Shown piece after piece: positions 1-64,000 of a stretch of DNA of 64,000 bases; position 1 is the stretch's first letter, and the number at the start of each line of letters is the position of its first letter. Where the stretch lies: IMG/VR virus record IMGVR_UViG_3300045988_113203, positions 1 through 64,000 of that record. One strand, written 5' to 3'. A program made the position numbers and the translations under genes. Source of the DNA: a virus. A model generated the notes under the pieces. That model was not told where the DNA came from. It did no database searches and was given only the letters and a program-made list of their open reading frames with translations.

Positions 1-105
1 TTCCAACAAAATTCAACTTCCTTCCAACAAAATTCAACTTCCTTCCAACAAAATTCAACTTCCTTCCAACAAAATTCAACTTCCTTCCAACAAAATTCAA
101 CAGAT
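1..105. repeat. Tandem direct repeats, 21-bp unit TTCCAACAAAATTCAACTTCC: four perfect copies plus a 17-bp partial fifth. Iteron-like (origin, pac or terminal-repeat candidate).
   Basis: Exact head-to-tail copies at 1-21, 22-42, 43-63, 64-84 and 85-101. The array starts at base 1, so it may continue upstream of the window. Confidence 0.9.
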
Positions 106-210
106 CAGCGTTTTAAAACAGCATAATGTAGGGTTTTCCAACAAAATTAAGACTTACAGTGCTTTAAAACAGCATAATGTGAGTTTATTCTACAAAATTC
201 AATAGGTTGG
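106..210. repeat. Degenerate copies of the 21-mer (about 133-155 and 183-205). A second motif, TTTAAAACAGCATAATGT, is present twice (about 111-129 and 157-175).
   Basis: Read directly from the sequence. The motifs alternate in an interspersed arrangement typical of iteron or origin regions. Confidence 0.7.
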
Positions 211-247
211 GAGTTGAAAACTATATTCTATAGATTAGTAGTAAGAT

Positions 248-475
248 TTGAGTAAGGAGGGAGAAGGTTCTATTTTTGGGGTGAAAGGAATAGAAGGTAG
301 TGATGGTATAGTATATGCTAAGGTAGTTAGCTGTGTAGATGTTAGGGATTACAGTTGTGAGAGTTGTATTTTTTATAATTGTTATAAGGGTAAATGTTTG
401 TTATCGCGTAGTGAGAGTTGTGTAGATGGAGACTGGCTTTGTGTGTACGAACAGGCTGCCATAGAGGGGGAGTAG
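248..475 (+). CDS. Hypothetical Cys-rich small protein (75 aa, TTG start in the ORF track)
   Basis: Open frame following GGAGGG. Several CxxC pairs. The start codon is uncertain. Confidence 0.35.
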   Translation: MSKEGEGSIFGVKGIEGSDGIVYAKVVSCVDVRDYSCESCIFYNCYKGKCLLSRSESCVDGDWLCVYEQAAIEGE

Positions 476-577
476 GCGGCGCCTTGGGCTAAGGCCTGCG
501 GTCGTAGGTAGAGCGTAGGTCGGAGCAGAGCCAGGACAGTTTATTGTGGAATGTAAAAATAAAAAGGAGGAAATAAC

Positions 578-658
578 ATGAAAAAGGCATTTAAGATATT
601 TTCTATCATGCTCGTTATTGAAATGGTATTGATATCTATTTTAGACGCTATGGCGTGA
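578..658 (+). CDS. Hypothetical 26-aa hydrophobic peptide (MKKAFKIFSIMLVIEMVLISILDAMA)
   Basis: Perfect Shine-Dalgarno AAAGGAGG 7 nt upstream of the ATG. Below the ORF-track length cutoff. Confidence 0.3.
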   Translation: MKKAFKIFSIMLVIEMVLISILDAMA

Positions 659-780
659 GAAGAATTTTCTTCATTAATTTTCTTATGCTTTAGACAGAAT
701 GCTCCCGTCTGCGAAGATCGGAGCATTTGCTTTATGGGATTCATGGTGCAACAGGTCGGTTCGATTCCGACGATCTCACA
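654..780 (+). other. tRNA-like structured element. It has a perfect T-arm (GTCGG-TTCGATT-CCGAC) followed by an acceptor-like GATCTCA, and is enclosed by a GTGAGA...TCTCAC stem.
   Basis: The GGTTCGATTCC T-loop consensus is visible. A full cloverleaf could not be folded by hand. The element sits between a stop codon and the next gene's Shine-Dalgarno site. Confidence 0.3.
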
Positions 781-809
781 CAATATTAAAAATAAAGGAG
801 GAAAGAAAA

Positions 810-1151
810 ATGAAAGACGGAATTGTATTACACCCAGAGTATGGAGTTAATCCATCCATAGAAATATGTATAGTATGCGGTGAAGAGATGGGGATTGCTT
901 TATTAGGAAATGGGATTAAAGGGCAGGCGCCGCATCATATATGCACGGGCGAAGTATGTGACAATTGCAAAAAGATAATAGATGATGGAGGTTGTTTTAT
1001 TATCGAAGTCGAGGATGGATCAGATCAAAAGAATCCGTATCGTACAGGAAGATATTGTGCGATAAAGAAAGAGGCAGCGAAGAAGCTATTTGGACAGGAG
1101 CATAATATTGTGTACATGGAAAAGTCTGCATACAGTCTAATAATACTATAA
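810..1151 (+). CDS. Hypothetical zinc-ribbon protein (114 aa; CxxC...CxxC)
   Basis: ATG preceded by AAAGGAGGAAAG. The ORF-track call 699..1151 has a long N-terminal extension with no Shine-Dalgarno site and is rejected. Confidence 0.6.
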   Translation: MKDGIVLHPEYGVNPSIEICIVCGEEMGIALLGNGIKGQAPHHICTGEVCDNCKKIIDDGGCFIIEVEDGSDQKNPYRTGRYCAIKKEAAKKLFGQEHNIVYMEKSAYSLIIL

Positions 1152-1166
1152 AAAACGAAGAGAGAT

Positions 1167-1481
1167 ATGTTTACAAAAGAAGAGCGATTATTCATATGGA
1201 AAAAGGTATATGAGATGATTGATAGGCAAGAGGATGGGGAATACATATGTGTTGCGTTAAGAAATGTAGTGTTTATGTATTTCAAAAAACATAAAAATAT
1301 CTATGGGTTTCGTTCAGACGAAATGGTGAGAATATATTTCCCGGAATTGGAGGAGAAGATAAGTATGGCCACAGAACCAGAGGAAACAAGAACGTTTTAT
1401 GGGTGGTTTGGTTGTATTAGTCCAGAAACGAAGGAGGTAAGGCTGAATATTGTGAAAGATATTATAAAAGAATTAGAATAG
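1167..1481 (+). CDS. Hypothetical protein (104 aa)
   Basis: ORF with compact spacing after the previous gene. Confidence 0.5.
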   Translation: MFTKEERLFIWKKVYEMIDRQEDGEYICVALRNVVFMYFKKHKNIYGFRSDEMVRIYFPELEEKISMATEPEETRTFYGWFGCISPETKEVRLNIVKDIIKELE

Positions 1482-1529
1482 TATTTTTGTTAATCTATTT
1501 TATTCATCAAATTAAGTTTTGGGTTTTGG

Positions 1530-1640
1530 CATGTCGGTTCGTGAGGATAGGCATGCCTATTTCTGTATCATAGAGGGGATGACGCGGCGTGCCGGTATGT
1601 ATGTGTCGGTCCTGGTTCGATTCTGGGCATCTCACAAACA
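1530..1640 (+). other. Second tRNA-like element (GGTTCGATTC T-loop, ATCTCACA tail, GTGAG...CTCAC closing stem). Related to the element at 654-780.
   Basis: Shares the GTCGGTTCG, GGTTCGATTC and ATCTCACA(A/C)A motifs with the first element. Intergenic, immediately upstream of a start codon. Confidence 0.3.
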
Positions 1641-1673
1641 ATAAAGCATAATCATATGGAAGTAAAATAAGAC

Positions 1674-1871
1674 ATGATGGGGGAATTTAATGCGAAAGAC
1701 GCCAATTTCTTATGGCGTCAAATTGGTAGGATTGATGGGGTGATAGAAACTCTGAACCGTACCGAAGGAGAGATGCCGGAAATTATAGCCGGAGTGCTAA
1801 AAAGAATAAGAGACGATATAGATAAGTTTGTAGATAATAAAACGAAAGATTATGAGAATATACAAGAATGA
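1674..1871 (+). CDS. Hypothetical protein (65 aa)
   Basis: ORF in the compact + strand block. Confidence 0.45.
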   Translation: MMGEFNAKDANFLWRQIGRIDGVIETLNRTEGEMPEIIAGVLKRIRDDIDKFVDNKTKDYENIQE

Positions 1872-2082
1872 TATTATAAAGGCGTCAGCGATAAGTACCG
1901 GCGCCGACAGAGGTGTGTTGCTGTGTTCAATAACAGATTCAGGATTCACGTCTATAGTGGGCGTAATATCGGCTGTTAAAGATAAGTTACCAGGCAAAGA
2001 TCATAAGAAGATGATTTTTGAAATACGGAATGATGGAAGAAACGAATATGGCAGATATAATAATTGTGGAGGAAAAATATGA
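1852..2082 (+). CDS. Hypothetical protein (76 aa)
   Basis: ORF overlapping the neighbouring genes by a few codons. Confidence 0.35.
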   Translation: MRIYKNDIIKASAISTGADRGVLLCSITDSGFTSIVGVISAVKDKLPGKDHKKMIFEIRNDGRNEYGRYNNCGGKI

Positions 2083-2291
2083 AATACAGAGGTCTGTTGC
2101 TCCCTATGATATTAGCTGCAATGTGCGGAGATGATGCCTTTGTGCTAAATACTAAAAGGGGAAAAGGAATGCAATCTACATATAGAAGAGAAAAGATTGT
2201 CAGAACAGAAAAAGAATTTGATATTAATGGTACTAAAGTAATGGCATACTCAAGAAAGGATGCTATTAAAAGATTAAAACATAAGAAGTAG
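2064..2291 (+). CDS. Hypothetical protein (75 aa)
   Basis: Shine-Dalgarno GGAGGAAAAAT followed by ATG. Confidence 0.5.
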   Translation: MWRKNMKYRGLLLPMILAAMCGDDAFVLNTKRGKGMQSTYRREKIVRTEKEFDINGTKVMAYSRKDAIKRLKHKK

Positions 2292-2399
2292 AAAACGGAT
2301 TTTATGTTAATGTTAGTTTTTTCATTTTTATTGAAAGGAGCGCCGGCCTGTGAAGGTATGCGCTCTTTGTATTTGTATAATGAATAGAACGATAATAAT

Positions 2400-2654
2400 A
2401 TGACAGATAATAACATAGATGTGAATATCGTACCTGTAAAGAATGGTGCGAAACGTGTTGTGGTATCATATTACCATTATTCACGCAAGGACAAAAATCA
2501 CATGAGTTCTCAAACGGATTACGTGTGGGAAACAAAGAATGAAGAAATGTTTAAATACTTTGAGGCCAGGAGGACAAAAGTATTTTATAGTCAGATTCGT
2601 GCCATGTGTAGATTCTATGGCAAGAAAAATGTACGTAAATACAAAAAATTATGA
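2400..2654 (+). CDS. Hypothetical protein (84 aa)
   Basis: ORF whose stop overlaps the next start (ATGA). Confidence 0.5.
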   Translation: MTDNNIDVNIVPVKNGAKRVVVSYYHYSRKDKNHMSSQTDYVWETKNEEMFKYFEARRTKVFYSQIRAMCRFYGKKNVRKYKKL

Positions 2655-3460
2655 TATTAAAAACAACAACCAACGAATTTTGTTTCATTAACGTAAGTTT
2701 TTATGAAACAGTAGCAGACCCGCGTCATTTCTTTTCACAGGAATATGATGAGATGCCGGAATATGAAGAAGAATCGGATTTTGATTTTGATTCTTATTGC
2801 AATAAGTTTATTCCTTTTGTACAGGAATGGGCGAATAAGGTGGGCGAACGCCTTTATGAATATGGTGTGAATAACATAAAGGTAATATCGGTCGGATATC
2901 CAAAAGAATACAATTATGATACTGATTGGATGAATGTAAGGGTAGAGTTTTGTGATGAATGGAGGCAAAAGATGTTATCTAACATTGGTAAGATTGTCAA
3001 TGATGATAAATGCAGGAAGTATGCGGAGGCTAATTACCGATCGGTACCAGGATACATCTTTTTAGGGCCTGAAGATTTAAATGAATTTGAAAAGAAAATA
3101 ATAGAAAGAAAGTCAGATTCCGGATATGATGTAACAATATTATTAAATATGTATCTAACTTTGGCTTTTGTAAAAGAATTTGGATTTAAAGCCGGAGAAG
3201 CATGGAGTGAAATAACAGAATATGCTTACGGATGTTTGTCGTATTCCGATTTTGCAACAACGGAAACGCTTATACCGGAAGGTTCGGAGTATTTATTCAA
3301 TGATGTGCATACAGCAGAAGCCGACGAATTATATCATCATGTCCTGGATAAATACGGATGGGCGTGGCGTGATCCGAAATATAAGTCAGAAACAGAATTA
3401 TGCGCAATGTTAAAATGGGCAAAAGAAAAAGGCTTGACCATTGAAGAGTTAAGTATTTAA
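2651..3460 (+). CDS. Hypothetical protein (269 aa)
   Basis: Long ORF with an ATGA start overlap. No recognisable motif. Confidence 0.6.
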   Translation: MILKTTTNEFCFINVSFYETVADPRHFFSQEYDEMPEYEEESDFDFDSYCNKFIPFVQEWANKVGERLYEYGVNNIKVISVGYPKEYNYDTDWMNVRVEFCDEWRQKMLSNIGKIVNDDKCRKYAEANYRSVPGYIFLGPEDLNEFEKKIIERKSDSGYDVTILLNMYLTLAFVKEFGFKAGEAWSEITEYAYGCLSYSDFATTETLIPEGSEYLFNDVHTAEADELYHHVLDKYGWAWRDPKYKSETELCAMLKWAKEKGLTIEELSI

Positions 3461-3523
3461 TTGTTAAACATAAGGCAGTATTGGTGCGTGAGCATAGGTG
3501 CTGCCGTTAAAATATTTTATAAG

Positions 3524-3772
3524 ATGAAAAAAGAAGAGATTCAAACTATTTTATACACAATCAAAGAAGGAGACAGTATTAAGATCAAAGTACAAGACAA
3601 AAGTGAAGAAATAAGACTGCGGGATCATGTAAGAAGAACGCAGAAATACGGATACAGGTTTTGTTTGTCTCATTTACATGATGGAATTTTCTATCTGGAG
3701 AAGTTGGAAGAAGGGGATAAGGATAAATACTATAGAGTAATAAACAGAGGAAATGGAAAGACCGGAGTATAA
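3524..3772 (+). CDS. Hypothetical protein (about 82 aa; start moved to the ATG at MKKEE)
   Basis: The ORF-track start is TTG at 3461. An internal ATG is more plausible. Confidence 0.4.
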   Translation: MKKEEIQTILYTIKEGDSIKIKVQDKSEEIRLRDHVRRTQKYGYRFCLSHLHDGIFYLEKLEEGDKDKYYRVINRGNGKTGV

Positions 3773-4046
3773 TAAGCTACGCAAAATGGCTAAGACTACT
3801 CCAGGTCTGATAGTGGACGAGGCACAAAACATGATGCGTGTATCGCTATACGATAATGGGGAACTTAAGAAGGTGGTAGTGGTAATGAAATGCGATTCTT
3901 TTTTACAGTCAAAAAGTAACATAGAAAAGATAATGTTATTATCATCTTCTATAGAAGATAGAAAAAACAAAGAAAAAAATAAAACAAAATCAGAAAATGA
4001 ACAGAATAACAAAAATAAGAGAAGAAATAGGAGGAAAACAGGTTGA
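3753..4046 (+). CDS. Hypothetical protein with a K/N-rich basic tail (97 aa)
   Basis: ORF. Overlaps the following gene by about 50 nt. Start uncertain. Confidence 0.35.
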   Translation: MERPEYNKLRKMAKTTPGLIVDEAQNMMRVSLYDNGELKKVVVVMKCDSFLQSKSNIEKIMLLSSSIEDRKNKEKNKTKSENEQNNKNKRRNRRKTG

Positions 4047-4380
4047 TTTAACCTTTTACGGGCGCTTTTGCAGCCTTATCGAAGGTGATAGAAAGATAAT
4101 ACTAAAGGCAATAAAAAACGGTCGTAAGAAGGGCGTAATCGGAGCCATTCAACCTGGGAGACATGACAGAATTTGGACCACATGGTCTATTGCTTTTGAT
4201 GATCTGAAGGTAGGGGATACAGTAGAGTTCACTACATCCGGAAAATATAATCCCGGATTTCATACTACGGAAACGTATGTAGGATGTGTAGAATGGATAA
4301 AAGGATCGGAATGTGCGATAAAAACCGGCAATGGAATGGCGGTAGTATTAATTAAACACGTGGAAAGGGTAGTGAAATGA
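3997..4380 (+). CDS. Hypothetical protein (127 aa)
   Basis: ORF. Confidence 0.5.
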   Translation: MNRITKIREEIGGKQVDLTFYGRFCSLIEGDRKIILKAIKNGRKKGVIGAIQPGRHDRIWTTWSIAFDDLKVGDTVEFTTSGKYNPGFHTTETYVGCVEWIKGSECAIKTGNGMAVVLIKHVERVVK

Positions 4381-4661
4381 TGGGGTTGAGAGAATTTGTG
4401 GAACTTTTTGACAAGAATGAAGTAAAGAATTTGTTTAATGCATTGTCTTTATGTATAGAATACGTAAGGATAGATTTGCATGTATTTAATATAGGTGCCT
4501 ATGTTACGTGCCTGTACAGTAATGATCTTGAATCGCTTTCACAGACAGAAGGTTGTAATGTGAATATGATAATAGAGGTACCACACTTATTCGAAGCATT
4601 CATGGAATACGCTTCACCGGAAATGAAGTTGTATTACGAAAAACTAACAGAGACAGTATAA
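4377..4661 (+). CDS. Hypothetical protein (94 aa)
   Basis: ORF with an ATGA overlap. Confidence 0.5.
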   Translation: MMGLREFVELFDKNEVKNLFNALSLCIEYVRIDLHVFNIGAYVTCLYSNDLESLSQTEGCNVNMIIEVPHLFEAFMEYASPEMKLYYEKLTETV

Positions 4662-4662
4662 T

Positions 4663-5136
4663 ATGAAAGAGGAAGTAGAACGGATAAAGAAGTTGGTTGG
4701 CATAGATCATAATAGATGGGAGCAGCCTTGTACATGTGATAAATGCAAGAACATGTGTGAGGTTCCTTGTATTGGTACGCCAAAAGACATAGAAGCTATC
4801 ATAGATGCCGGATACGCTGACAGATTAAAAGAAACAATGTGGATGGTAGGGTATCTTGCAGTGAAAGAAAAACCAATAGCGATGATCCAGCCAACAGTGA
4901 AAGACGGGTGGTGCGCATTCCGCCGGCCGGACGGTCTATGCGAGCTGCATGACCGTGGACTGAAGCCGACCGAAGGAGTTCTGGCTTCTTGTAAGATGAT
5001 TGAAGAAGACAATATTCCAACATATGAAACGTCTGTACTTAGAGCAGTAGCTCATGAGTGGGTTAAGGTGGAGAACTTCGAAAATGTAATGAAGGTCGTT
5101 TTTAAATTTTTGCATGAAAATGAACGTGGAAAATAA
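4663..5136 (+). CDS. Hypothetical Cys-rich protein (157 aa). Contains a GC-rich island at about 4900-4960.
   Basis: ORF with multiple Cys residues (possible metal-binding). Confidence 0.55.
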   Translation: MKEEVERIKKLVGIDHNRWEQPCTCDKCKNMCEVPCIGTPKDIEAIIDAGYADRLKETMWMVGYLAVKEKPIAMIQPTVKDGWCAFRRPDGLCELHDRGLKPTEGVLASCKMIEEDNIPTYETSVLRAVAHEWVKVENFENVMKVVFKFLHENERGK

Positions 5137-5524
5137 ATTAGATAAAGTGGTTAAGATCCTAAAAGAAAAAGGATTTGTAGTATATAGAAAGGGTGGGAAA
5201 GAGCCAGGTGTGTTTTACGCTAAAGAAGGTGACAGTCGAATAGGGTTCGTTTATCCTAATAACGGATATATATATGACAGAATAAAAATGTGGTCTTTTT
5301 CAAGAATGTACAAACCACATAAGAAAACCGGATCTTCGTGCTTAATGTGTGTCAGCGACGAATTTACGATAGAGAATGCGATTAAGAACATAGAGGATAG
5401 ACTGTGGGTAAATTGCATAAAAGACGGTAGCAGAAAACGACCAGAAGAATATAAAAATATAAGAGAATTTGTTGGTAGCTTCACTAAATTCTACAGCTCT
5501 GTAGAATTAGTTGAAGTTAAGTAG
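5114..5524 (+). CDS. Hypothetical protein (136 aa)
   Basis: ORF. Confidence 0.5.
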   Translation: MKMNVENKLDKVVKILKEKGFVVYRKGGKEPGVFYAKEGDSRIGFVYPNNGYIYDRIKMWSFSRMYKPHKKTGSSCLMCVSDEFTIENAIKNIEDRLWVNCIKDGSRKRPEEYKNIREFVGSFTKFYSSVELVEVK

Positions 5525-5602
5525 TTTTCCATGTAAGTTAGTTGCCGGCACTGGTCTGTGAAGACAGGTGTCGTTTTTTTTATTCAAGGAAGGAGGACAA
5601 AG

Positions 5603-6121
5603 ATGGAGAAAATAAGAATAGAAGTAGACAAAGTGATATTATACTATATGGATCGGGTAGACCCTGACGGGAACCTATACCGGTTCTATGTATATAAAGA
5701 TATGGCATCTGAAATAGAATACTTTTGTACGGAAGAGGCAGGTAATATGACTATACCAATCGGAGAAGGAAAGTATATTGAAATCGTGCCAAGGGAAATA
5801 GTGAAAATACCAGTAAGGGGATACAGAAGGCTTGCTGGAAAATGGAATTGTGAGACATGTTATGGGAAAGGCTGGTATAGGCTTTTTAATTATTTCAAAT
5901 ACAAGCCAGACATATGTTATATTAAAAACATAGGGCGTGATAAAAATGGAAACACAAGATATGAAATATCATTATTTAATGCCACTATGAATGTGACAAG
6001 GTATTTTAATCTGTGGAGAATGAAGCCAGGGAAGCATGCTATGATAACAAACGAGTACAGAGCCGATATTATAAAAGAAAAATTTGATAACATAAATATT
6101 GTGAGATATGGATCTAAATAA
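5603..6121 (+). CDS. Hypothetical protein (about 172 aa; start at MEKIRIEV)
   Basis: Shine-Dalgarno GGAAGGAGG followed by ATG. The ORF-track start at 5558 is rejected. Confidence 0.55.
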   Translation: MEKIRIEVDKVILYYMDRVDPDGNLYRFYVYKDMASEIEYFCTEEAGNMTIPIGEGKYIEIVPREIVKIPVRGYRRLAGKWNCETCYGKGWYRLFNYFKYKPDICYIKNIGRDKNGNTRYEISLFNATMNVTRYFNLWRMKPGKHAMITNEYRADIIKEKFDNINIVRYGSK

Positions 6122-6476
6122 ATTGTATAAAGAAATAGAAGAAGCAGAGGCCAGTCTGAATGCAAAGAGATTAGAGTACATCAGAGAAGCATTAGCAGAA
6201 AACAATGGAAATATAAAGCTAAAATTTAAAGAGTTTAAAGAGTTTAAAGAAACTAATGATGCGTTTGACTTTGATGATCAGTTTCCAGTGGTAATAGAAA
6301 TTGATGGAATTTCTATGTATTTAACGGAAGTGTATGTCAAAAAAAACGATTTTCGTGTAGTCATGCTGGATTATACTGATATGGCTTTTTATGATTATAA
6401 TAATCCAGGGGAAAATGAACAGGTTGCTTATTTTATTAACTATTGCTTAAATCAAGACAAAGATGGGGAAGAGTAG
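6108..6476 (+). CDS. Hypothetical acidic protein (122 aa) with a KEFKEFKE repeat
   Basis: ORF. Contains a GAGTTTAAA x3 in-frame repeat. Confidence 0.5.
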   Translation: MDLNKLYKEIEEAEASLNAKRLEYIREALAENNGNIKLKFKEFKEFKETNDAFDFDDQFPVVIEIDGISMYLTEVYVKKNDFRVVMLDYTDMAFYDYNNPGENEQVAYFINYCLNQDKDGEE

Positions 6477-6651
6477 GAAAGATTATGAGAAGTATCTTAA
6501 CTCCATATCTCCAGATAGAGACGATGAAGCATGGATCATTGGAGGAAAGAACAGGTATTGCGGTAGAGAGAATTATGGTACTATGATCAAAAGGTATGAT
6601 CCTATTGGTTTTAACGTAGGGTACAGGGAGTGGGCAGAACAGCCAGAGTAA
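6463..6651 (+). CDS. Hypothetical protein (62 aa)
   Basis: ORF, followed by a GC-rich hairpin element. Confidence 0.45.
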   Translation: MGKSRKDYEKYLNSISPDRDDEAWIIGGKNRYCGRENYGTMIKRYDPIGFNVGYREWAEQPE

Positions 6652-6753
6652 GGCGGCGCCTGCCCTGCCATGAGGTCAGCCTGGCTGTCTGTGGCCAGGA
6701 CCGTACATTAGTCAGATAGTGAACGACGAAAACAATACAAATGTTTGTTAATT

Positions 6754-7224
6754 ATGAGAGTAGAAGATTTAACGAAGTTTGAAGGAGAATGTCCTAACAT
6801 AGTCGTATTTGGTACATATATGGATATTAGGGTTCCATTAACGAAGAAATGGAAGAAAATTATTAACGAGAGGGGAGATAAGCCAAACACGTATCATAAC
6901 TGTTTGATTAGTTATATCTCAGAGCAGATCGTGTTGTCCGGATTCAACATGAAAAGCATCGGGAACCTGTTAATAAAGGGAATCGTTTTCAATCAAAACG
7001 ATTACTATAAGTATAACGACGTAGGAGGATTCCCGGCAACTATCAACGATTTGGGATATTGGGATAAAAACAGGGTAGAGCCAAATGAAGATTTTCACAC
7101 TGTTAGGCTGTTTAATACAGTAAGTGTATATGGATTGATGTTTGGGCCCATAAAACAAAATAATTTCATTACGTTAAAAAACGATATAATGCAGATTAAT
7201 GTTGGCAGCATAACTTACATCTAA
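6754..7224 (+). CDS. Hypothetical protein (about 156 aa)
   Basis: ORF. First in-frame ATG used. Confidence 0.55.
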   Translation: MRVEDLTKFEGECPNIVVFGTYMDIRVPLTKKWKKIINERGDKPNTYHNCLISYISEQIVLSGFNMKSIGNLLIKGIVFNQNDYYKYNDVGGFPATINDLGYWDKNRVEPNEDFHTVRLFNTVSVYGLMFGPIKQNNFITLKNDIMQINVGSITYI

Positions 7225-7235
7225 AGAGATAAATC

Positions 7236-7535
7236 ATGAAGCTATTATATTTAGTAGAGTCAGGAGAATCGAAGTTCCTTGTCTTTGACGAAATGCCTGA
7301 TAAAATTAGCACAAAGTACGGAGATGATACCATTATTGGAAGGATAGGAGGTATATTCTATGATTTCCTTGCAAAGAGAAATGAGCGAAGAGAAGCTTTC
7401 GGAGGTAGAAAGTTCGATATCGTACTTGACAACGGGGAGATAGAGAAGTGTGAAGGGCAATGGTGGGATGCGGCCTGCATCACATGGCGTAAGGCTACAG
7501 TAGATGAAATTATTGAACATTTTAAAAGCAGATAA
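7236..7535 (+). CDS. Hypothetical protein (99 aa)
   Basis: ORF. Confidence 0.5.
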   Translation: MKLLYLVESGESKFLVFDEMPDKISTKYGDDTIIGRIGGIFYDFLAKRNERREAFGGRKFDIVLDNGEIEKCEGQWWDAACITWRKATVDEIIEHFKSR

Positions 7536-7537
7536 TT

Positions 7538-7951
7538 ATGGGATATATATGTACAAGATGTGGTGGAACAAAGGTTGCTTGTGAAGCCATAGTAAATCCG
7601 AATACCAGAGAAATAATAGATTATCTTGATGAATCTTTCGCGCATGCTATTTGCGGGGATTGCGAAAACGAGGTAATAATATCTAACGTTGAAGAAGTCA
7701 AACATGAAATTGATTTAAGATTTCATGAATTTGTAGAAAGAACAGGGAAGGAGCCTGAATACGTAGAATGTCAGATTGTACGGAAAGAGACAGGAGATGA
7801 ACAAAGAAAGACAATAAAACTATCATTGAGCATCAACGATGATGACAATGATGATGTTTTTTGTTATTGCAATGGGATAGAATCGTTTAAGCAACTTGCT
7901 GAATACGGAGTGGGAAAATTTATCGTAACATTTTGTTGGAGTTTCTTTTAA
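7538..7951 (+). CDS. Hypothetical zinc-ribbon protein (137 aa; CxxC...CxxC)
   Basis: ORF. Cys pairs at the N-terminus. Confidence 0.55.
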   Translation: MGYICTRCGGTKVACEAIVNPNTREIIDYLDESFAHAICGDCENEVIISNVEEVKHEIDLRFHEFVERTGKEPEYVECQIVRKETGDEQRKTIKLSLSINDDDNDDVFCYCNGIESFKQLAEYGVGKFIVTFCWSFF

Positions 7952-7964
7952 AACCTATACAGAT

Positions 7965-8330
7965 ATGAAAATAATAAAAATTCCTATTACAGAGCAAAAC
8001 AAAGAAGTCTATTGGTCTAGAAACAAAGATAAGAAGGCTTGGGAGAAGTTAATGAGTGAGTGCCCATTCATGACATCAAAAGAGTTTTGGAATAATGAAT
8101 GGGAAGAATTTGATAAAGAAGAGATTTCGACGCATTGGTATTTCATTGTTGGCAAACCGGAATCGATAATAGATGAGTTGATTAATTTGAAGATAGGGGA
8201 CACAAACGTATTCTATCCAAATATAAAGGAGAATAGACCTTGGGATATTGAAGAAATGGACTGGTATGATCTTAGAGAACATGCCAATACCATGAGTGAT
8301 TTTATTCAGAAATTATATAACTACATTTAA
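7965..8330 (+). CDS. Hypothetical protein (121 aa)
   Basis: ORF. Confidence 0.5.
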   Translation: MKIIKIPITEQNKEVYWSRNKDKKAWEKLMSECPFMTSKEFWNNEWEEFDKEEISTHWYFIVGKPESIIDELINLKIGDTNVFYPNIKENRPWDIEEMDWYDLREHANTMSDFIQKLYNYI

Positions 8331-8340
8331 AAAATGCTTT

Positions 8341-8814
8341 ATGAATGGAATAATATTTGAATTAGAAGAAAAGTCGAAATATACAGGGAGATACATGGAT
8401 GGGGAAATCTCCTATAATGACACATCTATAGATTACACGAAAGAAATACGAGAATGTGACAGAAAGAGTGAGATCAAGGATTTATTAAATGACCCTTGTC
8501 TTGGTAAAATATTTGAAAAGGGGGAAGTTGATGATGAAATTATATATAATGGTAATATAGAAGATGTAAAAGAGGAATGGATGCGTGCTATACAAAATGG
8601 GGTAGATAAAATGAATGTTAACAAAGATATGAATGGGCATAATCTTATTTATGTAATAAAATATGGGATTTGCAGATACGCGTATCGTATTTGCATTGAT
8701 TCATATCCGGGATATGTTGTAAAAGATCCAATAACACTAATAGAATGGATTCAAGGTTTAAAGCCTGGAACCGTCATTAAAATAAGAGGAATATTCATTT
8801 ATCATTTTTTATAA
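8341..8814 (+). CDS. Hypothetical protein (about 157 aa; start at MNGIIFELEE)
   Basis: ORF. The in-frame ATG just after the previous stop is preferred over the overlapping start at 8296. Confidence 0.5.
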   Translation: MNGIIFELEEKSKYTGRYMDGEISYNDTSIDYTKEIRECDRKSEIKDLLNDPCLGKIFEKGEVDDEIIYNGNIEDVKEEWMRAIQNGVDKMNVNKDMNGHNLIYVIKYGICRYAYRICIDSYPGYVVKDPITLIEWIQGLKPGTVIKIRGIFIYHFL

Positions 8815-8822
8815 CATATCTT

Positions 8823-9215
8823 ATGAAAACACAAGAAGAATATGCACTTGAAATTGACGAAATAGTTCGCCGGGATGTGGAGAGTCGCCAGAGCGACTGG
8901 TTTAAAATCGACAAGGAGATATTTATGCAGCCAGAGAATAAGAACAAGGCATTTATTTTGGGAACCCGGAAGACCGGATGTGATTTAATAATACTGGGTG
9001 GCACTAATTGTGATGAAGGTAGTATGGATTGGCTTTTTGGGAGTCTTGGCAATGAAAATTTCTATGTATGTAAGCCGCTATCTTTCTATAAATCACGACA
9101 AGAAATCCAGAAAGTAAATCCGCTTTATGCTTTCAAGGTGGCCACTGCTTATTTTAGAGAACAAGGGAAGGTTCCGGTATTTGAAGATAGTAACTGTAGA
9201 TTAATAAAACTATGA
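8823..9215 (+). CDS. Hypothetical protein (130 aa)
   Basis: ORF. Confidence 0.5.
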   Translation: MKTQEEYALEIDEIVRRDVESRQSDWFKIDKEIFMQPENKNKAFILGTRKTGCDLIILGGTNCDEGSMDWLFGSLGNENFYVCKPLSFYKSRQEIQKVNPLYAFKVATAYFREQGKVPVFEDSNCRLIKL

Positions 9216-9448
9216 GCATAAAAGTAATAAGATACAGGTTGCCCTCTTATTGGGCTTGCCCGTTAATCAATGATGATTACACTGGATTAACGGATGAAGA
9301 ATGTGAGGAAATCCAACGCTTCTTGGAAGCAGCAGAAGGTTATCCGGTAGATGTAGATTTGGAAACACAAGGGTTTTACCGTTGTAATGACGCAGGAACA
9401 CTTCCCGGAGAGTGTGCAGATTTTATTTTTCATAAGTGTAATGATTAA
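9212..9448 (+). CDS. Hypothetical protein (78 aa)
   Basis: ORF with an ATGA overlap. Confidence 0.45.
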   Translation: MSIKVIRYRLPSYWACPLINDDYTGLTDEECEEIQRFLEAAEGYPVDVDLETQGFYRCNDAGTLPGECADFIFHKCND

Positions 9449-9459
9449 ACTAAAATAAT

Positions 9460-10356
9460 ATGGAAACTACAAACAAACTGTTTTATTCAGGTACAAAATT
9501 CTTTACAGAAAATGAAGAAGATTATAGAATAACAGTTAGAATCTCTTTGGATGATGACTGCAAAAATAACATATGCGACTGGAGCATAACAGCCGACGTT
9601 GACTGGAAAAACAAGCATGGAAAATATGAGGATTACTTAGGAGGCTGCTGCCACGATGAAGTCGCAAAACATTTTCCGGAATTAGCGAAATTCATATCGT
9701 TGCATCTTTGTAACCATTATGGTGCTCCTATGCATCCGGTGGAAAATGGCATATATCACGTTAGAAGAAGTGGTATGTCTGTGGCAATGGAGTATTTGCG
9801 TATATCAGAACAAGAATGCGTAGAATTATATAAAGCCTCTGAGGATAAGTTGTATTTCAGGTATATGCTTTTCAATCTGGGGATCGTGGATAGATGGAAA
9901 AGAGAATCAGAAGAACTTATTGCGGAACTTGAAAAATTGTGTGGTAAGAAGTGGGTTAATCCATATAAGCCGGAAGAAGAAAGATTTGTTTTAACACTAA
10001 CGGACGAGGAACGATCTCTTATTGAAGAGCGTATTAAAGCCGGGCATTATTCCTCAGAAAATATAGAGAAACGCAGAGTGGAAGCCCATAAAGCAAAGAT
10101 GGCGGCAAAACGTGCTGAAATTTGTGAGCGATACGATAAGAAAATCAGACAAGCAGAAGCAGAAAAGAAGATAATACTCTGTGTGTTTGATTATGGATTG
10201 CCAATTAATAATGTTATATATTATCCTCACACGAACACTTTATCTTTCAACTGGAACGATTATGGAGGAAAAATCACACAGGAAGAGTTTGATGATTTTG
10301 TGAATAAGGTAGACCGCTCTCAGTTGCCGGAAGACATTAGGTTTGAACTTAAATAA
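9460..10356 (+). CDS. Hypothetical protein (298 aa)
   Basis: Long ORF. Confidence 0.6.
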   Translation: METTNKLFYSGTKFFTENEEDYRITVRISLDDDCKNNICDWSITADVDWKNKHGKYEDYLGGCCHDEVAKHFPELAKFISLHLCNHYGAPMHPVENGIYHVRRSGMSVAMEYLRISEQECVELYKASEDKLYFRYMLFNLGIVDRWKRESEELIAELEKLCGKKWVNPYKPEEERFVLTLTDEERSLIEERIKAGHYSSENIEKRRVEAHKAKMAAKRAEICERYDKKIRQAEAEKKIILCVFDYGLPINNVIYYPHTNTLSFNWNDYGGKITQEEFDDFVNKVDRSQLPEDIRFELK

Positions 10357-10366
10357 AATATTGGAT

Positions 10367-10657
10367 ATGGAAAGATTGAATTTCGAAACATTGTTTCGTG
10401 TCGTAAGATGGGATTACAATCGTTGCTTTAAGGATGAATCACTGGACAAGGATTTGTTCGTAGAAAAATACGGACGGGTAATGGGTGAGCATTATTATAA
10501 CAAGTTTGTCCATGAGTTTGACGGGAATATCCTGAAGATGGTTGGTTACTTCAGAGGTTCCGAAAAAGAGGGGCAAGTCTTCTGCGATATGATAACCGAA
10601 CGTATTGAAAAATACGAAAAGAGAATGCCATATGATAAAGGTAAGTTAAACAATTAA
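10367..10657 (+). CDS. Hypothetical protein (about 96 aa)
   Basis: ORF. Start set at the internal ATG, MERLNF. Confidence 0.45.
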   Translation: MERLNFETLFRVVRWDYNRCFKDESLDKDLFVEKYGRVMGEHYYNKFVHEFDGNILKMVGYFRGSEKEGQVFCDMITERIEKYEKRMPYDKGKLNN

Positions 10658-10669
10658 AAAGATACTTAT

Positions 10670-11377
10670 ATGAACAATTCAATGGTCGCTCACTTGTGGG
10701 CAAACGAAAAGCAAGAATCAGCGAATGGTAGTAACTTCTATTTTGAAGGAGAAAGTATTTACTCCTATGGAAGACATTTTGAGGTCGGAAGAATCGTGCG
10801 AAACAAGCGTGGGGAAAAGGCGTATTTGATTAATGACATATATTATTCTTCTTCTACAAGCAAACATCAATGTCGTGTTCGTAAAGCAATACCAACTGGC
10901 TCAAAGGTGTTCTATGTTGAATGTAATATATCATATTGTATCGGTAACATGCTCTTTGTTACCAATATGTTGGAATATATTAAAGATGCTATTGAAAAAT
11001 ACAAGAAAGCCAGAACCGAATTGTCTTATCGGGATGTTTGGGGAGCTTTTAAAAATATGATGGATTACATTGAGTTCTTCGATATGGGGACTCCCCAGCG
11101 TCTTCTTAAAAAGAGCGCAAACGAATGGCTTGGAACTAACCATGAATTGTCACTGAAATCAGATAAGATTAAACGTGAACATGTCCGTGAGTTGAAACGT
11201 GTTTTCCAGATATTGTTGAATCATAAAGCACTGGAAGTCCTTGGAACCGTTAATGTGATTGTAGATGAAGTTTGTGGTGAAGGAACTTATTCGAAATATC
11301 GGGAAAGAGTTGAAAAACATAGAATAAATATAGAAACAAAACAGGAAAAAAACGAAGGGCAAGGGAAGAAGAATTAG
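10670..11377 (+). CDS. Hypothetical protein (235 aa)
   Basis: ORF. Confidence 0.55.
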   Translation: MNNSMVAHLWANEKQESANGSNFYFEGESIYSYGRHFEVGRIVRNKRGEKAYLINDIYYSSSTSKHQCRVRKAIPTGSKVFYVECNISYCIGNMLFVTNMLEYIKDAIEKYKKARTELSYRDVWGAFKNMMDYIEFFDMGTPQRLLKKSANEWLGTNHELSLKSDKIKREHVRELKRVFQILLNHKALEVLGTVNVIVDEVCGEGTYSKYRERVEKHRINIETKQEKNEGQGKKN

Positions 11378-11484
11378 ATAAATTTCGTAAGGATTTTTAT
11401 GAAAGATTAGAAAAATGGAAGTCGGGAGAACTTAATTTCTTGCATTCATATTATTTTATTGATTGTGCTGACGTAAATGCTTGG

Positions 11485-11733
11485 ATGCGTATAAAAGGAG
11501 GAATTATTGAAACGAGCAAACAAATAAAAATCGGGATAGAAGAAGCCAGAAGAATGTGGCAGGTAGTGTCGCTGTTGCACCGGGGAGGCCAGTTCCGGCA
11601 TGGTCTGGTAGAGGACATGAATGGCAACAAGTGGAGCATAAACCGGTATGAAAACGATATACTGACAGCTGGATGTCATCGGATAGCATATAACGAAATG
11701 GAGAGAATAGCAAAACAACTGGGATGGGTGTAA
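11485..11733 (+). CDS. Hypothetical protein (about 82 aa; ORF-track TTG start at 11440)
   Basis: ORF. Contains a GC-rich island at about 11560-11640. Confidence 0.4.
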   Translation: MRIKGGIIETSKQIKIGIEEARRMWQVVSLLHRGGQFRHGLVEDMNGNKWSINRYENDILTAGCHRIAYNEMERIAKQLGWV

Positions 11734-11779
11734 GTAGTCCATCTTATTTTATTAATCACATAATTAAAAACGAAAAGAT

Positions 11780-12523
11780 ATGGAAAATTCAATTATTGTT
11801 CCGTTTGATTTAAATACGGCGAGAAAAATTAAAAGTGGAGAAATAGAAGGTTCGGTATTAATAGACGATATTAAAATAGAATTTGTATATGAGTCAAAAG
11901 ACTGTGCAAATTCTTATAGTTTACTTTTTGTAAAAAAAGATGGACATGGAATAAGTGCTATATATGCCGATATAGAAGGTTGTACTCTTGACGGAAACGC
12001 TCTGGAATTGAAAGTAGAGGCTGGAGCGTATTTCAAGAAGGGGGATATATTGATAAGCACGAATGGGAACCCATTTATATATAATGGTATTATTAATAGA
12101 GAAGGAGAGATGGGATGCATATATGGTATATCGACATATGGCGAGATTAGATCTAAAGAAGTTCCAATATGGACAAGTGTGTGTAGTGAGGATAAATCCA
12201 AGTATGTCAGATTAGCCACAGAGGAAGAGAAAAAATCTTTTGCTGAAAGAATTGCTAATACAGAAAGCTTTGAAAAAACAGAAATCATAAAAAAATATCT
12301 AAGTAAGTACGAATATTTACTTGACGAACAAAAGAAATGCGATTTTAAGCCATTCGATCAAGTATTGGTGAGAGCAAGTAATTTGGGAAATTGGAATCTA
12401 CACTTATTTGCCAGAGTAAGAGAAGAAGAATACAAATATGAATGCTTGGGAGGTTTGAGATACAAAGAGTGTATTCCATACCAAGGAAATGAGCATCTTT
12501 TAGGAACTAATAAAAATAAATAA
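11780..12523 (+). CDS. Hypothetical protein, tandem paralog A (247 aa)
   Basis: N-terminal IVPFDLNTARKI...IEG and C-terminal KPFDQVLVR...CIPYQGNEHLLGTNKN match the next gene. Confidence 0.6.
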   Translation: MENSIIVPFDLNTARKIKSGEIEGSVLIDDIKIEFVYESKDCANSYSLLFVKKDGHGISAIYADIEGCTLDGNALELKVEAGAYFKKGDILISTNGNPFIYNGIINREGEMGCIYGISTYGEIRSKEVPIWTSVCSEDKSKYVRLATEEEKKSFAERIANTESFEKTEIIKKYLSKYEYLLDEQKKCDFKPFDQVLVRASNLGNWNLHLFARVREEEYKYECLGGLRYKECIPYQGNEHLLGTNKNK

Positions 12524-12527
12524 GATT

Positions 12528-13259
12528 ATGGAACAGAAAACAGTAACAATTCCGTTTGATTTAGAAATGGCGAAAAAAATAAACATAGGGGCAATAGAAG
12601 GTCGGATTGTGACAGAGAAAGGACGAAATAGAGCAGAAATCGTATATGAAGACAATTCGTCAAGTTGTCCGTTATTGGTTGTAATTCATTCGATTTCTGT
12701 ATCGGCAGATTGGTTTTCTGCTACAGGAAAAGCACTTAGCAGCGAAAATCGCCTCCTTCTTGAAGTTCCAGAATATATTACATTTAAAGATGGAGAGGTG
12801 TTAAGCAACGAAGATGGAAGTTTTATTTTTATTTTAAATATACATGGGAAATATTTAACATCTTTTTATGCGAGTCTTGCAGCGAGAACAGGTCTTAATA
12901 TATCGGATAATCTTGCTGCATGTAATAACAAAATAGAACGCTATAGACTTGCAACAGATTCGGAAAAACAGAGGATGATTAAAGCGTTAAAGAAAAGCAA
13001 AAATCCTAAAGCAAAAGAATATCTAAAACGCTTCTTCGGAATTGAAGAAAAGCCGAAATATGAGTTTAAGCCGTTTGACAAAGTGCTGGTAAGAGACGAG
13101 GATGATAAAGAATGGCATATCAGCTTGTTTGCAAGGGAAATTGTGGACGATTCTGATGGATTGTCTTATAAGCATGAATGTTCCAATGGAACATTATGGG
13201 ATTGTTGCATTCCTTTTGAGGGTAACGAGCATCTTTTAGGAACTAATAAAAATGGATAA
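12528..13259 (+). CDS. Hypothetical protein, tandem paralog B (243 aa)
   Basis: N-terminal IPFDLEMAKKI...IEG and C-terminal KPFDKVLVR...CIPFEGNEHLLGTNKN match the previous gene. Confidence 0.6.
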   Translation: MEQKTVTIPFDLEMAKKINIGAIEGRIVTEKGRNRAEIVYEDNSSSCPLLVVIHSISVSADWFSATGKALSSENRLLLEVPEYITFKDGEVLSNEDGSFIFILNIHGKYLTSFYASLAARTGLNISDNLAACNNKIERYRLATDSEKQRMIKALKKSKNPKAKEYLKRFFGIEEKPKYEFKPFDKVLVRDEDDKEWHISLFAREIVDDSDGLSYKHECSNGTLWDCCIPFEGNEHLLGTNKNG

Positions 13260-13264
13260 CAAAT

Positions 13265-13540
13265 ATGAAAACAATAACATACGAAGGGGTGCAGCATGGA
13301 GACTGGGTGAGATGTGTCTTATGTGGGGCGCAAATGCTTCTTCCATGTGGGGCAGATAAATGCCCGGAATGTGGAGAAAATGGCACTTTAAGATGGGTCG
13401 ACGAAGAGAGGCAGGAAATAGATGCTAAGGGTCTGGATTGCTTAGATTATGTAAGAGAGTTGAGGGTAGATGATTATTTATCTCCAACAACATTAGAAGA
13501 GATCGCGGAAGAAATAAAGAAAAAAGTAAATAGAGGATAA
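13265..13540 (+). CDS. Hypothetical zinc-ribbon protein (91 aa; CxxC...CPEC)
   Basis: ORF with Cys pairs. Confidence 0.5.
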   Translation: MKTITYEGVQHGDWVRCVLCGAQMLLPCGADKCPECGENGTLRWVDEERQEIDAKGLDCLDYVRELRVDDYLSPTTLEEIAEEIKKKVNRG

Positions 13541-13665
13541 CTCTAATGAGAAAATTATTAAAAGTAAAATTTATTCAAAAATGTGCATGCGGGGCGGTCA
13601 CTATCAGATTTGATAATGACCGCTGAATTAAGTAACATAGCTAAGAATTGTAAAATATAGAAAAT

Positions 13666-13920
13666 ATGTATGAGAATATTTTAAGCAACATGTTAGGATG
13701 TCAGACATATTGTATATCAGACAGTCCTTCGAATGGATACTGTCTTATTGGACCTATTGAGTGCAATGAGAAGTTAATAGAAGTGTTTAAGAAGGGGATA
13801 ATGGTAAAACTCAAATACGTGGAAAAACGAGTCCTGGATACATTTACGGACAACGGAGTCGACCTGAGCAATTACACTCACTGTATTATTGTGAAGCGGA
13901 ATTTTTATCTCGCTTGGTAA
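13666..13920 (+). CDS. Hypothetical protein (84 aa)
   Basis: ORF. Confidence 0.45.
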   Translation: MYENILSNMLGCQTYCISDSPSNGYCLIGPIECNEKLIEVFKKGIMVKLKYVEKRVLDTFTDNGVDLSNYTHCIIVKRNFYLAW

Positions 13921-14017
13921 CAGCAAAACATAAACGATATGAACAATTTTATAACGATGTATTTTTGCAGAATACCAAACGACGATTAAGGTATTCACAA
14001 CTAAAGAAAATTACGGC

Positions 14018-14206
14018 ATGAAAAAAAATAAGAAATTCACAATATCAACCACTACTACGATCAGAAGTAGTAAAAGTGGAAAATTAGAGAAGGATATGAA
14101 GAGAATAGCTAAAGGTGTATTTAGCTATAATCCCAAAACAGATCCTAACGACCCTCTTTTTGATAAAACCACCTCTAAAAAAGGTGGTAACGAAAAAGAA
14201 TTTTAA
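14018..14206 (+). CDS. Hypothetical basic protein (62 aa)
   Basis: ORF followed by a strong terminator. Confidence 0.4.
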   Translation: MKKNKKFTISTTTTIRSSKSGKLEKDMKRIAKGVFSYNPKTDPNDPLFDKTTSKKGGNEKEF

Positions 14207-14215
14207 CCATATAAA

Positions 14216-14261
14216 ACAGAAGCCGGATATACGTTAATCATTATCCGGCTTCTGTTTTATA
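14216..14261 (+). terminator. Rho-independent terminator: 14-bp perfect stem ACAGAAGCCGGATA/TATCCGGCTTCTGT with a 12-nt loop, followed by TTTTAT.
   Basis: Read directly. The stem is perfectly complementary and a T-run follows. Confidence 0.8.
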
Positions 14262-14274
14262 TAGATGGTGTAAA

Positions 14275-14290
14275 GTTGTATATAATCACC
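14275..14290 (+). promoter_or_regulatory. Promoter-like 16-mer GTTGTATATAATCACC (contains TATAAT). An identical copy is at 39510-39525.
   Basis: Exact 16-mer repeated in two intergenic regions. Sits directly downstream of a terminator and upstream of a gene cassette. Confidence 0.3.
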
Positions 14291-14337
14291 TAATCAAAAA
14301 CATAGAACCATTATTGGAAAAACTTGTAAAAAGGTGC

Positions 14338-15054
14338 ATGTATAATACATACGGAGGAAACAATCAGATAGAAAATTGGATCAGATGTATGGTAAATGAT
14401 GAACTTAAACAAAGGGATTATGGTTTTGTAGAAAGAATAAGCAAGGAAGTCATAAAAGATCATGTGTTGAATGAGTTGAGCATAATTGTAAGACCCAAAA
14501 ATGAAAGATGCGTATGTGAAAATAGAGTGCCATCAAGAGAAAATGGTTTGTATTTAATCTACAGAGACGGACACGCTGAGCTGTTTACCGGCGATAACTC
14601 CAAAGATTGTGTACGATACATCGGGTTGAAGCACGGATACATGTCATTTGCAATCTCACTGACGGAGCATGATAACGTACAATTGCTTGACGATGATAGC
14701 CGTGAAGAATCCGGAAGTGAGACATATTACGAACGTAAATGTGATGCGCTGTTTGACATTGACGGACGCGGCAATACGGAACGCCTTGTGGCCAGAAATC
14801 CAAAGTTGAAAAATTTGCTGAAAGATGGCGAGTATATACCATCTCTTGGTCAATTAAATTTAATGGCCCATTATATGGACGAACTAAACAAAGCATTCGC
14901 TTATGTTTCGGCATCTCCCCTCTCCTCGACGTGGTATAGGTCCAGTACCGAGAGCAGCCCGAGCGTCGTGTGGTACGTGGACTTCTCCATTGGTAGCGCG
15001 TACTACAGTGACAAGTACAACAGTAGCAGGGTTCGGGCGGTAATTGATTTTTAA
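14338..15054 (+). CDS. Hypothetical protein (about 239 aa) with an unusual GC-rich Ser/Tyr-rich C-terminal tail
   Basis: ORF. The ATG at 14338 is preferred over the TTG at 14314. The last 150 nt are strikingly GC-rich compared with the surrounding AT-rich DNA. Confidence 0.5.
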   Translation: MYNTYGGNNQIENWIRCMVNDELKQRDYGFVERISKEVIKDHVLNELSIIVRPKNERCVCENRVPSRENGLYLIYRDGHAELFTGDNSKDCVRYIGLKHGYMSFAISLTEHDNVQLLDDDSREESGSETYYERKCDALFDIDGRGNTERLVARNPKLKNLLKDGEYIPSLGQLNLMAHYMDELNKAFAYVSASPLSSTWYRSSTESSPSVVWYVDFSIGSAYYSDKYNSSRVRAVIDF

Positions 15055-15065
15055 AAAGGATTACA

Positions 15066-15863
15066 ATGATAACATCAGTAAAAATAAAAGACAATACAAA
15101 AACTCCATTTGAATATGTTTCGGATATAGAAGCATTTGAAAATGGCAGAGAATTTATTTTCAAGCCAGGAGTGAATGTGATTATAGGGAAAAACGGTAGT
15201 GGAAAATCAACCTTGCTTAACATCATATCAATGTATGCGTTATGCGAGAAGTCCATGTGCTCTGAAATACCGATCGAGGCACTGGATTTTCCACCTATAT
15301 TTGATGATGATGACAAGGTTCTTGATGGGATTGACATATCATCCGATTATGCAGGGAAAGTATTCCGTTTATTGCCATCGGCGGAGATGAATCGAGATAG
15401 CGTATTGAAAAATATCAGCAATTTCGATTTGTATGTGAATAATATTCGAAGATCTTATGGAGAGAAAGTGGTGTTATCATTGGAATCACTTTTCAATTTA
15501 ATGTTCGGTCAAAAGGATTATACGTTTCCAATACAAGATCTTGTAGAATACAAGAAAAAATCAAATGCGTTTTGGATTAAAAGAATTGATAACCTGTTGA
15601 AGTATTATAAAAGAAACCGCATAACATTAACAGAAAGCAGTTTTGAATACACGGTTCTCATGGATGAGCCAGACAGGAATCTTGACATTGACAATATAAT
15701 GCAAATTTATAATGTATTGTCATTCCATAAACCACAAACGCAAATTATAGCCATAGTACACAATCCGGCATTGATTTACAAGTTAAGCAAATTAGATTGT
15801 GTAAACTTTATAGAGATGACAGAAGGGTATCTTAATAAAACTTGTACATTTGTGTCCAACTAA
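15066..15863 (+). CDS. ABC-type ATPase. Walker A is GKNGSGKST, the signature-like motif is SYGEKVVLSL, Walker B is VLMDEPDRNLD and the H-loop is IVHN.
   Basis: The motifs are read directly from the translation. Shine-Dalgarno AAAGGA followed by ATG. Confidence 0.65.
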   Translation: MITSVKIKDNTKTPFEYVSDIEAFENGREFIFKPGVNVIIGKNGSGKSTLLNIISMYALCEKSMCSEIPIEALDFPPIFDDDDKVLDGIDISSDYAGKVFRLLPSAEMNRDSVLKNISNFDLYVNNIRRSYGEKVVLSLESLFNLMFGQKDYTFPIQDLVEYKKKSNAFWIKRIDNLLKYYKRNRITLTESSFEYTVLMDEPDRNLDIDNIMQIYNVLSFHKPQTQIIAIVHNPALIYKLSKLDCVNFIEMTEGYLNKTCTFVSN

Positions 15864-15874
15864 TTAAAAGTGAT

Positions 15875-16189
15875 ATGAACTGGAAGAAATTTAAAGAGGA
15901 AAAACCTCCAGAGGGAGAAGAAGTGTTGGCTTATCATCCAAGTTGGATAGATGAAGATTTCAATCCAAGAGGTATAAGAATAGGGTTTTGGAATGGAGGG
16001 GACGATTTTAAATCAGCCCATTGGTGGGATTATCAAGATTGTTATATCACAATCTCTCATTGTGATTGTGATGATAATTCTCTTTTCAGTGATAGAATAA
16101 AAAACAGCATAGAGCCAGAGTTATGGATATCACTTGATGTTATTACAAATTACTTACCTAACATAAAACAAAATCACTTATCACAATGA
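15875..16189 (+). CDS. Hypothetical Trp-rich phage protein (about 104 aa; resembles a DUF551-like fold)
   Basis: ORF. Start moved to the internal ATG, MNWKKF. Confidence 0.4.
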   Translation: MNWKKFKEEKPPEGEEVLAYHPSWIDEDFNPRGIRIGFWNGGDDFKSAHWWDYQDCYITISHCDCDDNSLFSDRIKNSIEPELWISLDVITNYLPNIKQNHLSQ

Positions 16190-16285
16190 GCTATTTTATG
16201 ATTATTTAACCAACAAAATCACCATACTTTAGAAGGTGGATGAATTGGGTTGATTAATTTTGAATCAAAATTACAGATAAAAAAA

Positions 16286-17425
16286 ATGATTTCATACAAA
16301 TACAACATCTATCATTCAAAGAAAACGAAGTATCTAGACAAGATGCTTCGTGAATGTTGTTTTGTATGGAATCATGCTTTAGCTCTACAACGTAGGTATT
16401 ACAAACTGTTTGGAAAATATATATCAATTGGTAAGATGAAGAAGCATTTTGCCAAAAGAATTAAAAGAAACTTGCTTCATTCCCAAACAACACAAGAAAT
16501 ACTTGAACGTCTTGATGAATCTTATAATCGTTTCTTCAAGAAATTGGCTAAACGACCTCCTAAGTTTAAATCACCGGAGAAATTCAACTCTTTTGTTTTC
16601 AAACAAGGAGGTTTTACCCTAAATGGTAATTGTCTAACAATTAACAAAGGAAAGAAACGATTTAGATTCTCATACAGTAGAGTCTACGAAGGTAATGTTA
16701 AACAAATTAGAATAGTTAGAGAAACCTGTTCACGTTTTAGTTTGATTATAGTTACAGACCATAATCATTCAAACTCCTATAGAAAGACACATGATGGTGC
16801 ATCTATCGGATTGGATTTTGGGCTGAAAACTTATCTGACTAAAAGCGATGGTAGCAAAATCGATTCTCCTCTATTCTTCAAACAATGTCAAAACAGGATT
16901 AGAAAACTAAACAAACGGTTTTCTAACGCAAAGAAAGGATCTAACAATAGAAGAAGGAGACTGTTTGAACTACAACAAACGTATCGTAAAATAAACGATC
17001 TTCGATCGGATTTTCAATGGAGATTAGCACACCAGTTATGCAAACAGTATGATTATATTTTCATTGAAGATCTAAACATTGAAGGAATGAAACGTTTGTG
17101 GGGAAAGAAAGTTTCCGATCTTAGCCATTCTTCTTTTATTGATAAGCTAATGTATGTTTCTTCAAAGTATGGAGTAACGATACACAAGATTGACAAATGG
17201 TATCCTTCTTCCAAAACTTGTGAATGTGGCTGCATTAATAAAGGACTGTCGTTACGCGACCGCACGTGGGTATGCCCCTCGTGCGGCGCAGTTAACGACC
17301 GTGATGTTCTTGCAGCCCGTAATATACTTCGGAAGGGCATTTCCGAATTGGAGAGCAAGAGTAATTCCAGCGATATTAATATCGGGGTTTCTTGCGTTTG
17401 CATCCAAGAATCCCATTTGCTTTAA
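16286..17425 (+). CDS. tnpB: TnpB (OMEGA RNA-guided RuvC-like nuclease). Motifs are RuvC-I IGLDFGLK, RuvC-II FIEDLN, zinc finger CECGC...CPSCG and RuvC-III RDVLAARNI.
   Basis: The N-terminal MISYKYNIY matches the typical TnpB start. All three RuvC motifs plus the CxxC...CxxC zinc finger are visible. Confidence 0.85.
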   Translation: MISYKYNIYHSKKTKYLDKMLRECCFVWNHALALQRRYYKLFGKYISIGKMKKHFAKRIKRNLLHSQTTQEILERLDESYNRFFKKLAKRPPKFKSPEKFNSFVFKQGGFTLNGNCLTINKGKKRFRFSYSRVYEGNVKQIRIVRETCSRFSLIIVTDHNHSNSYRKTHDGASIGLDFGLKTYLTKSDGSKIDSPLFFKQCQNRIRKLNKRFSNAKKGSNNRRRRLFELQQTYRKINDLRSDFQWRLAHQLCKQYDYIFIEDLNIEGMKRLWGKKVSDLSHSSFIDKLMYVSSKYGVTIHKIDKWYPSSKTCECGCINKGLSLRDRTWVCPSCGAVNDRDVLAARNILRKGISELESKSNSSDINIGVSCVCIQESHLL

Positions 17426-17620
17426 CGATGGGAGTATGTCAATGTGTTTCTCCCTAAGAAATCAACAATAGGATCAAAGAATCCAATTATGGGTATATTG
17501 GAAGAGAACAGAACTTTTATATCCAGCCGTCCAGGATGTATTTTATGCAGATTAGATGAAATGGAATCATGGGCTTATTTGGATGATCTATTACCTTAGG
17601 TAATTATATACTCAATTTTA
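17426..17620 (+). ncRNA. Putative omega-RNA (reRNA) scaffold region overlapping and following the tnpB 3' end
   Basis: By analogy with IS200/605 TnpB systems. The region is a 200-nt noncoding stretch. No covariance model was run. Confidence 0.3.
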
Positions 17621-17632
17621 AAAGTTAGAATT

Positions 17633-17881
17633 ATGAAAAAAGATTTAACAGACAAAGAAAAAGAGGAAAGAATGAATTACCTTACCATTCATAAATGTAA
17701 AAACGAGGATGAACGTAAAGAGTTAAAAGAATTATGTGATTGGTATTTTAAGGATACTCCTACATTAACTATGTCTTTTTCTTTAACAGAAGAAGATTTT
17801 CGGGTAACAATGGAAAGGGACGTGGAGTTGTCGGAGGTAGCCAGAGCGGTAAAGAATCAACACCATAAGAAGAAAATTTGA
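17633..17881 (+). CDS. Hypothetical protein (82 aa)
   Basis: ORF. Confidence 0.45.
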   Translation: MKKDLTDKEKEERMNYLTIHKCKNEDERKELKELCDWYFKDTPTLTMSFSLTEEDFRVTMERDVELSEVARAVKNQHHKKKI

Positions 17882-17887
17882 AAGGTT

Positions 17888-18091
17888 ATGACCGACAGAG
17901 AACTTCTTGAAGAAAACAATAAGATGTTAAAGGAAATTCTAAGTTTTGTGAGAAAAGTTGATTCTGCTGAATACAGGGATCATCAAGACTTTATGGAATT
18001 TCTTAGAAATGTGGCAGCCGATATATGGGTAGAATATACGGAGCCTGAACAAAGAGGTAGATTGTTTAATTTAATAAATAAAAAGAAATGA
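17888..18091 (+). CDS. Hypothetical protein (67 aa)
   Basis: ORF. Confidence 0.45.
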   Translation: MTDRELLEENNKMLKEILSFVRKVDSAEYRDHQDFMEFLRNVAADIWVEYTEPEQRGRLFNLINKKK

Positions 18092-18753
18092 AAACAGTTT
18101 TTGATTTAAGCAGAGATGAGATTGTGGCATTGACAGACGAAGAGATAAGTCTGTATATAGACAAAGAGCTTGCTGGTAAAGGTATTCCAATTGAAGCTAA
18201 AAACTGGAATATAAAGAACGAAAAAGAAGTCGTGTATCCAAGAACTGGAGTTCCAGTATTTATGTTAAAAGATATTGGCATCGGTTTTAGAACCGTAGAA
18301 GGTGCAACTGAGGTGGCTAATTTGCTTGTTAAATATAATGCATTTAAAATAGAATCAAGGTTTCTGACAGGATCGTATGAACAGTTTTGGATCATAAAAG
18401 AAAGTGTTTGCCCGGCTATTAAAGGGGAAGCGGGGTATAGCAAAGAAGAGTTTGATAAGGTAAACAAGGAAAGCAAAGATCCAGAATTGGAAAGTATAAA
18501 TTCCTTCAATGATACTGTGAAAAAAGCCAATGAAATTAAAGACAGGGTGTTGAAATACGTGTACAACATAAAACAAGAGCGTTCATATAACAATGACCTG
18601 GTTGGTATCTTTGAAAGGTATAAAGATATAGCAGACGGTGATATGGAGGTAGCTATGAATTTTATTAAGGAGGCCTATCCATTCAATGAAGAAACAGAAT
18701 CGTTTATCAGGAAAAAGTTTGACATGCCTATGCCGGACGAATCAAAAGAGTAG
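18088..18753 (+). CDS. Hypothetical protein (221 aa)
   Basis: ORF with an ATGA overlap. Confidence 0.55.
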   Translation: MKTVFDLSRDEIVALTDEEISLYIDKELAGKGIPIEAKNWNIKNEKEVVYPRTGVPVFMLKDIGIGFRTVEGATEVANLLVKYNAFKIESRFLTGSYEQFWIIKESVCPAIKGEAGYSKEEFDKVNKESKDPELESINSFNDTVKKANEIKDRVLKYVYNIKQERSYNNDLVGIFERYKDIADGDMEVAMNFIKEAYPFNEETESFIRKKFDMPMPDESKE

Positions 18754-18830
18754 TAATTAAGCTAAATTAAATCATTTTGAATCTTTTTTTATTATCAAAA
18801 GACATATCTTTGTCCAAAAAAACAAACAGA

Positions 18831-19085
18831 ATGGAAGAAAAAGAGATAAAAGAAGCTATGATTGAAGCCCTGACGCACTTAGAGGGGTGTAAGTATTTCG
18901 TAGCCACGATAGTAAATGAAGAGGAAAGAAGATTTGATATGAGCCTAAGAATGTCACAGCATCAATTGGCGTTAATTATAAAAGGCATCTTATCTAATAA
19001 TGAGATGATGATGATGGATGTTTTGCAGTGGTGTTCTGAAAGATTTAAAAATAGTATAGAGAAAGGAAAGAAATCAACTAATTAA
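18831..19085 (+). CDS. Hypothetical protein (about 84 aa)
   Basis: ORF. Start at the internal ATG, MEEKEIKEAM. Confidence 0.45.
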   Translation: MEEKEIKEAMIEALTHLEGCKYFVATIVNEEERRFDMSLRMSQHQLALIIKGILSNNEMMMMDVLQWCSERFKNSIEKGKKSTN

Positions 19086-19096
19086 ATATTAATACA

Positions 19097-19567
19097 ATGA
19101 ATCGCTGGTTTGAAATTACGGTAAAAGCCGAGATTGATAATATCGAGAACGGCAAAAAAAAGAAAGTAACTGAAAAGTATTTGGTAGATGCCTTGTCTTA
19201 TACAGAGGCAGAATCAAGATCTTTAGAGATTTTCAAGGATTTATTTCAAGTGTTCGACATTATTAAAATAAATCCTATTAAAGTGTCGGAAATCTTCTTC
19301 AACGGAGAAGCTGAGTACTGGTATAAGTGTAAGGTGAATTACATTACACTGGATGAAAAGAAAGGTAAAGAAAAGAAAACGCCATGCTATATGTATGTCC
19401 AGGCCGGCAATCCTAAAGACGCCGAAGCTGTGTTGACTAAAGGTATGCAGGGTACGTTGGGAGACTGGAATTGCGAAGCTATTGCTGAAACGAAGATCAT
19501 TGACGTATTCAAATACGATCTTCAGAAGGGAGCTGAAAAATTAGGCGAGAAGAAGAGTGAAGAGTAA
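19097..19567 (+). CDS. Hypothetical protein (156 aa)
   Basis: ORF. Confidence 0.5.
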   Translation: MNRWFEITVKAEIDNIENGKKKKVTEKYLVDALSYTEAESRSLEIFKDLFQVFDIIKINPIKVSEIFFNGEAEYWYKCKVNYITLDEKKGKEKKTPCYMYVQAGNPKDAEAVLTKGMQGTLGDWNCEAIAETKIIDVFKYDLQKGAEKLGEKKSEE

Positions 19568-19796
19568 GGCTGATGTAGTTTCCAACATAGCGCTTGTTGT
19601 GGCGATAATATCATTGCTTTCAGCAGGCGCTTTCCTTCTGATAGTGATTAAGACAGACGAGGTATCTAAATTATTAATGAACGTACCTTATCTACTGGCT
19701 TCAGCGGGATTGTTCTTTTCAATAATATCATTATTATTCGAATGGAAAGCAAGGAAAAGAAGCTATACGTCTGCGAACGATGCGGACGAAAAGTGA
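19557..19796 (+). CDS. Hypothetical small membrane protein (79 aa, two predicted transmembrane helices)
   Basis: Hydrophobic stretches: IALVVAIISLLSAGAFLLIVI and LLASAGLFFSIISLLF. Confidence 0.45.
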   Translation: MKSKADVVSNIALVVAIISLLSAGAFLLIVIKTDEVSKLLMNVPYLLASAGLFFSIISLLFEWKARKRSYTSANDADEK

Positions 19797-20260
19797 TGAT
19801 AAGAAGTCATGGCTTATGCCAGGCTTGCAGGAGCAAAGAGTTGACTCCGAAGAAAAAAAACAGAATTACATCCATTAAAAACAGCAGCAAGAAGAAAAAG
19901 TTAGAGAACCCGGATTTATCCGGGTTTTTTCGTCTTATGTTGGAGGAGTTGGGTAGCATTCGAATGTCTATGACTGGTAAGGCTATTCATTTTCCTACAG
20001 TATGTAACGTCTGTCACATACTTCCGAAAAGGATATATAAGTCGGTTGCTACTTGCAGGGATAATATAGTTTTCCTACATGAATCGGAGCATACGGTATT
20101 CGACATGTATCTTGACAGGATGGAATTTGATAAACTTGAAACAGAATTTCCTTTTGTGTGGAAGTATGCGGTAAAGAAGGTACTGGATATGGAAAGCAGA
20201 GGAATGATTAAAGAAAGAGGTAGATTAATTATTGAAATAATTGACAGATACGAGAAATAA
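19742..20260 (+). CDS. Hypothetical protein with an N-terminal zinc ribbon and a possible HNH-like motif (CNVCHILPKR...N...LHESEH)
   Basis: CxxC...CxxC followed by an H-N-H-like spacing. The HNH assignment is tentative. Confidence 0.4.
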   Translation: MESKEKKLYVCERCGRKVMIRSHGLCQACRSKELTPKKKNRITSIKNSSKKKKLENPDLSGFFRLMLEELGSIRMSMTGKAIHFPTVCNVCHILPKRIYKSVATCRDNIVFLHESEHTVFDMYLDRMEFDKLETEFPFVWKYAVKKVLDMESRGMIKERGRLIIEIIDRYEK

Positions 20261-20318
20261 AATAGTTAAATACGATTAATAGTATATTGTATTTGAAATA
20301 ATATAGTATATTTGCGAC

Positions 20319-20924
20319 ATGAAAACAAATAAAGTATTAAAGATATTACAAATCACAAGACCCACTTTGACTAAATATGTCAAAGTGGGTAAAATCAGAG
20401 TAATCACAAAACCGAATGGTTTTTATGATTACAACGAAGATGATGTATATTCACTCGCTGGTTATTCAACAAGAAGGTTGACGGTTGCGTACTCAAGAGT
20501 TTCTACAAACAAGCAAAAGAAAGACCTTGAAAACCAAGAAAAATCAATCGTATCTTATTGTAATAACAATGGGATAAGAGTTGATAAATCATACAAAGAT
20601 ATTGCAAGTGGAATGAACTTCGATAGGAAGCAGTTCCTTGAAATGTTTAACGATATCATAGATAGAAAAATACAGACTGTTTATATAACATATAAGGATA
20701 GGTTGTCAAGAATTTCTTTTGATCTGTTTGAAAAACTTTTCAGGGAGTTTGGGTGTGAGATTATTGTAATAAACAATACGGAAGATAGAGAAACAAATGA
20801 ATCAGAGATATTTGGAGAAATTATTTCCATGCTTCATTGTTTTGCTATGAAAATGTACTCGAAAAGAAGAAAAAATAAACTTGAAATCGTAAGTAAGGAT
20901 TTAGAAAATGAGATTAGTCTATAA
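20319..20924 (+). CDS. tnpA: IS607-type TnpA serine recombinase. N-terminal MerR-like HTH (LKILQITRPTLTKYV) plus a resolvase catalytic domain with the active-site Ser in VAYSRVSTNKQ.
   Basis: Motifs read directly. The 201-aa size is typical of IS607 TnpA. Confidence 0.8.
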   Translation: MKTNKVLKILQITRPTLTKYVKVGKIRVITKPNGFYDYNEDDVYSLAGYSTRRLTVAYSRVSTNKQKKDLENQEKSIVSYCNNNGIRVDKSYKDIASGMNFDRKQFLEMFNDIIDRKIQTVYITYKDRLSRISFDLFEKLFREFGCEIIVINNTEDRETNESEIFGEIISMLHCFAMKMYSKRRKNKLEIVSKDLENEISL

Positions 20925-22140
20925 GTTCAACATAGGGAAGAATGAAGAGATATCGAAGCTGTGCAAGGTTAGCAACAACCTGTATAACCAAGCTTTGTAT
21001 GTCTTTCGGGAAACATTGAAAAATGAATCCAAATGGCTTTCCTATTTTGAACTTGATAAAATCTTGAAGGATACAAGAAACTTGGATGGAGAAATAAATT
21101 ACAGATTACTGAAGGCTCAATGTTCTCAACAGGTACTTAAACTACTTGATAAGAATATAAAAAGCTATTACGAATCTGTTCGGGATTATAAGAGGCATCC
21201 AAATAAGTATAAGGAAAAACCGGGTCTTCCTAAATATAGAAAAAGAGGTTCCGAGTTTAACATGTATTATACGAATCAAAATTGTAGAATAAGGAATGGT
21301 AAAATAATTCTATCAAAGGAACTTTCGATAGATATTCCTCAATATGAAAAGTATTCTTACTTGCTTGAAAATTTCAAACAAATCAGAATATTACCTAATC
21401 ACATAGGATACAGGATTGAAGTTATCTATGAGGTGGAAGATGTTGAAATCCCTAAAAGGAAGGAAGAGAAAATAGCTTCCATTGATTTAGGAATAGACAA
21501 TCTGGCGACTATTGTCAGTGAGGATTTTACTATCATTTTTAGTGGTAAATTTGTTAAATCACACAATCAATTATTTAATAAAACACTTGCTAAATTAAAT
21601 AGCATAAAGGATTTACAAAAGATAAAAGGAACAACAAAACGAATAAAGAAATTATATTATGATAGAGAACAGTACATAGAAGATGTCTTTCATAAAATCA
21701 GTAGAAAGATAGTTGATTTACTTATCGATTCCAAGATAACAAAATTAGTTGTAGGTTATAATAAGGGATGGAAAACTGGAGTAAACATGGGTAAAAGGAA
21801 TAACCAGAAGTTTACACAAATCCCTTTTGCGAGATTGGTTAGTTACTTAGAATATAAATGTGAATTAGCTGGTATTGAAATAGTTATTCATGAAGAGTCA
21901 TATACTTCAAAATGTGATTTTATTGCATTTGAGAAGATAGGAAAACATGAAAACTATTTAGGAAAGAGGAAGAAACGAGGATTATTTCAATCTTCAGTAG
22001 GAAAACTCATAAATGCAGACGTAAATGGAGCATTAAACATTATGAGAAAAGTAGTCGGTGATTCCTGTGAATCAATTCGTAGGATAATCGATAGAGGGTT
22101 ATTGTTTAACCCGGTAAGGATTACGAATGTATTTTGCTAA
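20908..22140 (+). CDS. tnpB: TnpB-family protein. RuvC-I is IASIDLGIDNLA, RuvC-II is HEESYTSK and RuvC-III is INADVNGALNI. The CxxC...CxxC zinc finger is missing and replaced by GKRKKRGLFQSS.
   Basis: The N-terminal MRLVYKFNIG is TnpB-like. All three RuvC acidic residues are present. No Cys pair lies between RuvC-II and RuvC-III. Confidence 0.8.
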   Translation: MRLVYKFNIGKNEEISKLCKVSNNLYNQALYVFRETLKNESKWLSYFELDKILKDTRNLDGEINYRLLKAQCSQQVLKLLDKNIKSYYESVRDYKRHPNKYKEKPGLPKYRKRGSEFNMYYTNQNCRIRNGKIILSKELSIDIPQYEKYSYLLENFKQIRILPNHIGYRIEVIYEVEDVEIPKRKEEKIASIDLGIDNLATIVSEDFTIIFSGKFVKSHNQLFNKTLAKLNSIKDLQKIKGTTKRIKKLYYDREQYIEDVFHKISRKIVDLLIDSKITKLVVGYNKGWKTGVNMGKRNNQKFTQIPFARLVSYLEYKCELAGIEIVIHEESYTSKCDFIAFEKIGKHENYLGKRKKRGLFQSSVGKLINADVNGALNIMRKVVGDSCESIRRIIDRGLLFNPVRITNVFC

Positions 22141-22205
22141 GAAGTACATTTTGAAACTTATAAAGAAATGTAATAAGTTTTATTTAATTTAATATTTTTC
22201 ATAAC

Positions 22206-22382
22206 ATGAGAAAACTTTATAAAATAAGAATAGAAGCTGACGATGAAACTATCTTTTATGCTCACATACAAAGAGAGAATTATGGCAAGGATATAGCTAT
22301 CGCAGTGAAAGATAGAGATAAAGATGAAGTGGAAACAGTGTTACATTGTATTAAAGAAGAATTGATTAGAGGAAGATCATGA
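22206..22382 (+). CDS. Hypothetical small protein (58 aa), below the ORF-track cutoff
   Basis: ATG...TGA overlapping the next start (ATGA). Fills an otherwise empty gap. Confidence 0.35.
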   Translation: MRKLYKIRIEADDETIFYAHIQRENYGKDIAIAVKDRDKDEVETVLHCIKEELIRGRS

Positions 22383-23698
22383 AAGAGAAAATAAAAATAT
22401 TGACAGATTTAGGGTTTGCGCCTATGGTAGAAGGAGAAGGAAATACGTTGTTTAGAATGAACGATGTTGTGATGTCGGTATCAGATCCTGATCAAACACC
22501 GGAGCAGTTAAAAAAGGAAGTTATGGCTTTGATAAAGAATAAAGACATAGCAGAAAGAGGCGGACAGGTTCCAGTAGTTAAAGAGCCGGCGCCTGAGCCA
22601 GAGCAGGCCCAGAAGGAGGAGGAACCGGAAGCTCTGGCGGAGGAAGCCGCTCCTAACCCTGGAGAAGAAGATTCGAATCCGTTTACAGAAAATCAGGAAA
22701 CGTTAGAGCCGTTTTATATCTGCGATGAGTTGAAGAAGATTGAGACTCCCAAATTCGTAAGATTGACATTAGACGATAATCGTTTTTATGTAAGGAAGAT
22801 GGATGATGGAACGGCCAAGATATATGCTTCGGTAACAACTTTAATCAAAGATGGGTATGTAGATGATAAGACCGCACTTCAGGAATGGAAGCAAGAGATG
22901 AAGATGCTTGGTCGCAATCCGGAAGAGGTGGCGCAGTATGAAGCTGATAAGGGAACGATCATGCACTACTTATACGGATTGTACCTAACAGGTAGAGATA
23001 TGGTCTTAAATCGAAGTTTTATAGTTAAGACAGTGCAAGAAGGCAAGCTGAAGATATCGAAAAAGAATCTTGACAAATTCTTTGGTAGCATAGATGATCT
23101 TGACGATATGATTGTCAGAGTTATGAAGTTTGCTAAGTTTTGTTCGGAGTATAAGGTTAAGCCGATGATGATTGAAAGAATATTGTCATTAGAAGACTAT
23201 TTGGTAGCTACGCCGATAGATGCGATGGTTAAAATGACATTCAAGTACAAAGAAGAAGGTTATTTTGGAGCCGTGTATCAAAGGGCTACAGGGCAGTTTA
23301 AAAAAGGTGATCCGAAGAAGGAGGTAAGAGAAGTGGAGAAGGAAGAAGTGGTTATTCTCGACTTTAAATCAGGGGGAATATGGGAATCATACGCATTTCA
23401 ATTAGAAGCTGAAAGAAGAATGGTTAAAGCATGGTATGGGATTGATGCACGTATTATGAACTTTTCTCCAAAAAGCACGAGCAGCAAAGGATATACGCTG
23501 AAAGAATGGACAGAAGACAGTATAGCACTTGAAAAGGCGGACTGCGTGTTCCAACAAGGTATGTTGAATCACCTTAGAAAAGATAAGAAGTTCAAAGTGA
23601 GAAAAGGAGTGCTGAATATCAATAAGCCGTACAATGAAGAGGATCATACGGTCGTGTATGATATTGCAGAGGAAATGTCTAAAAGATTCATAATATGA
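22379..23698 (+). CDS. Putative PD-(D/E)xK-family nuclease (439 aa) with an acidic low-complexity N-terminal linker
   Basis: Candidate motifs are PIDAMV (motif II), VVILDFKSG (motif III, DxK) and QLEAERRMVKAWY (Q..Y). The assignment is tentative. Confidence 0.45.
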   Translation: MKEKIKILTDLGFAPMVEGEGNTLFRMNDVVMSVSDPDQTPEQLKKEVMALIKNKDIAERGGQVPVVKEPAPEPEQAQKEEEPEALAEEAAPNPGEEDSNPFTENQETLEPFYICDELKKIETPKFVRLTLDDNRFYVRKMDDGTAKIYASVTTLIKDGYVDDKTALQEWKQEMKMLGRNPEEVAQYEADKGTIMHYLYGLYLTGRDMVLNRSFIVKTVQEGKLKISKKNLDKFFGSIDDLDDMIVRVMKFAKFCSEYKVKPMMIERILSLEDYLVATPIDAMVKMTFKYKEEGYFGAVYQRATGQFKKGDPKKEVREVEKEEVVILDFKSGGIWESYAFQLEAERRMVKAWYGIDARIMNFSPKSTSSKGYTLKEWTEDSIALEKADCVFQQGMLNHLRKDKKFKVRKGVLNINKPYNEEDHTVVYDIAEEMSKRFII

Positions 23699-23928
23699 AC
23701 GATATTGTTATTCCTGAAGGAGATTATATAGAAATCGTAAAACCGATATGTATCAATCCTTTTGGTGATTATTTTATTAACATCAAAAGGGGTTCAAGAT
23801 TAAGATTATCGAAAGATTTGAAAATAGGAGATAAATATGCAATATGTGTACTTGCATCTCATAAGAAATATGGCAAAACCATCGAAACAATAATGCCTAT
23901 ATTGGTCAGAAATACAAGAAGAGTATGA
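23695..23928 (+). CDS. Hypothetical protein (77 aa)
   Basis: ORF with an ATGA overlap. Confidence 0.45.
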   Translation: MNDIVIPEGDYIEIVKPICINPFGDYFINIKRGSRLRLSKDLKIGDKYAICVLASHKKYGKTIETIMPILVRNTRRV

Positions 23929-24275
23929 AAAGAAAAATTAGAAGAACAGGAGAGATAATAGACGTAATCACTTTCAGTAGCTCAACTACAAGAAGCGACC
24001 ATGACAGAATACAGTTCTATGGTGATAATGGGAATGTGATAAGTGAGAGTTTAAATTTTTATCTCGATACCCTTCCTGTAAATGACGAAAACAAAGATGT
24101 AGACTGGGAGCAACGTAGATTCGATCTTATCAAGGCTTATTCTATTGAGTTTGTTAAAGCACAAAATAGAAAAGGTGAAATAGATTGCGGAGTATATGTA
24201 CCAGATGTGGTGTCATGGTCTATAACTATAGCAGATAGAATCATAGAGGCGATGAGAGGAGTTAAAAATGCTTGA
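23925..24275 (+). CDS. Hypothetical protein (116 aa)
   Basis: ORF. Confidence 0.5.
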   Translation: MKRKIRRTGEIIDVITFSSSTTRSDHDRIQFYGDNGNVISESLNFYLDTLPVNDENKDVDWEQRRFDLIKAYSIEFVKAQNRKGEIDCGVYVPDVVSWSITIADRIIEAMRGVKNA

Positions 24276-25281
24276 TTTTAGAAAATACGAAAACGTACCT
24301 CGGTTTCAACTTGACCGCAGGCCGGGCAGGAGCCGACTGAAGCTAACCTGCCCAGCTTGCGGGAAAAGCCGGTGCCTCACTCCTTATATTGATGTGGCAA
24401 CAGGTCAGGTTGTTGGCAACGAGTTCGGAAGATGCGATCATGAACGGACTTGCGGTTACGATAAACGACCTACCGGTAAGGATGTAGGTGACAAAGATCT
24501 TTGGATTTCAGGAAACAAGTGTATAAGAGCTTATCGTCCTCCTGTAAATCCTGACGTTGTAAATTACATACCTTTTAGCGAGTTTGAGAGGACTGTGGTT
24601 CCAGATGATAGAAATACTGTATTTAGATTTTTATCGTCTCTATGGGGAAAAGAAAGGGTATCTGACGTATTTAGAAGATATCATGTCGGAACAATGGACT
24701 TATGGGGATGGAAAGGGTGTTGTATATTCTGGCAGATAGACAAAGATTTTGTATGCAGAACCGGCAAGATCATGGACTTTTGTATAAAGACCGACAGCCA
24801 GGGGAATGAGATTGATGTAAAAAGAGTGAAGGAAAAAGACGGTGACAATGAGCGGCCTCATGTTATGTTTTATCACTCGTTGCATGCAAGAGACTTCTTG
24901 TTTAGACAATGCCTGTTTGGAGAACATCTTCTAAGCCAGTATCCGGATAAGGTGGTTAATTTGGTGGAATCAGAAAAGACGGCTATTATATGCGCTGTGA
25001 ATAAACCAGATGAGTTATTTGTAGCTACCGGTGGGTTGCAGAATCTAAGGCCGGAAGTGATAGATGTTTTAAAAGATAGAAAGACTGTAGCTTTTCCGGA
25101 CAAAGGACAAGCATTTGAGACATGGAGTAAAAAGATAGATGGGATGATGATGAAGTCAAGGATAAAAGTATCGGACTATCTTCAAAATGTTGAAAATGTA
25201 GGAGACGGAGATGATGTGGCAGATTTGATAATTAGTAACAAGATAAAAGAAAAATATCATGAGCCTGGATGTTTATATTAA
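24268..25281 (+). CDS. Putative primase-like protein. N-terminal zinc ribbon (CPACG...CDHERTCGY) plus a TOPRIM-like segment (VNLVESEKTAII...AFPDKG).
   Basis: Motif resemblance only. The TOPRIM DxD motif is imperfect. Confidence 0.4.
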   Translation: MLDFRKYENVPRFQLDRRPGRSRLKLTCPACGKSRCLTPYIDVATGQVVGNEFGRCDHERTCGYDKRPTGKDVGDKDLWISGNKCIRAYRPPVNPDVVNYIPFSEFERTVVPDDRNTVFRFLSSLWGKERVSDVFRRYHVGTMDLWGWKGCCIFWQIDKDFVCRTGKIMDFCIKTDSQGNEIDVKRVKEKDGDNERPHVMFYHSLHARDFLFRQCLFGEHLLSQYPDKVVNLVESEKTAIICAVNKPDELFVATGGLQNLRPEVIDVLKDRKTVAFPDKGQAFETWSKKIDGMMMKSRIKVSDYLQNVENVGDGDDVADLIISNKIKEKYHEPGCLY

Positions 25282-25612
25282 GAACAAGAAGAAAGAAGAG
25301 GATCGTGAATGGGTTGCAAACATCACCCACAACATGAACAAGATGGCACAAAGAATATTCGTATCGGAAAATAAAGAAACGCTGTACGATTATGTTTGGA
25401 GACCAGAAGAATTGTATAAAGAAATATATACCAATGAGATGAAGAATGTACTTACAAAAGGTATATGTATTATGATCTCTAAGAGAAAAAGTCTTTTGAG
25501 ATACGAGCCGGAAAACGGATGGGGGTCTTATGATTCATTTCTTAAGTTTCTTATCAAATACAAAGAGGCGTGTGAAGATCATCCGGGTTATATAATTGAA
25601 GCAAGTAGATAA
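25259..25612 (+). CDS. Hypothetical protein (117 aa)
   Basis: ORF. Confidence 0.5.
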   Translation: MSLDVYIKNKKKEEDREWVANITHNMNKMAQRIFVSENKETLYDYVWRPEELYKEIYTNEMKNVLTKGICIMISKRKSLLRYEPENGWGSYDSFLKFLIKYKEACEDHPGYIIEASR

Positions 25613-25616
25613 CAAC

Positions 25617-25874
25617 ATGGAAAATTATAAAAATACTTTAAATGAGGTAGTGGTGATCGAATCGTCACCAGAAACGTATTTTGTTTACGCTATTCGTAAT
25701 GCTATTCGTATCTCTAAATGTGCGTATCCGACAGCCAAGAAAGTAATTTTCAAAAGAGAGGACGTAGAGGTAGAGATCTCAGAAATGGAAACTGAAAGCA
25801 GTTTGCATGAAAAGTTTAAAGAAAAACAAAAGAATAGGGTATGGAACCTAATGAGCGCCAACAACGGGTTTTAA
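25617..25874 (+). CDS. Hypothetical protein (about 85 aa)
   Basis: ORF. Start at the internal ATG, MENYKN. Confidence 0.45.
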   Translation: MENYKNTLNEVVVIESSPETYFVYAIRNAIRISKCAYPTAKKVIFKREDVEVEISEMETESSLHEKFKEKQKNRVWNLMSANNGF

Positions 25875-26407
25875 GAGGCGAAATTTGTCCTTATTGCGGA
25901 AGAGAAACTGAGCTGGTAAATGCCGATAAAATATATAGCAGAAAAGGCTTAGGGATGGTTATGATGTGCAAACCATGCAACGCTTATGTCGGTGTTCATG
26001 AATCAGGGCCGAATAAGGGAAAAGCTAAAGGCCGGCTTGCGGGGCCATCACTGAGGTCTCTTAAGATAAGAGTCCATGCCGAACTTGACAGATTATGGTC
26101 TACGCCGGAGGAACGGGAAAGGATGTATAAAGATTTATCTGAATTTCTATCTATACCGGAAGAGTACACACATATAGGTATGTTTGGCGAGAAGACGATG
26201 GGAAAAGTCTTTCAGTTCTGTCATGTAAACAAAGAACGATCAGGTTCGAGAATAGAATGGCATAAGCCTGGAGATAAGTGCCCTAATAAGAACAATCAAA
26301 TAGTGTCAGGAAGTAGCGCATGTAGAGGATGTCCTGAGTATCTTCATGATGAGAAAGATGGGTATGTCTGGTGTGATCCTGATATGAGCTACGGCAGGTT
26401 GAAATAG
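25841..26407 (+). CDS. Hypothetical zinc-ribbon-domain protein (188 aa; CPYCG...CKPCN)
   Basis: Cys pairs at the N-terminus. Confidence 0.5.
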   Translation: MEPNERQQRVLRGEICPYCGRETELVNADKIYSRKGLGMVMMCKPCNAYVGVHESGPNKGKAKGRLAGPSLRSLKIRVHAELDRLWSTPEERERMYKDLSEFLSIPEEYTHIGMFGEKTMGKVFQFCHVNKERSGSRIEWHKPGDKCPNKNNQIVSGSSACRGCPEYLHDEKDGYVWCDPDMSYGRLK

Positions 26408-26459
26408 GGAGCGAATTGCCTATCTTTGTGCTATTATTAATCAAAAAAAATATAAGCAC

Positions 26460-26738
26460 ATGGGCAGATCAACAGAGTACTACAGGACTCATCCCGAAGC
26501 CAGGAAGAAAAAGGCTAAAAAGGACAAGGAGATAAATGCCAGACCGGAACAGAAAGCCAAACGCCGAGAGCTTGGTCGTAAAAACTACGAAACGGACAAG
26601 AAGAAGGGTAAGGGCTGGAGAAAAGGAAAGGATTGTTCTCATACCAAGAACGGTCTTAGGTATAAATCAGTAAAAGCTAATAGGGGATCCAAATCGGATA
26701 CAAAAGGTGACAAAAATGCACGAGGAGATAGCAAATAG
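26460..26738 (+). CDS. Hypothetical highly basic (K/R-rich) protein (92 aa)
   Basis: ORF. Overlaps the start of the next gene. Confidence 0.4.
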   Translation: MGRSTEYYRTHPEARKKKAKKDKEINARPEQKAKRRELGRKNYETDKKKGKGWRKGKDCSHTKNGLRYKSVKANRGSKSDTKGDKNARGDSK

Positions 26739-27840
26739 GATAGATATAAGAAGGATATTCAAGACCTCTAAACAGGTTATGGAAGAGGCGTATGAGAATA
26801 TCTTGAAATACAGGCGGGGAGAGCTTATCCCCGCTAAAACCGGATACGATTATATTGATGAGGCTTTGCTTGGAGGTATTTTTCCTCAGCATGCTATTGC
26901 TATAGGGGCCCGGCCATCTGTAGGTAAATCGTATGTGGCCCAAAAGATATTGGAAAATGTGATGAATCCGATGATCAACCCGCAAGCAGAAGATTATTTT
27001 CTTGTCAATTGCGAGTTCGAAATGAATCCTCAGGATCTTCTTCTTCGCAGAATGAGCCAGGATATGAAAAAGCGAGCTCCTGAAATATTAAGAAGGCAAG
27101 ATTCTAATACAGTAGAAGAGATGAGGATGTTTGAAATCCTTCAAGGTGAAATCAGAAATAATATAATATACATCGATGCTCCGTGTACGGTAAAAGAGTT
27201 TGAGGCGGCTGTGTATCATATAGCTACCAAACACAAAGACAAACGTCTTATAATATTTAAAGTCGATCATATTGCTTTGATAAAAAGAATGGGATTAGAT
27301 CCTAAGTCGGCTATAGATGATTTGGTGGCGGTTATGAACGAAGCTAAATTAGTATATAAAAACATATTTTTCCTCATCATATCCCAATTCAACAGAGAAA
27401 TAGAAGGAAGGATAAAAAGCCCACAAGAGCAGCCTCCGCGTCTTTCTGATTTTTACCAATCCGATACGCTGGGTCAGTTATGTACGTTAATGATAGGTTT
27501 GCACAATCCTCGTAGGTACGGGCTGGATAAGTATATGATATTTGGGAAAGACTGGTATCAGACCCTTGATAGGTTTAAAACTGAAAACAAAACATCATTC
27601 AGAACAGCCGGACTGGTGTTTCATCATATACTGAAGGTAAGGCAAGTTAGTATGGAAGAGCTTACTAATACAATCCACCCAGAGATACTGCCGGGACATG
27701 GATGGATGTACGGGGAGGGCGGGACGAAGTTCGTGAACCCCAACCAGCCGCCGACGCCGCCCAAGCTCTATACTGTGGAAGACGTTACGGACAATCAGGA
27801 ACAAGAACAAGAGACAAAAGAAGAACAGTCATTGTATTAA
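26707..27840 (+). CDS. DnaB-like replicative helicase (RecA-fold C-terminal domain). Walker A is GARPSVGKS, preceded by IDEALLGGIFP.
   Basis: Shine-Dalgarno AAAGG followed by ATG. Motifs read directly. The C-terminal tail is GC-rich. Confidence 0.65.
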   Translation: MTKMHEEIANRIDIRRIFKTSKQVMEEAYENILKYRRGELIPAKTGYDYIDEALLGGIFPQHAIAIGARPSVGKSYVAQKILENVMNPMINPQAEDYFLVNCEFEMNPQDLLLRRMSQDMKKRAPEILRRQDSNTVEEMRMFEILQGEIRNNIIYIDAPCTVKEFEAAVYHIATKHKDKRLIIFKVDHIALIKRMGLDPKSAIDDLVAVMNEAKLVYKNIFFLIISQFNREIEGRIKSPQEQPPRLSDFYQSDTLGQLCTLMIGLHNPRRYGLDKYMIFGKDWYQTLDRFKTENKTSFRTAGLVFHHILKVRQVSMEELTNTIHPEILPGHGWMYGEGGTKFVNPNQPPTPPKLYTVEDVTDNQEQEQETKEEQSLY

Positions 27841-27855
27841 AAAAAAATAAGAACC

Positions 27856-28458
27856 ATGAGACTGACAGTAGAAGAAAACGAATACCTGATAAGTAAGTTC
27901 CTTTTGGTTCTTACTGAATTTGCAGGGGATGAAAGAGAGATGTTTTTAATCAACTCCATACATGATAAGGCGGTGGCGGATATGAATTATCGTCTTCCGT
28001 CTTTAATAAGCAGAGAACGTAAAAGACGAGTTATTGAGCTCCTTAAAGAAGGAACCAGAATAATCAAGGACTTTTCCGGCTATGCAGGTGATATGGGTAT
28101 GATTAACGAATACGATCGCCTAAAGAAAGAAATAGGAACCGTCCAAGACCAGCTTGGTGACGTAGAAGGTCAACTTCGGGCAGCAGGAGAAGTTATTAAA
28201 AAAGAACTTGATATGATTGCTGACCGAATCAAAGAAGATCTTCTTGACCGAGAGCTGGCCAAAAGTAATGCCGAGGCCGAAAGAAAAGCCAAAGTAGATC
28301 CGAGATACGAAGTAGCTTTAGGTGATTACAAGGAGATGCTGGAAGTGATTTTTACAACCAGAAACAAGTATTCTACGGTAGATTCTGTACATGACGATCT
28401 TCGACAGTCGGTATCTACCGGTAGAAATTCGATTATTAAAGAAGGGTACAACAGTTAA
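27856..28458 (+). CDS. Hypothetical coiled-coil protein (200 aa)
   Basis: ORF. Confidence 0.5.
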   Translation: MRLTVEENEYLISKFLLVLTEFAGDEREMFLINSIHDKAVADMNYRLPSLISRERKRRVIELLKEGTRIIKDFSGYAGDMGMINEYDRLKKEIGTVQDQLGDVEGQLRAAGEVIKKELDMIADRIKEDLLDRELAKSNAEAERKAKVDPRYEVALGDYKEMLEVIFTTRNKYSTVDSVHDDLRQSVSTGRNSIIKEGYNS

Positions 28459-28473
28459 AAACAAGGAGGAAAT

Positions 28474-28671
28474 ATGGAAAAGAAGGAATTTAAAGTAGGA
28501 GAAGTATTTACTGCCGGACTTGTAAGATTAAAATGTGTGGAAGGTGATACATGCGATAGGTGTATATTCGAAGATTACGATTCTTGTTCATGTACAGACA
28601 TAATTATTGGTCTATGTGGACATGTTGATAGACAAGATAACAAGAATGTTATTTTTATTAAAGCTGATTAG
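28474..28671 (+). CDS. Hypothetical Cys-rich protein (65 aa)
   Basis: Shine-Dalgarno AAGGAGG followed by ATG. Confidence 0.5.
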   Translation: MEKKEFKVGEVFTAGLVRLKCVEGDTCDRCIFEDYDSCSCTDIIIGLCGHVDRQDNKNVIFIKAD

Positions 28672-28673
28672 GC

Positions 28674-29387
28674 ATGTACATCAATTTCAGACAACTTGCA
28701 TCATCAGACATGACTCCTAATGATCTTGCTAATCTTCTTGCCATAAGACAGAAGGATTCGGTTATGATCGAAGCCATGCCGGAAGAAGATGCTGGTAGAT
28801 ATATAGAACTTGGCCTGGTTGAGAAATTAAAATCAGGCGTGATGAGATTAACCAACAAAGGAACGTCTTTTGTAAATTATATAGAGACACCGGAAATGAC
28901 AGACGAGGTTCTGGAAACGTTGAAGATTATGATAGGAATGTACGAATCATATTCAAAAGACATAGGTGTCAGTAGAAAAGAAGCGGAATCCAGATTGTGT
29001 TGGTTTATGGGTAACACCTCATTTAAGAAAGAGGTCATACTTCAGGTAACGGAATCTTATATAGCAGAGTCAGGAGATTATACAATGAGCTTATGTAACT
29101 TTATATGGAAACCGCCTTCTCAGGTTTTTTCAGTCCATATGAACCTTAAAAACTCAAAGCTCTTCGACTTAATAGCTGAAAAATTCAAGATCGCTACCGA
29201 GCCTTATTTGGAGTCTAAGAAGAATAAGGAAATGGATTGGTTGTTTGCCGTATCTAAATTGCCTACGCCGCCGGCTAAAGGCAATCCGGATTATTTGTTT
29301 ACCGGAAGTTCTGAAACAGACAAAGAGAGATTGAAAAACATAAAAACGTATTTATTTAACAAAATTAGAAAGCAATGGAAAAAGTAG
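28674..29387 (+). CDS. Hypothetical protein (237 aa)
   Basis: ORF. Confidence 0.55.
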   Translation: MYINFRQLASSDMTPNDLANLLAIRQKDSVMIEAMPEEDAGRYIELGLVEKLKSGVMRLTNKGTSFVNYIETPEMTDEVLETLKIMIGMYESYSKDIGVSRKEAESRLCWFMGNTSFKKEVILQVTESYIAESGDYTMSLCNFIWKPPSQVFSVHMNLKNSKLFDLIAEKFKIATEPYLESKKNKEMDWLFAVSKLPTPPAKGNPDYLFTGSSETDKERLKNIKTYLFNKIRKQWKK

Positions 29388-29626
29388 AAATCAGAAAGAT
29401 TATAGAGGATATAATTATTACTCAGTTTCTTAATTCAGAAATGGATATAGTTCATGAAGAAGATGTGACGTTTAAAGAACTTGGATTAGATTCTCTTGAT
29501 CAAATTGAACTTGAAATGATGGTGGAACAAAAATTCAATATTGTTATTATTGATTATGATATGGAGACCATCAAAGATATGACTGATCTTGTTTACAAAA
29601 TAATAACAGAAGGATATGGGAAGTGA
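29375..29626 (+). CDS. acpP: Acyl carrier protein (83 aa), with the phosphopantetheine-attachment motif LGLDSLDQIELEMMVEQKF
   Basis: The whole sequence aligns by eye to bacterial ACP. Residues E-L-G-(A/L)-D-S-L-D precede a four-helix-compatible pattern. Confidence 0.8.
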   Translation: MEKVEIRKIIEDIIITQFLNSEMDIVHEEDVTFKELGLDSLDQIELEMMVEQKFNIVIIDYDMETIKDMTDLVYKIITEGYGK

Positions 29627-30110
29627 TATAATTTTATGCATGGCTTTAATAGCGTCATTTGCTTTTGTTATACAGTTTTTGTTGTCGATATTAGGATCTG
29701 ATCTGGATACGGATATTGACATTGACAGTGCTTCTGATTTAAGCATGTCTTTGTCGGACATCATATCATTCAAGGGCATAACACATTTCATTCTTGGATA
29801 TAGCTGGACTACTTACTTTTCGGGTTCCCATTTAGTAGGGGTTGTGATAGGGTCGTTTTTCTTTATCGTTTTGTTTTACGTATATAAGTTACTTCTTAAG
29901 TTAAAACAAGAAATGGCGTACGAATGTCCGGAAGATTTGAATGGCAGAGAGGTGGAGATAGTATTTAGATCAGGGAAGAACCATTATATGGTAAATATTT
30001 CGAAAAATGGAAGACAGGAGCAAATGAGAGTAAGATGCTTGTCTGGAAAAACTTACAAAAACGGTGACAAGGTGAATATAAAATATGAAGAAGGAGAATT
30101 AAGTATCTAA
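29616..30110 (+). CDS. NfeD-like membrane protein (164 aa). N-terminal transmembrane helices plus a C-terminal OB-fold-like beta domain, as in YuaF/YqiJ.
   Basis: Hydrophobic N-terminal half. The C-terminal EVEIVFRSGKNHYMVNI...RVRCLSGKTYKNGDKVNI matches the NfeD short-form pattern. Sits immediately upstream of an SPFH gene, as in bacterial operons. Confidence 0.6.
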   Translation: MGSDIILCMALIASFAFVIQFLLSILGSDLDTDIDIDSASDLSMSLSDIISFKGITHFILGYSWTTYFSGSHLVGVVIGSFFFIVLFYVYKLLLKLKQEMAYECPEDLNGREVEIVFRSGKNHYMVNISKNGRQEQMRVRCLSGKTYKNGDKVNIKYEEGELSI

Positions 30111-30143
30111 TTTTTTTTTATCAACAATTAAATTTTAAAAGTT

Positions 30144-31844
30144 ATGACAACAATCATGTACGTGTCAGCTATCTTAGCTGTAGTGATTATTTTAACAATC
30201 ATCGGAGTCTTATCAAGGTATCGTAGATGTAAGCCTAATCAGGTCTTGGTCGTTTATGGTAAGACAGGTGGGGAAAAGAAATCGGCGAAATTATATCATG
30301 GTGGAGCGGCATTCGTCTTGCCTATTATTCAAAGCTATGATGTTTTGTCAATGGAGCCTATGCAAATAGATTGCAAGCTTACCGGTGCTTTGTCATCTCA
30401 GAATATTAGAGTAGATGTACCTACAACCATTACAGTAGCTATCAGTACAAATCCCGAAATCATGCAAAATGCGGCAGAAAGACTTTTGGGGATGGATACC
30501 GAATCTACTGAAAATCTTATTACGGACATCGTTTACGGTCAGATGCGTTTGATTATTGCTGAAATGACAATCGAAAAACTTAATTCTGACAGGGATGAGT
30601 TTTTGGATAAGGCAAGAAAGAACATTGATAACGAGCTTAACAAGTTAGGTCTTTACCTCCTGAACATCAACATCAGTGACATTAGAGACGAAGCCGGTTA
30701 TATTATGAACCTTGGTAAGGAAGCTGAAAGTAGGGCTCTGAACGAGGCACAGGCTAATATCGAAGAACAGGAGAAGCTGGGTGCTATTAAGATTGCTGTA
30801 CAGCAGAAGGAGAAAGAAACGGCTGTGGCTAATACCAAAAAAGAACAAGAGATTCAAATTGCTTGTACTGAAAAAGAAAAGGAAACGATAGTAGCTGAAA
30901 CGAAGAAAGAAAAAGAAATAGCTTTAGCTTTAACCGATAAAGAGAAACAGATCGGTGTAGCTCAAGCAGATAGAGACAGGGCTGCGGTTATCGCAAAAAC
31001 TTTAACCGACAAGGAATCGGCGATCGTAAGATCTAAGGCAGAACTTGAAGTAAATAAAGCCGAGGCTGAAAGGATGGAAGAAGTCGGAAAGAATAAGGCT
31101 GAAGCTGACAAGGAAGCAGCTATAGCAATACAAGACTCTGAAGCTCAGATTAAGAAGGCTGAGGCTGAGAAAAATGCGTCTATAGGATACAACAATGCCC
31201 AGAAGGAGGTTGCTGTGTCAGTATCAGAACTACAGATTATCAAAGCTCAATCAGAAAAGAAGGCCGGAGAAGAAAAAGTTAAATCGGAAGCGGCTGTAAA
31301 AACGGCAAAAGAGCTTGCTGATAAAGAAGTGGAAGAAGCTAAGGCTAAGAAAGTTCAGGCTGCGCTTAAGGCTGAAAAGATTGTGCCGGCTGAAACCCAG
31401 AAGGAAGAGGCTATATTACAAGCTGATGCTGAGGCCGAGAAGATCAAACGCCGGGCTGAGGCTGAGGCAGCAGCACATTTGGCAAAAGCTGAGGCAGAGG
31501 CAAAGGCTATTCAGATGAAGCTGGAGGCAGAAGCCGAAGGTAAGAAAAAGTCGTTAATGGCAGAAGCCGACGGATTTAAGGCTATGGTGGAAGCAGCAGA
31601 ATCCAATCCTCAGATCGCCATTCAGTACAAGATGGTTAATCAGTGGAAAGAAATTGCTGGAGAACAGGTTAAGGCGTTCGAGCACATCAATCTCGGAAAT
31701 ATCACGGTATTTGACGGTGGTCAAAACAGCACCGGTAATTTCCTTAACAATGTTGTCAAGACCGTCGCTCCGGCATTGGGAGTCATTGATCAGCTTCCGA
31801 TTGCAGATACTTTAAAGAAATTAAAAGGAGATGACAAAAAATAA
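30144..31844 (+). CDS. Flotillin-like SPFH/band-7 protein (566 aa). N-terminal transmembrane helix, SPFH domain, long EA/KE-rich coiled coil and a flotillin C-terminal region.
   Basis: Architecture and sequence resemble bacterial FloT/YqiK. Relevant segments include IDCKLTGALSSQNIRVDV... and IAEMTIEKLNSDRDEF. Confidence 0.8.
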   Translation: MTTIMYVSAILAVVIILTIIGVLSRYRRCKPNQVLVVYGKTGGEKKSAKLYHGGAAFVLPIIQSYDVLSMEPMQIDCKLTGALSSQNIRVDVPTTITVAISTNPEIMQNAAERLLGMDTESTENLITDIVYGQMRLIIAEMTIEKLNSDRDEFLDKARKNIDNELNKLGLYLLNINISDIRDEAGYIMNLGKEAESRALNEAQANIEEQEKLGAIKIAVQQKEKETAVANTKKEQEIQIACTEKEKETIVAETKKEKEIALALTDKEKQIGVAQADRDRAAVIAKTLTDKESAIVRSKAELEVNKAEAERMEEVGKNKAEADKEAAIAIQDSEAQIKKAEAEKNASIGYNNAQKEVAVSVSELQIIKAQSEKKAGEEKVKSEAAVKTAKELADKEVEEAKAKKVQAALKAEKIVPAETQKEEAILQADAEAEKIKRRAEAEAAAHLAKAEAEAKAIQMKLEAEAEGKKKSLMAEADGFKAMVEAAESNPQIAIQYKMVNQWKEIAGEQVKAFEHINLGNITVFDGGQNSTGNFLNNVVKTVAPALGVIDQLPIADTLKKLKGDDKK

Positions 31845-31851
31845 ATACAAT

Positions 31852-31873
31852 GGCCCAAGGTTACACTTGGGCC
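31852..31873 (+). terminator. Hairpin GGCCCAAG-GTTACA-CTTGGGCC directly after the flotillin stop codon
   Basis: 8-bp GC stem. The downstream U-tract is weak. Confidence 0.4.
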
Positions 31874-32058
31874 TAATTGAAGAAATAAAAGCAGCATTCA
31901 TAGATTTCCTGCCTGCGGGAACAGTGATTTTAAGTGCTTTACTAATTACGATATTTTTAACATGGATTTTGGACAAGATTTAGAACCAGAAGAACTGACC
32001 AAGCATTATGATCAGTGTTATGGAATTGATTTTGAAACAGAAGAAGAGGAGGATGAAG

Positions 32059-32367
32059 AGTATGACTGATGAGGAATTTGTATTGGATAATAAGAAAAAG
32101 GTTGTTGTAAGAAAAAGAATATCTTATTTAAGCAAAGGTGATAAAGTGTGGATCGTGTCTTCCGACGGGTATCTACTACACACGGACGTAGTTAGAGCCG
32201 ACCGGGGCCGATCTTATGTGGATATAGACGGGATACTGTATTGGAAGCGAGGATTAGATGGCAAACATCGTAATCGTAATAACTACATGCAGTTTGCCAT
32301 GACACCAGAAGACGGTAAGAAGTATGTCGTATATTACCCGGAAGGATTTAAAGACAATGACTTATGA
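32059..32367 (+). CDS. Hypothetical protein (about 102 aa; start at MTDEEF)
   Basis: Shine-Dalgarno GAGGAGGA upstream of the internal ATG. The longer ORF-track start is rejected. Confidence 0.5.
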   Translation, partial: SMTDEEFVLDNKKKVVVRKRISYLSKGDKVWIVSSDGYLLHTDVVRADRGRSYVDIDGILYWKRGLDGKHRNRNNYMQFAMTPEDGKKYVVYYPEGFKDNDL

Positions 32368-33383
32368 TGGTCCCAGAAACGCATTTGCTATATAAGGAGT
32401 TTAATGGTGTGAAACGTCTTGCCATTTCTTATTCCCAGATAGATACGTTTCTTACTTGTCCAATGAAATGGTATAAGACTTACGTAGAGGGCAAAAGGTC
32501 TACAGAAAAACAAGAAGCTACGTCTTATGGTACGGTTATTCATAAGACACTGGAATACTTCTTCAAGAACGGAAGGCAGCCTTCTGGCAAAGACCTTGGA
32601 GAAGCAATAAGTTACTATGCTTACCAAGAAGACATACCTTGGCTATCACCGGAAAATATGATGATAGCCATGAAACAATCTGGGGAGCTTCTTGCTTGGA
32701 TTGTGGATCTGTTTAAAAAAGACGGGAATAGGTTTATGATAGCTGATAGTGATCTTAATCCCTGTGAGAAACTTATCAGACACGGCGCTATAGTTGGAGT
32801 CGAAGAAGATTTTGTGCTGCCGTACCGTCTTCCTAAGCCTGTTGATATAAATGGGGTAATTCATACCCATGTGTACATAGTAGGATCAGTGGATCTTCAT
32901 CTGGCTATAAAAAGCAAGAACGTAGTTCACCATTATGTCATAGATTGGAAATCAGGAAATAAGGTTTTTGATTCTAAGAAGCTGGAAACAAATTTACAGC
33001 ATCCTATATATTCATTTTACATCTATAGAAGATATGGTGGGGTTCTACCAGATATGAACATCTATTTCTTTACCAGGACCAGGCAGTACCAAAAGGTTAA
33101 GGTAGATGAAGAGCGTAAAACAAAATCTATAGAAATGCTAAATGACACTTTATCTAAAATGTATGATTTTGAAGATAATAGTGTAAAATCATTTCAAGCG
33201 TACATCCAGGGAGCAGAAGGAGCCAGGTATAGCAAGCGGCGTGCCACCCTAAGCCAGCCTGTTCCGCAAAACAAGCTGCCCTGCCCGTCGGCACTGTGTT
33301 ATTATTGTGACTTTGGATTACATAACAAAAACGAATGCCCTTTCTCTTCAGATTGGGATCCGTCTAAAAAGATAAAACGATGA
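32364..33383 (+). CDS. Cas4/RecB-like PD-(D/E)xK exonuclease with a C-terminal Cys cluster (339 aa)
   Basis: N-terminal SYSQIDTFLTCPMKWYKTYV; motif III-like VIDWKSG. C-terminal CPSALCYYCDF...ECPF. Confidence 0.6.
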   Translation: MMVPETHLLYKEFNGVKRLAISYSQIDTFLTCPMKWYKTYVEGKRSTEKQEATSYGTVIHKTLEYFFKNGRQPSGKDLGEAISYYAYQEDIPWLSPENMMIAMKQSGELLAWIVDLFKKDGNRFMIADSDLNPCEKLIRHGAIVGVEEDFVLPYRLPKPVDINGVIHTHVYIVGSVDLHLAIKSKNVVHHYVIDWKSGNKVFDSKKLETNLQHPIYSFYIYRRYGGVLPDMNIYFFTRTRQYQKVKVDEERKTKSIEMLNDTLSKMYDFEDNSVKSFQAYIQGAEGARYSKRRATLSQPVPQNKLPCPSALCYYCDFGLHNKNECPFSSDWDPSKKIKR

Positions 33384-33553
33384 AATACGAGGATGTTCAA
33401 AAGTTAAGAACAAAATACCGGCAAGATCCGGAAGTTATAAACGTAGAATACATGAGAGATGTTGCTGTAAGATGCGGGAATTTCAAGAAAGCGTTTGAGC
33501 TTCAGGAAAGACTGGAGGATATATGGTTTAACTACTTAAAAGAGGTGCAATGA
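33380..33553 (+). CDS. Hypothetical small protein (57 aa), below the ORF-track cutoff
   Basis: ATGA overlaps at both ends link it to the flanking genes. Confidence 0.35.
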   Translation: MKYEDVQKLRTKYRQDPEVINVEYMRDVAVRCGNFKKAFELQERLEDIWFNYLKEVQ

Positions 33554-33864
33554 AAGAAGCATTGATAGCAGGAGCAGCGGTCTTTTTATTATCATACTTG
33601 TTTATAACGACTCTTATAAAAATAAGCAGGGCAATAGATCGGTATAAGATGAAGAAGAAGACCGACAAAATAAAAGTCGGTCAAAGATACGAATACGAAG
33701 GCTACTTCATGGATCCATTTGAAAGAGGCAAGCATGTGATTAAGATATTAGAAATAAAGGAAGGGTTCGCTCTGTACGAGTATGGAAAAAGCCCAAGTTT
33801 ATTATTTTCTATGGAGCTTGAAGATATTGTTAAAAGATATGTTTTAATTACTGATATAAAATAA
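33550..33864 (+). CDS. Hypothetical membrane-anchored protein (104 aa)
   Basis: N-terminal hydrophobic helix. Confidence 0.5.
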   Translation: MKEALIAGAAVFLLSYLFITTLIKISRAIDRYKMKKKTDKIKVGQRYEYEGYFMDPFERGKHVIKILEIKEGFALYEYGKSPSLLFSMELEDIVKRYVLITDIK

Positions 33865-33870
33865 GGGATT

Positions 33871-34257
33871 ATGGAAAAGAAAGTCACAATCAAAGAAGGA
33901 ATGGATATTTTTTACAAAAATGCAGGGAAAGGTATATGGGTCTATATTGGACTTTTTGGAAATAAAGTGCTATCCATTTTAAAAAACAAAGGTGTTATTG
34001 CATGCGAAAACGATGCTGAATATTGCGTGTTGATGGATGGAGAAGATCATTTTATAAGTATAGCAAAAGACATGAGTCACGACTATTGTTGTGAGTACGT
34101 TGTAGAAAGAGCAGAAGCCTACAGAGACTACCCCTCCAAAGGTGCTACATGCAGTGTATGCCTGTTTGAAGATAATGAGAATAAGGCAAGGGAGATGTTG
34201 AAAGAGGCGATAATAGAACTTTCAAAAAATAGTAAAATAGATTGCGATGGGCTTTGA
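33871..34257 (+). CDS. Hypothetical protein (128 aa)
   Basis: ORF. Confidence 0.5.
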   Translation: MEKKVTIKEGMDIFYKNAGKGIWVYIGLFGNKVLSILKNKGVIACENDAEYCVLMDGEDHFISIAKDMSHDYCCEYVVERAEAYRDYPSKGATCSVCLFEDNENKAREMLKEAIIELSKNSKIDCDGL

Positions 34258-35668
34258 ACTTAGACCTTATCAAAAAGAAGCAGTAGATGCCGGGCTTAAG
34301 TTTCTTACAGGAAGATCTAAGAAGTCTGGCATAATCGTAGCTCCATGCGGATGTGGAAAGAGCCTTCTGATATCCAAGATAGCACATGAAATAAATAGAC
34401 CGACATTAGTATTACAGCCCTCAAAAGAAATTCTGGAGCAGAATTATGCTAAGGCTGTATCGTTTGGCTCCAAACCTACTATATACTCTGCCTCATGTGG
34501 CGTAAAGGAATTATCGGCTATGACTTATGCTACACTTAAAAGCATAAAGAAAGACGTAGCAAGGTTGAAAGATATAGGGATAGACACCTTATTGGTGGAC
34601 GAATGCCACTCGGGGTATTCCCCGGAGGAAGGTTCTGAATTTATGGAGTTTATGAACGGGTTTCCAGAGGCGAAGGTGCTGGGCTTCACCGCCACTCCCT
34701 GCCGCCTCCGAACCTACAGCTCCATGCTGGAAGGAAACTACAGCAAGCTCAATATGCTGACGAAAGACGAACATAACTTCTTCAAGAAAATAGTTCATGT
34801 GACTCAAATACAAGAACTAACTTCTCAAGGGTTTTGGTGTCCACTTAAGTACGAACGATGGTCATTTGATGAATCGGCTCTGATGTTAAACAGCACCGGA
34901 GCCGAATACACCAACGAATCTATTAAAGAAAGTATTGTACGAAATGGCTTAAACAACTCTATCTACAAGCGCCTTCTTCAACTTATGAACGAACGTAAAG
35001 CCATTTTGGTCTGTATGGATTCTATCGAATCATGTAATAGAATATCAGAGTTCATGAATGCCAGGATGGGAGCCATAACCGGTGTCGTAACATCGCTAAC
35101 AACCAAAAAGAAAAGAGAGCAAATCATATCAGATTTCAAAGAAGGTAAGTTGAAGGTAGTTTTTAATTATTCAACGCTTGCTACCGGATTTGATTTTCCT
35201 GAACTTGATTGTGTGATGTTTGGTCGACCAACTTTCTCATATTCAACTTATTACCAAATATTAGGCCGCGCCGTCCGCATCCATCCTGACAAGAAAGAGG
35301 CGCTGATAGTTGATTGCTGCGACAACATGAGGCGTTTCGGTCGGATAGAAGACTTGACAATCGAACAATTCCCTTCTAAGGGCTGGTGTATGTTTGCCGG
35401 CGATCAACTTCTGTCCAATATAAGGATGGGTGATATTATTACCAAAGACGAGATCCTTCGCCGGGCAGCCTCGCTTAAATCTGTGAATGGAGATGGTAGG
35501 AGAGAGGACGATCTTGACAGTATAATAATGTGGTTTGGAAAATATGAAGGAATTAGATTCAAGGACATACCGGTGTCGTATTTTAGGTTCTTGGCTGAGA
35601 ATATGGCAGTAAAACCGGGAGATAGGAAAGAAAAGATTATCGAATATTATAATAGGATAAAAGCATGA
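34247..35668 (+). CDS. SF2 DExH-box DNA helicase (473 aa). Motif I is APCGCGKS, motif II is VDECH, motif III is TATP and motif VI is QILGRAVR.
   Basis: Helicase motifs in the correct order and spacing. Confidence 0.8.
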   Translation: MGFELRPYQKEAVDAGLKFLTGRSKKSGIIVAPCGCGKSLLISKIAHEINRPTLVLQPSKEILEQNYAKAVSFGSKPTIYSASCGVKELSAMTYATLKSIKKDVARLKDIGIDTLLVDECHSGYSPEEGSEFMEFMNGFPEAKVLGFTATPCRLRTYSSMLEGNYSKLNMLTKDEHNFFKKIVHVTQIQELTSQGFWCPLKYERWSFDESALMLNSTGAEYTNESIKESIVRNGLNNSIYKRLLQLMNERKAILVCMDSIESCNRISEFMNARMGAITGVVTSLTTKKKREQIISDFKEGKLKVVFNYSTLATGFDFPELDCVMFGRPTFSYSTYYQILGRAVRIHPDKKEALIVDCCDNMRRFGRIEDLTIEQFPSKGWCMFAGDQLLSNIRMGDIITKDEILRRAASLKSVNGDGRREDDLDSIIMWFGKYEGIRFKDIPVSYFRFLAENMAVKPGDRKEKIIEYYNRIKA

Positions 35669-36021
35669 ACAACAAGAGAAGAAAAAAAATATCAGATGTT
35701 ATCAAAAACGCAAATAAGTATAAAACAGATTTTGAATACATCAAATCAAAGTTATCGGAGTTAAAGCACAACATAAATTCAGCCAAAGATGATATTGATA
35801 TGATTTTAGATGAAGAGACGGAGGCGAGAGATAATATACCGGAATCGTTACAAGACTCAGAAAGATATTGGGAATCAGATCGGGCTGTAACTGATATGGA
35901 GGAGGTGGTTGATGACATGGAAGGCATTATAAATGATATAGATGATGTGATTTCAACCATAGATGGGAGCATTAAAACCATAAATGGTTCTATAAAAGTA
36001 AATTTAGAAGGAATAATGTGA
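35665..36021 (+). CDS. Hypothetical acidic protein (118 aa)
   Basis: ORF. Confidence 0.5.
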   Translation: MNNKRRKKISDVIKNANKYKTDFEYIKSKLSELKHNINSAKDDIDMILDEETEARDNIPESLQDSERYWESDRAVTDMEEVVDDMEGIINDIDDVISTIDGSIKTINGSIKVNLEGIM

Positions 36022-36053
36022 GTCTATAAAAACACTATAAGTAAAATTTAACA

Positions 36054-36118
36054 CAATACGCGTATTAAAGTTACACAATCTATATTTTTACGTCGTGTAA
36101 TTTTAATACAAGCGTATT
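36054..36118. promoter_or_regulatory. Long imperfect inverted repeat. The arms AATACGCGTATTAAAGTTACAC and GTGTAATTTTAATACAAGCGTATT flank a 19-nt spacer. The left arm begins with the 12-bp palindrome AATACGCGTATT.
   Basis: Read directly. Intergenic between genes 35665-36021 and 36140-36856. A T-rich stretch follows. Confidence 0.4.
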
Positions 36119-36139
36119 TTATTAAATAATTTAAAAGTT

Positions 36140-36856
36140 ATGATTTCTAAAGACAGGTTATTGTATGGAGTGGTAATCAGACAGGACATTAAAACTTCCT
36201 TTATGTCATTAACTGGATTACAAGAGGCATATACAAGAAAAAGAGTGGAGATGGGGTGGAATGATAAGAGAATAGAAAATATTCTTTCGAACAAGGAGAG
36301 TGCAGAAAGGATATTTTATATTCTTAAAAAACAGAAATACATAAAAAGTGAAACCTTGAAAGAGTTTATGGATATAGTGGAAAACAACTCTTTGATAAAA
36401 GTAATGAAGTGGTATAATGCCTATAAGACTACAGGAAGAGGAACAAACAGAAATGTTATGTGTGATCCCTACATATGGGTATTAGTCGCTATAGAATTAA
36501 ATCCTATGCTGTATGCAGAAGTTACTGGATGGTTAAATGATAAACTTATTTTGGATAGAATAGAGATAGGGGATAAATACAATACTCTTTCAAGGTCTGT
36601 ATCAAAATTTGAAGATGTTGATTATATAGAAATGGCTGATAAGTTAAACTGGATTGTATTCAATAAACATAAATATGTTTTAGATAACAGAGCAACTCAA
36701 GAGCAGTTAAAAGAACTTGAAATGCTTCAATCTAATCTTGCATTTTGTATAGAAATGGGAACCATCTCTTCTTTCTCTAATTTAATGAACATGATGAGAT
36801 CTATATATGTAAAGAAATGGGGAGAAGAGGCTGTAACTTCTAAAAACGTAAAATAA
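36140..36856 (+). CDS. Hypothetical protein (238 aa). Possibly a DNA-binding KilA-N/antirepressor-like N-terminus (very tentative).
   Basis: ORF only. Confidence 0.5.
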   Translation: MISKDRLLYGVVIRQDIKTSFMSLTGLQEAYTRKRVEMGWNDKRIENILSNKESAERIFYILKKQKYIKSETLKEFMDIVENNSLIKVMKWYNAYKTTGRGTNRNVMCDPYIWVLVAIELNPMLYAEVTGWLNDKLILDRIEIGDKYNTLSRSVSKFEDVDYIEMADKLNWIVFNKHKYVLDNRATQEQLKELEMLQSNLAFCIEMGTISSFSNLMNMMRSIYVKKWGEEAVTSKNVK

Positions 36857-36857
36857 T

Positions 36858-37145
36858 ATGGGAGTAAAAGAAATAAGAGAACTACTTAGACTCTACAATC
36901 TCGAACATAGTGTCGTCCAGAACAAAAACTCTGGGCGGTATTCTATTATTCTCCATAACAACATCATAGGAACGAACGTAGATGGAGAGAAGGTAGTTGT
37001 GTTCAGAACCATTCCGGATGGAAGCAATACGTTCTCTATGGAGCGAAATAGATTCTATGAGGGGTTTGTAGAGGCTTTTGATGACGATAAGGCGATTGAA
37101 GCCGTAAGACAATATTTTGAGAATAACAGGAATGATAGAGTGTAA
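36858..37145 (+). CDS. Hypothetical protein (95 aa)
   Basis: ORF. Confidence 0.5.
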   Translation: MGVKEIRELLRLYNLEHSVVQNKNSGRYSIILHNNIIGTNVDGEKVVVFRTIPDGSNTFSMERNRFYEGFVEAFDDDKAIEAVRQYFENNRNDRV

Positions 37146-37197
37146 GACGAAGATGGATTATATTACTATCGAAATGAGGTAAAACAACGATAAAACA

Positions 37198-37755
37198 ATG
37201 GAAAAGATGGATGATAATACTAAAAATATCCTTTATCCAAAAGGATCTATTTTTCGCATATTAAAAGATGATATAATCAGTGCCGAATTTAAAATAGCCA
37301 AAGGAGCTATAGCGGAGGCAGTATCAGACATAGAAGTAAATGATAAATATGCTGAGGTTTGTTGTAATGGGGAGACGTTCGTCATAGAAACGGATATTAT
37401 GGATATTATTCTTACCAAAGACCCCATAGGAAACAAATCGGTGAAAAATGACATCATTGATGATAAACTACGATGGGATTTGCTTCCGATGGAAGAGATT
37501 GAGGACATTGTAAAAGTCTATCATGCCGGAGCCAAGAAATATGGGCCTAATACTTGGCAGAATCTTGACAATGGCATTGAACGGTACCGTGCTGCGATGT
37601 TTCGACACCTAATGGAATACATGAAAGGGGAAAGAGTGGATTCCGATACAGGATGTTTTCATCTTGCACAATGCGCATGGAACTGTATAGCTATGCTGTG
37701 GTATGACAAGCACGGGAAAGGATTAATACCATTAAATAAGGAGGAAAAGAAATGA
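37198..37755 (+). CDS. Hypothetical conserved phage protein (185 aa). The motif RWDLLP...HAGAKKYGPNTW suggests a nucleotide-pyrophosphohydrolase-associated N-terminal domain (tentative).
   Basis: Motif recollection only. Confidence 0.45.
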   Translation: MEKMDDNTKNILYPKGSIFRILKDDIISAEFKIAKGAIAEAVSDIEVNDKYAEVCCNGETFVIETDIMDIILTKDPIGNKSVKNDIIDDKLRWDLLPMEEIEDIVKVYHAGAKKYGPNTWQNLDNGIERYRAAMFRHLMEYMKGERVDSDTGCFHLAQCAWNCIAMLWYDKHGKGLIPLNKEEKK

Positions 37756-38060
37756 CAAAAGAACAAATGATTCAACTGTTAGACGACGAGTTTGAAGCAA
37801 TGGACAAACACAGAAGTAATATTGAAAGAATTAAAAAGGATTATTTCGATTCTGTTTATGGATTCAAGAAGGGAGATAAGGTAAGCGTTCTTTACAAACG
37901 TTCGAAAGTACCTCTTGTTGGTTTCTTCAAGAGCGTTCAAATCATGAGTACTGGAACAGTTATATTTATAATCCAGGAAGTTAATAAAGAAGGAAGACCT
38001 GGAAGAGGATCTTATTTGGTGTATGAAGGCGATTTGAGTGAAATCAAAAAAGTAGAATAA
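37752..38060 (+). CDS. Hypothetical protein (102 aa)
   Basis: ORF with an ATGA overlap. Confidence 0.5.
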   Translation: MTKEQMIQLLDDEFEAMDKHRSNIERIKKDYFDSVYGFKKGDKVSVLYKRSKVPLVGFFKSVQIMSTGTVIFIIQEVNKEGRPGRGSYLVYEGDLSEIKKVE

Positions 38061-38061
38061 C

Positions 38062-38592
38062 ATGATCAGAGCAAGATTTTACATTAGAAAGGATGACTGT
38101 GACAATGATTACCGTCCAGTCAAATGGTCTATAAAATATCCATATTGGTGTAGTGCAGAATCCAGTAATTCATTTGTATTGGTAGCGTATGCTGAAGATG
38201 AAGACAGCATAAAAGAACTGTGGCCGGAGGCGTATGATATTAATGTCTTAGAGAAAGATACCGAAATTAGATTCACATTAAGATTCCCTAAGCCGGAATG
38301 GTATGAATTGTACGAAAGGGAATTAGAAGAATGTGATAGATTTATATGGGTTACGGATGCGTGCCTGAGAGACGGTATAATAAGAAAAGTAAAAGCTAAA
38401 ATAGAAGAGTATGGTGGTCTTTTGTTAGCCGACATCCCTGATAGGTTCACTCCTTATGAAATAGGAATGGATGCTTTTGAGAGCAAAGAAGAAGCTTTAA
38501 AACATGCAGAGGAACGGAGAGCGCACCTGATCGAATCTATTAAGAAAAAATTGAATGAACTTGAAAATCTAAAATTTGAATGCGATGATTAA
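38062..38592 (+). CDS. Hypothetical protein (176 aa)
   Basis: ORF. Confidence 0.5.
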   Translation: MIRARFYIRKDDCDNDYRPVKWSIKYPYWCSAESSNSFVLVAYAEDEDSIKELWPEAYDINVLEKDTEIRFTLRFPKPEWYELYERELEECDRFIWVTDACLRDGIIRKVKAKIEEYGGLLLADIPDRFTPYEIGMDAFESKEEALKHAEERRAHLIESIKKKLNELENLKFECDD

Positions 38593-39298
38593 TTACGCAG
38601 CAAAAGCCAGAAAAGCTTATTTGATAAATAATTTCGATAAGATTCTTAACAGTCTTAACACGCTTCATTCGACGGTTGAGACCATGACGTTGTTCGTAAA
38701 CGACCAGGCTTATAATTACATTCTTAAGCTGAAGGGAGTGGTTAAAGGCGGTCCTATGTACAGACATAATGTTAAGCGTTTTTTTAATGAGATGGACAAA
38801 GAGATAAAGAGGTACAATGCTTCTATCTACTACATAAACAAAGAACGTAGTGAGGTTATTGCTGACATAACACAGGTTATGGAAGACTGTCTCATGCCAT
38901 ACATAGACGACCTGGCCGGCGCCATCAAGTCTGGCGTGTCGTCGAAGGGTCTGTCGGAGGAGCGGACGGAGGTGGCGGTGCTGTCCCTAATCGTATCCTC
39001 CTTGGCTACGACATCAGGCAGACTTATTTCAGGTGGATATCAGATCATGAAAGAAATGGGTGGTGGTCAAGGTGGTAACCCATTTACGTTTATGAGCATT
39101 GATAAGATAAGACACTTATCTACATCATTATCTGATGCTATTACCGGTGGAGAGATTGCTCTTGAAGAAAAAGAAGCCAATGACATAACTAAGGCAATGG
39201 ATGTTTTTATTGAGAAAATGTCTGATTCGGATATTGTTGATAAGGTGATCAGCATACTCGAAGAAGCAGAATCTAAAAATAAGGAGGAGCGATCGTGA
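38576..39298 (+). CDS. Hypothetical protein (240 aa) with an internal GC-rich island (38900-39000)
   Basis: ORF. Confidence 0.5.
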   Translation: MNAMINYAAKARKAYLINNFDKILNSLNTLHSTVETMTLFVNDQAYNYILKLKGVVKGGPMYRHNVKRFFNEMDKEIKRYNASIYYINKERSEVIADITQVMEDCLMPYIDDLAGAIKSGVSSKGLSEERTEVAVLSLIVSSLATTSGRLISGGYQIMKEMGGGQGGNPFTFMSIDKIRHLSTSLSDAITGGEIALEEKEANDITKAMDVFIEKMSDSDIVDKVISILEEAESKNKEERS

Positions 39299-39486
39299 AT
39301 TATTTGGATGGATATGTAGAAGAGGTTCTTTCCGAGCCGTATTATGATGATTACGGATCGGGAATTTTCAGGTGGTGGGTAAAAGTATCTTACGTTTGTG
39401 AAGGCATAAGAGCTGTCACTACCTTAATGTTTGATACAAAAGAAGAAGCAGAGGCAGTAAAACCAGGTTACAAATTTTTATGTTGA
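39295..39486 (+). CDS. Hypothetical protein (63 aa)
   Basis: ORF with an ATGA overlap. Last gene of the + strand block. Confidence 0.45.
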   Translation: MNYLDGYVEEVLSEPYYDDYGSGIFRWWVKVSYVCEGIRAVTTLMFDTKEEAEAVKPGYKFLC

Positions 39487-39509
39487 AAATAATATGAGAT
39501 ATTTTGTTT

Positions 39510-39525
39510 GTTGTATATAATCACC
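39510..39525 (+). promoter_or_regulatory. Second exact copy of the 16-mer GTTGTATATAATCACC
   Basis: Identical to 14275-14290. Sits 20 nt upstream of the convergent terminator hairpin. Confidence 0.3.
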
Positions 39526-39547
39526 TTTTTTTTCATAACAAAAGAAA

Positions 39548-39579
39548 CCGGTTCTCTATCATCTCTGACTGAGAACCGG
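39548..39579. terminator. Convergent (bidirectional) terminator hairpin CCGGTTCTC-(14-nt loop)-GAGAACCGG, flanked by T-run and A-run tracts, between the + strand block and the - strand block
   Basis: 9-bp perfect stem. A T-run lies on the + strand upstream and an A-run downstream, which is a U-run for the - strand. Confidence 0.6.
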
Positions 39580-39715
39580 CAAGAAAACAATTTCAAAAAA
39601 AATTAAACCTACATAATCTTTCAAGTAAGAACAAAAACGTACAATCTACTCTTTGACAATGCTAAGATAGTATATTGAAATCATACCAAAACAATGCAAG
39701 CCCAATATTCTTCGT

Positions 39716-42700
39716 CTACTTGTAGCTAACATCATCGTCTCCTTCCGAATCAGGAGTGGCGCCGATGAAGAACATCATTGACTTGTTGTTTGTCTGCTGC
39801 CACCAATTATAGGCGCGCGCTATGTCTTCCGGCGTCTTGATATTATACCATTGTTTGATAAACGTCTGTTTGGCGAGTTGCCTAAATAACTTAAACTCTC
39901 CTTTGTATGTACCGGATGTTACTTTATCAAGTGAGTAGTTCCTAAGATCGGTAAGATCCTTAAGTTTCCGTCCCATAACAAATGGGTCGTTAATGATATC
40001 AACCACGTTAAGCTCCATAATAAATGGCATCTGTGAAGCTATTTCGTTTATGGTTCTGAATCCGACGTAGGATCCGAATTGAGTAAGCCAACTTTCCTCG
40101 TTTTCATCATCATCACGCCACCCGGCAAGAAGCATAGATACGGCTTGCATGATAAGGAACGTGCCGGCATAGACACTGAGACGTTTTAGATTGGTTTTCT
40201 CTACCTCATTCATATTGTCTTTATTTTCGTTCCAGGCATCTATGATGTTTTTCATACCAGACTCGGAAGCTAAGCTAAATGTTTTGGCTATCATATTCTT
40301 TAACGTAATTGACAGTCCTTCCTCTTCTTGCATTGTCTGGAAATTGAAGCCACGTCTTTTCCACAGACGTTGAGCCGCCAGCACCAACCAGCCTCGGTGG
40401 GCGGTCATGAACCTGGCTATCCAGTTGCGCGATGCGGCAGTTCGATTTTCTTCATTCAAAGATCCGTTACATATCTGCGACAAGCTACGGACTTGATTCC
40501 TGGTTATAGCCATCTGGGTTTCAACTTCCTCAACAGTAACACCCGATCCCGGCTTTACAACCACCTTTCCATCCACGACGTCTACCATACTCCATAAAGT
40601 ACGATCTTTTAATGCGTTCCATTCTCTTTTTATGGTACTCTGTTCTTTATTGCGTTCTTTTTCCATCTTGAAATCTTGGAACGTGTAGAACCGGCCTTTA
40701 TAGTATCGCACGTTATCCATCGTAGCGATCATAACCTGCGGATCAAGAGGGTAGTTCAGGATTTCCATAAAAACATACATAGGTGAACGCATTAAAGTCC
40801 TGGCCACTCTATTGTATCCGGCACCATACATACGATTTCGGATATTGAATATTCCCATCCTCTCACCTATGACATATAATTTACTTTTTCTATCTATGTC
40901 TCCGATTTCTGCTATACAAGATGGCGCAAGACGTGAAAACTCAGCCGATGCGTATTTAAGGGAATCTTTGCTTATATACTGTCCTACGGCAGATTCCATG
41001 ATGAGGTTAATATGACCTGTTAAGGCGCCGGTAGCTGCCACAAACGGGGACAGCGCCAGGTTCATGACCGACATAAATCTTTCAACGGCCATCATTATCC
41101 TGGTAAGGTCTACTGTGTATCCTCCGATGTTCACCGTAAGTTTTTTGGTGTTCATCCTAATGCCATAATAATGATCGTTGAAGAAGTCTCTAAACATCTG
41201 ATATGCTTGAGTCGCTTCAGCTTTCTTCCCGCCTTCAAATTGCTTATTCAGTAACATCTGCTCCAGTCCTTGAGCGAGCTCTATAGACTTCTGCTTTTCG
41301 TTGTATAACGATGACTGCATCATAAGCATCGAATAAGAGTAGCCAAAATCGTGAGATACGTCATCTTGGTTCTCTAATTCATATATGTAGTATTTAGGTA
41401 TGGACCGAACCCTATCTTCCGGATCATATACCTCACCCTGGCGTGTTTTACCATACAGGGAGTCATCTACGCGGTCAAGACATAAGTCGGATACGAAGTT
41501 CCTGACCGTACTTTTAAGGCTGATACCTAACCCTTCTATACGTTCTATATCTTGTTTGGATATCTGTGGAATAGCATACAGGTTCGGGCTCTGCTCTTTG
41601 TATAGATCAAGGGATTGTCTTTTTATTTCCTTGAGTTTTTGAATCATATTCCACTGCTCTACGTTTTTGGTAGCAACTTCATTACCGTCAGCATCATACT
41701 TAATGCCGAAGTCGTTGAAATACGATTCATCACGATACAGGCTCTTCTTGGGCATACGATGACCATACCCATGATCTTTTACATAATCAGGGTTACGACC
41801 GCTATTTTCGGCCTCAGATTCAGCCACCCACGCTCTTGCAGGGTCGAAAGACAGGTACGATATGTCCATGCCATAATCTTGAGTGGATGTACCGTTTTGT
41901 ACGTCCTTAACCATCTGCGCTACATCTATCTCACCTCGACCAATTTTGTCGATCATAGCCGCGTATCCGGTAGGTGCCATGCGTTTATAGTACGAAAAGA
42001 CCTGGCTCCTGGCAAATTCATTAACGATCGCATTAGCTTCTTCTACACCCTCTTCTCTTGTGTTATTTAAAAACAAGCTGGCCATCTTAGCATTGACAGC
42101 ATTCTTAAAATCTCTACCGTTTAATTCTTTGCTTATACCAAGCTTTTCTGACAGGTAGTTGGTTTCAGATACGGTAAACAAATACCGGTTATCAGCAGCC
42201 TTAAACAGCTTATCCCTTAAAGCCTGAATCCTTTTTGCTTTCTTCGCCGTAGTATGACGTTGTACGAACTTCCATTCCACTTCCTTGGAGTCAGCAAGAG
42301 CATTTAAATAAGACTGATTTACTTCGTTTTCAGCCTTACTGCTTTTAGTAAGGTACTTATCAATATCTTCAAGACCCACCATCTTAGCATAATCTATCAA
42401 AATAGCGTAATCGGCTTCAATAGCTTCGGATGCAGCCCTAAAAGCATCTCTTTCGGATGAGGTAAATGTCGCTTCATTAATTTCTCCGATATCAGCCACA
42501 TCGCGGTTGTTGCCGATTATTTCCTTGATAATGGCCTTATTTTTTTCTATATCTTTTACAATCGAATCCACGTCAGTCGCATCTCTATCACTTGTCGTAG
42601 AACTAATGATATCATGCGCCATTTTGAGATACGAAGCCTTGTTATTTGATTCGGTGCGCGCCGACTGTTCCGATTCTATATCATTCCAAAACCGATCGTT

Positions 42701-45700
42701 AAATGACAGGTGACCTCCCAACATAAGCGTCTTCAGCGCAGCTTCTCCTCCAGACTCATGCTGAATCGTTCTCAATTTTTGCAAAAACGATTCTGATACA
42801 GTATTAGTAGCATTATTTGATTCTTTTCTCCAAACTTCATTTATGGCTTGTATTTCTTTAGCCATCTTAAGCTGGTCTCCGGTTTTTTCAACACGTCTGG
42901 TACCAACATATATGTATTCCGAAGCTGCTTCCTTACGTTGTTTACGAAGCAGTCCTTCTTCTTCGTAGTTACTACTCTTATAGTAGGCAACCTCATCAAA
43001 ATTACCACCGCTATCAATAAAAGGCTGCCTCAATATCCGTTTTTGCCGGGAAAGAGCATTAAGATACTCTTTAGTTGTTTGAGAAACCGGATATCCTAAT
43101 TCTTCTTCAGCCTTTTTGTATATGGATTCCATTCTTGTGGCATAACTTTCGCTAAATTCCAGTTCCGAATTTTCAGCATCCCACTTTTCCATCTGTTCTG
43201 TATAGATCTTTTCCTGCTCGATGGTAAAAATATCGGTATTAACCCTATCAGACGATGGTTTGAATTTAGCGTTTTCAGTAACCGTATTTCCATCCTTGTC
43301 AACTACTTCTCTTTTAAATACGTAATTACGGTTATTGTCAACCACATCATTTATTTCTTCTTCTGATATCTCTATGTTCATGGCAGTCGCAAACGCTCGC
43401 ATCTGCGCCAGCTTCTTATTACGATCGTATTTAGCCATATCAAGAGCACTACGAAGGTAATTAGAAGTTTTGCCGTCTACTTTCTGAAGCAGTTTTTCAA
43501 ATTCAGATTTGTTAAAACCATGCTTTTTAGCATATGCCAGGAAGTCGGATATGGCGGGCTGGGCATTCACCATCGCATTGTAATTGTCTTTTGCAATCAT
43601 AGCTCCAAGAGCGTTATTGAACGGACTGGAAGAATGCTCTAATATACCGAACCACCTACTTATCCAAGAAACATCGTGTTGAACCTTGTCAAAAAATTCT
43701 TTTACTCTCTTTACCTTATCTGCCGGCACATGAAGTTCGTTCATTAACTTATCAAGCAACGTACTTTCATCAAGGTCTTGTACTGATTTAATATCAGACT
43801 GAATACCATTGATGTCGGCAATGACGGTATTGATCCTATTTGTATAATCCTGCTTTTCACGTTCATCAAATTCGGTACTTCTGTTACGGATATATCCTCG
43901 AAGATCGCTCATGATCGGAAGAACCTGATTGTTGATAATATCTACGTTCTTTCGATCATTGGTATTGAAGTGAAGCTTACCGTCTTTGGTATCACCATGA
44001 AGGATGGTGTTTACCACATTACTTAAGTATCTGACCTGAGCTTCGGCTGTGGAGATCATGCTGTTCATGGCAGCCGCCATCTCATTCTTGTCTATTTCGG
44101 TCTCTACCTTATTTATCTTATCTTCTATGGTCTTAAGCTGAGCAAGGGTCATAGACGTAGTTACAGCCCTATCAGAGCTTATCTGACGTAAGTCTCTTAA
44201 TGTTTTTCTCAATGCCCGGATCTTAGACTCAAGAAACTTGTTCTTGTTCATAGAAGAAAGGGAGTATAATGTAAAGTCATTATCCTTTAACAGAGAGGTG
44301 TCAAATCCTTTATCTATGTCAGTAATGGCAAGATCACGAATGCTTTTAATAACGTTATTCAAATCTTGTCTTTGGGTTGATAAAGCTGATTTAAGCCAGC
44401 TTACTATTCCAGAAAGAAGCTGCCGGACGCGCCCCAGGAAGGAGGTGGGCTCTACCGGCGCCTGTGCTGTGCCGGTCTGCATCTCCCTGGCGAGGATCTT
44501 TCCAAGAATTTCCCTCCTAACAGCATTATCAAGCTCGGCTCCTTCATATACTTTACCGTATGTATTATAATACTGACCTGCATACTGGTTCCACTCTTCT
44601 GTGCCTTCTACATCTTGCAGAACAGCCTCAACAGCATTCTGATCTCTGTATGCCTCTACAAGGAAGTGGGCTGTTTCTTCTACTAAATCAGATAAAGTAG
44701 CATCTTCACCAACTGCTATTACGTTATTGGCAATATCCGCCAATGCCTTAGCAGAAGGTTCGTGCCCGTATTTGGTTTGATACTTCTCTATATAATCGGT
44801 CATACCTATGACACTAACGCCCAACGTTTTCAGTATCTCGACAATAGAATTTCGTTGATCACGTTCCTGCCTGCTATAATCTGATACGATCTTAGCTTTA
44901 GTATCAGCATAAAGATCGTTGTTTTCTAATATGAACGAAACTACAAGCGCATCAAAATGATCGTACTTAGCATCCAATTCATTGTATCTTCCAGACTTGA
45001 GATCGTTCTTTATCTGTTCCCTACTAACCCTTTCCGTCCCTCCGGTAGCGAGTCTCATAGTTACCTTACTATTATCCAACGAGCTTATGGTTATCATACC
45101 CTGGTCGTTCATGGAAACATCGGAACCAAAATGATTACGGAGCTCGGTGTAGGATAAGGCTGAATTGAAAAGTCTAATTTGTCCTGTATGCCCTTCTCCT
45201 GTAAGATAATAGCTTCTTGTTTCCGAATCGAATATCTTAGATCCTGATAAAAGACCTTTCTTTATAAGGTAGTTAATTATCCCACCTTTCGTTGATAAAG
45301 AAGTAGAAGCAGAAGCGGTCATGACCGGTATAAAAGACTTGGGATTATTAAGAACATACTTTCCAGCCTTGTAAGTAATGTCTGCCACGCCATCTACGGT
45401 AGATTCTTGAACGGTGCCGGATAAGAATCCTATTCTAATATCATTCCCGCCAGAGCGAAGAGCTTCTCCGTAATCTTCAAATAATTGACTACGATCGTTC
45501 ATGAAAAACAAACGAGGCTCTCCGGTCTGATACGTTACACCCACAGGATTAGAATCTGTTTCTGGTAACTCTTCTGGGCTAAATATCTTAAGACCGTCTT
45601 TTATAACCATATAATTAACACCCTTATCCTGTACCATAAATACGGGAGTAAAGTCCGAAGATATAGCATCTTGTAGATACTGTCCGGCGTCTATTCCAGG

Positions 45701-46138
45701 TCCTTCCGGTACGGAAATACTTGACGGAACCATAGCATCCACCAACATAATATTATCACCCAGATCTTGGCTATAGAATCCGAAGCCTGATTCTTGAATC
45801 CCATAAGGTGCATCTGATTTTGATACAAGAACAGGATTACTCATCTTAGAAGCCTTATCCAGCACCCTTTCTCTATGAGCTTCCGGAATAAGATAGATGT
45901 TGGATTTCACCTTATTGTAGGCCTGTTTATTGATAGGCACTCTCTTTCTCCAGTCGCCAAAAGCCTTTAAGAACTTATTAGAAAATACGGTTTTAAAAAC
46001 AGTAGTAGCCCGCTCCCTATTTTCCATAAGAGGAATAGATGCTATTTTATCAAACAACATAGACCTGTCCCCTGATCTGGTAGAGACAGAAACAACTTTC
46101 TTTTTATTATCTCTTTTAATAATACACGTTGACGCCAT
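39716..46138 (-). CDS. Giant protein (2140 aa) of unknown function. Likely a virion, tail or ejected-cargo class protein by size and position. No enzymatic motif recognised.
   Basis: Uninterrupted 6.4-kb ORF. Only shadow ORFs on the other strand. Confidence 0.8.
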   Translation of the reverse strand: MASTCIIKRDNKKKVVSVSTRSGDRSMLFDKIASIPLMENRERATTVFKTVFSNKFLKAFGDWRKRVPINKQAYNKVKSNIYLIPEAHRERVLDKASKMSNPVLVSKSDAPYGIQESGFGFYSQDLGDNIMLVDAMVPSSISVPEGPGIDAGQYLQDAISSDFTPVFMVQDKGVNYMVIKDGLKIFSPEELPETDSNPVGVTYQTGEPRLFFMNDRSQLFEDYGEALRSGGNDIRIGFLSGTVQESTVDGVADITYKAGKYVLNNPKSFIPVMTASASTSLSTKGGIINYLIKKGLLSGSKIFDSETRSYYLTGEGHTGQIRLFNSALSYTELRNHFGSDVSMNDQGMITISSLDNSKVTMRLATGGTERVSREQIKNDLKSGRYNELDAKYDHFDALVVSFILENNDLYADTKAKIVSDYSRQERDQRNSIVEILKTLGVSVIGMTDYIEKYQTKYGHEPSAKALADIANNVIAVGEDATLSDLVEETAHFLVEAYRDQNAVEAVLQDVEGTEEWNQYAGQYYNTYGKVYEGAELDNAVRREILGKILAREMQTGTAQAPVEPTSFLGRVRQLLSGIVSWLKSALSTQRQDLNNVIKSIRDLAITDIDKGFDTSLLKDNDFTLYSLSSMNKNKFLESKIRALRKTLRDLRQISSDRAVTTSMTLAQLKTIEDKINKVETEIDKNEMAAAMNSMISTAEAQVRYLSNVVNTILHGDTKDGKLHFNTNDRKNVDIINNQVLPIMSDLRGYIRNRSTEFDEREKQDYTNRINTVIADINGIQSDIKSVQDLDESTLLDKLMNELHVPADKVKRVKEFFDKVQHDVSWISRWFGILEHSSSPFNNALGAMIAKDNYNAMVNAQPAISDFLAYAKKHGFNKSEFEKLLQKVDGKTSNYLRSALDMAKYDRNKKLAQMRAFATAMNIEISEEEINDVVDNNRNYVFKREVVDKDGNTVTENAKFKPSSDRVNTDIFTIEQEKIYTEQMEKWDAENSELEFSESYATRMESIYKKAEEELGYPVSQTTKEYLNALSRQKRILRQPFIDSGGNFDEVAYYKSSNYEEEGLLRKQRKEAASEYIYVGTRRVEKTGDQLKMAKEIQAINEVWRKESNNATNTVSESFLQKLRTIQHESGGEAALKTLMLGGHLSFNDRFWNDIESEQSARTESNNKASYLKMAHDIISSTTSDRDATDVDSIVKDIEKNKAIIKEIIGNNRDVADIGEINEATFTSSERDAFRAASEAIEADYAILIDYAKMVGLEDIDKYLTKSSKAENEVNQSYLNALADSKEVEWKFVQRHTTAKKAKRIQALRDKLFKAADNRYLFTVSETNYLSEKLGISKELNGRDFKNAVNAKMASLFLNNTREEGVEEANAIVNEFARSQVFSYYKRMAPTGYAAMIDKIGRGEIDVAQMVKDVQNGTSTQDYGMDISYLSFDPARAWVAESEAENSGRNPDYVKDHGYGHRMPKKSLYRDESYFNDFGIKYDADGNEVATKNVEQWNMIQKLKEIKRQSLDLYKEQSPNLYAIPQISKQDIERIEGLGISLKSTVRNFVSDLCLDRVDDSLYGKTRQGEVYDPEDRVRSIPKYYIYELENQDDVSHDFGYSYSMLMMQSSLYNEKQKSIELAQGLEQMLLNKQFEGGKKAEATQAYQMFRDFFNDHYYGIRMNTKKLTVNIGGYTVDLTRIMMAVERFMSVMNLALSPFVAATGALTGHINLIMESAVGQYISKDSLKYASAEFSRLAPSCIAEIGDIDRKSKLYVIGERMGIFNIRNRMYGAGYNRVARTLMRSPMYVFMEILNYPLDPQVMIATMDNVRYYKGRFYTFQDFKMEKERNKEQSTIKREWNALKDRTLWSMVDVVDGKVVVKPGSGVTVEEVETQMAITRNQVRSLSQICNGSLNEENRTAASRNWIARFMTAHRGWLVLAAQRLWKRRGFNFQTMQEEEGLSITLKNMIAKTFSLASESGMKNIIDAWNENKDNMNEVEKTNLKRLSVYAGTFLIMQAVSMLLAGWRDDDENEESWLTQFGSYVGFRTINEIASQMPFIMELNVVDIINDPFVMGRKLKDLTDLRNYSLDKVTSGTYKGEFKLFRQLAKQTFIKQWYNIKTPEDIARAYNWWQQTNNKSMMFFIGATPDSEGDDDVSYK

Positions 46139-46184
46139 AAGAATTTATTTTGTTTTGACACAAAGGTAATTAAAAATCAGGCAC

Positions 46185-46225
46185 ATGATAAAAACAAAGC
46201 CGTCTAACTTCCCAGTCTGACGGCT
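46185..46225 (-). terminator. Rho-independent terminator on the - strand. The stem AGCCGTC/GACGGCT is followed, when read on the - strand, by TTTGTTTTTAT.
   Basis: Read directly. Lies downstream of the - strand gene 46279-46635. Confidence 0.55.
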
Positions 46226-46278
46226 TAATATACATATGAAAAAATAATTATAATCTGACGTAAATCGTCAAGTTACGC

Positions 46279-46635
46279 TTACGCATTATATTTGTACCCA
46301 TTTCTATGAATAAACCTTCCTGATTCGAACCTTTCCACATCATCCGGTCCAATAGGTCCGCAGTCTTCCCTCCTTGCCTCATACCACAGCCCCGGCTTAC
46401 GGAGCCGGCAGGTTATGACGTATTTAAAGCAGTTGTGAGTAAAATGGAATACGGAGCCTACTGGGAAATACCTGGTAGTTTGAAACACTATTCTTTTTCG
46501 TTTAGTATCAAACACTATATCTCCTACTACCTTAGTCACGTAATAGCTTATGCCATTTAACGTTTCATCTGTTTGTGGTATCCAATAATAACCTTTTGCC
46601 ATGCCACAAATATACGAAAAAGTCGGATAACTCAC
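46279..46635 (-). CDS. Hypothetical protein (118 aa)
   Basis: ORF. Confidence 0.5.
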   Translation of the reverse strand: MSYPTFSYICGMAKGYYWIPQTDETLNGISYYVTKVVGDIVFDTKRKRIVFQTTRYFPVGSVFHFTHNCFKYVITCRLRKPGLWYEARREDCGPIGPDDVERFESGRFIHRNGYKYNA

Positions 46636-46952
46636 GTACCCGACTTCATTATTTGTTTAAACATACCAATTCCGTTTATTACAATATGACCGCTTCGCAT
46701 ACGACCATTATTATGATTGTGTAGAAAATTGAAACCACTTTCTTTTTCCTGTCTTTCAAAAGAACTAATATCCTTTCCTCTACGAGCTCTTCCAAAAGCT
46801 TTCTTGAACAACTTGCCTCTAAAGGTCTTGACGAGGATCTTGGTAGCGTTATTGCCGGCTCTTACCGTTACTTTCCTTGCCTGGTCTTCCGAGACAAAAC
46901 TGCTTCGGAAAATATACGATGCTGCTGCTTGTATGTCCTGCTTGGTAATCAT
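46632..46952 (-). CDS. Hypothetical basic protein (106 aa)
   Basis: ORF with 4-nt overlaps. Confidence 0.5.
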   Translation of the reverse strand: MITKQDIQAAASYIFRSSFVSEDQARKVTVRAGNNATKILVKTFRGKLFKKAFGRARRGKDISSFERQEKESGFNFLHNHNNGRMRSGHIVINGIGMFKQIMKSGT

Positions 46953-47299
46953 ATGATAAACATTTCTTTCAGAATACTGATCTTTATTCCGTATATCAAT
47001 TTCATCTCATCTCTATCATATACGTCAAAAAAGGATTCACTGGGGTCCTTTGGATTTACGTTCAATTGAATTATGCAATTACCAGTATAAACCTTAAGCC
47101 TATAATTATTGGAGTATACATCCTGCATGGTTTCAAATGTCTCAATTAAATTTTCAACAAGTGCTCTGTTAAATGAAAAAGATTCTTTACCATTACCTTT
47201 AAATGTGATATGATCTAAATTAATGTTGTCAAATTTATACTCTAACTGATTGCCGTCCATCATATTATAAGTGATTGACTTTTTGATTATAAATCCCAT
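46949..47299 (-). CDS. Hypothetical protein (116 aa)
   Basis: ORF. Confidence 0.5.
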   Translation of the reverse strand: MGFIIKKSITYNMMDGNQLEYKFDNINLDHITFKGNGKESFSFNRALVENLIETFETMQDVYSNNYRLKVYTGNCIIQLNVNPKDPSESFFDVYDRDEMKLIYGIKISILKEMFII

Positions 47300-47372
47300 A
47301 TTGTTTTATTTTTTTTAGTTAATACAAATGTTATTAAAATTACTCATTTTATTTATTAGATTCAACCTTGTA

Positions 47373-48560
47373 TCACAAAGTATTTACTCTAATTGGATTA
47401 AACACAAATCCACTATCGATTATCTTTCCAATAAAAGAATCACCGATTACTTTTCTTGCTATTCCAATTGCTCCATTAATATCTGCATTGATCAGCTCCC
47501 CAATAGAACTTTGAAACAATCCGCGTTTCTTCCTTCTACCTAAGTAGGATTCCTGTTTCTTTAGAGGTTCAAAAGCGAGATGATCGATCTTTGATGTATA
47601 GGATTCTTCATGAACAATCACGTTGATTCCTAAAAACTTCGCTTTGTAAACAATCTTATCTATTAACTTAGAATGAGGGATAGAAACGAAATGTTGGTTG
47701 TTTCGTTTGCCAATATTTATTTTGTTTTTCCATTCTTTGTTTAATCCGATGATGATTGTTCCTATGTCGTTTGATCTACAGAAGTTGACAATATATCTGC
47801 TTATCTTATGCAACTTGTCTTCTATCCAACAATTTCTAAACAAAGTAATTTTTCTTATTCTATTTGAAGTTCCCTTATTACCAACAAAAGACATCAACTT
47901 AGCTTTCTTCTTATTGTACCACTGATTTACTGATTTCAAAACTCGTCCGTTTATAATGAAAGAATTAACTACATTACTAATACATGAACATAAATTATTC
48001 AATCCTAAATCAATCGAAAGAAAATTGTCTTTATCTAAACCAAGATCAGTTTCCTTTCTTTCATAAATTACCTCTACTACATAACAGGTAGCTTGAGGTA
48101 TGATTCTAACTTGTTTTAATTCGTCTTTATTTATATTCGTTTTGATAGGTTTGATTATATCTTTGACAAAATGAATATGATTATCATCTTTTACCCTGCA
48201 ATCACAGTTGGTAAAAACAACCATGTTTTGTTTCTTACCTCGTTTGTATGAAGGTAGATGAGGACGATGATTACCATATTTTGAAGGATTCTTTTCAAAA
48301 TCTTTCTTTAATCTCATCCAGGATTTTATGTTTTTAAATACCTGTTTAATCACCTGCTGTGAAACATGATTAGGTAAATTCCTGAAATCAAATTGGTTTT
48401 CTTTGCAAAGTTTGTTTGATAAATCAAATTCCTTTAAGTAGTTACCAGAAAAGACTCCTTGACGAATGTTGTAAAGAACATAATTGTACAACAAACCGGA
48501 TTTGAGGCAAATATCCTCAAACCGGTTGTCTTTAACTATATGTCTTTCAACAAGTTTCAT
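47373..48560 (-). CDS. tnpB: TnpB-family protein (395 aa), a zinc-finger-less paralog of the gene at 20908-22140. RuvC-I is LSIDLGLNNL, RuvC-II is HEESYTSK and RuvC-III is INADINGAIGI.
   Basis: The C-terminal half is near-identical in pattern to the IS607 tnpB (GRRKKRGLFQSSIGELINAD, NPIRVN). No adjacent transposase. Only 17 bp and 73 bp separate it from the neighbouring genes. Confidence 0.8.
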   Translation of the reverse strand: MKLVERHIVKDNRFEDICLKSGLLYNYVLYNIRQGVFSGNYLKEFDLSNKLCKENQFDFRNLPNHVSQQVIKQVFKNIKSWMRLKKDFEKNPSKYGNHRPHLPSYKRGKKQNMVVFTNCDCRVKDDNHIHFVKDIIKPIKTNINKDELKQVRIIPQATCYVVEVIYERKETDLGLDKDNFLSIDLGLNNLCSCISNVVNSFIINGRVLKSVNQWYNKKKAKLMSFVGNKGTSNRIRKITLFRNCWIEDKLHKISRYIVNFCRSNDIGTIIIGLNKEWKNKINIGKRNNQHFVSIPHSKLIDKIVYKAKFLGINVIVHEESYTSKIDHLAFEPLKKQESYLGRRKKRGLFQSSIGELINADINGAIGIARKVIGDSFIGKIIDSGFVFNPIRVNTL

Positions 48561-48577
48561 TTAAACATTTTAATACA

Positions 48578-48883
48578 CTAATACAAATCTTCTGAATACA
48601 ACTGTTCTCTAACGGCATTCCTATCTACCACCATCTCCTGATTATTGTTTCTAACAAGTTCAGATGCTTCCTCTCTTGTTAAAAACCGGTTCTTGCTCGT
48701 CAAAAATCCTTGAACACTGCGGTTTTTATGGGCTATTCCGTATGCCGCAAGTTGCGATATTATGGAACAGTGCCTCAATCCACAAAATACGGTTCCGGAT
48801 GGTATATTTACTGGACCGTGAGGCTTGTTCTTGTGATCTTGAACCCATATAGCTGCGCATACAACAATTTCCTTATCACACAT
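48578..48883 (-). CDS. Hypothetical protein (101 aa)
   Basis: ORF. Confidence 0.5.
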   Translation of the reverse strand: MCDKEIVVCAAIWVQDHKNKPHGPVNIPSGTVFCGLRHCSIISQLAAYGIAHKNRSVQGFLTSKNRFLTREEASELVRNNNQEMVVDRNAVREQLYSEDLY

Positions 48884-48886
48884 AAT

Positions 48887-49162
48887 TTACATATTTAAAA
48901 TACCGTTTTTACCAATATGCTTCTTTTCTTCTTCAGTAGGCCATTCTTTCTTGAACTTACCGTGCCACGTTCCAGGAACTACCACCACTTCGCCTCCCTT
49001 ACTATATTCAATAGCGGCGCATTCAGAACAAAGAGGCTTGCCTTCATATCCCTTTAGCGACTTATCGTAAATACGATTCTTACAAGGTCTTACAAGAGCC
49101 CAGTAACATGATGTGGCTGTATTATCTATACAGCCACACTTTGAACATACAAACAAACTCAT
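48887..49162 (-). CDS. Hypothetical zinc-ribbon protein (91 aa; CSKCGC...CSEC)
   Basis: ORF with Cys pairs. Confidence 0.5.
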   Translation of the reverse strand: MSLFVCSKCGCIDNTATSCYWALVRPCKNRIYDKSLKGYEGKPLCSECAAIEYSKGGEVVVVPGTWHGKFKKEWPTEEEKKHIGKNGILNM

Positions 49163-49347
49163 CCCGCAATCTCCCAGTCATTAGACATAATATCATGTTC
49201 GGTTGGATTCCAATTTGATGCTACTTTTTGACCTGTATTTATCATCAATATATTTACGTCAAACATACAGATATACTTTTTACCCCAATCGATTCTTTTT
49301 ATCTTACGACCTAATTTAAGCCGTTCTAAAGCCTGTTCGAATGTCAT
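49159..49347 (-). CDS. Hypothetical protein (62 aa)
   Basis: ORF with 4-nt overlaps on both sides. Confidence 0.45.
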   Translation of the reverse strand: MTFEQALERLKLGRKIKRIDWGKKYICMFDVNILMINTGQKVASNWNPTEHDIMSNDWEIAG

Positions 49348-50021
49348 GCCATGAGAGGCAGTTTGAGATACTTTTCAAGTCTGTCGGCAGCTTCATTTGG
49401 TGTATGGCCATCGTATTCGAAAGCAGTTTCTCTTTCAGGAACATCAAACAAATCCCAGTATTTGCTTTCATAGTGATTAGATACCTGACCGGTAGGTAGG
49501 ATCGCCATCACAATAAACCAATCATCAGAACCGAAGCATTTTTCTCCGTCGCTGTGTCTCCTTGATTTGCAAACTTCAACCTGTCCGTTTCTGGCTAATA
49601 GATTAAAGAAGGCGGCGTTATACAACATGCGATACCGATACAATTCATTGAAAGTGTGGTATCCGTCAGAGACTTCTCCCACGTCTACAGGCTTCTTGTT
49701 TTGAATACTACCCAAAATATTCTCTATATAGAGCTGTATTTTATACATACCCATTTCGGTGTGGCCGTATTTGTTCAAGATATTATTGACATCGTATTGT
49801 ATATTAAAATCTTTTTCAAATTCTACTTCAGGATGATTAGGATAGTAGTAATCTACTGATGCTTCTAACACAGACTTGATATGCTCTACTATTCTCGTGG
49901 CATCATCATGTTTTAAGAAATTCTTGAATCCCTCAACGAATTTAATATCTTCTTCGATTGTTGATTCGAACTCTTCTTTTGTCATTACTCTAACCACATC
50001 TTTAAAATCTTTTAATTCCAT
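49344..50021 (-). CDS. Hypothetical protein (225 aa)
   Basis: ORF. Confidence 0.55.
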   Translation of the reverse strand: MELKDFKDVVRVMTKEEFESTIEEDIKFVEGFKNFLKHDDATRIVEHIKSVLEASVDYYYPNHPEVEFEKDFNIQYDVNNILNKYGHTEMGMYKIQLYIENILGSIQNKKPVDVGEVSDGYHTFNELYRYRMLYNAAFFNLLARNGQVEVCKSRRHSDGEKCFGSDDWFIVMAILPTGQVSNHYESKYWDLFDVPERETAFEYDGHTPNEAADRLEKYLKLPLMA

Positions 50022-50044
50022 GATTTGTTTTTAATTAATTGTTA

Positions 50045-50713
50045 CTATACTTTCTTTATCCTACAATACAAACCCCATAAGAACTCAGCAGAAAAACCAT
50101 CCCATACATTATTCTTCTGCCAAAGTTCTACTTTGTTAATAAACCAAGACCATGTGGGACCCTCATATGAAGAATCAGATGATTTTCCCAATCCGATTTT
50201 CTCTATTTCATTCGCTACATCAGAATAAGGATCTAAATCGACTCCCCTAATCATATTAATAATATCATCCTTGTCTAACGTAAATTGAAACCGCTCCTTG
50301 TTAGTAGGCTGATCTTGATTCAATTTACCAGTCGCAAGCCATTCTCCATCATGATACAATTCGGCAAGTTTCTTTACCTTATTTTTAAGAAAATAATACT
50401 CTTGTATGACTTCTATAAAATCAGCTTCGTTAGCTTTACCCTCTATGAAGATAACGGTTTTGCTTCCAGGTCTATGATCGTCTAAGCTTGCCGGGATTCC
50501 CAATATCGTCCATCCTTTAAACTCAGCTATCTTAAAACGCATGACATCAAACACCTTATAGAAATCATCACAATCTATAGATTCTATTACCTTAATATCC
50601 TCTTCCGTAAATTTACCTCGTATTGGAATAACGTGATGACCAGGACATCCATCGGTTCCGAAATATGCAATTCTAACCATATCATCTACAATTTTACGAT
50701 TTTTGCAAAACAT
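50045..50713 (-). CDS. Hypothetical protein (222 aa)
   Basis: ORF. Confidence 0.55.
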   Translation of the reverse strand: MFCKNRKIVDDMVRIAYFGTDGCPGHHVIPIRGKFTEEDIKVIESIDCDDFYKVFDVMRFKIAEFKGWTILGIPASLDDHRPGSKTVIFIEGKANEADFIEVIQEYYFLKNKVKKLAELYHDGEWLATGKLNQDQPTNKERFQFTLDKDDIINMIRGVDLDPYSDVANEIEKIGLGKSSDSSYEGPTWSWFINKVELWQKNNVWDGFSAEFLWGLYCRIKKV

Positions 50714-50912
50714 TCATATAACACGGTACATCTACCACATCTCTTCTATGAAGTCCCTTTTCAAAATAGGAAACCATATAAGTGTTTTTACCTTCGTGAT
50801 CAGGTCTGGGATCAAAGCATTCAAAAACGAATCTTGTTCTACCTTCAAGATGACCAAACATGAAAACAAATTCACCACCGTATCTTTCGCTGGCTAACTC
50901 TTCTACGGTCAT
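50694..50912 (-). CDS. Hypothetical protein (72 aa)
   Basis: ORF. Confidence 0.45.
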   Translation of the reverse strand: MTVEELASERYGGEFVFMFGHLEGRTRFVFECFDPRPDHEGKNTYMVSYFEKGLHRRDVVDVPCYMNVLQKS

Positions 50913-51136
50913 AACCTATCTCCTCCTAATCCTGAGTTAATACTAACGTACTTAACACGGACATCATTTCCACGTCCAAGCTGACCCCAGCCGGGCGATG
51001 GCGTTCCCTTAGCCGGAGCAGAGACAGCCCTAAGCCGAGGCCAGTCCTGCTTTTGCCTCATGGCTTCAGCCTCTTTGTAATACCGGTTACACAGCTCTTG
51101 GTCTTCGTAACCAACGTAATCTTCCTTATTTTCCAT
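50909..51136 (-). CDS. Hypothetical protein (75 aa)
   Basis: ORF. Confidence 0.45.
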   Translation of the reverse strand: MENKEDYVGYEDQELCNRYYKEAEAMRQKQDWPRLRAVSAPAKGTPSPGWGQLGRGNDVRVKYVSINSGLGGDRL

Positions 51137-51204
51137 ATAGAATAGTTTTTCAACAAATGTACGACATTCATAAATTAATTAGATTTAAAATAAAACAATA
51201 TGAA

Positions 51205-51241
51205 TTAAAATAAAAACCCGATATGTTAAAATCGCATCGGG
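51205..51241 (-). terminator. Rho-independent terminator on the - strand. The stem CCCGAT/ATCGGG is followed, on the - strand, by TTTTTATTTT.
   Basis: Read directly. Downstream of the gene at 51264-51446. Confidence 0.5.
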
Positions 51242-51263
51242 CCTGGTATTGAAAAAAATAGGT

Positions 51264-51446
51264 TCAGATCTTGGGTAAAGATTCGAGCCAATTTTTAACA
51301 TCTTTATATTTAGGGTCTTTGTCTATTCTATCTTTCAGTTCATGCAATGCTGAGTCCATAACCGTATTCGGTACGCCAATCAACTCTCCTATTAAATACA
51401 ATGGGGTTTTATTCGATTTAGATTCGTGTGCTATATTCATATCCAA
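51264..51446 (-). CDS. Hypothetical protein (60 aa)
   Basis: ORF. Confidence 0.4.
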   Translation of the reverse strand: MDMNIAHESKSNKTPLYLIGELIGVPNTVMDSALHELKDRIDKDPKYKDVKNWLESLPKI

Positions 51447-51604
51447 AAAAAGTTATGTGAAACAAACCGGCCACGGGTATTCTATTGCCCGCCGACCGGT
51501 ATAATATTTTTATTCCTTTTTTTTCCAAACGGGAAAAACGGGAATGCGGGAATCATATTTTTTACTATGGCTCCCGCACCACCGGAAGGACCTGGATCTG
51601 GATC

Positions 51605-51898
51605 TCAGGTCAGATCCTTCCAGTTTATTTTTTCGCCGAGGTAATCTTGCACGGCAAGCCATCTTATAAAGGCTACTCCTTCGGGAGCATCCGGATCATC
51701 CAAATACATTAACGTAGCTTTCACCAACTCGTTCTCACATTTGAAGACCTTAGGAAAACCATCCGAATAGTACATTGCAAAGACATATTGGACATCGCCC
51801 CATGTCGCTTTATCCGGCTTCTTCGCTCCGCACTTTTCAAAAATATCTTTTATTTCCGGCTGCTTCCAGATCCTCTTGGATCCATCGACGTTGACCAT
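51605..51898 (-). CDS. Hypothetical protein (97 aa)
   Basis: ORF. Confidence 0.5.
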   Translation of the reverse strand: MVNVDGSKRIWKQPEIKDIFEKCGAKKPDKATWGDVQYVFAMYYSDGFPKVFKCENELVKATLMYLDDPDAPEGVAFIRWLAVQDYLGEKINWKDLT

Positions 51899-51991
51899 CT
51901 TCTTTACCGCCTCATCAGCGAGAGCATTAGAAAAATGGTAGCCGTAAGTATCTACATATTTCTGATAAGCTGGATCCTCTGCGTCTGCTCC

Positions 51992-52249
51992 TCAATAAGA
52001 ACGACCTCTGCCACGTCCGCGACCTCTACGCATCTGAGGTCCGTCACCGTAGTATCTGTCGTCTCCATAGTAATCGGTCGGGTAGGATTCGTAACCCATC
52101 CTCCGGTATTCCCGGTCCTCCATTTCATGACGACGTTCGCGCTCTTCGAGCCTTCTTTCCCTTTCTTCCAGCTCGTTTTCGCGCTCTTCCATTTCTTTCA
52201 TCTTCTCATGCATACCGTAATGGTCGTAAATACCACCACCATACCCCAT
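51992..52249 (-). CDS. Glu/Arg-repeat and RG-repeat-rich low-complexity protein (85 aa; ...EERERRLEERERR...RRGRGRGRGRSY). May be the C-terminal extension of the Bro-N gene reached by a -1 frame change.
   Basis: This frame stays open for 23 codons upstream of its ATG and already encodes GRGRSRR there. It overlaps the Bro-N ORF by 52 nt. Confidence 0.4.
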   Translation of the reverse strand: MGYGGGIYDHYGMHEKMKEMEERENELEERERRLEERERRHEMEDREYRRMGYESYPTDYYGDDRYYGDGPQMRRGRGRGRGRSY

Positions 52250-52764
52250 GTACGTCCCGTCAGAACGCCGGCTTCTGCCTCTGCCTGCGACTTTTCGGCT
52301 ATAGCTTTTTGAGCAGCTTCATATTGATCAGCCCAGGCTCTTGCTGCATCTGCCGGATTAGAAAAGTCAGGGACCAAAATTCCCTTTCCACCGGAACTTG
52401 TTTTATATTCTCCTGTTTTACGAATAGAAGGAAGAACCTCAGATGTTACCCATTTCTTAAATCTCTTAGCAGACTCTAATTTTGAAGATAATATAAGAGA
52501 ATATAAACCAGATTCATTAATTATTCTTATACTATCTATATATCTGGTTTTCAATATAGATCGTTTTACGCCCCATTGATTATCAGATACTTGCAAAAGC
52601 ATAGAATCATCATCATCTACATGTCTTTTTACCGCATCTTTAGCATTTATATATCCAAGAGACTTAGCCACATCTGACGCCACAAACCAAACATCTCCTT
52701 TTGGATCTACAATAATTCTAAGCTCTCCAAAATCCGAACTTTCAAAAACAGAAACTTTATCCAT
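52198..52764 (-). CDS. Bro-N domain (phage antirepressor, KilA/Ant-like) protein (188 aa as called)
   Basis: The N-terminal FESSDFGELRIIVDPKGDVWFVASDVAKSLGY matches the Bro-N signature. Confidence 0.7.
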   Translation of the reverse strand: MDKVSVFESSDFGELRIIVDPKGDVWFVASDVAKSLGYINAKDAVKRHVDDDDSMLLQVSDNQWGVKRSILKTRYIDSIRIINESGLYSLILSSKLESAKRFKKWVTSEVLPSIRKTGEYKTSSGGKGILVPDFSNPADAARAWADQYEAAQKAIAEKSQAEAEAGVLTGRTWGMVVVFTTITVCMRR

Positions 52765-53404
52765 GATAAAAAAAATAGGCCCAAAAGAGAATGTCAGATC
52801 CCACTATGACAAACCCTAATGAGCCAAAAATATCTTTCAACATCAAACAACCAGAGGTGGGATCTCGTTGTTCATTGTTTCTGGAGCAAAGATAGGAACA
52901 GGATTTTAAATAGCAAATATTTTAATACTTTTTAAATCAAACCAGGGCCCGCATCACTGCGAGCCCTGATCTACACTAATCTAAACTAATACCATGAAAA
53001 ACTTAAATCTAAAAACTAAAGAACACACAAATGTATGAAAATGTATGCTTTTCACAAAGAATCTGTATCCTGTTCTTTTGTATGGTTAAGTACATGGGAT
53101 ATAGTTCTGATACTTAATCCGGTTTGATTTTGTATCAGATTATAAATATAGGATTTTGAAACTACAGTTCTTAATTGACCTAAATCATTCATAATGTTTT
53201 TTATACATAAGATGAATGCTGTTGTTACGTTTGATGGTACTGATTCTCATTTCCTACTGTTATTAGTTACGTTCGGTTCTTACTTTTTCCTTATTTCCAT
53301 AATCCCTTCCTGAAACTAATATTGCAAACTTAATAAAAATAATTCATAAACAATGAAAATCTAACTTTTCTTGTATGTTATTGATATACGTACATATATA
53401 AGAA

Positions 53405-53430
53405 AAGTGAGACTTTCACAAGCCTCACTT
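53405..53430 (-). terminator. Rho-independent terminator on the - strand. The stem AAGTGAG/CTCACTT is followed, on the - strand, by TTTCTTATAT.
   Basis: Lies 45 nt downstream of the stop of the 751-aa gene. Confidence 0.55.
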
Positions 53431-53474
53431 CCCAAATTATAACTATGAAAAAACTATATATATGTACACAAAAA

Positions 53475-55730
53475 TTACCTGCATTCCAATTTATTAAGAT
53501 CATCCAATTCAGGCTTGCTTACGGTCATGTCTTGCGTCAAGCCAGATCTGTTTTGGTATGGAGCGTAATCGGTTTCTACCGTCTTAGCCTTCTGAGTAGA
53601 ATCGTATTTCACCTCTGATTCGGTTCCTGTCAGATTTTGATAGATAGAGCCGGAACTGCTCTCGCCAACTTTAGTGAACACCGTGTTCCCTATTCTGATA
53701 AAATTATTATACAACCCTTCTACGATAACATTACCATCCTGCTTAGTTATGTTATGATCCCGAACCTCATTTAAGAGATTAGGATGTTTTGTAAAAAGAT
53801 CGTGATAGAAATCAGAACCGGCATATAACATATCATAATAATCCAAATAGAACAGATCTGTAAAAGAAGGATCGGTGCTGCTCATGCTATACTCAAATAG
53901 CTGTTCACGATCATTACCTGCCAAAGATAGTTCAATTTGTTTTAACGTATCCGGATCTGAAATGGTAAGACCCAGTAAATGATCTGGTTTAAAGTCAAGA
54001 TACTTGTATGCTCCTTCGTACACTTCTGTATTATGAAGCTTATTTTCAAGATAAGATTGGTATAAATCGAATAAGAGTAAAGGATTCTCTTTGTCCTGCT
54101 TTCTGTTTATGTATCGGCTAAACTCCCGTTCTTCATTAACATACGAGCTTCCTGGAACAACAAGATGACCGAATGCCAATCTGGTAGCATTCATCTCTTC
54201 CGTATTCTGAGAATCGGTATAAGACAGGACGTATTTTTTAATAGAATCAGCAAGGGCCTTACTATCTACGTTTTTCACGCGGAGCTTATCTAAAACACCA
54301 TCTTTAAAACAATATTCAGGATAGATACCAGGTGGGAAATAAGTTAGACTCTGCTTGGCAAGCTCGGCAGCCATATCGTACAAATCACTTAAATTATCTC
54401 TTTCTACCTTATGATATAGGTTTCCACCAAGATAAAGCAGAGAATGATTTTCAAATGCCGATACCGGATCTATGTCAGATTCCATATAAACGATATTCAT
54501 ATTATCCATATACTCTGGCAGAAACATAACACGGCGATCCTGGCTATCTCCAAGAACGTCATCGATAGCAGAAGCTAAGGTAGGAGCATAAGTATCATCG
54601 TTGTGCCTTGCTACATAAATATCGAGATCCAACATCAAGCTATCAATTTTATTCAGCAATTCTTCTGTTCCGTCGTATGCTTTAGACACACCTACGATAT
54701 CTATACCAAGACCCACACAAGCCTCTTCTACGTCCCATATCATACTTCTAAGGTCTTCTTCTGTATCAGCATTAACCCTATTTAGAAAGGCTGATATACG
54801 AACCCGTAATGACTCAGCATTAATAGGGCTATAATAAGCATAATCTTGCAACTTTGACAATGACCGTCTCTTCCCTTCTACGATATTATTATCTTCTAAA
54901 GCCACAACCGGAACGATGTTCATATTCGAAAATTCGTTGAACATCGACAAGGCAAAACTCTTATCCGACTGATATCTTTCAACTAACTCCGGATATGAAT
55001 CAGATAAAGATCCGAAAGCAGCATCAAACTCTGAAGCAACACTAATACCTCCTACTGTATTTTTTATAGCCTCATAAACCTCAGCCGGATTATATGATGC
55101 TCTCTTTCCTAATTTATTAAAGACGCCTTTTTTATACACAACAGGACCGTATGGTTTTTCTACGGTTGTGAAATAAGACTCTTTCCCAAGATCGTGTTCA
55201 TTATTGGAATAGTCTAATAATAGCCTCATAAAAGAGCTGACCTCATTAAGTACAGAAGGATTATCTAATATCCTACTTATTTCCGTCTCATTGTACAAGC
55301 CGGATCTCCTCAGATTTTCTTCATTTAGGATAAGATTGCCATCCACATAAAAAGAGCTTCTAACTCTATTAATAAGAGATCGTATGCTATATATGGAATT
55401 GGATATCATAACATCTCTTACATCCTTAACATCCTGAGCCGTTAAAGGATCAGCAAAATAAGTCTGACGCTTCATATACGACAGCACATCTTCTAAAAGA
55501 GGTTCGCCATTAGGATCGGTATTAAACATCTCCCCTGGAGCCGGGTTATTCCAATGACCATAATACGACAAAAAATCAGAGGTGTAAGCCTTAGCCCATA
55601 CTTGAAGAGCTCGCTCGCTGTTTCCTAATAATTTTAAGGCACTTTCGTAAAGAACGGAAGGCTCACCGTTAGGAGCCTCAACCCGTTCTATTTTATTTTC
55701 CTTCTTTTCTATCTGACATTTGACACCCAT
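53475..55730 (-). CDS. Hypothetical large protein (751 aa)
   Basis: Long uninterrupted ORF. Confidence 0.7.
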   Translation of the reverse strand: MGVKCQIEKKENKIERVEAPNGEPSVLYESALKLLGNSERALQVWAKAYTSDFLSYYGHWNNPAPGEMFNTDPNGEPLLEDVLSYMKRQTYFADPLTAQDVKDVRDVMISNSIYSIRSLINRVRSSFYVDGNLILNEENLRRSGLYNETEISRILDNPSVLNEVSSFMRLLLDYSNNEHDLGKESYFTTVEKPYGPVVYKKGVFNKLGKRASYNPAEVYEAIKNTVGGISVASEFDAAFGSLSDSYPELVERYQSDKSFALSMFNEFSNMNIVPVVALEDNNIVEGKRRSLSKLQDYAYYSPINAESLRVRISAFLNRVNADTEEDLRSMIWDVEEACVGLGIDIVGVSKAYDGTEELLNKIDSLMLDLDIYVARHNDDTYAPTLASAIDDVLGDSQDRRVMFLPEYMDNMNIVYMESDIDPVSAFENHSLLYLGGNLYHKVERDNLSDLYDMAAELAKQSLTYFPPGIYPEYCFKDGVLDKLRVKNVDSKALADSIKKYVLSYTDSQNTEEMNATRLAFGHLVVPGSSYVNEEREFSRYINRKQDKENPLLLFDLYQSYLENKLHNTEVYEGAYKYLDFKPDHLLGLTISDPDTLKQIELSLAGNDREQLFEYSMSSTDPSFTDLFYLDYYDMLYAGSDFYHDLFTKHPNLLNEVRDHNITKQDGNVIVEGLYNNFIRIGNTVFTKVGESSSGSIYQNLTGTESEVKYDSTQKAKTVETDYAPYQNRSGLTQDMTVSKPELDDLNKLECR

Positions 55731-55756
55731 AATAATTAACTTTTTTGCAAAGTTAA

Positions 55757-56296
55757 TTATAAAACTGATTTATACAATGACGGATCCCAAACTCCTTCTA
55801 TATAAATCTCCGGAAAACTCAAACTGCCATCACGAAGAGTGGTGACTTCCAAGCTGGGAATGTTGAAAACAGTACTGGTACTACCAAACTCACCATTCAA
55901 CTTGATAGCATTTCCGCTGTTATTAGCCTCATAATAAAAATAACAATAATTTTCATTAATGCTTGGATCATATTCGTACCAATATGTTAGATCTTGTATA
56001 TGATCTTCTATGTTACCAATTTTATTTTCACCTAATATAAAAATACCATTATTGCTATGATTATAAACCATAGATTCATAACCACCATAATTCCAATTAC
56101 TATTAAACATTATGTAACTAACATCAGAATCATGATCTTTTAATACAGGCCCTATATGTATATGAATTTTATTAAACTGACATACATAAGGTCTTTTTCC
56201 TCCAAGCCTTTTTATATCTTCATTGGATAACTTATTATAACATCCTCCCACAAAATTATCCGCAGCATTAAAAAATCTCCTTCTCATACTCAACAC
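55757..56296 (-). CDS. Hypothetical protein (179 aa)
   Basis: ORF whose start overlaps the end of the giant gene by 7 nt. Confidence 0.55.
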   Translation of the reverse strand: MLSMRRRFFNAADNFVGGCYNKLSNEDIKRLGGKRPYVCQFNKIHIHIGPVLKDHDSDVSYIMFNSNWNYGGYESMVYNHSNNGIFILGENKIGNIEDHIQDLTYWYEYDPSINENYCYFYYEANNSGNAIKLNGEFGSTSTVFNIPSLEVTTLRDGSLSFPEIYIEGVWDPSLYKSVL

Positions 56297-59200
56297 TCCT
56301 TATTTAACTCATTTATCGAATCTGAATTATCAGAACCTTCTACAAGATTCTTATTCCTATCTATCTCTTCCTGGCTCATGTTACTCATCATATTTTGTAT
56401 TTTCCTACCAGATTGAGATAAAGAACGGATGAATGCGCTGGAACTTATCTTAACTCCAAGATCCGGTTTTGCCCTAAACGCTTCTCCGGTACTGATATTA
56501 TATAAATCATACACACCTGAGTTCATGTAGAATTTGTATATCCAGTTTCCACCAGCTTTTTTGTATCCTAATTTGGTTAACTCAGTTACACTCATGCCAA
56601 ATTTAATGCCATTACGACCCATTATCTTCTCCGGTATAGGTTCTACCTTAGCCGGAACAGATGTATATGCTTCATCACCGCCGTACAGGAAATAAGGGGT
56701 TGTCACCCTTGATATGTGAGTAAGCGACTCTTCGGATATACGAGGTTCGTCTTTCGCAGCCTTAGATCCTTTCCTTGGATTGGATATTCTAATAAAAGGA
56801 TCGTATGTCAAAAAGGTTAAACCGTATTCTACTTTATAACCTGATACGCCGTTAAGATCCCTTATAGCCTTAGTCGTATGCGAGTGATTGATGGTGTCTA
56901 TACCATACTTTGATTCCATATCGGTCATAATACTATTAACCTCATCCCCCTCTACATAAACCTCTTCTCCTTCCGGGATAGAGGTTATGCCGGCAGCCCT
57001 TCTAAGTAGCCATAAAGTAACTTCAGCAATGTCAGAGAACTTATCTCCGTTCTTCCTATAGTTATCTACTCTTCCTTCTTCAGATCCAGGTAATTCGACA
57101 TTTCCTTTAACTTCGACATTTGTTCTGGATTGTCCTTTGCCTTCTCCATCTCCCTTTTTATCGCCATCTTCCTCAGTGCGTACTGCACCGCCTTCTGCAC
57201 TTCCTTCTTTTCCATCATTTAAAATATTATCTGATTCTGACTCTATAGACTCCACTACAGCATCATACTCTGGTATGCCGCTAAGGAAATCTGCTACGTT
57301 ATTCAAAAACTCTATTTTTTCCTCGTTTGTCATATCAAGGCTTTCCACGGGCTCCCATATGGCAGGCAAGTTGTTTGATTTTATTGCAGTAGAAACATCT
57401 TCTACAGTTTTATTATCCACCGTAGGCAAAACTTTAGAAACCAAACTATTGATATCAGATTCCATTTTTTCTACTTCCTCTTTTGTGCCATATTCTTTTA
57501 GGGTATCCATGCCATTGACTCTAAGAGAATAATTCAAAGCCTTGCTTGGAACAAAATTAATATATTTCAAAAAGTTTTTCAACTCTGATATAATTTGTTC
57601 GTCAGATCTTGGCCCAACATAATCAACCACCACCTGATCTGTTTGAGAACGAAGCCAAGAAACGTATTCTTCTAAGGTCTTACCACCTTTACTGGAAGGA
57701 GTGGATATTTTATCACCTACTGTTCCTTTAGGTTCTAATCCCATTTCTTCCTTAAGGCTTTTAGGATTACCTCTCTCACGAAGAAACCTCAAATCACCTC
57801 CTACAATCTTCCTTGCTATAAAATCAAAAATATTAGCATAAGGCGGCAATCCCTCTTTTTCTATATGAGATTCTATTTCGTTTAACATAAGAGAGAAGTT
57901 TTTCCTGGAGGTACGCTTCTTGCCAGGTAAAGACTGCGCAGCTTGTGCCGCAGGAGCTGGTTGAGCCGGCTGAGTCCCCCGGACAGCTCCTTCCTCTGGC
58001 ATTTCCTCTTCATAAACATCCACATCTTCTTTAGAAGTAACGGTCTTACCCTCATCAGAGAAAGGAAGATCATCCTCTATAAGTGATTTAGGCCTGGAAG
58101 ATGATTTACCAAACTGGATCCTGATCTTAGGAGCAACAAACATCTCACCTTCGAAATCTATTCCAGATTCTACTTCAGACGTCACAATGTCTTTCACGCT
58201 CCTACTTCCATCTTCTACCCACTTAACAACATCAGGAACTGTAGATAATTTTTCTATAGCCTCACGGGCTTTTCTAAGCCCTGAAATAGGATTCAAATAC
58301 GATACTTGATACGAAGCCGGATCAAGGCCTAACTTGGTTAGATACGCATTAAGATCTTGTATATCATCTTGACCCATCTGTAGCAATTCAGAATCACCAG
58401 ATTCAAGCAGCATATCTATAAAAGACATCCATTTCTGCCCTTCCTCTGATTCTACAGAACGTAGGCTAACTGGGAAAAGATAATTAAGACCGTTTTTACC
58501 TTTGATGACAACTACCGGAACTCTTACATTTTTGTAATTATTCCCCTTGTCATTTAATATAGAATAAGCAAATGGGAAGCCTGTGTATTTAGAGCCGTTC
58601 TTAAGCACGACTTTGCCATTTAATACATATCCGACATCAGATACTTTTTCAGCACCTTTTTCGGTAATAGAGAGATTTTCTACCTGACCATATCCTTGAC
58701 CGTTCACCCTCATGTTAAACACCGGTCTTCCGGGAAGAGTCTGGGCAACAACATGCGTGCCGACGCTGATGGTAGCCGACCGACCAGCATCTTTCTTCCA
58801 CTTGTTAAAAGCTGTTCTTCTTATTTTACTTATACCATCTATGCCCCCTGTGTCAGCTTTTACAACAGAAACGAATCTGTTCCCACTCATAACCTTAATA
58901 ACCATATTGGATACCAGCTTATTTTCAGCAGATTCTATTTTATTTCTATCGCCGGACTGAACAGCGTTATTGTATTCGGCAAAAAGAGACTGATTATAGG
59001 TATCATTTACATCTATTTCGAGATTAACCTTATCTCCTTTTTTCAAAGAAGATAATGCTTCCTGATCTATTTTATCTACTTCATTCTCTCCGAATCCGAC
59101 ACCTGTTCTGTACGGAACCAGCTCATCTGAATCAAGACGCTTATAAACCAAAGAATAGGAATTACCCACGTCCTGAATAGACACGTCTGTGTAGCGATTA

Positions 59201-62200
59201 AGAACACGAGCCGATTCTTTATCTATAGACCATCTCGCATGATAAGGAAGTTCAATTATAGTAGCCGTTTCTCCACCTATGTTAAGAGAATACCTTTTAG
59301 TGCCATTAGCGTTCGTTTCAGAGCTTATTTGAATAGGAACCAATGATTTTATGGAAGATATAAATTTATCGGCTCTAAGACCCGCAATTTCATACCTTTC
59401 ATTGCCATCATTAGAGATTCTTCTTACCATCAACGTCTCTGGATTCTGGGCGCTATCTATATTGGCTCCCGGCGTATTATCAGATTCGTCTAATTCATTT
59501 ACAAGAGAATCTATATTAGCATCATCCTCCCCGAAATTACTTAACGTAGATTCAGAGATACGACCTTTGTCAATAATTCTGTTTTGCTCGATATAAGGAA
59601 GGAGATCCGTGATATTTCCAACCTGGCCAAGATCTTCTATGGTAAATACCGAATCTGCAAGTTTATCTTCGTCAACTTTCTCCCCTTTATCTCGTCTGTT
59701 CATTATATCAACATACAAAGAAATAGCATCATCAAGTTCCTTCCTTTGATCTGGTTCCAAATTAGATTTAGCCATATCAATAATAGCTTTATTATCCTCA
59801 TACACAGATCTCGGACTTGTAAGCCTATCAGCCTTTTCAGATAATGATTTTATGAGATTAACGGGACTGTCACCTAAAGACGATACATAATCATCAAAAT
59901 CTTGTTTGTATTTATCATACACATCTTTTTCTCTCGCAGTAAGAAGATCGGTATTCCCTGTATATAGTTTATCAATTATAGACTGCCTTACGACCGGAAC
60001 CATAATAGGATTATCCATAGCAGCCTCATAATCTTCATCCGATACAGACTCCGTAAGCGGTGACTCTTTTATATCGTCTTCTGCTTCCTTCATCCTATCT
60101 TCCCTTACTTTATCAAGAGCATGCATAAAAGCCTTGATAGTCCAAGCTTCGTCTTCCGAAATCTTACCTTCTGACACAGCTTGATCTACTACCTCATCAG
60201 TGTCATATTCACCAACTTTATTAGGCTCTGCAAAATCAGGAACCTTATCATCCCCCTTATAAGGAGTAGACCATAGAGAAGACAGCGCTTTTGAAAATCC
60301 CCTGTTTTCCTCAGCTAAGAATCTTTTATCAAGCATCTTAGACAAGAAGTTATTCATATTCCTATAGTCCATCAAACTCCTTCGGTATTCATTTACCAAG
60401 GATCTCATGGCTTTGTCTTTGGCTGTAAACTTCTTTTCCTGTCTTGATTTTACATTAAAATAATCATCAAAAGCCACAAGCGTATCATAGGCTTCTATTA
60501 CATCTTGTGAACTTATGGGAGAAAGAGGCGATGATAAAACAGATTCGGTTTTACTTACCAACTCTTCTATCGAAAACTCTTTTCCTATTAACGTTGATAA
60601 CTCAGACAACGAATTGTTGTAATTGGTTCTAAGACTTTCCAATTCTTTGGTTTTTCGTTGTATGGATTCAGCTTGTGGGTCTTTCCCTTCTACGTTACGA
60701 GGGCGGGTAGCAAGATCTTCTATTTCGGATTCAAGTTCTTCTATCCTTGACCGTATGCCACGGATAGCCATTGCCCGCTCCCTCGCCCTACCCGACAGCC
60801 GGGAAAACGTACTTAGCGCATCCGCTACGCGAGGCTGCCCCGAAAGCGTTTCTATGACAGAAGCTATGTCTTTCATCCTTGATTCCGATTGAAGACCAAG
60901 AAAAGCATTACGAGCCACGTATTTTCTAAACTCAATCTTAGAATCATCACCTATAAGATCTTCGGCAAAACCTTGAGCAGATCTGAAATCCGAAAGACGA
61001 TTATTATAATTATCAATAATAGAATCCTTGTATTTCTTTGCCTCTTCCAAAGACATTCCGTTGGCTTCGGCTATTTCCGAAATAGGCATCATATCAACCA
61101 TCTGCCTGAAATTTTCAGCCGAATCCTCTAAGGTTCCCATTTGGTTGTCAATCGACATCTTTTCAAACATTGCATCATCAAGCTCCTTGCCAGTCATAGA
61201 CTGAGCATCGGAACGAACTTGAGGCCCTAAACTCATTGACTTTTTCAACGTATTTAAAGCCGCCGTATTAAGATTAGAAGATGCTTTGTTATATTCATTT
61301 ACTTGCCTTTCCAGCAAGATCTGACTATTGCTATACTCTTTCACCCCAAAGAAGCCTTCCCTCATACCGAACAAAGAACCGATAATAGCACCGATTCCTA
61401 TTTCAGTCCATCCTTCTTTAGACGTATATTGCTTTTTAAATCCTTCAGAAATAGCATCAAGAACATCAACGGCTCCGTTCATGGCGACATTATCATATCT
61501 TGACTTAACATATTCCTCAGCCGTATTCTGGACAGCACCTTGAGATCCTTCTTCCCATAAGCCTTCAGATACCGGTCTTTTCATGATATTGAAAACATTG
61601 CCTGCTATCTTCTGTCCTATATTGGGATTGGTTATTTTAATAGCCATCTCTCCCGGCTTCGCAACTTCCGTCCCTAATCCAAATAAATGCTTGTTGAGCT
61701 TCTTTTCCAACCCAGGTATAGCCTTGCCTCCTAACCCTATATACTTACCAAAAAGAAGCCAGTTAGATAATCCTACGATACCCATATTGGCGGCAAATAT
61801 AGCACTACCTACATCAGCATTAGAATTACGAAAAACAGCCATTTCCTCTGCATTGGGATCACGACCATAAATCTTACGATAATAATCCTTGAAATCAGAC
61901 TCGGATTGCTTCATAAAAGAATTTGCTTCAACCGATGACTCGAATCCGGCACTGGTAGCCAACAACGTCATGGTCTTAGCCGCCTCCCCTACATTTCTTC
62001 CGGTAGCAACTCCTTTTCTTACATAGTCGTTAAACACACCTTTAAGGCTTCCTATGCCCCTATTGGCAGCTTGCCTTGCTGCTAACTTAGCTCCGATTCT
62101 TCCACCTAATTTAGCACCTATATTGCCCAATGATCCAACTCCAAGTCCTCCGGTCATGTACGCTGATATCATGGCTCCTACGGTAAAAGACATACCATTA

Positions 62201-62922
62201 CCAAGGACATCATTCCATAAGAAATTACCGGTATCCTTAAAAAGCTTCTGACCAAAATTATAATCTTCTACCTCTTTCTTGTAATAATGAGGAAGAAGCA
62301 TGTCTATTTGCTGGTCAAGATCACCTACAAACTTATCCATGTTAGTGTTTAACGCAGCTTTATAACTTCCCTCAGATGCCATATTGATAAGTTTGTCAGG
62401 CAATGACACAACTCCTTGCGCACCGTACAATGCGGACTTTAAAGCGAATTTACCTACACCATTCCAAAACTTACTCCATCCGCTCTGTCTCCTGGCATAA
62501 TAATCCTCATTATTTATACCCGGAATATAGTTGGGATATTTTGTACGCCATACCCCATCATTACCCATCTGATGACTTTCACGGATACTTACCTTCGGTC
62601 CATAAGGATTAAGAGGCGGCGGTGCAGGTGTAGCCCCCCTGTAGCTGTTACGAGCCAGTGCCTCCGAGTAGCTGTTGCTTATCTCCTTGGCTATATACGG
62701 CTCTTCGTATTCGGCAGCAGCTATCCTTGATGCGTAATCTGGAAATTTAGGTTGGGCATACACACCTTCACCAGGCATATAATTAGGAACCAGAGGCGTT
62801 GTCGTCTCTGGTAGTGTAGCCGGAGTATAATTCTCTTCTTCGGCTAATTTTCTTTGCCTTGCCACATCTTCGTAAGTGGTTTTAGCAGCAGGATTATATC
62901 TATCTATATTATTGTCAGCCAT
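56290..62922 (-). CDS. Giant protein (2210 aa) of unknown function. It has Gly-rich segments near the N-terminus (GGLGVGSLGNIGAKLGGRIGAKLAARQAANRG) and acidic low-complexity linkers. Likely a structural, internal-virion or cargo protein.
   Basis: Uninterrupted 6.6-kb ORF. Confidence 0.8.
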   Translation of the reverse strand: MADNNIDRYNPAAKTTYEDVARQRKLAEEENYTPATLPETTTPLVPNYMPGEGVYAQPKFPDYASRIAAAEYEEPYIAKEISNSYSEALARNSYRGATPAPPPLNPYGPKVSIRESHQMGNDGVWRTKYPNYIPGINNEDYYARRQSGWSKFWNGVGKFALKSALYGAQGVVSLPDKLINMASEGSYKAALNTNMDKFVGDLDQQIDMLLPHYYKKEVEDYNFGQKLFKDTGNFLWNDVLGNGMSFTVGAMISAYMTGGLGVGSLGNIGAKLGGRIGAKLAARQAANRGIGSLKGVFNDYVRKGVATGRNVGEAAKTMTLLATSAGFESSVEANSFMKQSESDFKDYYRKIYGRDPNAEEMAVFRNSNADVGSAIFAANMGIVGLSNWLLFGKYIGLGGKAIPGLEKKLNKHLFGLGTEVAKPGEMAIKITNPNIGQKIAGNVFNIMKRPVSEGLWEEGSQGAVQNTAEEYVKSRYDNVAMNGAVDVLDAISEGFKKQYTSKEGWTEIGIGAIIGSLFGMREGFFGVKEYSNSQILLERQVNEYNKASSNLNTAALNTLKKSMSLGPQVRSDAQSMTGKELDDAMFEKMSIDNQMGTLEDSAENFRQMVDMMPISEIAEANGMSLEEAKKYKDSIIDNYNNRLSDFRSAQGFAEDLIGDDSKIEFRKYVARNAFLGLQSESRMKDIASVIETLSGQPRVADALSTFSRLSGRARERAMAIRGIRSRIEELESEIEDLATRPRNVEGKDPQAESIQRKTKELESLRTNYNNSLSELSTLIGKEFSIEELVSKTESVLSSPLSPISSQDVIEAYDTLVAFDDYFNVKSRQEKKFTAKDKAMRSLVNEYRRSLMDYRNMNNFLSKMLDKRFLAEENRGFSKALSSLWSTPYKGDDKVPDFAEPNKVGEYDTDEVVDQAVSEGKISEDEAWTIKAFMHALDKVREDRMKEAEDDIKESPLTESVSDEDYEAAMDNPIMVPVVRQSIIDKLYTGNTDLLTAREKDVYDKYKQDFDDYVSSLGDSPVNLIKSLSEKADRLTSPRSVYEDNKAIIDMAKSNLEPDQRKELDDAISLYVDIMNRRDKGEKVDEDKLADSVFTIEDLGQVGNITDLLPYIEQNRIIDKGRISESTLSNFGEDDANIDSLVNELDESDNTPGANIDSAQNPETLMVRRISNDGNERYEIAGLRADKFISSIKSLVPIQISSETNANGTKRYSLNIGGETATIIELPYHARWSIDKESARVLNRYTDVSIQDVGNSYSLVYKRLDSDELVPYRTGVGFGENEVDKIDQEALSSLKKGDKVNLEIDVNDTYNQSLFAEYNNAVQSGDRNKIESAENKLVSNMVIKVMSGNRFVSVVKADTGGIDGISKIRRTAFNKWKKDAGRSATISVGTHVVAQTLPGRPVFNMRVNGQGYGQVENLSITEKGAEKVSDVGYVLNGKVVLKNGSKYTGFPFAYSILNDKGNNYKNVRVPVVVIKGKNGLNYLFPVSLRSVESEEGQKWMSFIDMLLESGDSELLQMGQDDIQDLNAYLTKLGLDPASYQVSYLNPISGLRKAREAIEKLSTVPDVVKWVEDGSRSVKDIVTSEVESGIDFEGEMFVAPKIRIQFGKSSSRPKSLIEDDLPFSDEGKTVTSKEDVDVYEEEMPEEGAVRGTQPAQPAPAAQAAQSLPGKKRTSRKNFSLMLNEIESHIEKEGLPPYANIFDFIARKIVGGDLRFLRERGNPKSLKEEMGLEPKGTVGDKISTPSSKGGKTLEEYVSWLRSQTDQVVVDYVGPRSDEQIISELKNFLKYINFVPSKALNYSLRVNGMDTLKEYGTKEEVEKMESDINSLVSKVLPTVDNKTVEDVSTAIKSNNLPAIWEPVESLDMTNEEKIEFLNNVADFLSGIPEYDAVVESIESESDNILNDGKEGSAEGGAVRTEEDGDKKGDGEGKGQSRTNVEVKGNVELPGSEEGRVDNYRKNGDKFSDIAEVTLWLLRRAAGITSIPEGEEVYVEGDEVNSIMTDMESKYGIDTINHSHTTKAIRDLNGVSGYKVEYGLTFLTYDPFIRISNPRKGSKAAKDEPRISEESLTHISRVTTPYFLYGGDEAYTSVPAKVEPIPEKIMGRNGIKFGMSVTELTKLGYKKAGGNWIYKFYMNSGVYDLYNISTGEAFRAKPDLGVKISSSAFIRSLSQSGRKIQNMMSNMSQEEIDRNKNLVEGSDNSDSINELNKEC

Positions 62923-63964
62923 AAATTTTCTGCAAAAAATCGTTCAACTTACTAAACTTGTCATTCATGTTGGGCGTGATATTTATTCCTCTCATATACG
63001 GATCCCTCATCTGATCAAGACGTTCTTGAACAGCCTCCTTCACGTATTTTACAAAGAAGTACTGAGGACACTTCTGGTGAATGCTATTCCAGTAATCCGC
63101 ATACTCATCATTACCTGGATCCAAAGGAACAAAATCCGAGAACAACAATGCAGGATTTTTAGAATTTTTAGTCCTTTTGTCATAGAAATTGACCGCTACC
63201 TCTCTTGAACCCCTATCGTCCATTCCCTCCAACTGAACTGATATATTATCAGACATGTCAATAAAATTATCAACAAGGGCTTTAACAACATTCATTTCTC
63301 CTGGCTTAAGGTAAGAACCATGAACCTTTACTATATCATAAAGATCATTCTTAACATCAGCCTTAGAAGCCAAACGAGGAAGGCCATTACGTATAAGATA
63401 CTTATCATAAGAATAACCTTCCTTCTTTCCGGTATCTACAAAATCACAGGTTTCAAAACTTGATTTGTAGCCATCTACCGGATAATTGCGCTCCTCGACC
63501 GAAGGATCTATACCCGCCTTAAGAAGCTCGTCATTCGTAATCTCAACCCTTTCTGTAACATAAGAATTTTCACCGGAACCTACTTGAGCAGTCAAGAATC
63601 TTCTAACGGTGCCATTATCTATCTCGGCATCCATATTAATGGCATTAATAGCAGTAGGATCCAGATTATTTACCTTTCCTGCCATGTAACCAGACAATCT
63701 TCTAAACTGAGCCTTCTGCAAAGACTTTTCCGGCGAATCGGCATTCCAATTGTATCTTTTGTAAGAATCAAGGTAATGATACTGAGATAACTTATCAGAA
63801 ATCTGATCGGGAGATACAGACATTTTTATCTCATCCTGCATCTGACTTGCTATCATATCAGACACCCTACTGTTTTTCTCAGCATATCTTAGCTGGGTAA
63901 TAGTCAATGGTTCACCTTCCTGATAATCTTTTAAATCTATATCACCATCCTTATCTATGGTCAT
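62915..63964 (-). CDS. Hypothetical protein (at least 349 aa). The frame remains open upstream of the ATG at 63964, so the start may lie beyond the window.
   Basis: ORF overlapping the giant gene start by 8 nt. Confidence 0.55.
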   Translation of the reverse strand: MTIDKDGDIDLKDYQEGEPLTITQLRYAEKNSRVSDMIASQMQDEIKMSVSPDQISDKLSQYHYLDSYKRYNWNADSPEKSLQKAQFRRLSGYMAGKVNNLDPTAINAINMDAEIDNGTVRRFLTAQVGSGENSYVTERVEITNDELLKAGIDPSVEERNYPVDGYKSSFETCDFVDTGKKEGYSYDKYLIRNGLPRLASKADVKNDLYDIVKVHGSYLKPGEMNVVKALVDNFIDMSDNISVQLEGMDDRGSREVAVNFYDKRTKNSKNPALLFSDFVPLDPGNDEYADYWNSIHQKCPQYFFVKYVKEAVQERLDQMRDPYMRGINITPNMNDKFSKLNDFLQKIYG

Positions 63965-64000
63965 ATAATCAGATATATTAAAATCAGGATCGCCATTGAG

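Follow-up and report, generated by a model that had tools for sequence, protein, structure and literature searches.

The omega-RNA (reRNA) of ISDra2, a TnpB-encoding transposon of Deinococcus radiodurans, has a scaffold that is encoded by the transposon's right end and shares sequence with the 3' end of tnpB. Its guide comes from flanking DNA, and its TAM, TTGAT, is the transposon's own target motif. IS608 of Helicobacter pylori, mobilized like IS605 by a Y1 HUH transposase (TnpA), inserts 3' of a TTAC-type tetranucleotide without duplicating it, terminates at its right end in TCAA, and carries subterminal hairpins; in IS605, tnpA and tnpB are divergent. Other IS200/IS605 derivatives lack tnpA: IS1341-type elements keep tnpB alone between both ends, PATE/MITE-like forms are shorter still, and TnpA is supplied in trans. 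Nuclease genes of T-even phages cut sibling alleles and spread with flanking markers through recombinational repair (PMC13565253). IS605-type elements have been proposed to home into co-infecting phages or plasmids, and TnpB-dependent, TnpA-independent spread among plasmids has been reported (PMC13565253). In crAss-like phages, TnpB genes have so far been annotated only as 'transposases' (PMC11054128).

We analyzed a tnpB gene and its surroundings in a 64-kb stretch of crAss-like phage DNA (the window). Like ISDra2, the element that carries this gene has its predicted scaffold in the right end, where it extends into the 3' part of tnpB, along with a guide predicted to come from flanking DNA and a predicted TAM that matches its target motif. 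Its TnpB has the same domain order as the ISDra2 protein (8EXA, 8H1J, 8BF8) over ~340 residues, and the RuvC D/E/D triads align. However, protein identity is only ~25–30%, the scaffold sequences are unrelated, the predicted TAM is TTAY and not TTGAT, a CxC motif forms the first zinc knuckle, tnpA is absent, and the element resides in a lytic-type crAss-like phage rather than on a bacterial chromosome. With IS608 it shares insertion 3' of a TTAC-type tetranucleotide without duplication, a right end terminating in TCAA, and imperfect subterminal hairpins at both ends, and its autonomous relatives show the divergent gene arrangement of IS605. Yet no DNA similarity to IS608 is detectable, and the window copy lacks tnpA and has a TTAT target, whereas most of the autonomous relatives use TTAC. 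The resemblance to IS1341-type and PATE/MITE-like derivatives extends to tnpB as the only gene, to both ends, to a presumed need for TnpA in trans, and to still shorter LE+RE forms in the same population. The miniatures seen here differ in keeping the exact omega-RNA scaffold behind the tnpB leader, not mere pairs of ends, and look like stand-alone guide-RNA genes. Finally, the element is predicted to behave like the T-even homing endonucleases (SegF, SegB, Mob) and intron endonucleases, with a sibling allele being cut and the element spreading by repair. Those enzymes have a GIY-YIG or HNH fold and read polymorphisms through the protein; here the fold is RuvC, recognition would depend on a flank-derived guide RNA plus TAM, and self would be told from non-self by the presence of the insertion. 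The features of the locus are these:

16196–16199, + strand: TTAT, predicted TAM and transposase target tetranucleotide; abuts the left end, outside the element
16200–17442, + strand: whole element, 1243 bp, a tnpA-less, non-autonomous IS200/IS605-family TnpB transposon, delimited by copy comparison and empty sites
16200–16285, + strand: left end (LE), GATTATTTAACC..., with a subterminal hairpin and then the tnpB 5' leader
16220–16238, + strand: LE subterminal hairpin, CACC-N11-GGTG
16286–17425, + strand: tnpB CDS, 379 aa; RuvC D177/E261/D340; zinc finger C312-x-C314...C330-x-x-C333
17328–17442, + strand: predicted omega-RNA scaffold, equal to the right end (RE); five helices, overlapping the tnpB 3' end
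17328–17347, + strand: scaffold stem 1 (RNAalifold consensus, as for the next three)
17348–17352 with 17403–17407, + strand: scaffold closing stem
17355–17395, + strand: scaffold long hairpin
17411–17433, + strand: scaffold terminal hairpin, followed by the 3' tail GUAUGUCAA
17411–17442, + strand: RE subterminal hairpin (17411–17433) and terminus ...GTATGTCAA, ending in TCAA
17443–17458, + strand: predicted guide segment of the omega-RNA, TGTGTTTCTCCCTAAG; phage flank DNA directly after the RE
17444–17599, + strand: 3' remnant (last 51 codons) of a conserved 88-aa phage gene, outside the element, truncated by insertion and deletion
20319–20924: IS607-type TnpA, which goes with the TnpB at 20908–22140

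The tnpB gene lies in a single unbroken ORF, 16250–17425 when counted from the first TTG, with the ATG at 16286 being the start in the family. Its product scores 237.3 bits against NCBIfam NF040570 (guided_TnpB) over residues 4–350 (cut-off 100) and exceeds the cut-offs for Pfam OrfB_IS605 (PF01385; 66.3) and Cas12f1-like_TNB (PF07282; 68.9); with the narrower exception model IS200_TnpB it reaches 208, below the cut-off of 425. Residues 11–352 align with the ISDra2 TnpB structures 8EXA/8H1J (E = 6e-29), such that D177 (GLDFG), E261 (FIEDLN) and D340 (second D of NDRD) correspond to D191, E278 and D361. The triad is invariant across the 81 intact family members, as are C312, C314, C330 and C333. 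Profile scores and structural alignment thus agree with the intact RuvC triad reported in the first-pass annotation. The zinc finger, described there as CxxC...CxxC, does have four cysteines and a canonical second knuckle (C330-x-x-C333), but the first knuckle is CxC (CEC, C312-x-C314), the third Cys of CECGC being variable among family members. The 379-aa ORF is kept in 81 of 91 distinct full-length copies and disrupted in 10, and dN/dS over codons 1–340 is 0.11, showing that the tnpB family is under purifying selection. The closest protein clusters contain thousands of member sequences. These data support the presence of a catalytically intact TnpB, carried by a non-autonomous IS200/IS605-type element among phage genes.

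The boundaries of the element were set from more than 90 other copies in differing flanks and from exact empty sites. On the right, the element ends at 17442, 17 nt 3' of the tnpB stop codon (17423–17425). For copies of 74% and 56% identity alike, similarity ends at ...GAGTATGTCAA, a sequence invariant in all copies, including the 56%-identical relative from a Cryptobacteroides MAG, and flanks differ among copies immediately past ...GTCAA. Homology to the element-free phage crAssE-Sib breaks off near 16199–16204 and picks up again at 17443. The LE is conserved among copies with unrelated left flanks and is homologous to the LE of autonomous, TnpA-carrying relatives. The arms of the RE hairpin covary, and direct reading of the sequence places CTTTA in the loops of both the LE and RE hairpins; 17411–17442 is presumed to be the TnpA recognition and cleavage site. 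As in the IS200/IS605 family, terminal inverted repeats are absent, imperfect hairpins lie subterminally at both ends, and insertion is orientation-specific, 3' of a fixed tetranucleotide and without duplication.

In all window-type copies, TTAT lies immediately 5' of the left end. Exact empty sites, with ...TTAT joined straight to the right flank, were found for 17 of 41 distinct insertions (up to 100% identity over 90 nt, no target-site duplication). Where genomes are unoccupied, TTAT (22) or TTAC (16) stands before 38 of the 43 right flanks, compared to a background of 1.4% per position for the two tetranucleotides together. We infer that the TAM of the family is TTAY, a pattern that could equally stem from target choice by TnpA alone. 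A TAM had been expected next to the left end, and TTAT occupies that position; comparison with relatives lacking the insertion, proposed at the time as a way to define the ends and the TAM, yielded the exact ends as well as TTAT/TTAC.

To assess structure at the right end, we ran RNAalifold on 81 distinct sequences. In the scaffold alignment, 97.3% of cells are paired, compared to 38–55% in slid controls, and both sides change in a compensatory fashion in 22 of 36 pairs, which none of 500 shuffles equalled. Folding of 17328–17442 is favorable relative to shuffles (z = –3.0), and dS drops fourfold, from 0.56 upstream to 0.14 in the codons that overlap the scaffold. Covariation thus shows that the last 115 nt of the element specify a conserved structure, predicted to be a five-helix RNA, that overlaps the tnpB 3' end. 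One caveat here is that the helices could partly act as DNA hairpins for TnpA, not as RNA. Rfam gave no relevant match, either in a permissive search (E ≤ 10) of 15500–18500 or at gathering score across the whole 64-kb window, placing the scaffold outside every curated RNA family. The guide length of 16 nt is assumed from ISDra2; TGTGTTTCTCCCTAAG occurs a single time within the window.

More than 305 relatives of the element are present in IMG/VR, several contigs having two copies, and the 41 distinct insertions are in epsilon crAss-like phages. Autonomous, tnpB-only and miniature forms coexist in the same phage population; the miniatures are exactly LE fused to a block equivalent to 17328–17442, and truncated RE remnants exist as well. 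Presence among relatives is patchy, not fixed (see also PMC11054128). To judge from these patterns, the family is mobile in epsilon crAss-like phages of the human gut. A 'second left-end type with fixed context', initially taken for a static neighborhood, proved to be the LE of TTAC-type, tnpA-deleted derivatives.

No Y1 transposase was detected in the 64-kb window, either with the Y1_Tnp profile on 72 ORFs or by tblastn, in line with the earlier statement that tnpB has no partner transposase. At 11 fetched loci, Y1 TnpA (PF01797, 135.5 bits) adjoins a TnpB with the same RE; these autonomous relatives, with divergent tnpA and tnpB, are found in sibling phages, and one of the loci (L130) also has the window copy's target. 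The description of a non-autonomous IS1341-like element inserted among phage genes fits what we see, namely tnpB only, both ends kept, and autonomous relatives elsewhere. Moves to new TTAY sites would presumably need Y1 TnpA in trans, from autonomous copies or the host. A scan of a genome collection for a bacterial source returned only the 56%-identical copy in the Cryptobacteroides MAG and no host-borne identical IS. The window also holds two further TnpB genes (three in all), overlooked in the first-pass annotation, one of which (20908–22140; only ~23% identical to the element's TnpB) is accompanied by an IS607 serine-recombinase TnpA. No serine recombinase goes with 16200–17442, as the nearby TnpA belongs to that other TnpB, and its role as mobilizer was ruled out by the ends and target behavior of the element, which are those of a Y1-type IS605.

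The unoccupied TTAT plus target of the window copy was found in 67 IMG/VR contigs, all with the same gene context, and none of the relatives examined has tnpB at this position. An exact scan of IMG/VR for the window copy's junction identified no other contig, suggesting that the insertion allele is private or recent; in JGI metagenomes, the only match was an unrelated chance 22-mer. The two flanks lie 1.5–3.2 kb apart in all relatives and are never contiguous, and a simple empty site uniting both was not present among them. One-step insertion is thereby ruled out for the window copy. The insertion is instead coupled to loss of 1.5–3.2 kb of phage DNA, which had escaped notice in the first analysis; either recombination of two copies or a TnpA-mediated deletion beside the right end may lie behind it. 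No copy inserted at the right-hand site next to an undamaged upstream gene turned up in IMG/VR. A left site with its native right flank would read TTTTAT followed directly by ATTAATGG.... We also note nested junctions beside the right end: the window and one other locus (L027) have the same left junction and different TTAT-preceded right flanks.

We favor the view, with a probability of about 0.78, that this is an RNA-guided homing element, i.e. a tnpA-less IS200/IS605 transposon with a TTAT target, an omega-RNA scaffold at 17328–17442 and a guide at ~17443–17458, which cuts sibling phages. The RNA and cleavage steps of the scheme are drawn from established TnpB and IS605 biology. Read-through transcription of tnpB past 17442 would yield an omega-RNA comprising the scaffold and the adjoining guide. 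The substrate cut by TnpB loaded with this RNA would be DNA in which TTAT directly precedes TGTGTTTCTCCCTAAG; this is the 88-aa phage gene in its uninterrupted form, found in no fewer than 67 related phage genomes. The phage that carries the element would escape cutting, since its copy of the sequence follows GTCAA instead of TTAT. When both kinds of phage infect one cell, the sibling genome, once cut, would either be lost or be repaired on the template of the element carrier, thereby gaining both the element and the neighboring 1.5–3.2 kb deletion; this would amount to homing without a transposase.

A different anatomy was put forward in the first-pass annotation, which placed the omega-RNA in a 200-nt noncoding right end (17426–17620) and took the last ~16 nt before 17620 as guide. 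TnpB guide RNAs are indeed encoded at element right ends, and 17426–17620 contains no long ORF. However, similarity to all other copies of the element ends at 17442, and 17443–17636 is 94% identical in DNA sequence to crAssE-Sib. The translation of 17444–17599 is identical to residues 38–88 of a crAssE-Sib CDS (L001 6139–6405), such that 17443–17620 is phage DNA coding for the C-terminus of the 88-aa protein, and shuffled versions of this stretch fold about as well (z = –1.1). The covarying scaffold, 17328–17442, lies mostly within the tnpB frame, and the predicted guide is instead the ~16 nt right after 17442. As judged by comparison among copies and relatives, the earlier anatomy is refuted, and we consider it highly improbable.

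The absence of a transposase from the window, the occurrence in the family of truncated RE remnants and of disrupted ORFs (10 of 91), and the rearranged flanks of the window copy could all be taken to mean that this is a decaying, vertically inherited IS fragment whose TnpB and RNA no longer function. Yet in the window copy the ORF is full-length, no catalytic residue or zinc ligand is missing, and the scaffold and both ends are intact. A dN/dS of 0.11 reflects purifying selection across the family, whose copies occupy dozens of polymorphic sites with exact empty counterparts; and the insertion allele, seen in no other contig, is recent rather than ancient. It had been suggested that lack of any structured RNA or omega-RNA model match together with a tnpB at the same position in all relatives would point to a degenerate relic. 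There is no Rfam match, as that reasoning would have it, but a structured RNA is present and the gene is missing from this position in every relative examined, so by that standard the element is not a relic; decay strikes us as quite unlikely. Exaptation as regulators is known among TnpB descendants, and a nuclease-independent role, e.g. as an RNA-guided transcriptional repressor like TldR-type derivatives, could be imagined. An intact D/E/D triad, invariant in 81 copies, argues against this idea, as does a mobile element whose guide derives from its flank and is not a fixed promoter-matching sequence, and we give it very little credence. TnpB might also be kept mainly as a weapon against sibling phages or host DNA, with transposon upkeep incidental: in 67 or more sibling genomes the guide matches a conserved gene next to the correct TAM, the window has three TnpB genes, and such exclusion is known for phage homing nucleases (PMC13565253). 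But full transposon ends are retained, the element moves between many sites, guides merely mirror whichever flank follows the RE, and presence among relatives is patchy rather than fixed (also PMC11054128). Although exclusion and homing are indistinguishable from sequence, and both may hold together, domestication of this kind seems unlikely.

Homing as proposed here would offer a natural case in which to study 'non-restorative' transposon homing among co-infecting phages, a process so far theoretical in the literature, and it bears on whether RNA-guided nucleases shape phage mosaicism. The ends, TAM (TTAY), omega-RNA scaffold and guide of one crAss-like TnpB family are now defined, from sequence alone, and insertions of this family vary in presence at dozens of sites within a virus group that ranks among the most abundant in the human gut. 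More tentatively, and at what we would call less than even odds, the IS605-type family may be a natural RNA-guided gene drive between co-infecting epsilon crAss-like phages, with guide switching and miniature guide genes. If so, TnpB elements would both mark and create boundaries of variable gene modules in these phages, nested junctions beside the right end would be a route to new guides, and the miniatures, made up of LE and scaffold, would act as independent guide genes that parasitize TnpB in trans. A compact TnpB (379 aa) with a ~115-nt scaffold and a 4-nt T-rich TAM is also a possible candidate for genome editing.

A scan of 16000–17800 for sigma-70 promoters and terminators showed no excess over shuffles, a result that is uninformative for a Bacteroidota-type host. 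By our own reading, TAATTTTG at 16255–16262 looks like a Bacteroides –7 box.

A single unbroken ORF extends from 16250 (TTG) to 17425 on the + strand of the window; its homologues in public data have 379 aa and the N-terminus MISYKYNIY, so the true start is the ATG at 16286. The protein scores 237 bits against NCBIfam NF040570, 'RNA-guided endonuclease TnpB family' (cut-off 100), and exceeds the cut-offs for Pfam OrfB_IS605 and Cas12f1-like_TNB. Residues 11-352 align with the solved ISDra2 TnpB (E=6e-29), and in this alignment D177 (GLDFG), E261 (FIEDLN) and D340 (NDRD) coincide with D191, E278 and D361, the catalytic residues of ISDra2. All three, along with C312, C314, C330 and C333, are invariant among 81 intact family members. 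The family score, the ISDra2 alignment and the intact catalytic residues thus bear out the TnpB gene recognized in the first-pass annotation. A CxxC...CxxC zinc finger had also been described; four invariant cysteines are indeed present, but the third cysteine of 'CECGC' varies among the 81 members, and hence the first knuckle is CxC, not CxxC.

A protein-guided scan of IMG/VR gave at least 305 relatives, the best 80 of which show 89-97% identity and come from contigs as long as about 159 kb; in several cases two copies share one contig. Scanning with a right-end DNA pattern gave at least 120 matches. Among the fetched loci, copies whose left flanks are unrelated share a left end that begins GATTATTTAACCAAC...CCACC-N11-GGTGG... 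right after TTAT, and the right terminus is constant (...GTATGTCAA). The anatomy of the window copy is as follows.

Features of the element and its predicted RNA
16196-16199, +, TAM (TTAT), from empty sites and multi-copy comparison
16200-17442, +, element, 1243 bp, from multi-copy comparison
16220-16238, +, left-end hairpin, CCACC-N11-GGTGG in copies
16286-17425, +, tnpB, from the ORF and homologue start
17328-17347, +, stem 1 (RNAalifold)
17348-17352 with 17403-17407, +, closing stem (RNAalifold)
17355-17395, +, long two-part hairpin (RNAalifold)
17411-17433, +, terminal hairpin of the RNA and right-end hairpin (RNAalifold)

For 17 of 41 distinct insertions, the exact empty site occurs in another phage genome, a lower bound, as the fetched loci span only a few kb around each match. 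At these sites the left flank (...TTAT) abuts the right flank, with identity of up to 100% over 90 nt. Insertion is therefore precise and orientation-specific: the element enters 3' of TTAT and duplicates no target bases. The four bases before unoccupied right flanks are TTAT in 22/43 cases and TTAC in 16/43; jointly these tetranucleotides make up 1.4% of window positions. The empty sites and flank counts put the TAM directly at the left end, as had been expected, and the genomic TTAT/TTAC preference could stem from the target choice of TnpA alone. A TTAC-type target together with TCAA at the right terminus is characteristic of IS608.

The first-pass annotation assigned the element a 200-nt noncoding right end (17426-17620) likely to contain the omega-RNA, with the guide in the last ~16 nt. 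Several comparisons show that 17443-17620 is phage DNA outside the element. Two other copies, MT839900 (L002; 74% identical) and one from a Cryptobacteroides MAG (L202; 56% identical), both lose their similarity to the window copy at ...GAGTATGTCAA, window position 17442. Among annotated phages the closest is crAssE-Sib (OR575929, 151 kb), an epsilon crAss-like phage from the human gut (PMC11054128). Window 15077-16204 is 97% identical to it and 17443-17636 is 94% identical; between the matching blocks, crAssE-Sib has 2.1 kb of different small genes and no TnpB. Translation of 17444-17599 (VFLPKKSTIGSK...LDDLLP*) gives exactly residues 38-88 of an 88-aa crAssE-Sib protein (encoded at 6139-6405 of L001, the crAssE-Sib locus), so that most of what had been called noncoding is the 3' part of a phage gene. 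The fold of 17443-17620 is no more stable than that of shuffled sequence (z=-1.1).

The scaffold appears instead to occupy 17328-17442. We aligned the final 135 nt of 81 distinct copies, for which RNAalifold predicts five helices. On the consensus structure 97.3% of pairs are standard, 22 of the 36 pairs show both-sided changes (145 such cells), and 0/500 shuffles attain any pairing or covariation measure; when partners are slid by 1-3 columns, as a control, pairing falls to 38-55%. Other evidence agrees. In codons 341-379, where the scaffold overlaps tnpB, synonymous divergence is 0.14, versus 0.56 in codons 1-340. In miniature elements at five loci, the left end and tnpB leader run directly into the first bases of stem 1, which puts the 5' boundary of the functional block near 17328. 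Folded as a single sequence, 17328-17442 gives z=-3.0. The RNA placement therefore needs correcting: by analogy with ISDra2, the predicted guide is the flank following the right end, TGTGTTTCTCCCTAAG (17443-17458, length assumed). A check with Infernal, using omega-RNA and IS605 right-end models, had been suggested; no Rfam model matches, and the scaffold thus falls in no curated RNA family. The coding sequence upstream of the scaffold (17230-17327, +; CPSC zinc-knuckle region) also folds strongly (z=-4.6 for 17230-17442) and is nearly identical between copies only 74% identical overall, which could mean that the omega-RNA extends further 5' or just that the protein sequence is constrained.

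Within the 64-kb window the partner transposase is absent, in line with the initial description: Y1_Tnp matches 0/72 ORFs of 95-260 aa, and tblastn with the family TnpA finds nothing. A Y1 HUH TnpA (130-132 aa; PF01797, 135 bits) is encoded in 11 fetched loci, divergently from TnpB, within autonomous relatives of ~1.70 kb. These have the same right end and a left end homologous to that of the window copy, which is therefore a tnpA-less derivative, mobilisable in trans. Their TAM is mostly TTAC (TTAT in L097 and L189), and one contig, L130, carries both an autonomous relative and the target of the window guide. On all criteria that sequence can test, the element qualifies as a TnpB/OMEGA nuclease and as a non-autonomous IS200/IS605 element.

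Relatives among the fetched loci
Autonomous IS605-like, TnpA and TnpB: L002 359-757 (-), L097, L130, L132, L133, L138, L144, L148, L166, L177, L189
Miniature elements, about 210 nt, after TTAT: L110, L115, L151, L154, L161 (e.g. L161 about 6500-6713)
5'-truncated right-end remnants, 40-130 nt: L101, L135, L170, L172, L173, L190, L255

The miniature elements have lost the entire tnpB ORF and look like stand-alone guide-RNA genes. Several remnants lie at sites where the element is full-length in other genomes and has an identical right flank, indicating that decay runs from the left and retains the right junction. A long palindrome in L158 (about 9050-9152, locus + strand) consists of a head-to-head pair of right ends, TTGACATACTCCCA...TGGGAGTATGTCAA. 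The only bacterial relative, and sole match in 185,579 reference genomes, is the L202 copy (JBGVNX010000030.1, Candidatus Cryptobacteroides MAG, 4001-5152), whose TnpB is 56% identical. It has the same GAGTATGTCAA terminus and compensatory changes in three helices; its neighbours look phage-like, a hint at host range or a prophage relative.

The 379-aa ORF is kept in 81/91 distinct full-length copies, with dN/dS of 0.11 relative to the window copy, which shows purifying selection on the protein; the nearest protein clusters comprise thousands of sequences, nearly all on phage-sized contigs. The window's right junction is found in no other IMG/VR contig, and its sole JGI metagenome match proved to be a coincidental 22-mer from unrelated DNA. 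The unoccupied site, TTAT+TGTGTTTCTCCCTAAGAA, occurs in 67 IMG/VR contigs, always within the same 88-aa gene; in the window the guide sequence occurs once. The insertion allele is therefore recent or private, and its guide fits the wild-type allele that many sibling phages carry. Another unoccupied TTAT+target site, CCTTTAT/TTCTAATATCTTAATC, lies at window 33738-33757 (-); it is filled by a full-length element with the same TnpB in other phage contigs (e.g. L033), and its first target base differs from the occupied flank.

The origin of the window insertion is less simple, since every relative showing both of its flanks has them 1509-3187 bp apart, with variable small genes in between. L027 has an identical left junction, and its right flank maps to L001 4238, ~120 bp downstream; the window's maps to L001 6249, so the right junctions are nested. 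Both right flanks are preceded by TTAT in unoccupied genomes. Several other insertions likewise combine a common left junction with different right flanks, and some have TTAT at the left junction yet TTAC before the right flank in unoccupied genomes. Because all right junctions sit exactly at the TAM/target boundary, they were probably made by TnpA-type chemistry; cleavage by TnpB falls far from the TAM. A further step is then needed to explain why the flanks are not contiguous, and the nested and mixed junctions suggest two candidates. Two copies at different TTAY sites may have undergone homologous recombination, an option favoured by the TTAT/TTAC chimeras, or TnpA may have caused a deletion adjoining the right end.

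The comparisons above show the anatomy, the target rule, the conserved RNA structure, selection, mobility in the phage population and a source of TnpA in trans; how the element works can be predicted from what is established for IS605-family TnpB (Karvelis 2021; Meers 2023; both summarised in PMC13565253). A read-through transcript would yield an omega-RNA of scaffold plus flank-derived guide, and the RNP would cleave copies of that flank that adjoin TTAT. On a bacterial chromosome, such cutting would bring back an element that has excised. For a phage element, the obvious substrate would be a co-infecting sibling genome without the insertion, which might be destroyed or converted. This 'non-restorative homing' is treated as theoretical in PMC13565253, where TnpB-dependent, TnpA-independent spread is reported for plasmids only; the phage setting lends the element moderate interest. 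An earlier study noted TnpB 'transposases' in some genomes of Epsilonunovirus (PMC11054128) but did not describe their ends, TAM, guide RNA, autonomous partners or population dynamics.

Two further TnpB-like genes lie in the window.

IS607-family element and other TnpB-like genes
20319-20924, +, serine-recombinase TnpA (NF033518, 174 bits, cut-off 110)
20908-22140, +, TnpB-like gene, 410 aa, overlapping TnpA (guided_TnpB, 165 bits)
47373-48560, -, third TnpB-like gene, 395 aa (guided_TnpB, 148 bits)

The first two form a complete IS607-family element (20319-22140, +) between a NinG-like gene and a replication gene, an insertion absent at the corresponding crAssE-Sib position. Its TnpB is only about 23% identical to that of 16286-17425 and lacks the zinc-finger cysteines and the usual RuvC-II I-x-E motif. 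ORFs neighbouring 47373-48560 include no detected transposase, and the gene's product is 42% identical to the IS607-associated TnpB, bringing to three the RNA-guided-nuclease genes in the 64-kb window.

Follow-up and report, generated by a model that had tools for sequence, protein, structure and literature searches.

Insertion sequences of the IS607 family (IS607 of H. pylori, IS1535, ISC1926) consist of a serine recombinase, TnpA, with an N-terminal DNA-binding region and an overlapping tnpB, and have no terminal inverted repeats. Recombination takes place between matching dinucleotides (PMC10711439), leaving no target duplication and scarless empty sites, and a GG or G-rich target is given as the rule for the family in a review (PMC13565253). 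The characterised IS607 TnpBs that are guided by RAGATH-18 reRNAs, including ISFba1 TnpB, recognise G-rich TAMs, AGGAG or GAGGG (PMC11061315). In a further lineage, variously called Ealt, TnpB2 or RIIr (TvTnpB, ApmFanzor2 (PDB 9b0l), the ISXfa1 lineage), RuvC-II is rearranged and the canonical glutamate is replaced by an alternative one (PMC10711439, PMC10530073). These enzymes are active nucleases, as shown for ApmFanzor and TvTnpB (PMC10530073), and the lineage is likewise associated with IS607. Loss of the zinc finger across large TnpB branches has also been published (Altae-Tran et al. 2023, PMC10691335).

Here we describe a locus in a window of 64,000 nucleotides (positions 1 to 64,000 of IMG/VR record IMGVR_UViG_3300045988_113203). 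The segment 20250–22207 is probably a complete and recently mobile IS607-type insertion sequence of an epsilon crAss-like phage, using the TnpA/omega-RNA/TnpB cycle proposed below. The host is a gut crAss-like phage, whose element is of an ordinary kind but a distinct variant. What is new is the empty site in the phage crAssE-Sib, the occurrence of relatives at more than 20 sites, the AT target, and a covarying RNA without a match in Rfam.

Anatomy of the element and its insertion sites

An earlier note on this DNA had proposed an IS607-like unit inside a phage genome, and both proteins bear this out. TnpA matches the NCBIfam equivalog transpos_IS607 with 174 bits over residues 5–187 (cutoff 110) and Pfam Resolvase with 86 bits. 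Its best match among solved structures is the catalytic domain of ISC1926 TnpA (6dgc, E 5e-25), where YARVSS aligns with YSRVST. TnpB scores 165 bits against NCBIfam guided_TnpB (cutoff 100) and matches Pfam OrfB_IS605 and Cas12f1-like_TNB. The tnpB gene follows tnpA on the same strand, with a 17-nt overlap at 20908–20924; these reading frames, and noncoding flanks of 58 nt (20261–20318) and 65 nt (22141–22205), agree with the earlier description. The span originally assigned, 20285–22200, lies within the element, the true extent being slightly larger and bounded by core dinucleotides at 20250–20251 and 22206–22207 (Table 1).

Table 1. Positions of the element, its genes and active-site residues, and the neighbouring phage genes in the window
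Feature	Position	Strand	Remarks
Upstream phage gene, NinG-like	19742..20260	+	final codons and stop now inside the left junction
Left flank end GATAC	20247..20251	+	GATAT in the empty site; last 2 nt are the left crossover dinucleotide
Left end (LE), 67 nt	20252..20318	+	two 10-nt direct repeats
tnpA, IS607-family serine recombinase, 201 aa	20319..20924	+	nucleophile motif YSRVSTNKQ; N-terminal DNA-binding region
tnpB, 410 aa, TnpB/Cas12f fold	20908..22140	+	no zinc finger; rearranged RuvC-II; NADVN RuvC-III motif
RuvC-I Asp D193 (motif SIDLG)	21484..21486	+	aligns with ISDra2 TnpB D191; kept in 107 of 107 diverse relatives
Canonical RuvC-II position G283-Y284-N285	21754..21762	+	G in 107 of 107, N in 102 of 107; no glutamate
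Alternative RuvC-II glutamate E330	21895..21897	+	kept in 106 of 107; directly after strand 324–328
Degenerate zinc-ribbon (TNB) segment, residues 336–366	21913..22005	+	model pLDDT 95–98
RuvC-III Asp D371 (motif NADVN)	22018..22020	+	kept in 107 of 107
Putative omega-RNA (reRNA) structured core	22054..22161	+	helices 22054–22092, 22096–22112, 22114–22161
AU-rich 3' part of right end (RE)	22162..22205	+	conserved up to 22205 in 80 loci, flanks diverge beyond
Right crossover dinucleotide AT	22206..22207	+	AT of the start codon (ATG) of the 58-aa gene that follows
Downstream phage gene, 58 aa, intact	22206..22382	+	overlaps the NinG end by 17 nt in crAssE-Sib
Putative guide-encoding flank GAGAAAACTTTATAAA	22208..22223	+	by analogy with ISXfa1

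The direct repeats of LE are two copies of ATAGTATATT at 20279–20288 and 20303–20312. When LE and RE were compared for subterminal repeats, inverted or shared, only weak A/T-rich 7–8-mers came up, and the element resembles other IS607 members in having no terminal inverted repeats. On the right it terminates in ...TTTTTCATAAC at 22205; the RE end reads ...CATAAC|AT in the 80 related loci, whose left flanks end in T|AT.

The empty site that the earlier note suggested looking for was found in crAssE-Sib (OR575929.1), whose flanks are approximately 90% identical to those in the window. There the element is absent from the homologous site, the NinG gene directly abuts the 58-aa gene, and NinG ends in ...DRYEKTL*, compared with ...DRYEK* in the window. 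The left crossover dinucleotide is AC in the window and AT in the empty allele, a change from TAT to TAC that is synonymous; a left core of AC rather than AT counts against the mechanism proposed below. Clean comparisons of empty and filled alleles were possible at two further sites; there AT lies on either side of the element and no further sequence is duplicated. An 8-bp target duplication, A[T/C]GAGAAA, was considered for the window and rejected as a general feature, the independent sites having AT alone in common. GAGAAA forms the initial 6 nt of both LE and the right flank, so that the tip of LE repeats the flank in the window, an identity not predicted by a pure 2-bp crossover and likewise counting against the mechanism.

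Among epsilon crAss-like phages, relatives of the element occupy more than 20 sites, as distinguished by their right flanks. They insert where the target offers a matching AT dinucleotide, often that of a start codon ATG. The matching-dinucleotide crossover, the lack of a target duplication and the scarless empty sites are those of the IS607 family. The element neither ends in GG nor inserts next to GG: its core is AT within an AT-rich (A)T|AT|(G), compared with the GG or G-rich target of the family, and it further differs from described members in its crAss-like phage host and in the loss of tnpA from most relatives.

Putative guide RNA, proposed cycle and mode of spread

A search for an omega-RNA near 22050–22200, also suggested in the earlier note, yielded a covarying omega-RNA-like structure at the 3' end of tnpB and in RE. 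Its putative core overlaps the final 29 codons and the stop codon of tnpB. The structure comprises 33 conserved pairs, 8 of them with compensatory changes, and 98% of cells are paired compared to 28–48% when the partners are slid; synonymous divergence of tnpB falls over its final ~35 codons. The covariation and the abrupt boundary at RE agree with what is expected of an omega-RNA that would take its guide from the flank. An Rfam scan of positions 19800–22800 (E ≤ 10) produced chance-level matches only, with neither RAGATH-18 nor any other omega-RNA family among them. That the RNA has no match in Rfam, RAGATH-18 (the guide of the characterised IS607 TnpBs) included, counts against the proposed mechanism. 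An IStron was rejected, the same scan having given no group I intron match. In ISXfa1 the fixed flanking nucleotide, like that of IS607, belongs to the reRNA scaffold (PMC10711439), and by analogy the bases to the right of the crossover dinucleotide may encode the guide. The left flank probably represents the TAM region, with a consensus of roughly (A)T-AT; such an AT-rich consensus would differ from the TAMs of the RAGATH-18-guided enzymes.

We propose the following cycle. Judging by family membership and junction anatomy, TnpA would excise the element as a circle with the junction CATAAC-AT-GAGAAA, leaving the restored donor GACAGATATGAGAAAAC. Re-insertion would occur by crossover at a matching AT between the RE–LE junction and the target, without target duplication. 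In the window, insertion would have struck the start codon of the 58-aa gene, which overlaps the end of NinG, with the AT of its ATG as the target. RE (...CATAAC) followed by AT and G would rebuild this start codon, and LE would provide NinG with a fresh stop codon, leaving both phage genes intact. An omega-RNA would then be transcribed across the 3' end of tnpB and RE into the flank, and be loaded onto TnpB. If TnpB behaves like its characterised homologs, the complex may recognise the element-free site through a TAM like (A)TAT followed by GAGAAAACTTT and cut it with a RuvC site in which D193 and D371 act together with the relocated E330. Repair by recombination with a genome that carries the element would then restore or spread it, a restorative homing of the kind reported for IS607 (PMC13565253).

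Among 81 TnpB copies, from the 80 loci and the window, just 5 keep a full tnpA. This counts against the proposed mechanism and indicates that many relatives rely on TnpA in trans or spread via recombination only. It is conceivable, if on balance rather unlikely, that transposition by TnpA is over and that the element now spreads mainly as a TnpB homing or gene-drive cassette among co-infecting crAss-like phages; this scenario differs from the cycle above solely in which activity dominates. It is consistent with the fact that most copies, though lacking tnpA, are intact and occupy sites common to many diverged phages, and that filled and empty alleles of identical sites occur within the phage population. 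At their tips, the LEs partly repeat the right flank, possibly as a scar of repair, and the TnpA and TnpB modules form mosaics, with TnpA 98.5% identical where TnpB identity is 84–92%. A TnpB gene drive has been reported for plasmids (review PMC13565253). On the other hand, the TnpA encoded in the window is complete in length and has kept its catalytic motif, and its 98.5% identity among elements at three different sites points to recent transposition. Deletions adjacent to RE that end at AT also resemble recombinase products.

A more specific proposal, which we regard as doubtful and put forward only tentatively, is that the element belongs to an OMEGA/IS607 lineage specialised for phages, combining targeting of start-codon ATs, silent seating, a self-retargeting homing TnpB, and scars of break repair. 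RE would rebuild both the ATG and an A/T-rich leader, and the cassette could thereby sit silently between packed or overlapping genes. The finger-less TnpB with its alternative glutamate and an omega-RNA of non-RAGATH type would spread the cassette across populations of co-infecting crAss-like phages, and the 6–10 nt by which the left tip of each of the two elements in the window matches its right flank might be scars of such break-repair homing. The homing endonuclease genes Seg and Mob of T4-like phages offer a parallel: they too are selfish cassettes between conserved phage genes, present or absent among close relatives, and expected to spread through cleavage of the empty allele in co-infection. 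Unlike them, the cassette described here can also transpose, and its targeting is putatively RNA-guided and self-updating, the guide being taken from the flank. Members of the element family are abundant in a phage group that is itself among the commonest of the human gut, and many of their sites exist as both filled and empty alleles; RNA-guided homing from phage to phage is therefore directly testable.

Active site and missing zinc finger of TnpB

The fold of TnpB is predicted with high confidence in spite of the absent finger (AF2 model, pLDDT 94.6, pTM 0.90). The best structural matches by Foldseek are AsCas12f, ISFba1 TnpB, ISDra2 TnpB, and Fanzor2, with a probability of 1.00 for the Cas12f, TnpB, and Fanzor2 matches; a phmmer search of residues 270–410 against PDB sequences gave no match. 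ISFba1 TnpB (PDB 8iaz; PMC11061315; Foldseek E 2e-15, TM 0.63–0.67) is likewise IS607-associated, of ~390–410 aa, and has the fold of an RNA-guided nuclease; its canonical E290 acts with D194 and D371, whereas the glutamate is relocated here. Cas12f (PDB 8j12, 8dzj, 7wju) provides the best structural and profile matches, and its TNB aligns position by position. It differs in its canonical glutamate and CCCC zinc finger (CSEC...CRAC), and is a dimer with CRISPR RNA that is not transposon-borne.

The earlier note had described a catalytic D-E-D triad with HEESYTSK as RuvC-II. Three acidic residues, D193, E330, and D371, are indeed conserved in nearly all of the diverse relatives (Table 1), but the glutamate is not the canonical one, and the idea of an ordinary RuvC triad finds no support. 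One uninterrupted full-length tnpB reading frame is present in 68 of 80 related viral loci. HEESYTSK holds the alternative glutamate, and the canonical site is G283-Y-N285; TnpB has no glutamate at the canonical RuvC-II location some 50 residues ahead of the zinc finger. E330, judged by its place in the sequence, corresponds to the alternative glutamate already published for the Ealt, TnpB2 or RIIr type. Six residues lie between E330 and position 337, which aligns with the first zinc-finger cysteine (Cys1) of P0257, a finger-bearing relative, and in the Ealt lineage the alternative glutamate is similarly found six residues before the Cys1 position and just after the following beta strand, the canonical site being occupied by a catalytically inert residue. 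RuvC-I reads D193-L-G195, compared with D-P-G in Fanzors and pro-Fanzors, which also keep a C4 zinc finger that is absent here. Assignment to RIIIr-4, a major clade that also lacks the finger (Altae-Tran 2023), was rejected, as it needs a change of the RuvC-III aspartate to histidine and D371 is invariant within NADVN.

A missing canonical glutamate and a missing finger could also be signs of decay, in which case TnpB would be nuclease-dead and domesticated, for example as an RNA-guided repressor like TldR or Cas12m. The absence of tnpA from most relatives would fit such a role, and many inactivated and exapted TnpBs have been described (Altae-Tran 2023, PMC10691335). We consider this improbable. 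The alternative glutamate is 99% conserved together with both aspartates, as in the active ApmFanzor and TvTnpB. Moreover, copies at more than 20 sites share a conserved RE and have a different flank, and hence a different putative guide, at each, and empty alleles are common, which is the behaviour of a mobile element, unlike that of a fixed regulator.

The claim that the zinc finger is absent is confirmed: no CxxC, CxxH, or HxxC motif occurs in the entire 410 aa. A shifted finger was ruled out as well, there being no CxxC or CxxH anywhere and no conserved Cys or His in the region. In the AlphaFold model that the earlier note had recommended, the finger region was modelled with high pLDDT (Table 1). 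The notion of an unusual finger-less variant of a standard TnpB does not hold. The finger is absent in 120 of 120 close homologs, in 129 of 130 distant cluster representatives (36–57% identity), and in 79 of 80 relatives from bacterial and archaeal genomes, spanning Asgard archaea, methanogens, cyanobacteria, Chloroflexota, Bacillota, and Bacteroidota; only 1 of the 107 diverse relatives retains it. The cluster count refers to the 130 full-length representatives checked among the best 150, out of 1222 clusters (50% identity) matching at E ≤ 1e-30. Loss of the finger is the ground state of a large and old TnpB clade in bacteria, archaea, and many phages. The reading implied by the earlier note, a recent phage-specific innovation that created a new kind of TnpB, agrees with the lack of CxxC in TnpB and its 120 closest homologs but is refuted by the absence of the finger among these distant representatives and among genomic relatives from archaea to Bacteroidota, and by the published loss in large branches (PMC10691335), and can safely be set aside.

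A finger-less TnpB is accordingly not new in itself, being noted in published surveys. In the present lineage the glutamate is relocated, a zinc site is lacking, the target is of the AT type, and the RNA is a different one, a combination that would extend the diversity known among IS607-linked guided nucleases. It would also widen the range of compact editors that have no need for zinc.

The basic segment GKRKKRGLF, taken in the earlier note for a replacement of the finger, is in fact a conserved loop between the two lost cysteine pairs, and a loop of this type is present both in AsCas12f and in P0257, the one relative that keeps the finger. Within the TNB segment the loop reads G352-x-R354-x-x-R357-G358-L-F, with R354 invariant and R357 and G358 each found in 106 of 107 relatives. 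The previous Cys1 and Cys2 positions correspond to D337 and A340, and the previous Cys3/Cys4 region to Q361–V364. A single aspartate, mutually exclusive between two of the old cysteine positions, lies beside a near-invariant pair of arginines. A salt bridge of D337 with R354 and R357 is a proposed substitute, and the arrangement suggests a way in which a TnpB may give up its zinc site and still retain the fold.

The IS607-type element and its empty site

The product of the transposase gene tnpA has hits to Pfam Resolvase and, at 174 bits (cutoff 110) over residues 5–187, to the NCBIfam equivalog "IS607 family transposase". The best solved-structure alignment of its catalytic domain is with the TnpA of ISC1926 (IS607 family), with YSRVSTNKQ placed over YARVSSSDQ. 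The product of the nuclease gene tnpB matches NCBIfam "RNA-guided endonuclease TnpB" (165 bits, cutoff 100) as well as Pfam OrfB_IS605 and Cas12f1-like_TNB. The two ORFs overlap by 17 nt in the window, and the noncoding flanks have the lengths of 58 and 65 nt reported in an earlier note on this DNA. The sequence ATAGTATATT occurs twice in the left end just upstream of tnpA (20279–20288 and 20303–20312, spacing 24 nt); the two copies are candidates for TnpA-binding subterminal repeats or promoter elements.

Positions in the window of the genes of the element and of a second TnpB element
Feature	Position (nt)	Strand	Product
tnpA	20319–20924	same strand as tnpB	201 aa
tnpB	20908–22140	same strand as tnpA	410 aa
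second, solo TnpB element	about 47300–48577 (ORF 47373–48560)	minus	395 aa, 42% identical to first TnpB

The search for an empty site in related phages, suggested by the earlier note, yielded one in crAssE-Sib (OR575929.1; human gut; 151 kb). This is the only close GenBank phage, with approximately 90% identity on both sides of the element, and it lacks the ~1.95 kb present at the same locus in the window. In crAssE-Sib, the NinG gene and the following 58-aa gene overlap, and the uninterrupted sequence at the empty site is GACAGAT-AT-GAGAAAACTTT. In the window the element splits this sequence, with GACAGAT-AC-GAGAAATAAAATAG... at the left junction and ...TTTTTCATAAC-AT-GAGAAAACTTT at the right junction. 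The right end of the element restores the ATG of the 58-aa gene, and the left end provides NinG with a new stop codon. The element entered this epsilon crAss-like phage genome recently.

Zinc finger and active site of TnpB

As the earlier note stated, this TnpB has no zinc finger (no CxxC, CxxH or HxxC motif occurs in the whole 410-aa protein), but the absence is not special to it. Every one of the 120 close homologs has the same degenerate segment, EESYTSKC-D/S-x-L-A/D ... G-x-R-x-x-R-G-L-F ... NADVNG, and so do 129 of 130 full-length representatives. Of 80 genomic relatives, which come from Asgard archaea, methanogens, cyanobacteria, Chloroflexota, Bacillota and Bacteroidota, 79 share it. 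The representatives were drawn from the best 150 matches of an exhaustive search, which gave 5340 clusters with E-values up to 1e-3, 1222 of them at E ≤ 1e-30. Relatives with 33–43% identity are annotated in Bacteroides, Staphylococcus, Bacillus G, Helicobacter, Nodularia, Lak and Altiarchaeum viruses, and finger loss in large TnpB branches is already described in Altae-Tran et al. 2023 (PMC10691335).

In a profile alignment, the CSEC...CRAC finger of AsCas12f falls on the degenerate segment. The register is set by the one relative that keeps a finger (P0257), which places Cys1 and Cys2 at D337 and A340. The basic stretch that the earlier note took for a replacement of the finger is the conserved loop separating the two cysteine pairs; in an alignment of 107 diverse relatives, R354 of this loop is invariant, and 106 sequences have R357 and 106 have G358. 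The former first-CxxC positions 337 and 340 (window 21916–21927) hold exactly one Asp in 104 of these 107 sequences (S337 with D340 in 60, D337 with A340 in 36, other pairs in 8). A single Asp adjoining R354 and R357 suggests an Asp–Arg salt bridge instead of zinc.

The D-E-D triad of RuvC, also described as intact, is conserved in its residues, but its glutamate is relocated. D193, which aligns with D191 of ISDra2 TnpB, and D371 within the NADVN motif are invariant among the 107 relatives. The canonical RuvC-II position is occupied by an invariant Gly followed by x-Asn (G283-Y-N285), and the conserved acidic residue is E330 (106 of 107), which immediately follows the next beta strand and is separated from the Cys1 position by six residues. 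This layout is the "alternative glutamate" arrangement known from the literature (Ealt, TnpB2, RIIr). The alternative glutamate is essential in ApmFanzor, where E467A abolished cleavage, and the same arrangement occurs in TvTnpB, an active TAM-specific nuclease; collateral cleavage is absent in both (PMC10530073). RuvC-I reads D-L-G here, in contrast to D-P-G in the Fanzor lineage, and by its NADXN motif the protein belongs to the "derived TnpB" group. The zinc-finger-less RIIIr-4 clade was ruled out, as it has His at RuvC-III, where Asp in NADXN is found here.

The AlphaFold2 model based on the 107-sequence alignment has a mean pLDDT of 94.6 and a pTM of 0.90, with 95–98 in the former zinc-finger segment and residues 290–300 as the only weak stretch. 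Foldseek matched AsCas12f, ISFba1 TnpB, ISDra2 TnpB and Fanzor2 at probability 1.00, and D193, E330 and D371 would form the triad in this fold.

A putative omega-RNA and comparison with characterised IS607 TnpBs

Nucleotide conservation of the last ~110 nt of tnpB and the 65-nt spacer is far above the expectation from 72–96% protein identity, and synonymous divergence falls from ~0.27 to 0.12–0.19 over the last ~35 codons. The consensus fold comprises 33 pairs in four helices (window 22054–22092, 22096–22112 and 22114–22161), with compensatory changes at 8 of the 33 pairs; 98% of cells are paired compared with 28–48% with partners slid, and no shuffle reached the observed covariation score. 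The earlier note had pointed to 22050–22200 as the place to look for an omega-RNA, and the covarying structure at 22054–22161 is a putative one. It has no match in Rfam, including RAGATH-18, the source of guide RNA for characterised IS607 TnpBs (PMC13565253, PMC11061315).

The lineage is unlike ISFba1 and 22 other characterised IS607 TnpBs (PMC11061315) on all three counts of active site, TAM or flank, and RNA. ISFba1 has D194, canonical E290 and D371, whereas this lineage has D193, relocated E330 and D371. The TAM or flank is AGGAG or GAGGG in the ISFba1 set and AT-rich, roughly (A)T-AT, here, and a RAGATH-18-derived reRNA contrasts with a covarying structure outside Rfam. The most fitting description of the lineage is a distinct variant among known kinds, not a new kind.

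Family spread, target sites and proposed function

Thousands of matches came from a search of 5.8 billion proteins; the best 120 have 60–96% identity and lie mostly on 90–160-kb contigs. In all 80 viral loci retrieved for comparison, the right end is kept up to ...CATAAC-AT or close variants, and beyond this point more than 20 different flank sequences occur; this is a widespread, mobile family. Full tnpA is retained only in the window and in L003, L020, L054 and L055, while the remaining loci have tnpA remnants truncated or absent and a different 100-nt left end. A single uninterrupted full-length tnpB ORF is present in 68 of the 80 loci by a coding-sequence check.

TnpA is 98.5% identical among the elements of the window, L003 and L020, located at three different sites, whereas their TnpBs are only 84–92% identical; the two genes therefore have different histories and the elements are mosaics made by recombination. 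Solo-TnpB copies (L004–L048 and others) have a conserved left end of their own, AT-GATGCAAAATAACATTAAAAATAAT..., which lies ~100 nt upstream of tnpB and is unrelated to that of tnpA-bearing copies. L006 and L046 have lost the first 27 nt of this left end, between two AAAATAATA repeats, and the last codons of tnpA are all that remains of the gene in L036, L042 and L049-type loci. The tnpB of L067, L068, L070, L071, L075, L077 and L078 matches in two pieces (different frames or identities), and these copies are probably frameshifted or recombinant.

Independent empty alleles were obtained for three further sites: the L020 site, the commonest solo-TnpB site (empty in 97 contigs) and the L003 site. 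At the first two, the element lies exactly between T-AT and the next base, with AT at both sides and no other duplication; at the L003 site the right junction is the same, and 13 bp adjoining the left end are deleted. The AT-flanked insertions fit the mechanism published for IS607, in which matching dinucleotides recombine (PMC10711439), although the dinucleotide stated as the IS607 rule is GG (PMC13565253). L009, L038–L041, L045 and L066 share a common left junction, and their right junctions are shifted by 12 to more than 44 bp, always to another AT, which looks like recombinase-mediated deletion adjoining the right end.

The AT and following G form the start codon of a co-oriented ORF (at least 40 aa; 58–752 aa) in 13 of 31 distinct right flanks, and in most others the next start codon is 1–35 nt downstream of the insertion; in the phages of L002–L081 the family sits at gene starts. 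At the commonest site, with empty alleles taken from L188–L267 and L005 and L010 as filled reference loci, every filled allele reads T-AT-GGG and 71 of 97 empty alleles read A-AT-GGG. This hints that T at −1 (T-A-T) is needed by the recombinase, by the TAM or TnpB targeting, or by both.

To the observed identities, boundaries, empty sites, residue conservation and RNA covariation we add TnpB cleavage, a TAM role and homing as proposed parts of the most likely function, in which movement by TnpA is combined with cutting by TnpB and repair-based spread. TnpA would move the element by crossover from AT to AT, and TnpB with an RNA reading into the flank would cut the element-free allele. Repair from an element-bearing genome would then restore or spread the element, which in a phage would equal homing between co-infecting genomes.

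The second element in the window is missing from the same locus in crAssE-Sib. Its TnpB also lacks the zinc finger and carries the alternative glutamate, and the element's right end, ...TTTTAATAAC-AT, is similar to the one seen in the first element's family. A 92% copy in L006 shares this right end but has a different upstream sequence. A 10-nt direct repeat, ATTTGTATTA, bounds the second element and also keeps the last codons and stop of the gene upstream. At the first element, the left end opens with GAGAAA (20252–20257), and the right flank opens with the same 6 nt (22208–22213); the left tip reads GATTAA or TATAAA in other copies. Neither this identity nor the 10-nt repeat is predicted by a 2-bp serine-recombinase crossover. 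Possible explanations are that targets are chosen for their resemblance to the left end, or that homing has left repair (gene-conversion) scars.

Follow-up and report, generated by a model that had tools for sequence, protein, structure and literature searches.

Gene content of the locus and its source phage

The window analysed here is a 64,000-nucleotide stretch of viral DNA (positions 1 to 64,000 of IMG/VR record IMGVR_UViG_3300045988_113203), within which a series of closely spaced genes is encoded on the plus strand. The backbone gene orf237 (28674..29387, +) specifies a winged-helix protein of 237 residues and is followed by the gene for an 83-residue acyl carrier protein (ACP)-like protein (29375..29626, +), recognised by PF00550 and PHROG 5934. 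Next come the genes for a 164-residue, putatively NfeD-like (YuaF-type) flotillin partner (29616..30110, +), named from its predicted fold, weak profile links and gene neighbourhood, and for a flotillin of 566 residues with Band_7 and Flot domains (30144..31844, +). The list of open reading frames also contains orf50, a small protein of 50 residues (31831..31983, +), and orf119 (119 residues; 32008..32367, +), a backbone gene at the right-hand boundary of a variable cargo slot. An earlier note on this DNA had placed an ACP, an NfeD-like protein and a flotillin in the interval 28674-31844; the three genes are real, but position 28674 is the start of orf237 and not of the ACP gene. Both orf237 and orf50 were absent from that note.

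The window shares 97.6% identity with GenBank entry OR575929 (crAss-like phage csAssE-Sib), a complete genome of 151 kb in which the same three genes are found, with the ACP and flotillin already annotated as such, and which in addition has muzzle and ring proteins in its annotation; CrAss_Ring Pfam matches support this phage context. The window derives from a crAss-like phage that is abundant in the human gut and close to csAssE-Sib. The flotillin pair also occurs on many viral contigs of 76-155 kb from many assemblies, the majority of them belonging to a single IMG dataset (3300045988), and the samples may therefore be non-independent. Together with the complete crAss-like genome, these contigs bear out the proposal that the pair is phage-borne. 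Surveys of IMG/VR with flotillin or orf237 as query returned mostly near-identical contigs, with four extra divergent loci recovered. Our literature searches turned up neither a paper on csAssE-Sib nor one that connects flotillin with crAss-like phages.

The flotillin, its partner and their bacterial counterparts

The assignment of the 566-residue protein as a flotillin-like SPFH protein with a coiled coil, made earlier from the translation, holds up well in profile searches, with both the Band_7 domain (PF01145; residues 30-211, E 7.6e-26, 91.7 bits against a gathering score of 23.6) and the Flot C-terminal domain (PF15975; residues 450-559, E 2e-9, 38 bits against 27) scoring above their Pfam thresholds. 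Between them lies an Ala/Glu/Lys-rich (EA/KE) coiled coil, read from the translation as residues 212-450. Residues 4-24 (IMYVSAILAVVIILTIIGVLS) are hydrophobic and conserved against the host copies, and are a putative N-terminal membrane anchor, judging from their composition. The SPFH and C-terminal domains are strongly conserved relative to host copies, whereas the coiled coil is unlike theirs in both sequence and length. The length of the coiled coil also varies among the phage alleles, which range from 467 to 595 residues; a search for DNA-level tandem repeats behind this variation found none. Among phage alleles, flotillin has a dN/dS of 0.019, calculated on loci found by flotillin similarity, a set in which broken alleles are under-sampled. 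Between phage clades, at saturated dS, flotillin is 82% identical, compared with 78% for DnaB.

For the partner, the evidence is of a different kind. The 164-residue protein has no match in Pfam at E<=0.1, including PF01957 (NfeD), or in PHROG, and two Bacteroidales partner proteins likewise fail to match PF01957 at E<=0.05; the family is matched by 2 of 79 distant relatives, with a best E of 6e-5. An AlphaFold model has three N-terminal helices, all of them hydrophobic (residues 2-27, 52-69 and 72-103), and a C-terminal beta domain with a pLDDT of about 85, and the protein also has an acidic DxDxD loop. A profile built from 6 close homologues returned only noise against PDB sequences, and it took the wider, 79-sequence family profile for YuaF to surface as the top, if weak, PDB match (E 0.028). 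In the predicted fold, what had been called an NfeD-like protein has membrane helices and a putative C-terminal OB-type domain, but the search with PF01957 gave no match. The label is accordingly a putative one, made on the weaker evidence of the predicted fold, the weak profile match, the two matching relatives and adjacency to flotillin. Among phage alleles the partner has a dN/dS of 0.053. Both proteins are under strong purifying selection where they are present (dN/dS 0.02 for flotillin and 0.05 for the partner).

The bacterial homologue of the pair is a chromosomal operon of Bacteroides, Parabacteroides, Prevotella and Phocaeicola, in which a membrane/OB protein of ~165 residues precedes a flotillin of ~545 residues, with the same gene order, strand and domain architecture as in the phage and a similarly short intergenic gap (33 nt in the phage). 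At 81 of 82 bacterial loci the partner adjoins flotillin, on the same strand and 35-173 nt upstream of it. The same pair is found on two metagenome contigs that also carry housekeeping genes. As measured by tblastn, flotillin at 80 named Bacteroidales loci is 62-67% identical to the phage protein, and the corresponding range in a multiple alignment of phage and bacterial flotillins is 66-70%. The partner has diverged from its bacterial counterparts far more than flotillin, with only 30-43% identity. Since the phage flotillins are 66-70% identical to all bacterial copies, while those of different bacterial families are mostly 82-97% identical to one another, the capture is an old one, and the phage copies form a long branch separate from the Bacteroidales operon. 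From these sequence relationships we conclude that partner and flotillin were captured long ago from Bacteroidales hosts, and are not a product of chimeric assembly. What sets the phage version apart from the Bacteroidales operon is an additional 50-residue membrane ORF, which overlaps flotillin, and its location in a phage replication gene block. The suggestion that the locus reproduces the organisation of a yuaF-floT type operon is borne out, given the direct homology between the phage pair and that on Bacteroidales chromosomes. The yuaF-floT (NfeD2 plus flotillin) operon of Bacillus subtilis and yqiJ-yqiK of E. coli are operons of the same kind, but the phage pair is not an orthologue of these: its partner fails Pfam NfeD, and its flotillin, at 144.5 bits, falls far below the cutoff of 700 for the FloT equivalog (NCBIfam NF058507).

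The ACP-like protein and the variable cargo slot

The 83-residue protein was described earlier as an ACP carrying the DSL site, and this is confirmed by a PF00550 (PP-binding) score of 27.7 bits against a Pfam cutoff of 20.8 and by the presence of the motif LGLDSLD. The protein has a pI of 4.2 and matches the PHROG 5934 'acyl carrier protein' family with an E of 6e-11, yet it remains below the cutoff of every NCBIfam AcpP model, the best score being 37.2 bits against 71. The serine is retained in nearly all alleles of the window's species, the exceptions being one Ser-to-Tyr change and a few disrupted copies, and pantetheinylation by a host enzyme may therefore occur there. In a sister clade, the motif reads GFDDLD at 6 of 6 loci examined, with an aspartate at the position of the pantetheine serine. 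The remark that the ACP has no obvious partner enzyme likewise stands. No phosphopantetheinyl transferase or acyl-ACP enzyme is annotated in positions 1-143,989 of OR575929, and neither PF01648 nor fatty-acid families were found among 104 ORFs (95-330 residues) drawn from the window and from the remainder of OR575929, in a Pfam screen that reports families and not individual matching ORFs. The orf237 gene always precedes the ACP-like gene, and their coding ends overlap. Given this overlap and its Sfp-like size, orf237 was considered as the missing transferase and rejected, as its predicted model lacks a transferase fold and consists of an N-terminal MarR-like winged-helix domain and a helical C-terminal domain.

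The orf237-ACP pair lies on one side, and orf119 on the other, of a slot with variable contents inside the replication gene block. The backbone is conserved on both sides (orf237-ACP and orf119-exonuclease) while the cargo differs. In the sister clade, a DNA methylase gene and two radical-SAM genes come after orf237 and ACP in place of the NfeD-like and flotillin genes, with a homologue of orf119 beyond this cargo. The location of the operon, considered unexpected in the earlier note, is not surprising, being a variable cargo slot within the replication genes. The 76% and 82% clades retain the four-gene block and also orf50, a protein with a C-terminal hydrophobic helix whose gene overlaps the flotillin stop codon; it has a dN/dS of 0.30, compared with 0.061 for orf119, and has no counterpart at the bacterial loci.

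Among 80 near-identical phage contigs, selected solely for carrying orf237, intact flotillin is missing in 18, through at least 11 different deletion junctions, and 30113^31956 is an example of the deletions; it is this repeated loss that makes flotillin dispensable cargo. In most of the deletion variants orf50 is co-deleted with flotillin. The deletion variants retain orf119, and one in-frame fusion recurs in two independent samples. The dN/dS of 0.02 argues for a function where flotillin is kept. Frequent deletion could also point to a module of slight cost or no effect, instead of a useful one. What would be expected of host-acquired accessory cargo (a 'moron') is all found at this locus, namely host homologues, conserved flanks, variable content and dispensability. 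A HEARO element is present in 5 of 18 deletion variants and 8 of 62 intact contigs, an association too weak for the element to be put forward as the cause of the deletions.

Origin of the cluster and possible roles

The clear bacterial homologues of the pair raise the question as to whether the cluster is a fragment of host DNA or an assembly chimera. This reading is refuted, and we give it practically no weight: the arrangement is repeated in a complete GenBank phage genome and many long viral contigs, GC content and GC skew show no break between the cluster and its flanks, there are phage backbone genes on either side, and the nearest bacterial copy is just 62-70% identical. A second possibility is that ACP, NfeD-like protein and flotillin form a single module, in which the scaffold, or else a phage enzyme, would receive an acyl or some other prosthetic group from the ACP. 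The three genes do follow one another on a single strand, their ends overlapping or nearly touching, the phage species conserves the ACP serine, and the four-gene block is common to the 76% and 82% clades. The distribution of the genes nevertheless largely refutes such a module, leaving it very improbable. No ACP homologue is present within 4 kb of the operon at 82 bacterial loci, all 18 of 18 flotillin-deletion variants keep the ACP, and the sister clade has an ACP, with Asp in place of the serine, in the absence of NfeD and flotillin. Moreover, the ACP evolves far faster than flotillin (41% versus 82% identity between clades; dN/dS 0.33 versus 0.02), and the screen of 104 ORFs turned up no transferase or acyl-ACP enzyme. 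The ACP-like protein is part of the conserved phage backbone, paired with orf237, and stands outside the flotillin operon, contrary to its earlier inclusion in the module. Its adjacency to the pair reflects backbone synteny and not a lipid-related operon, which corrects an over-reading of gene order.

Other alternatives concern what the captured pair does, for which the earlier note had suggested effects on FtsH, a membrane-bound replication site or superinfection exclusion as possible roles. The phage flotillin might act against the host, by co-assembling with host flotillin and disabling or redirecting membrane complexes such as proteases, secretion or cell-wall synthesis. Such a role would be in keeping with a protein that is ~68% identical to host flotillin, near-identical in its SPFH and C-terminal oligomerisation regions and different in its coiled coil, with alleles of 467 to 595 residues and a partner that has diverged much more. 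Nothing, however, separates this poison from a scaffold that supplements or replaces the host's, and a phage-encoded partner under purifying selection is more easily reconciled with a complex that works autonomously than with a poison subunit, so that we regard an anti-host role as unlikely. We consider it rather improbable that the cassette serves in superinfection exclusion or counter-defence and owes its polymorphism to competing phages or host defences. The recurrent independent losses combined with very strong purifying selection where the cassette is present would fit such a role, as would the arms-race cargo (DNA methylase and radical-SAM genes) in the slot of the sister clade; on the other hand, six proteins scanned with PADLOC defence models gave no match, literature searches turned up no SPFH protein with such a role, and mutational hot spots or cost could equally explain the deletions. 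A broader version, to which we likewise assign a low probability, would have the flotillin cassette as a conditionally selected infection or competition factor (e.g. in superinfection exclusion, or in host-range tuning via membrane remodelling), with presence/absence and coiled-coil length polymorphism held by fluctuating selection in human-gut phages, and the winged-helix protein and ACP as a separate cofactor pair.

The explanation that we favour, with some reservation, is that of a captured Bacteroidales pair in a cargo slot, with an independent ACP and a scaffold that supplements or replaces the host's. Its components differ in strength: the identity and origin of the pair and the independence of the ACP are, taken alone, highly probable, while the supplement-or-replace mechanism by itself is tentative, and somewhat more likely to be wrong than right. 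The pair and the replication genes around it probably share a transcript, as suggested by the shared strand and tight gene spacing; a scan for sigma-70 promoters and terminators, ill-suited to Bacteroidales promoters, gave no more sites than in shuffled sequence. By analogy with cellular SPFH proteins, from which the membrane-scaffold role is carried over, the phage flotillin would form an oligomeric scaffold at the inner membrane of the host, where it may add to, take the place of or mix with the host flotillin, which is very similar to it. A likely benefit would be a membrane that is kept fluid and working during infection. Such a scaffold might be useful in some hosts or conditions, and replication would not require it. 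To our knowledge, little is understood of what bacterial flotillins and NfeD-type partners do, and hardly any work has addressed their function in Bacteroidales.

As to the ACP-like protein, its most likely role would be that of a small acidic cofactor acting alongside the winged-helix protein. Loss of the pantetheine serine in the sister clade speaks against acyl carriage as the function that has been conserved, and the winged-helix and ACP-fold proteins may be replication or transcription cofactors that do not need a pantetheine arm. Small acidic proteins of the PP-binding fold are found in other phages as well, such as the PHROG 5934 ACPs and the ACP of the Yersinia jumbo phage fHe-Yen9. 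In contrast to these, the protein described here is always paired with a winged-helix protein in a replication block, and in the sister clade of this phage the attachment serine is replaced by Asp. One phage ACP has been predicted to bind host FabZ (2026 preprint).

Flotillin or SPFH genes have been annotated, with no role assigned, in Vibrio phage KIT04, Xanthomonas phage X1 and a Crassvirales genus of Segatella copri; neither a captured partner-plus-flotillin pair nor a population polymorphism is reported in the literature that we found on phage SPFH genes. The KIT04 protein is 29% identical to the present flotillin over half its length only, and the 82-residue ORF upstream of it has no recognisable NfeD features. 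The retention of a captured two-gene operon under strong purifying selection in an abundant gut phage suggests that it is important to the phage during infection, and the natural deletion variants, which differ little outside the slot, provide a ready comparison for the contribution of the scaffold.

Genomic setting of the flotillin pair

Five closely spaced genes occupy positions 28674-31983 on the + strand: orf237, which encodes a winged-helix protein (28674-29387, 237 aa), the gene for an acyl carrier protein (ACP)-like protein (29375-29626, 83 aa), that for a membrane/OB protein, hereafter the partner (29616-30110, 164 aa), the flotillin gene (30144-31844, 566 aa) and the small orf50 (31831-31983, 50 aa). 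The interval given in the earlier note starts at 28674, which is the start of orf237; the ACP gene begins at 29375. Genes for a DnaB-like helicase (26707-27840) and a PD-(D/E)XK exonuclease (32364-33383) flank the interval.

Positions 28000-33000 match GenBank OR575929 ('phage csAssE-Sib') at 97.6% identity. This complete 151-kb human-gut phage genome encodes crAss-type muzzle and ring proteins, and its annotation of the region already reads 'acyl carrier protein', 'transmembrane protein' and 'flotillin family protein'. Flotillin sequences of this type fall into hundreds of protein clusters from contigs 76-155 kb long, at least 171 IMG/VR stretches carry the gene, and GC content and skew run continuously across the region. 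The complete phage genome, the many viral contigs and this continuity exclude an assembly chimera, one of the circumstances under which the earlier note would have given up the phage-module interpretation; the pair is phage-borne in both OR575929 and the long contigs.

Elsewhere in the window, the signs of GC skew and AT skew reverse at ~39000-41000, which fits a switch from + strand replication/early genes to - strand structural genes, as in the GenBank relative. A Pfam screen of 56 mid-sized window ORFs gave single matches to Resolvase (2.7e-24), WDGH (1.1e-36), Bro-N, an SMC/AAA_21/AAA_23-type ATPase and Lar restriction alleviation, and the remainder of the related genome carries a Tad2-like (Thoeris anti-defence) domain, a diversity-generating retroelement and TnpB genes.

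Identity and bacterial relatives of the pair

The flotillin scores above threshold for Band_7 (7.6e-26) and the Flot C-terminal domain (2e-9), confirming the SPFH assignment. The partner has no family match in Pfam, PHROG, NCBIfam or PADLOC. In its AlphaFold model, three helices are hydrophobic, an acidic loop is disordered and the C-terminal beta domain is modelled with confidence. An exhaustive profile search recovered 417 clusters of the partner family; two of 79 diverse members match Pfam NfeD, and the top PDB match of the 79-member profile is B. subtilis YuaF (E 0.028), with the whole OB domain covered. Because of the modelled fold, the two NfeD matches and the YuaF match, we consider that the partner is NfeD-like (YuaF-type) in its fold, its architecture and its operon setting. 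The NfeD label proposed earlier holds on these grounds and not at the level of the Pfam sequence model, which does not match the phage protein itself.

In a scan with a single genome for each prokaryotic species, 80 loci were recovered, almost all of them from named Bacteroidales (Bacteroides, Parabacteroides, Phocaeicola, Prevotella and relatives), with flotillins 62-67% identical to that of the phage. Together with two metagenome contigs bearing housekeeping genes, this gave 82 bacterial loci, 81 of which have a partner homologue (30-41% identity) on the same strand, 35-173 nt upstream of the flotillin. Flotillin identity between bacterial families is mostly 82-97% (one Phocaeicola vulgatus copy, ~72%), whereas flotillins of the two phage clades share 66-70% identity with every bacterial copy compared; the sequence comparison thus points to an old capture of the pair, or to fast divergence afterwards. 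No homologue of orf237, ACP, orf50 or orf119 (a backbone gene at 32008-32367) was found within 4 kb of the operon at the 82 loci, nor did a search downstream of the bacterial flotillin find a conserved small ORF. In two bacterial metagenome flotillins of 659 and 622 aa (L004:6001-7980 and L008:6001-7869), a stretch of ~60-100 residues that runs across the SPFH domain end is duplicated internally; the duplication is genuine or was created by assembly.

A cargo slot in the replication block

Related phages with 82% or 76% flotillin identity keep the block from orf237 to orf50. A sister clade (orf237 60-75% identical) retains DnaB, orf200, orf237, ACP, the orf119 homologue and the exonuclease and is without the flotillin pair; a cytosine-5 DNA methyltransferase sits between ACP and the orf119 homologue, after which come two radical-SAM genes. 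Farther relatives have still different genes after the orf237 homologue. The sister-clade cargo lies at L169:6941-9946, with equivalents in L257 (methylase ORF of 635 aa) and L258 (second radical-SAM ORF of 683 aa).

Among 80 contigs picked solely for orf237 at ≥98% identity, 18 have no intact flotillin; their junctions are of at least 11 kinds. Seven contigs share one clean excision (30113^31956, window coordinates) at short A/T microhomology that removes flotillin and orf50; one deletion fuses the partner N-terminus in frame to the flotillin C-terminus, a fusion also present in two ENA assemblies from different samples, and one takes out the partner as well. All contigs reaching that far keep orf237 and ACP, and one stops right after orf237. 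It is well supported that the crAss-like phage replication block has a variable slot and that a host-derived NfeD-like/flotillin operon sits there as cargo the phage can do without. The ACP, read earlier as part of the same module, belongs to the phage backbone and lies outside the flotillin operon: it is absent near the 82 bacterial loci, present in the sister clade that has no pair, and kept with orf237 in the deletion variants.

The deletions fall in window positions 29956-32019 (relatives L174, L175, L177, L179, L185, L186, L190, L196, L199-L201, L208, L209, L222, L227, L229, L237, L247, L253 and L254). At ~32019, between orf50 and orf119, L196 carries a ~420-bp ORF-less insert with a match (L196:7496-7740; 94 bits, E 6e-20) to the Rfam HEARO RNA (RF02033), an IscB-type guide-RNA family. 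The window itself is without the insert, which is found in 13 of the 80 relatives (5/18 deletion variants, 8/62 intact).

Measured against IMG/VR alleles from this species, dN/dS is 0.019 for flotillin, 0.053 for the partner, 0.057 for orf237, 0.061 for orf119 and 0.30 for orf50. Amino acid identity between the window clade and the 82% clade is 82% for flotillin, 63% for the partner, 76% for orf237 and 78% for DnaB, with dS saturated for the first three. In-frame indels in the coiled coil (roughly residues 212-450) make flotillin alleles vary in length between 467 and 595 aa, one of these indels being an 85-residue deletion in an allele (P0289) on seven contigs; no DNA-level tandem repeat was found behind this variation. 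Since the coiled-coil region forms the wall of SPFH cages, its length may set cage height.

Putative roles of the scaffold and the ACP-like protein

Cellular SPFH scaffolds form oligomeric domes attached to the membrane, where they organise or protect its processes, and from this we infer what the phage would gain. The most economical reading is that it makes its own SPFH scaffold during infection, which would supplement or replace that of the host. The phage flotillin could conceivably act in a dominant-negative role instead, and the pair might serve exclusion or counter-defence, although no PADLOC defence model matches. The gene names are already in GenBank (OR575929), and brief mentions of SPFH genes exist for a few other phages. 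In the literature searched, no paper connects flotillin with crAss-like phages or mentions csAssE-Sib by name. Within that literature, the partner-gene homology, Bacteroidales origin, cargo-slot structure, recurrent deletions and ACP independence all appear to be undescribed.

The ACP assignment itself is borne out by Pfam PP-binding (27.7 bits, cutoff 20.8) and the PHROG 'acyl carrier protein' family (6e-11); the protein is acidic (pI 4.2), carries an LGLDSLD motif and falls far under every cutoff of the NCBIfam AcpP models. Its identity between the two clades is 41%, and its dN/dS of 0.33 is far above that of neighbouring genes. The attachment serine, which may carry pantetheine in this lineage, is retained in nearly all alleles of the window's species, the exceptions being one Tyr and a few stops or frameshifts (~6/79 contigs). 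The orf237 product has a MarR-like winged helix at its N-terminus and a helical domain at its C-terminus, which rules it out as a transferase, and none of the 104 mid-sized ORFs of the genome belongs to ACPS-type transferase or fatty-acid enzyme families. Binding of a phage ACP to host FabZ is predicted in one preprint. For the ACP-fold protein of this phage, joint action with the winged-helix protein is most likely. The motif is GFDDLD in 6/6 sister-clade loci, with Asp at the attachment-serine position (L169:6675-6938, L255:4563-4826, L256:6675-6944, L257:6675-6938 and L258:6675-6944 among them), and this Asp-bearing ACP is conserved all the same and keeps its pairing with the winged-helix gene.
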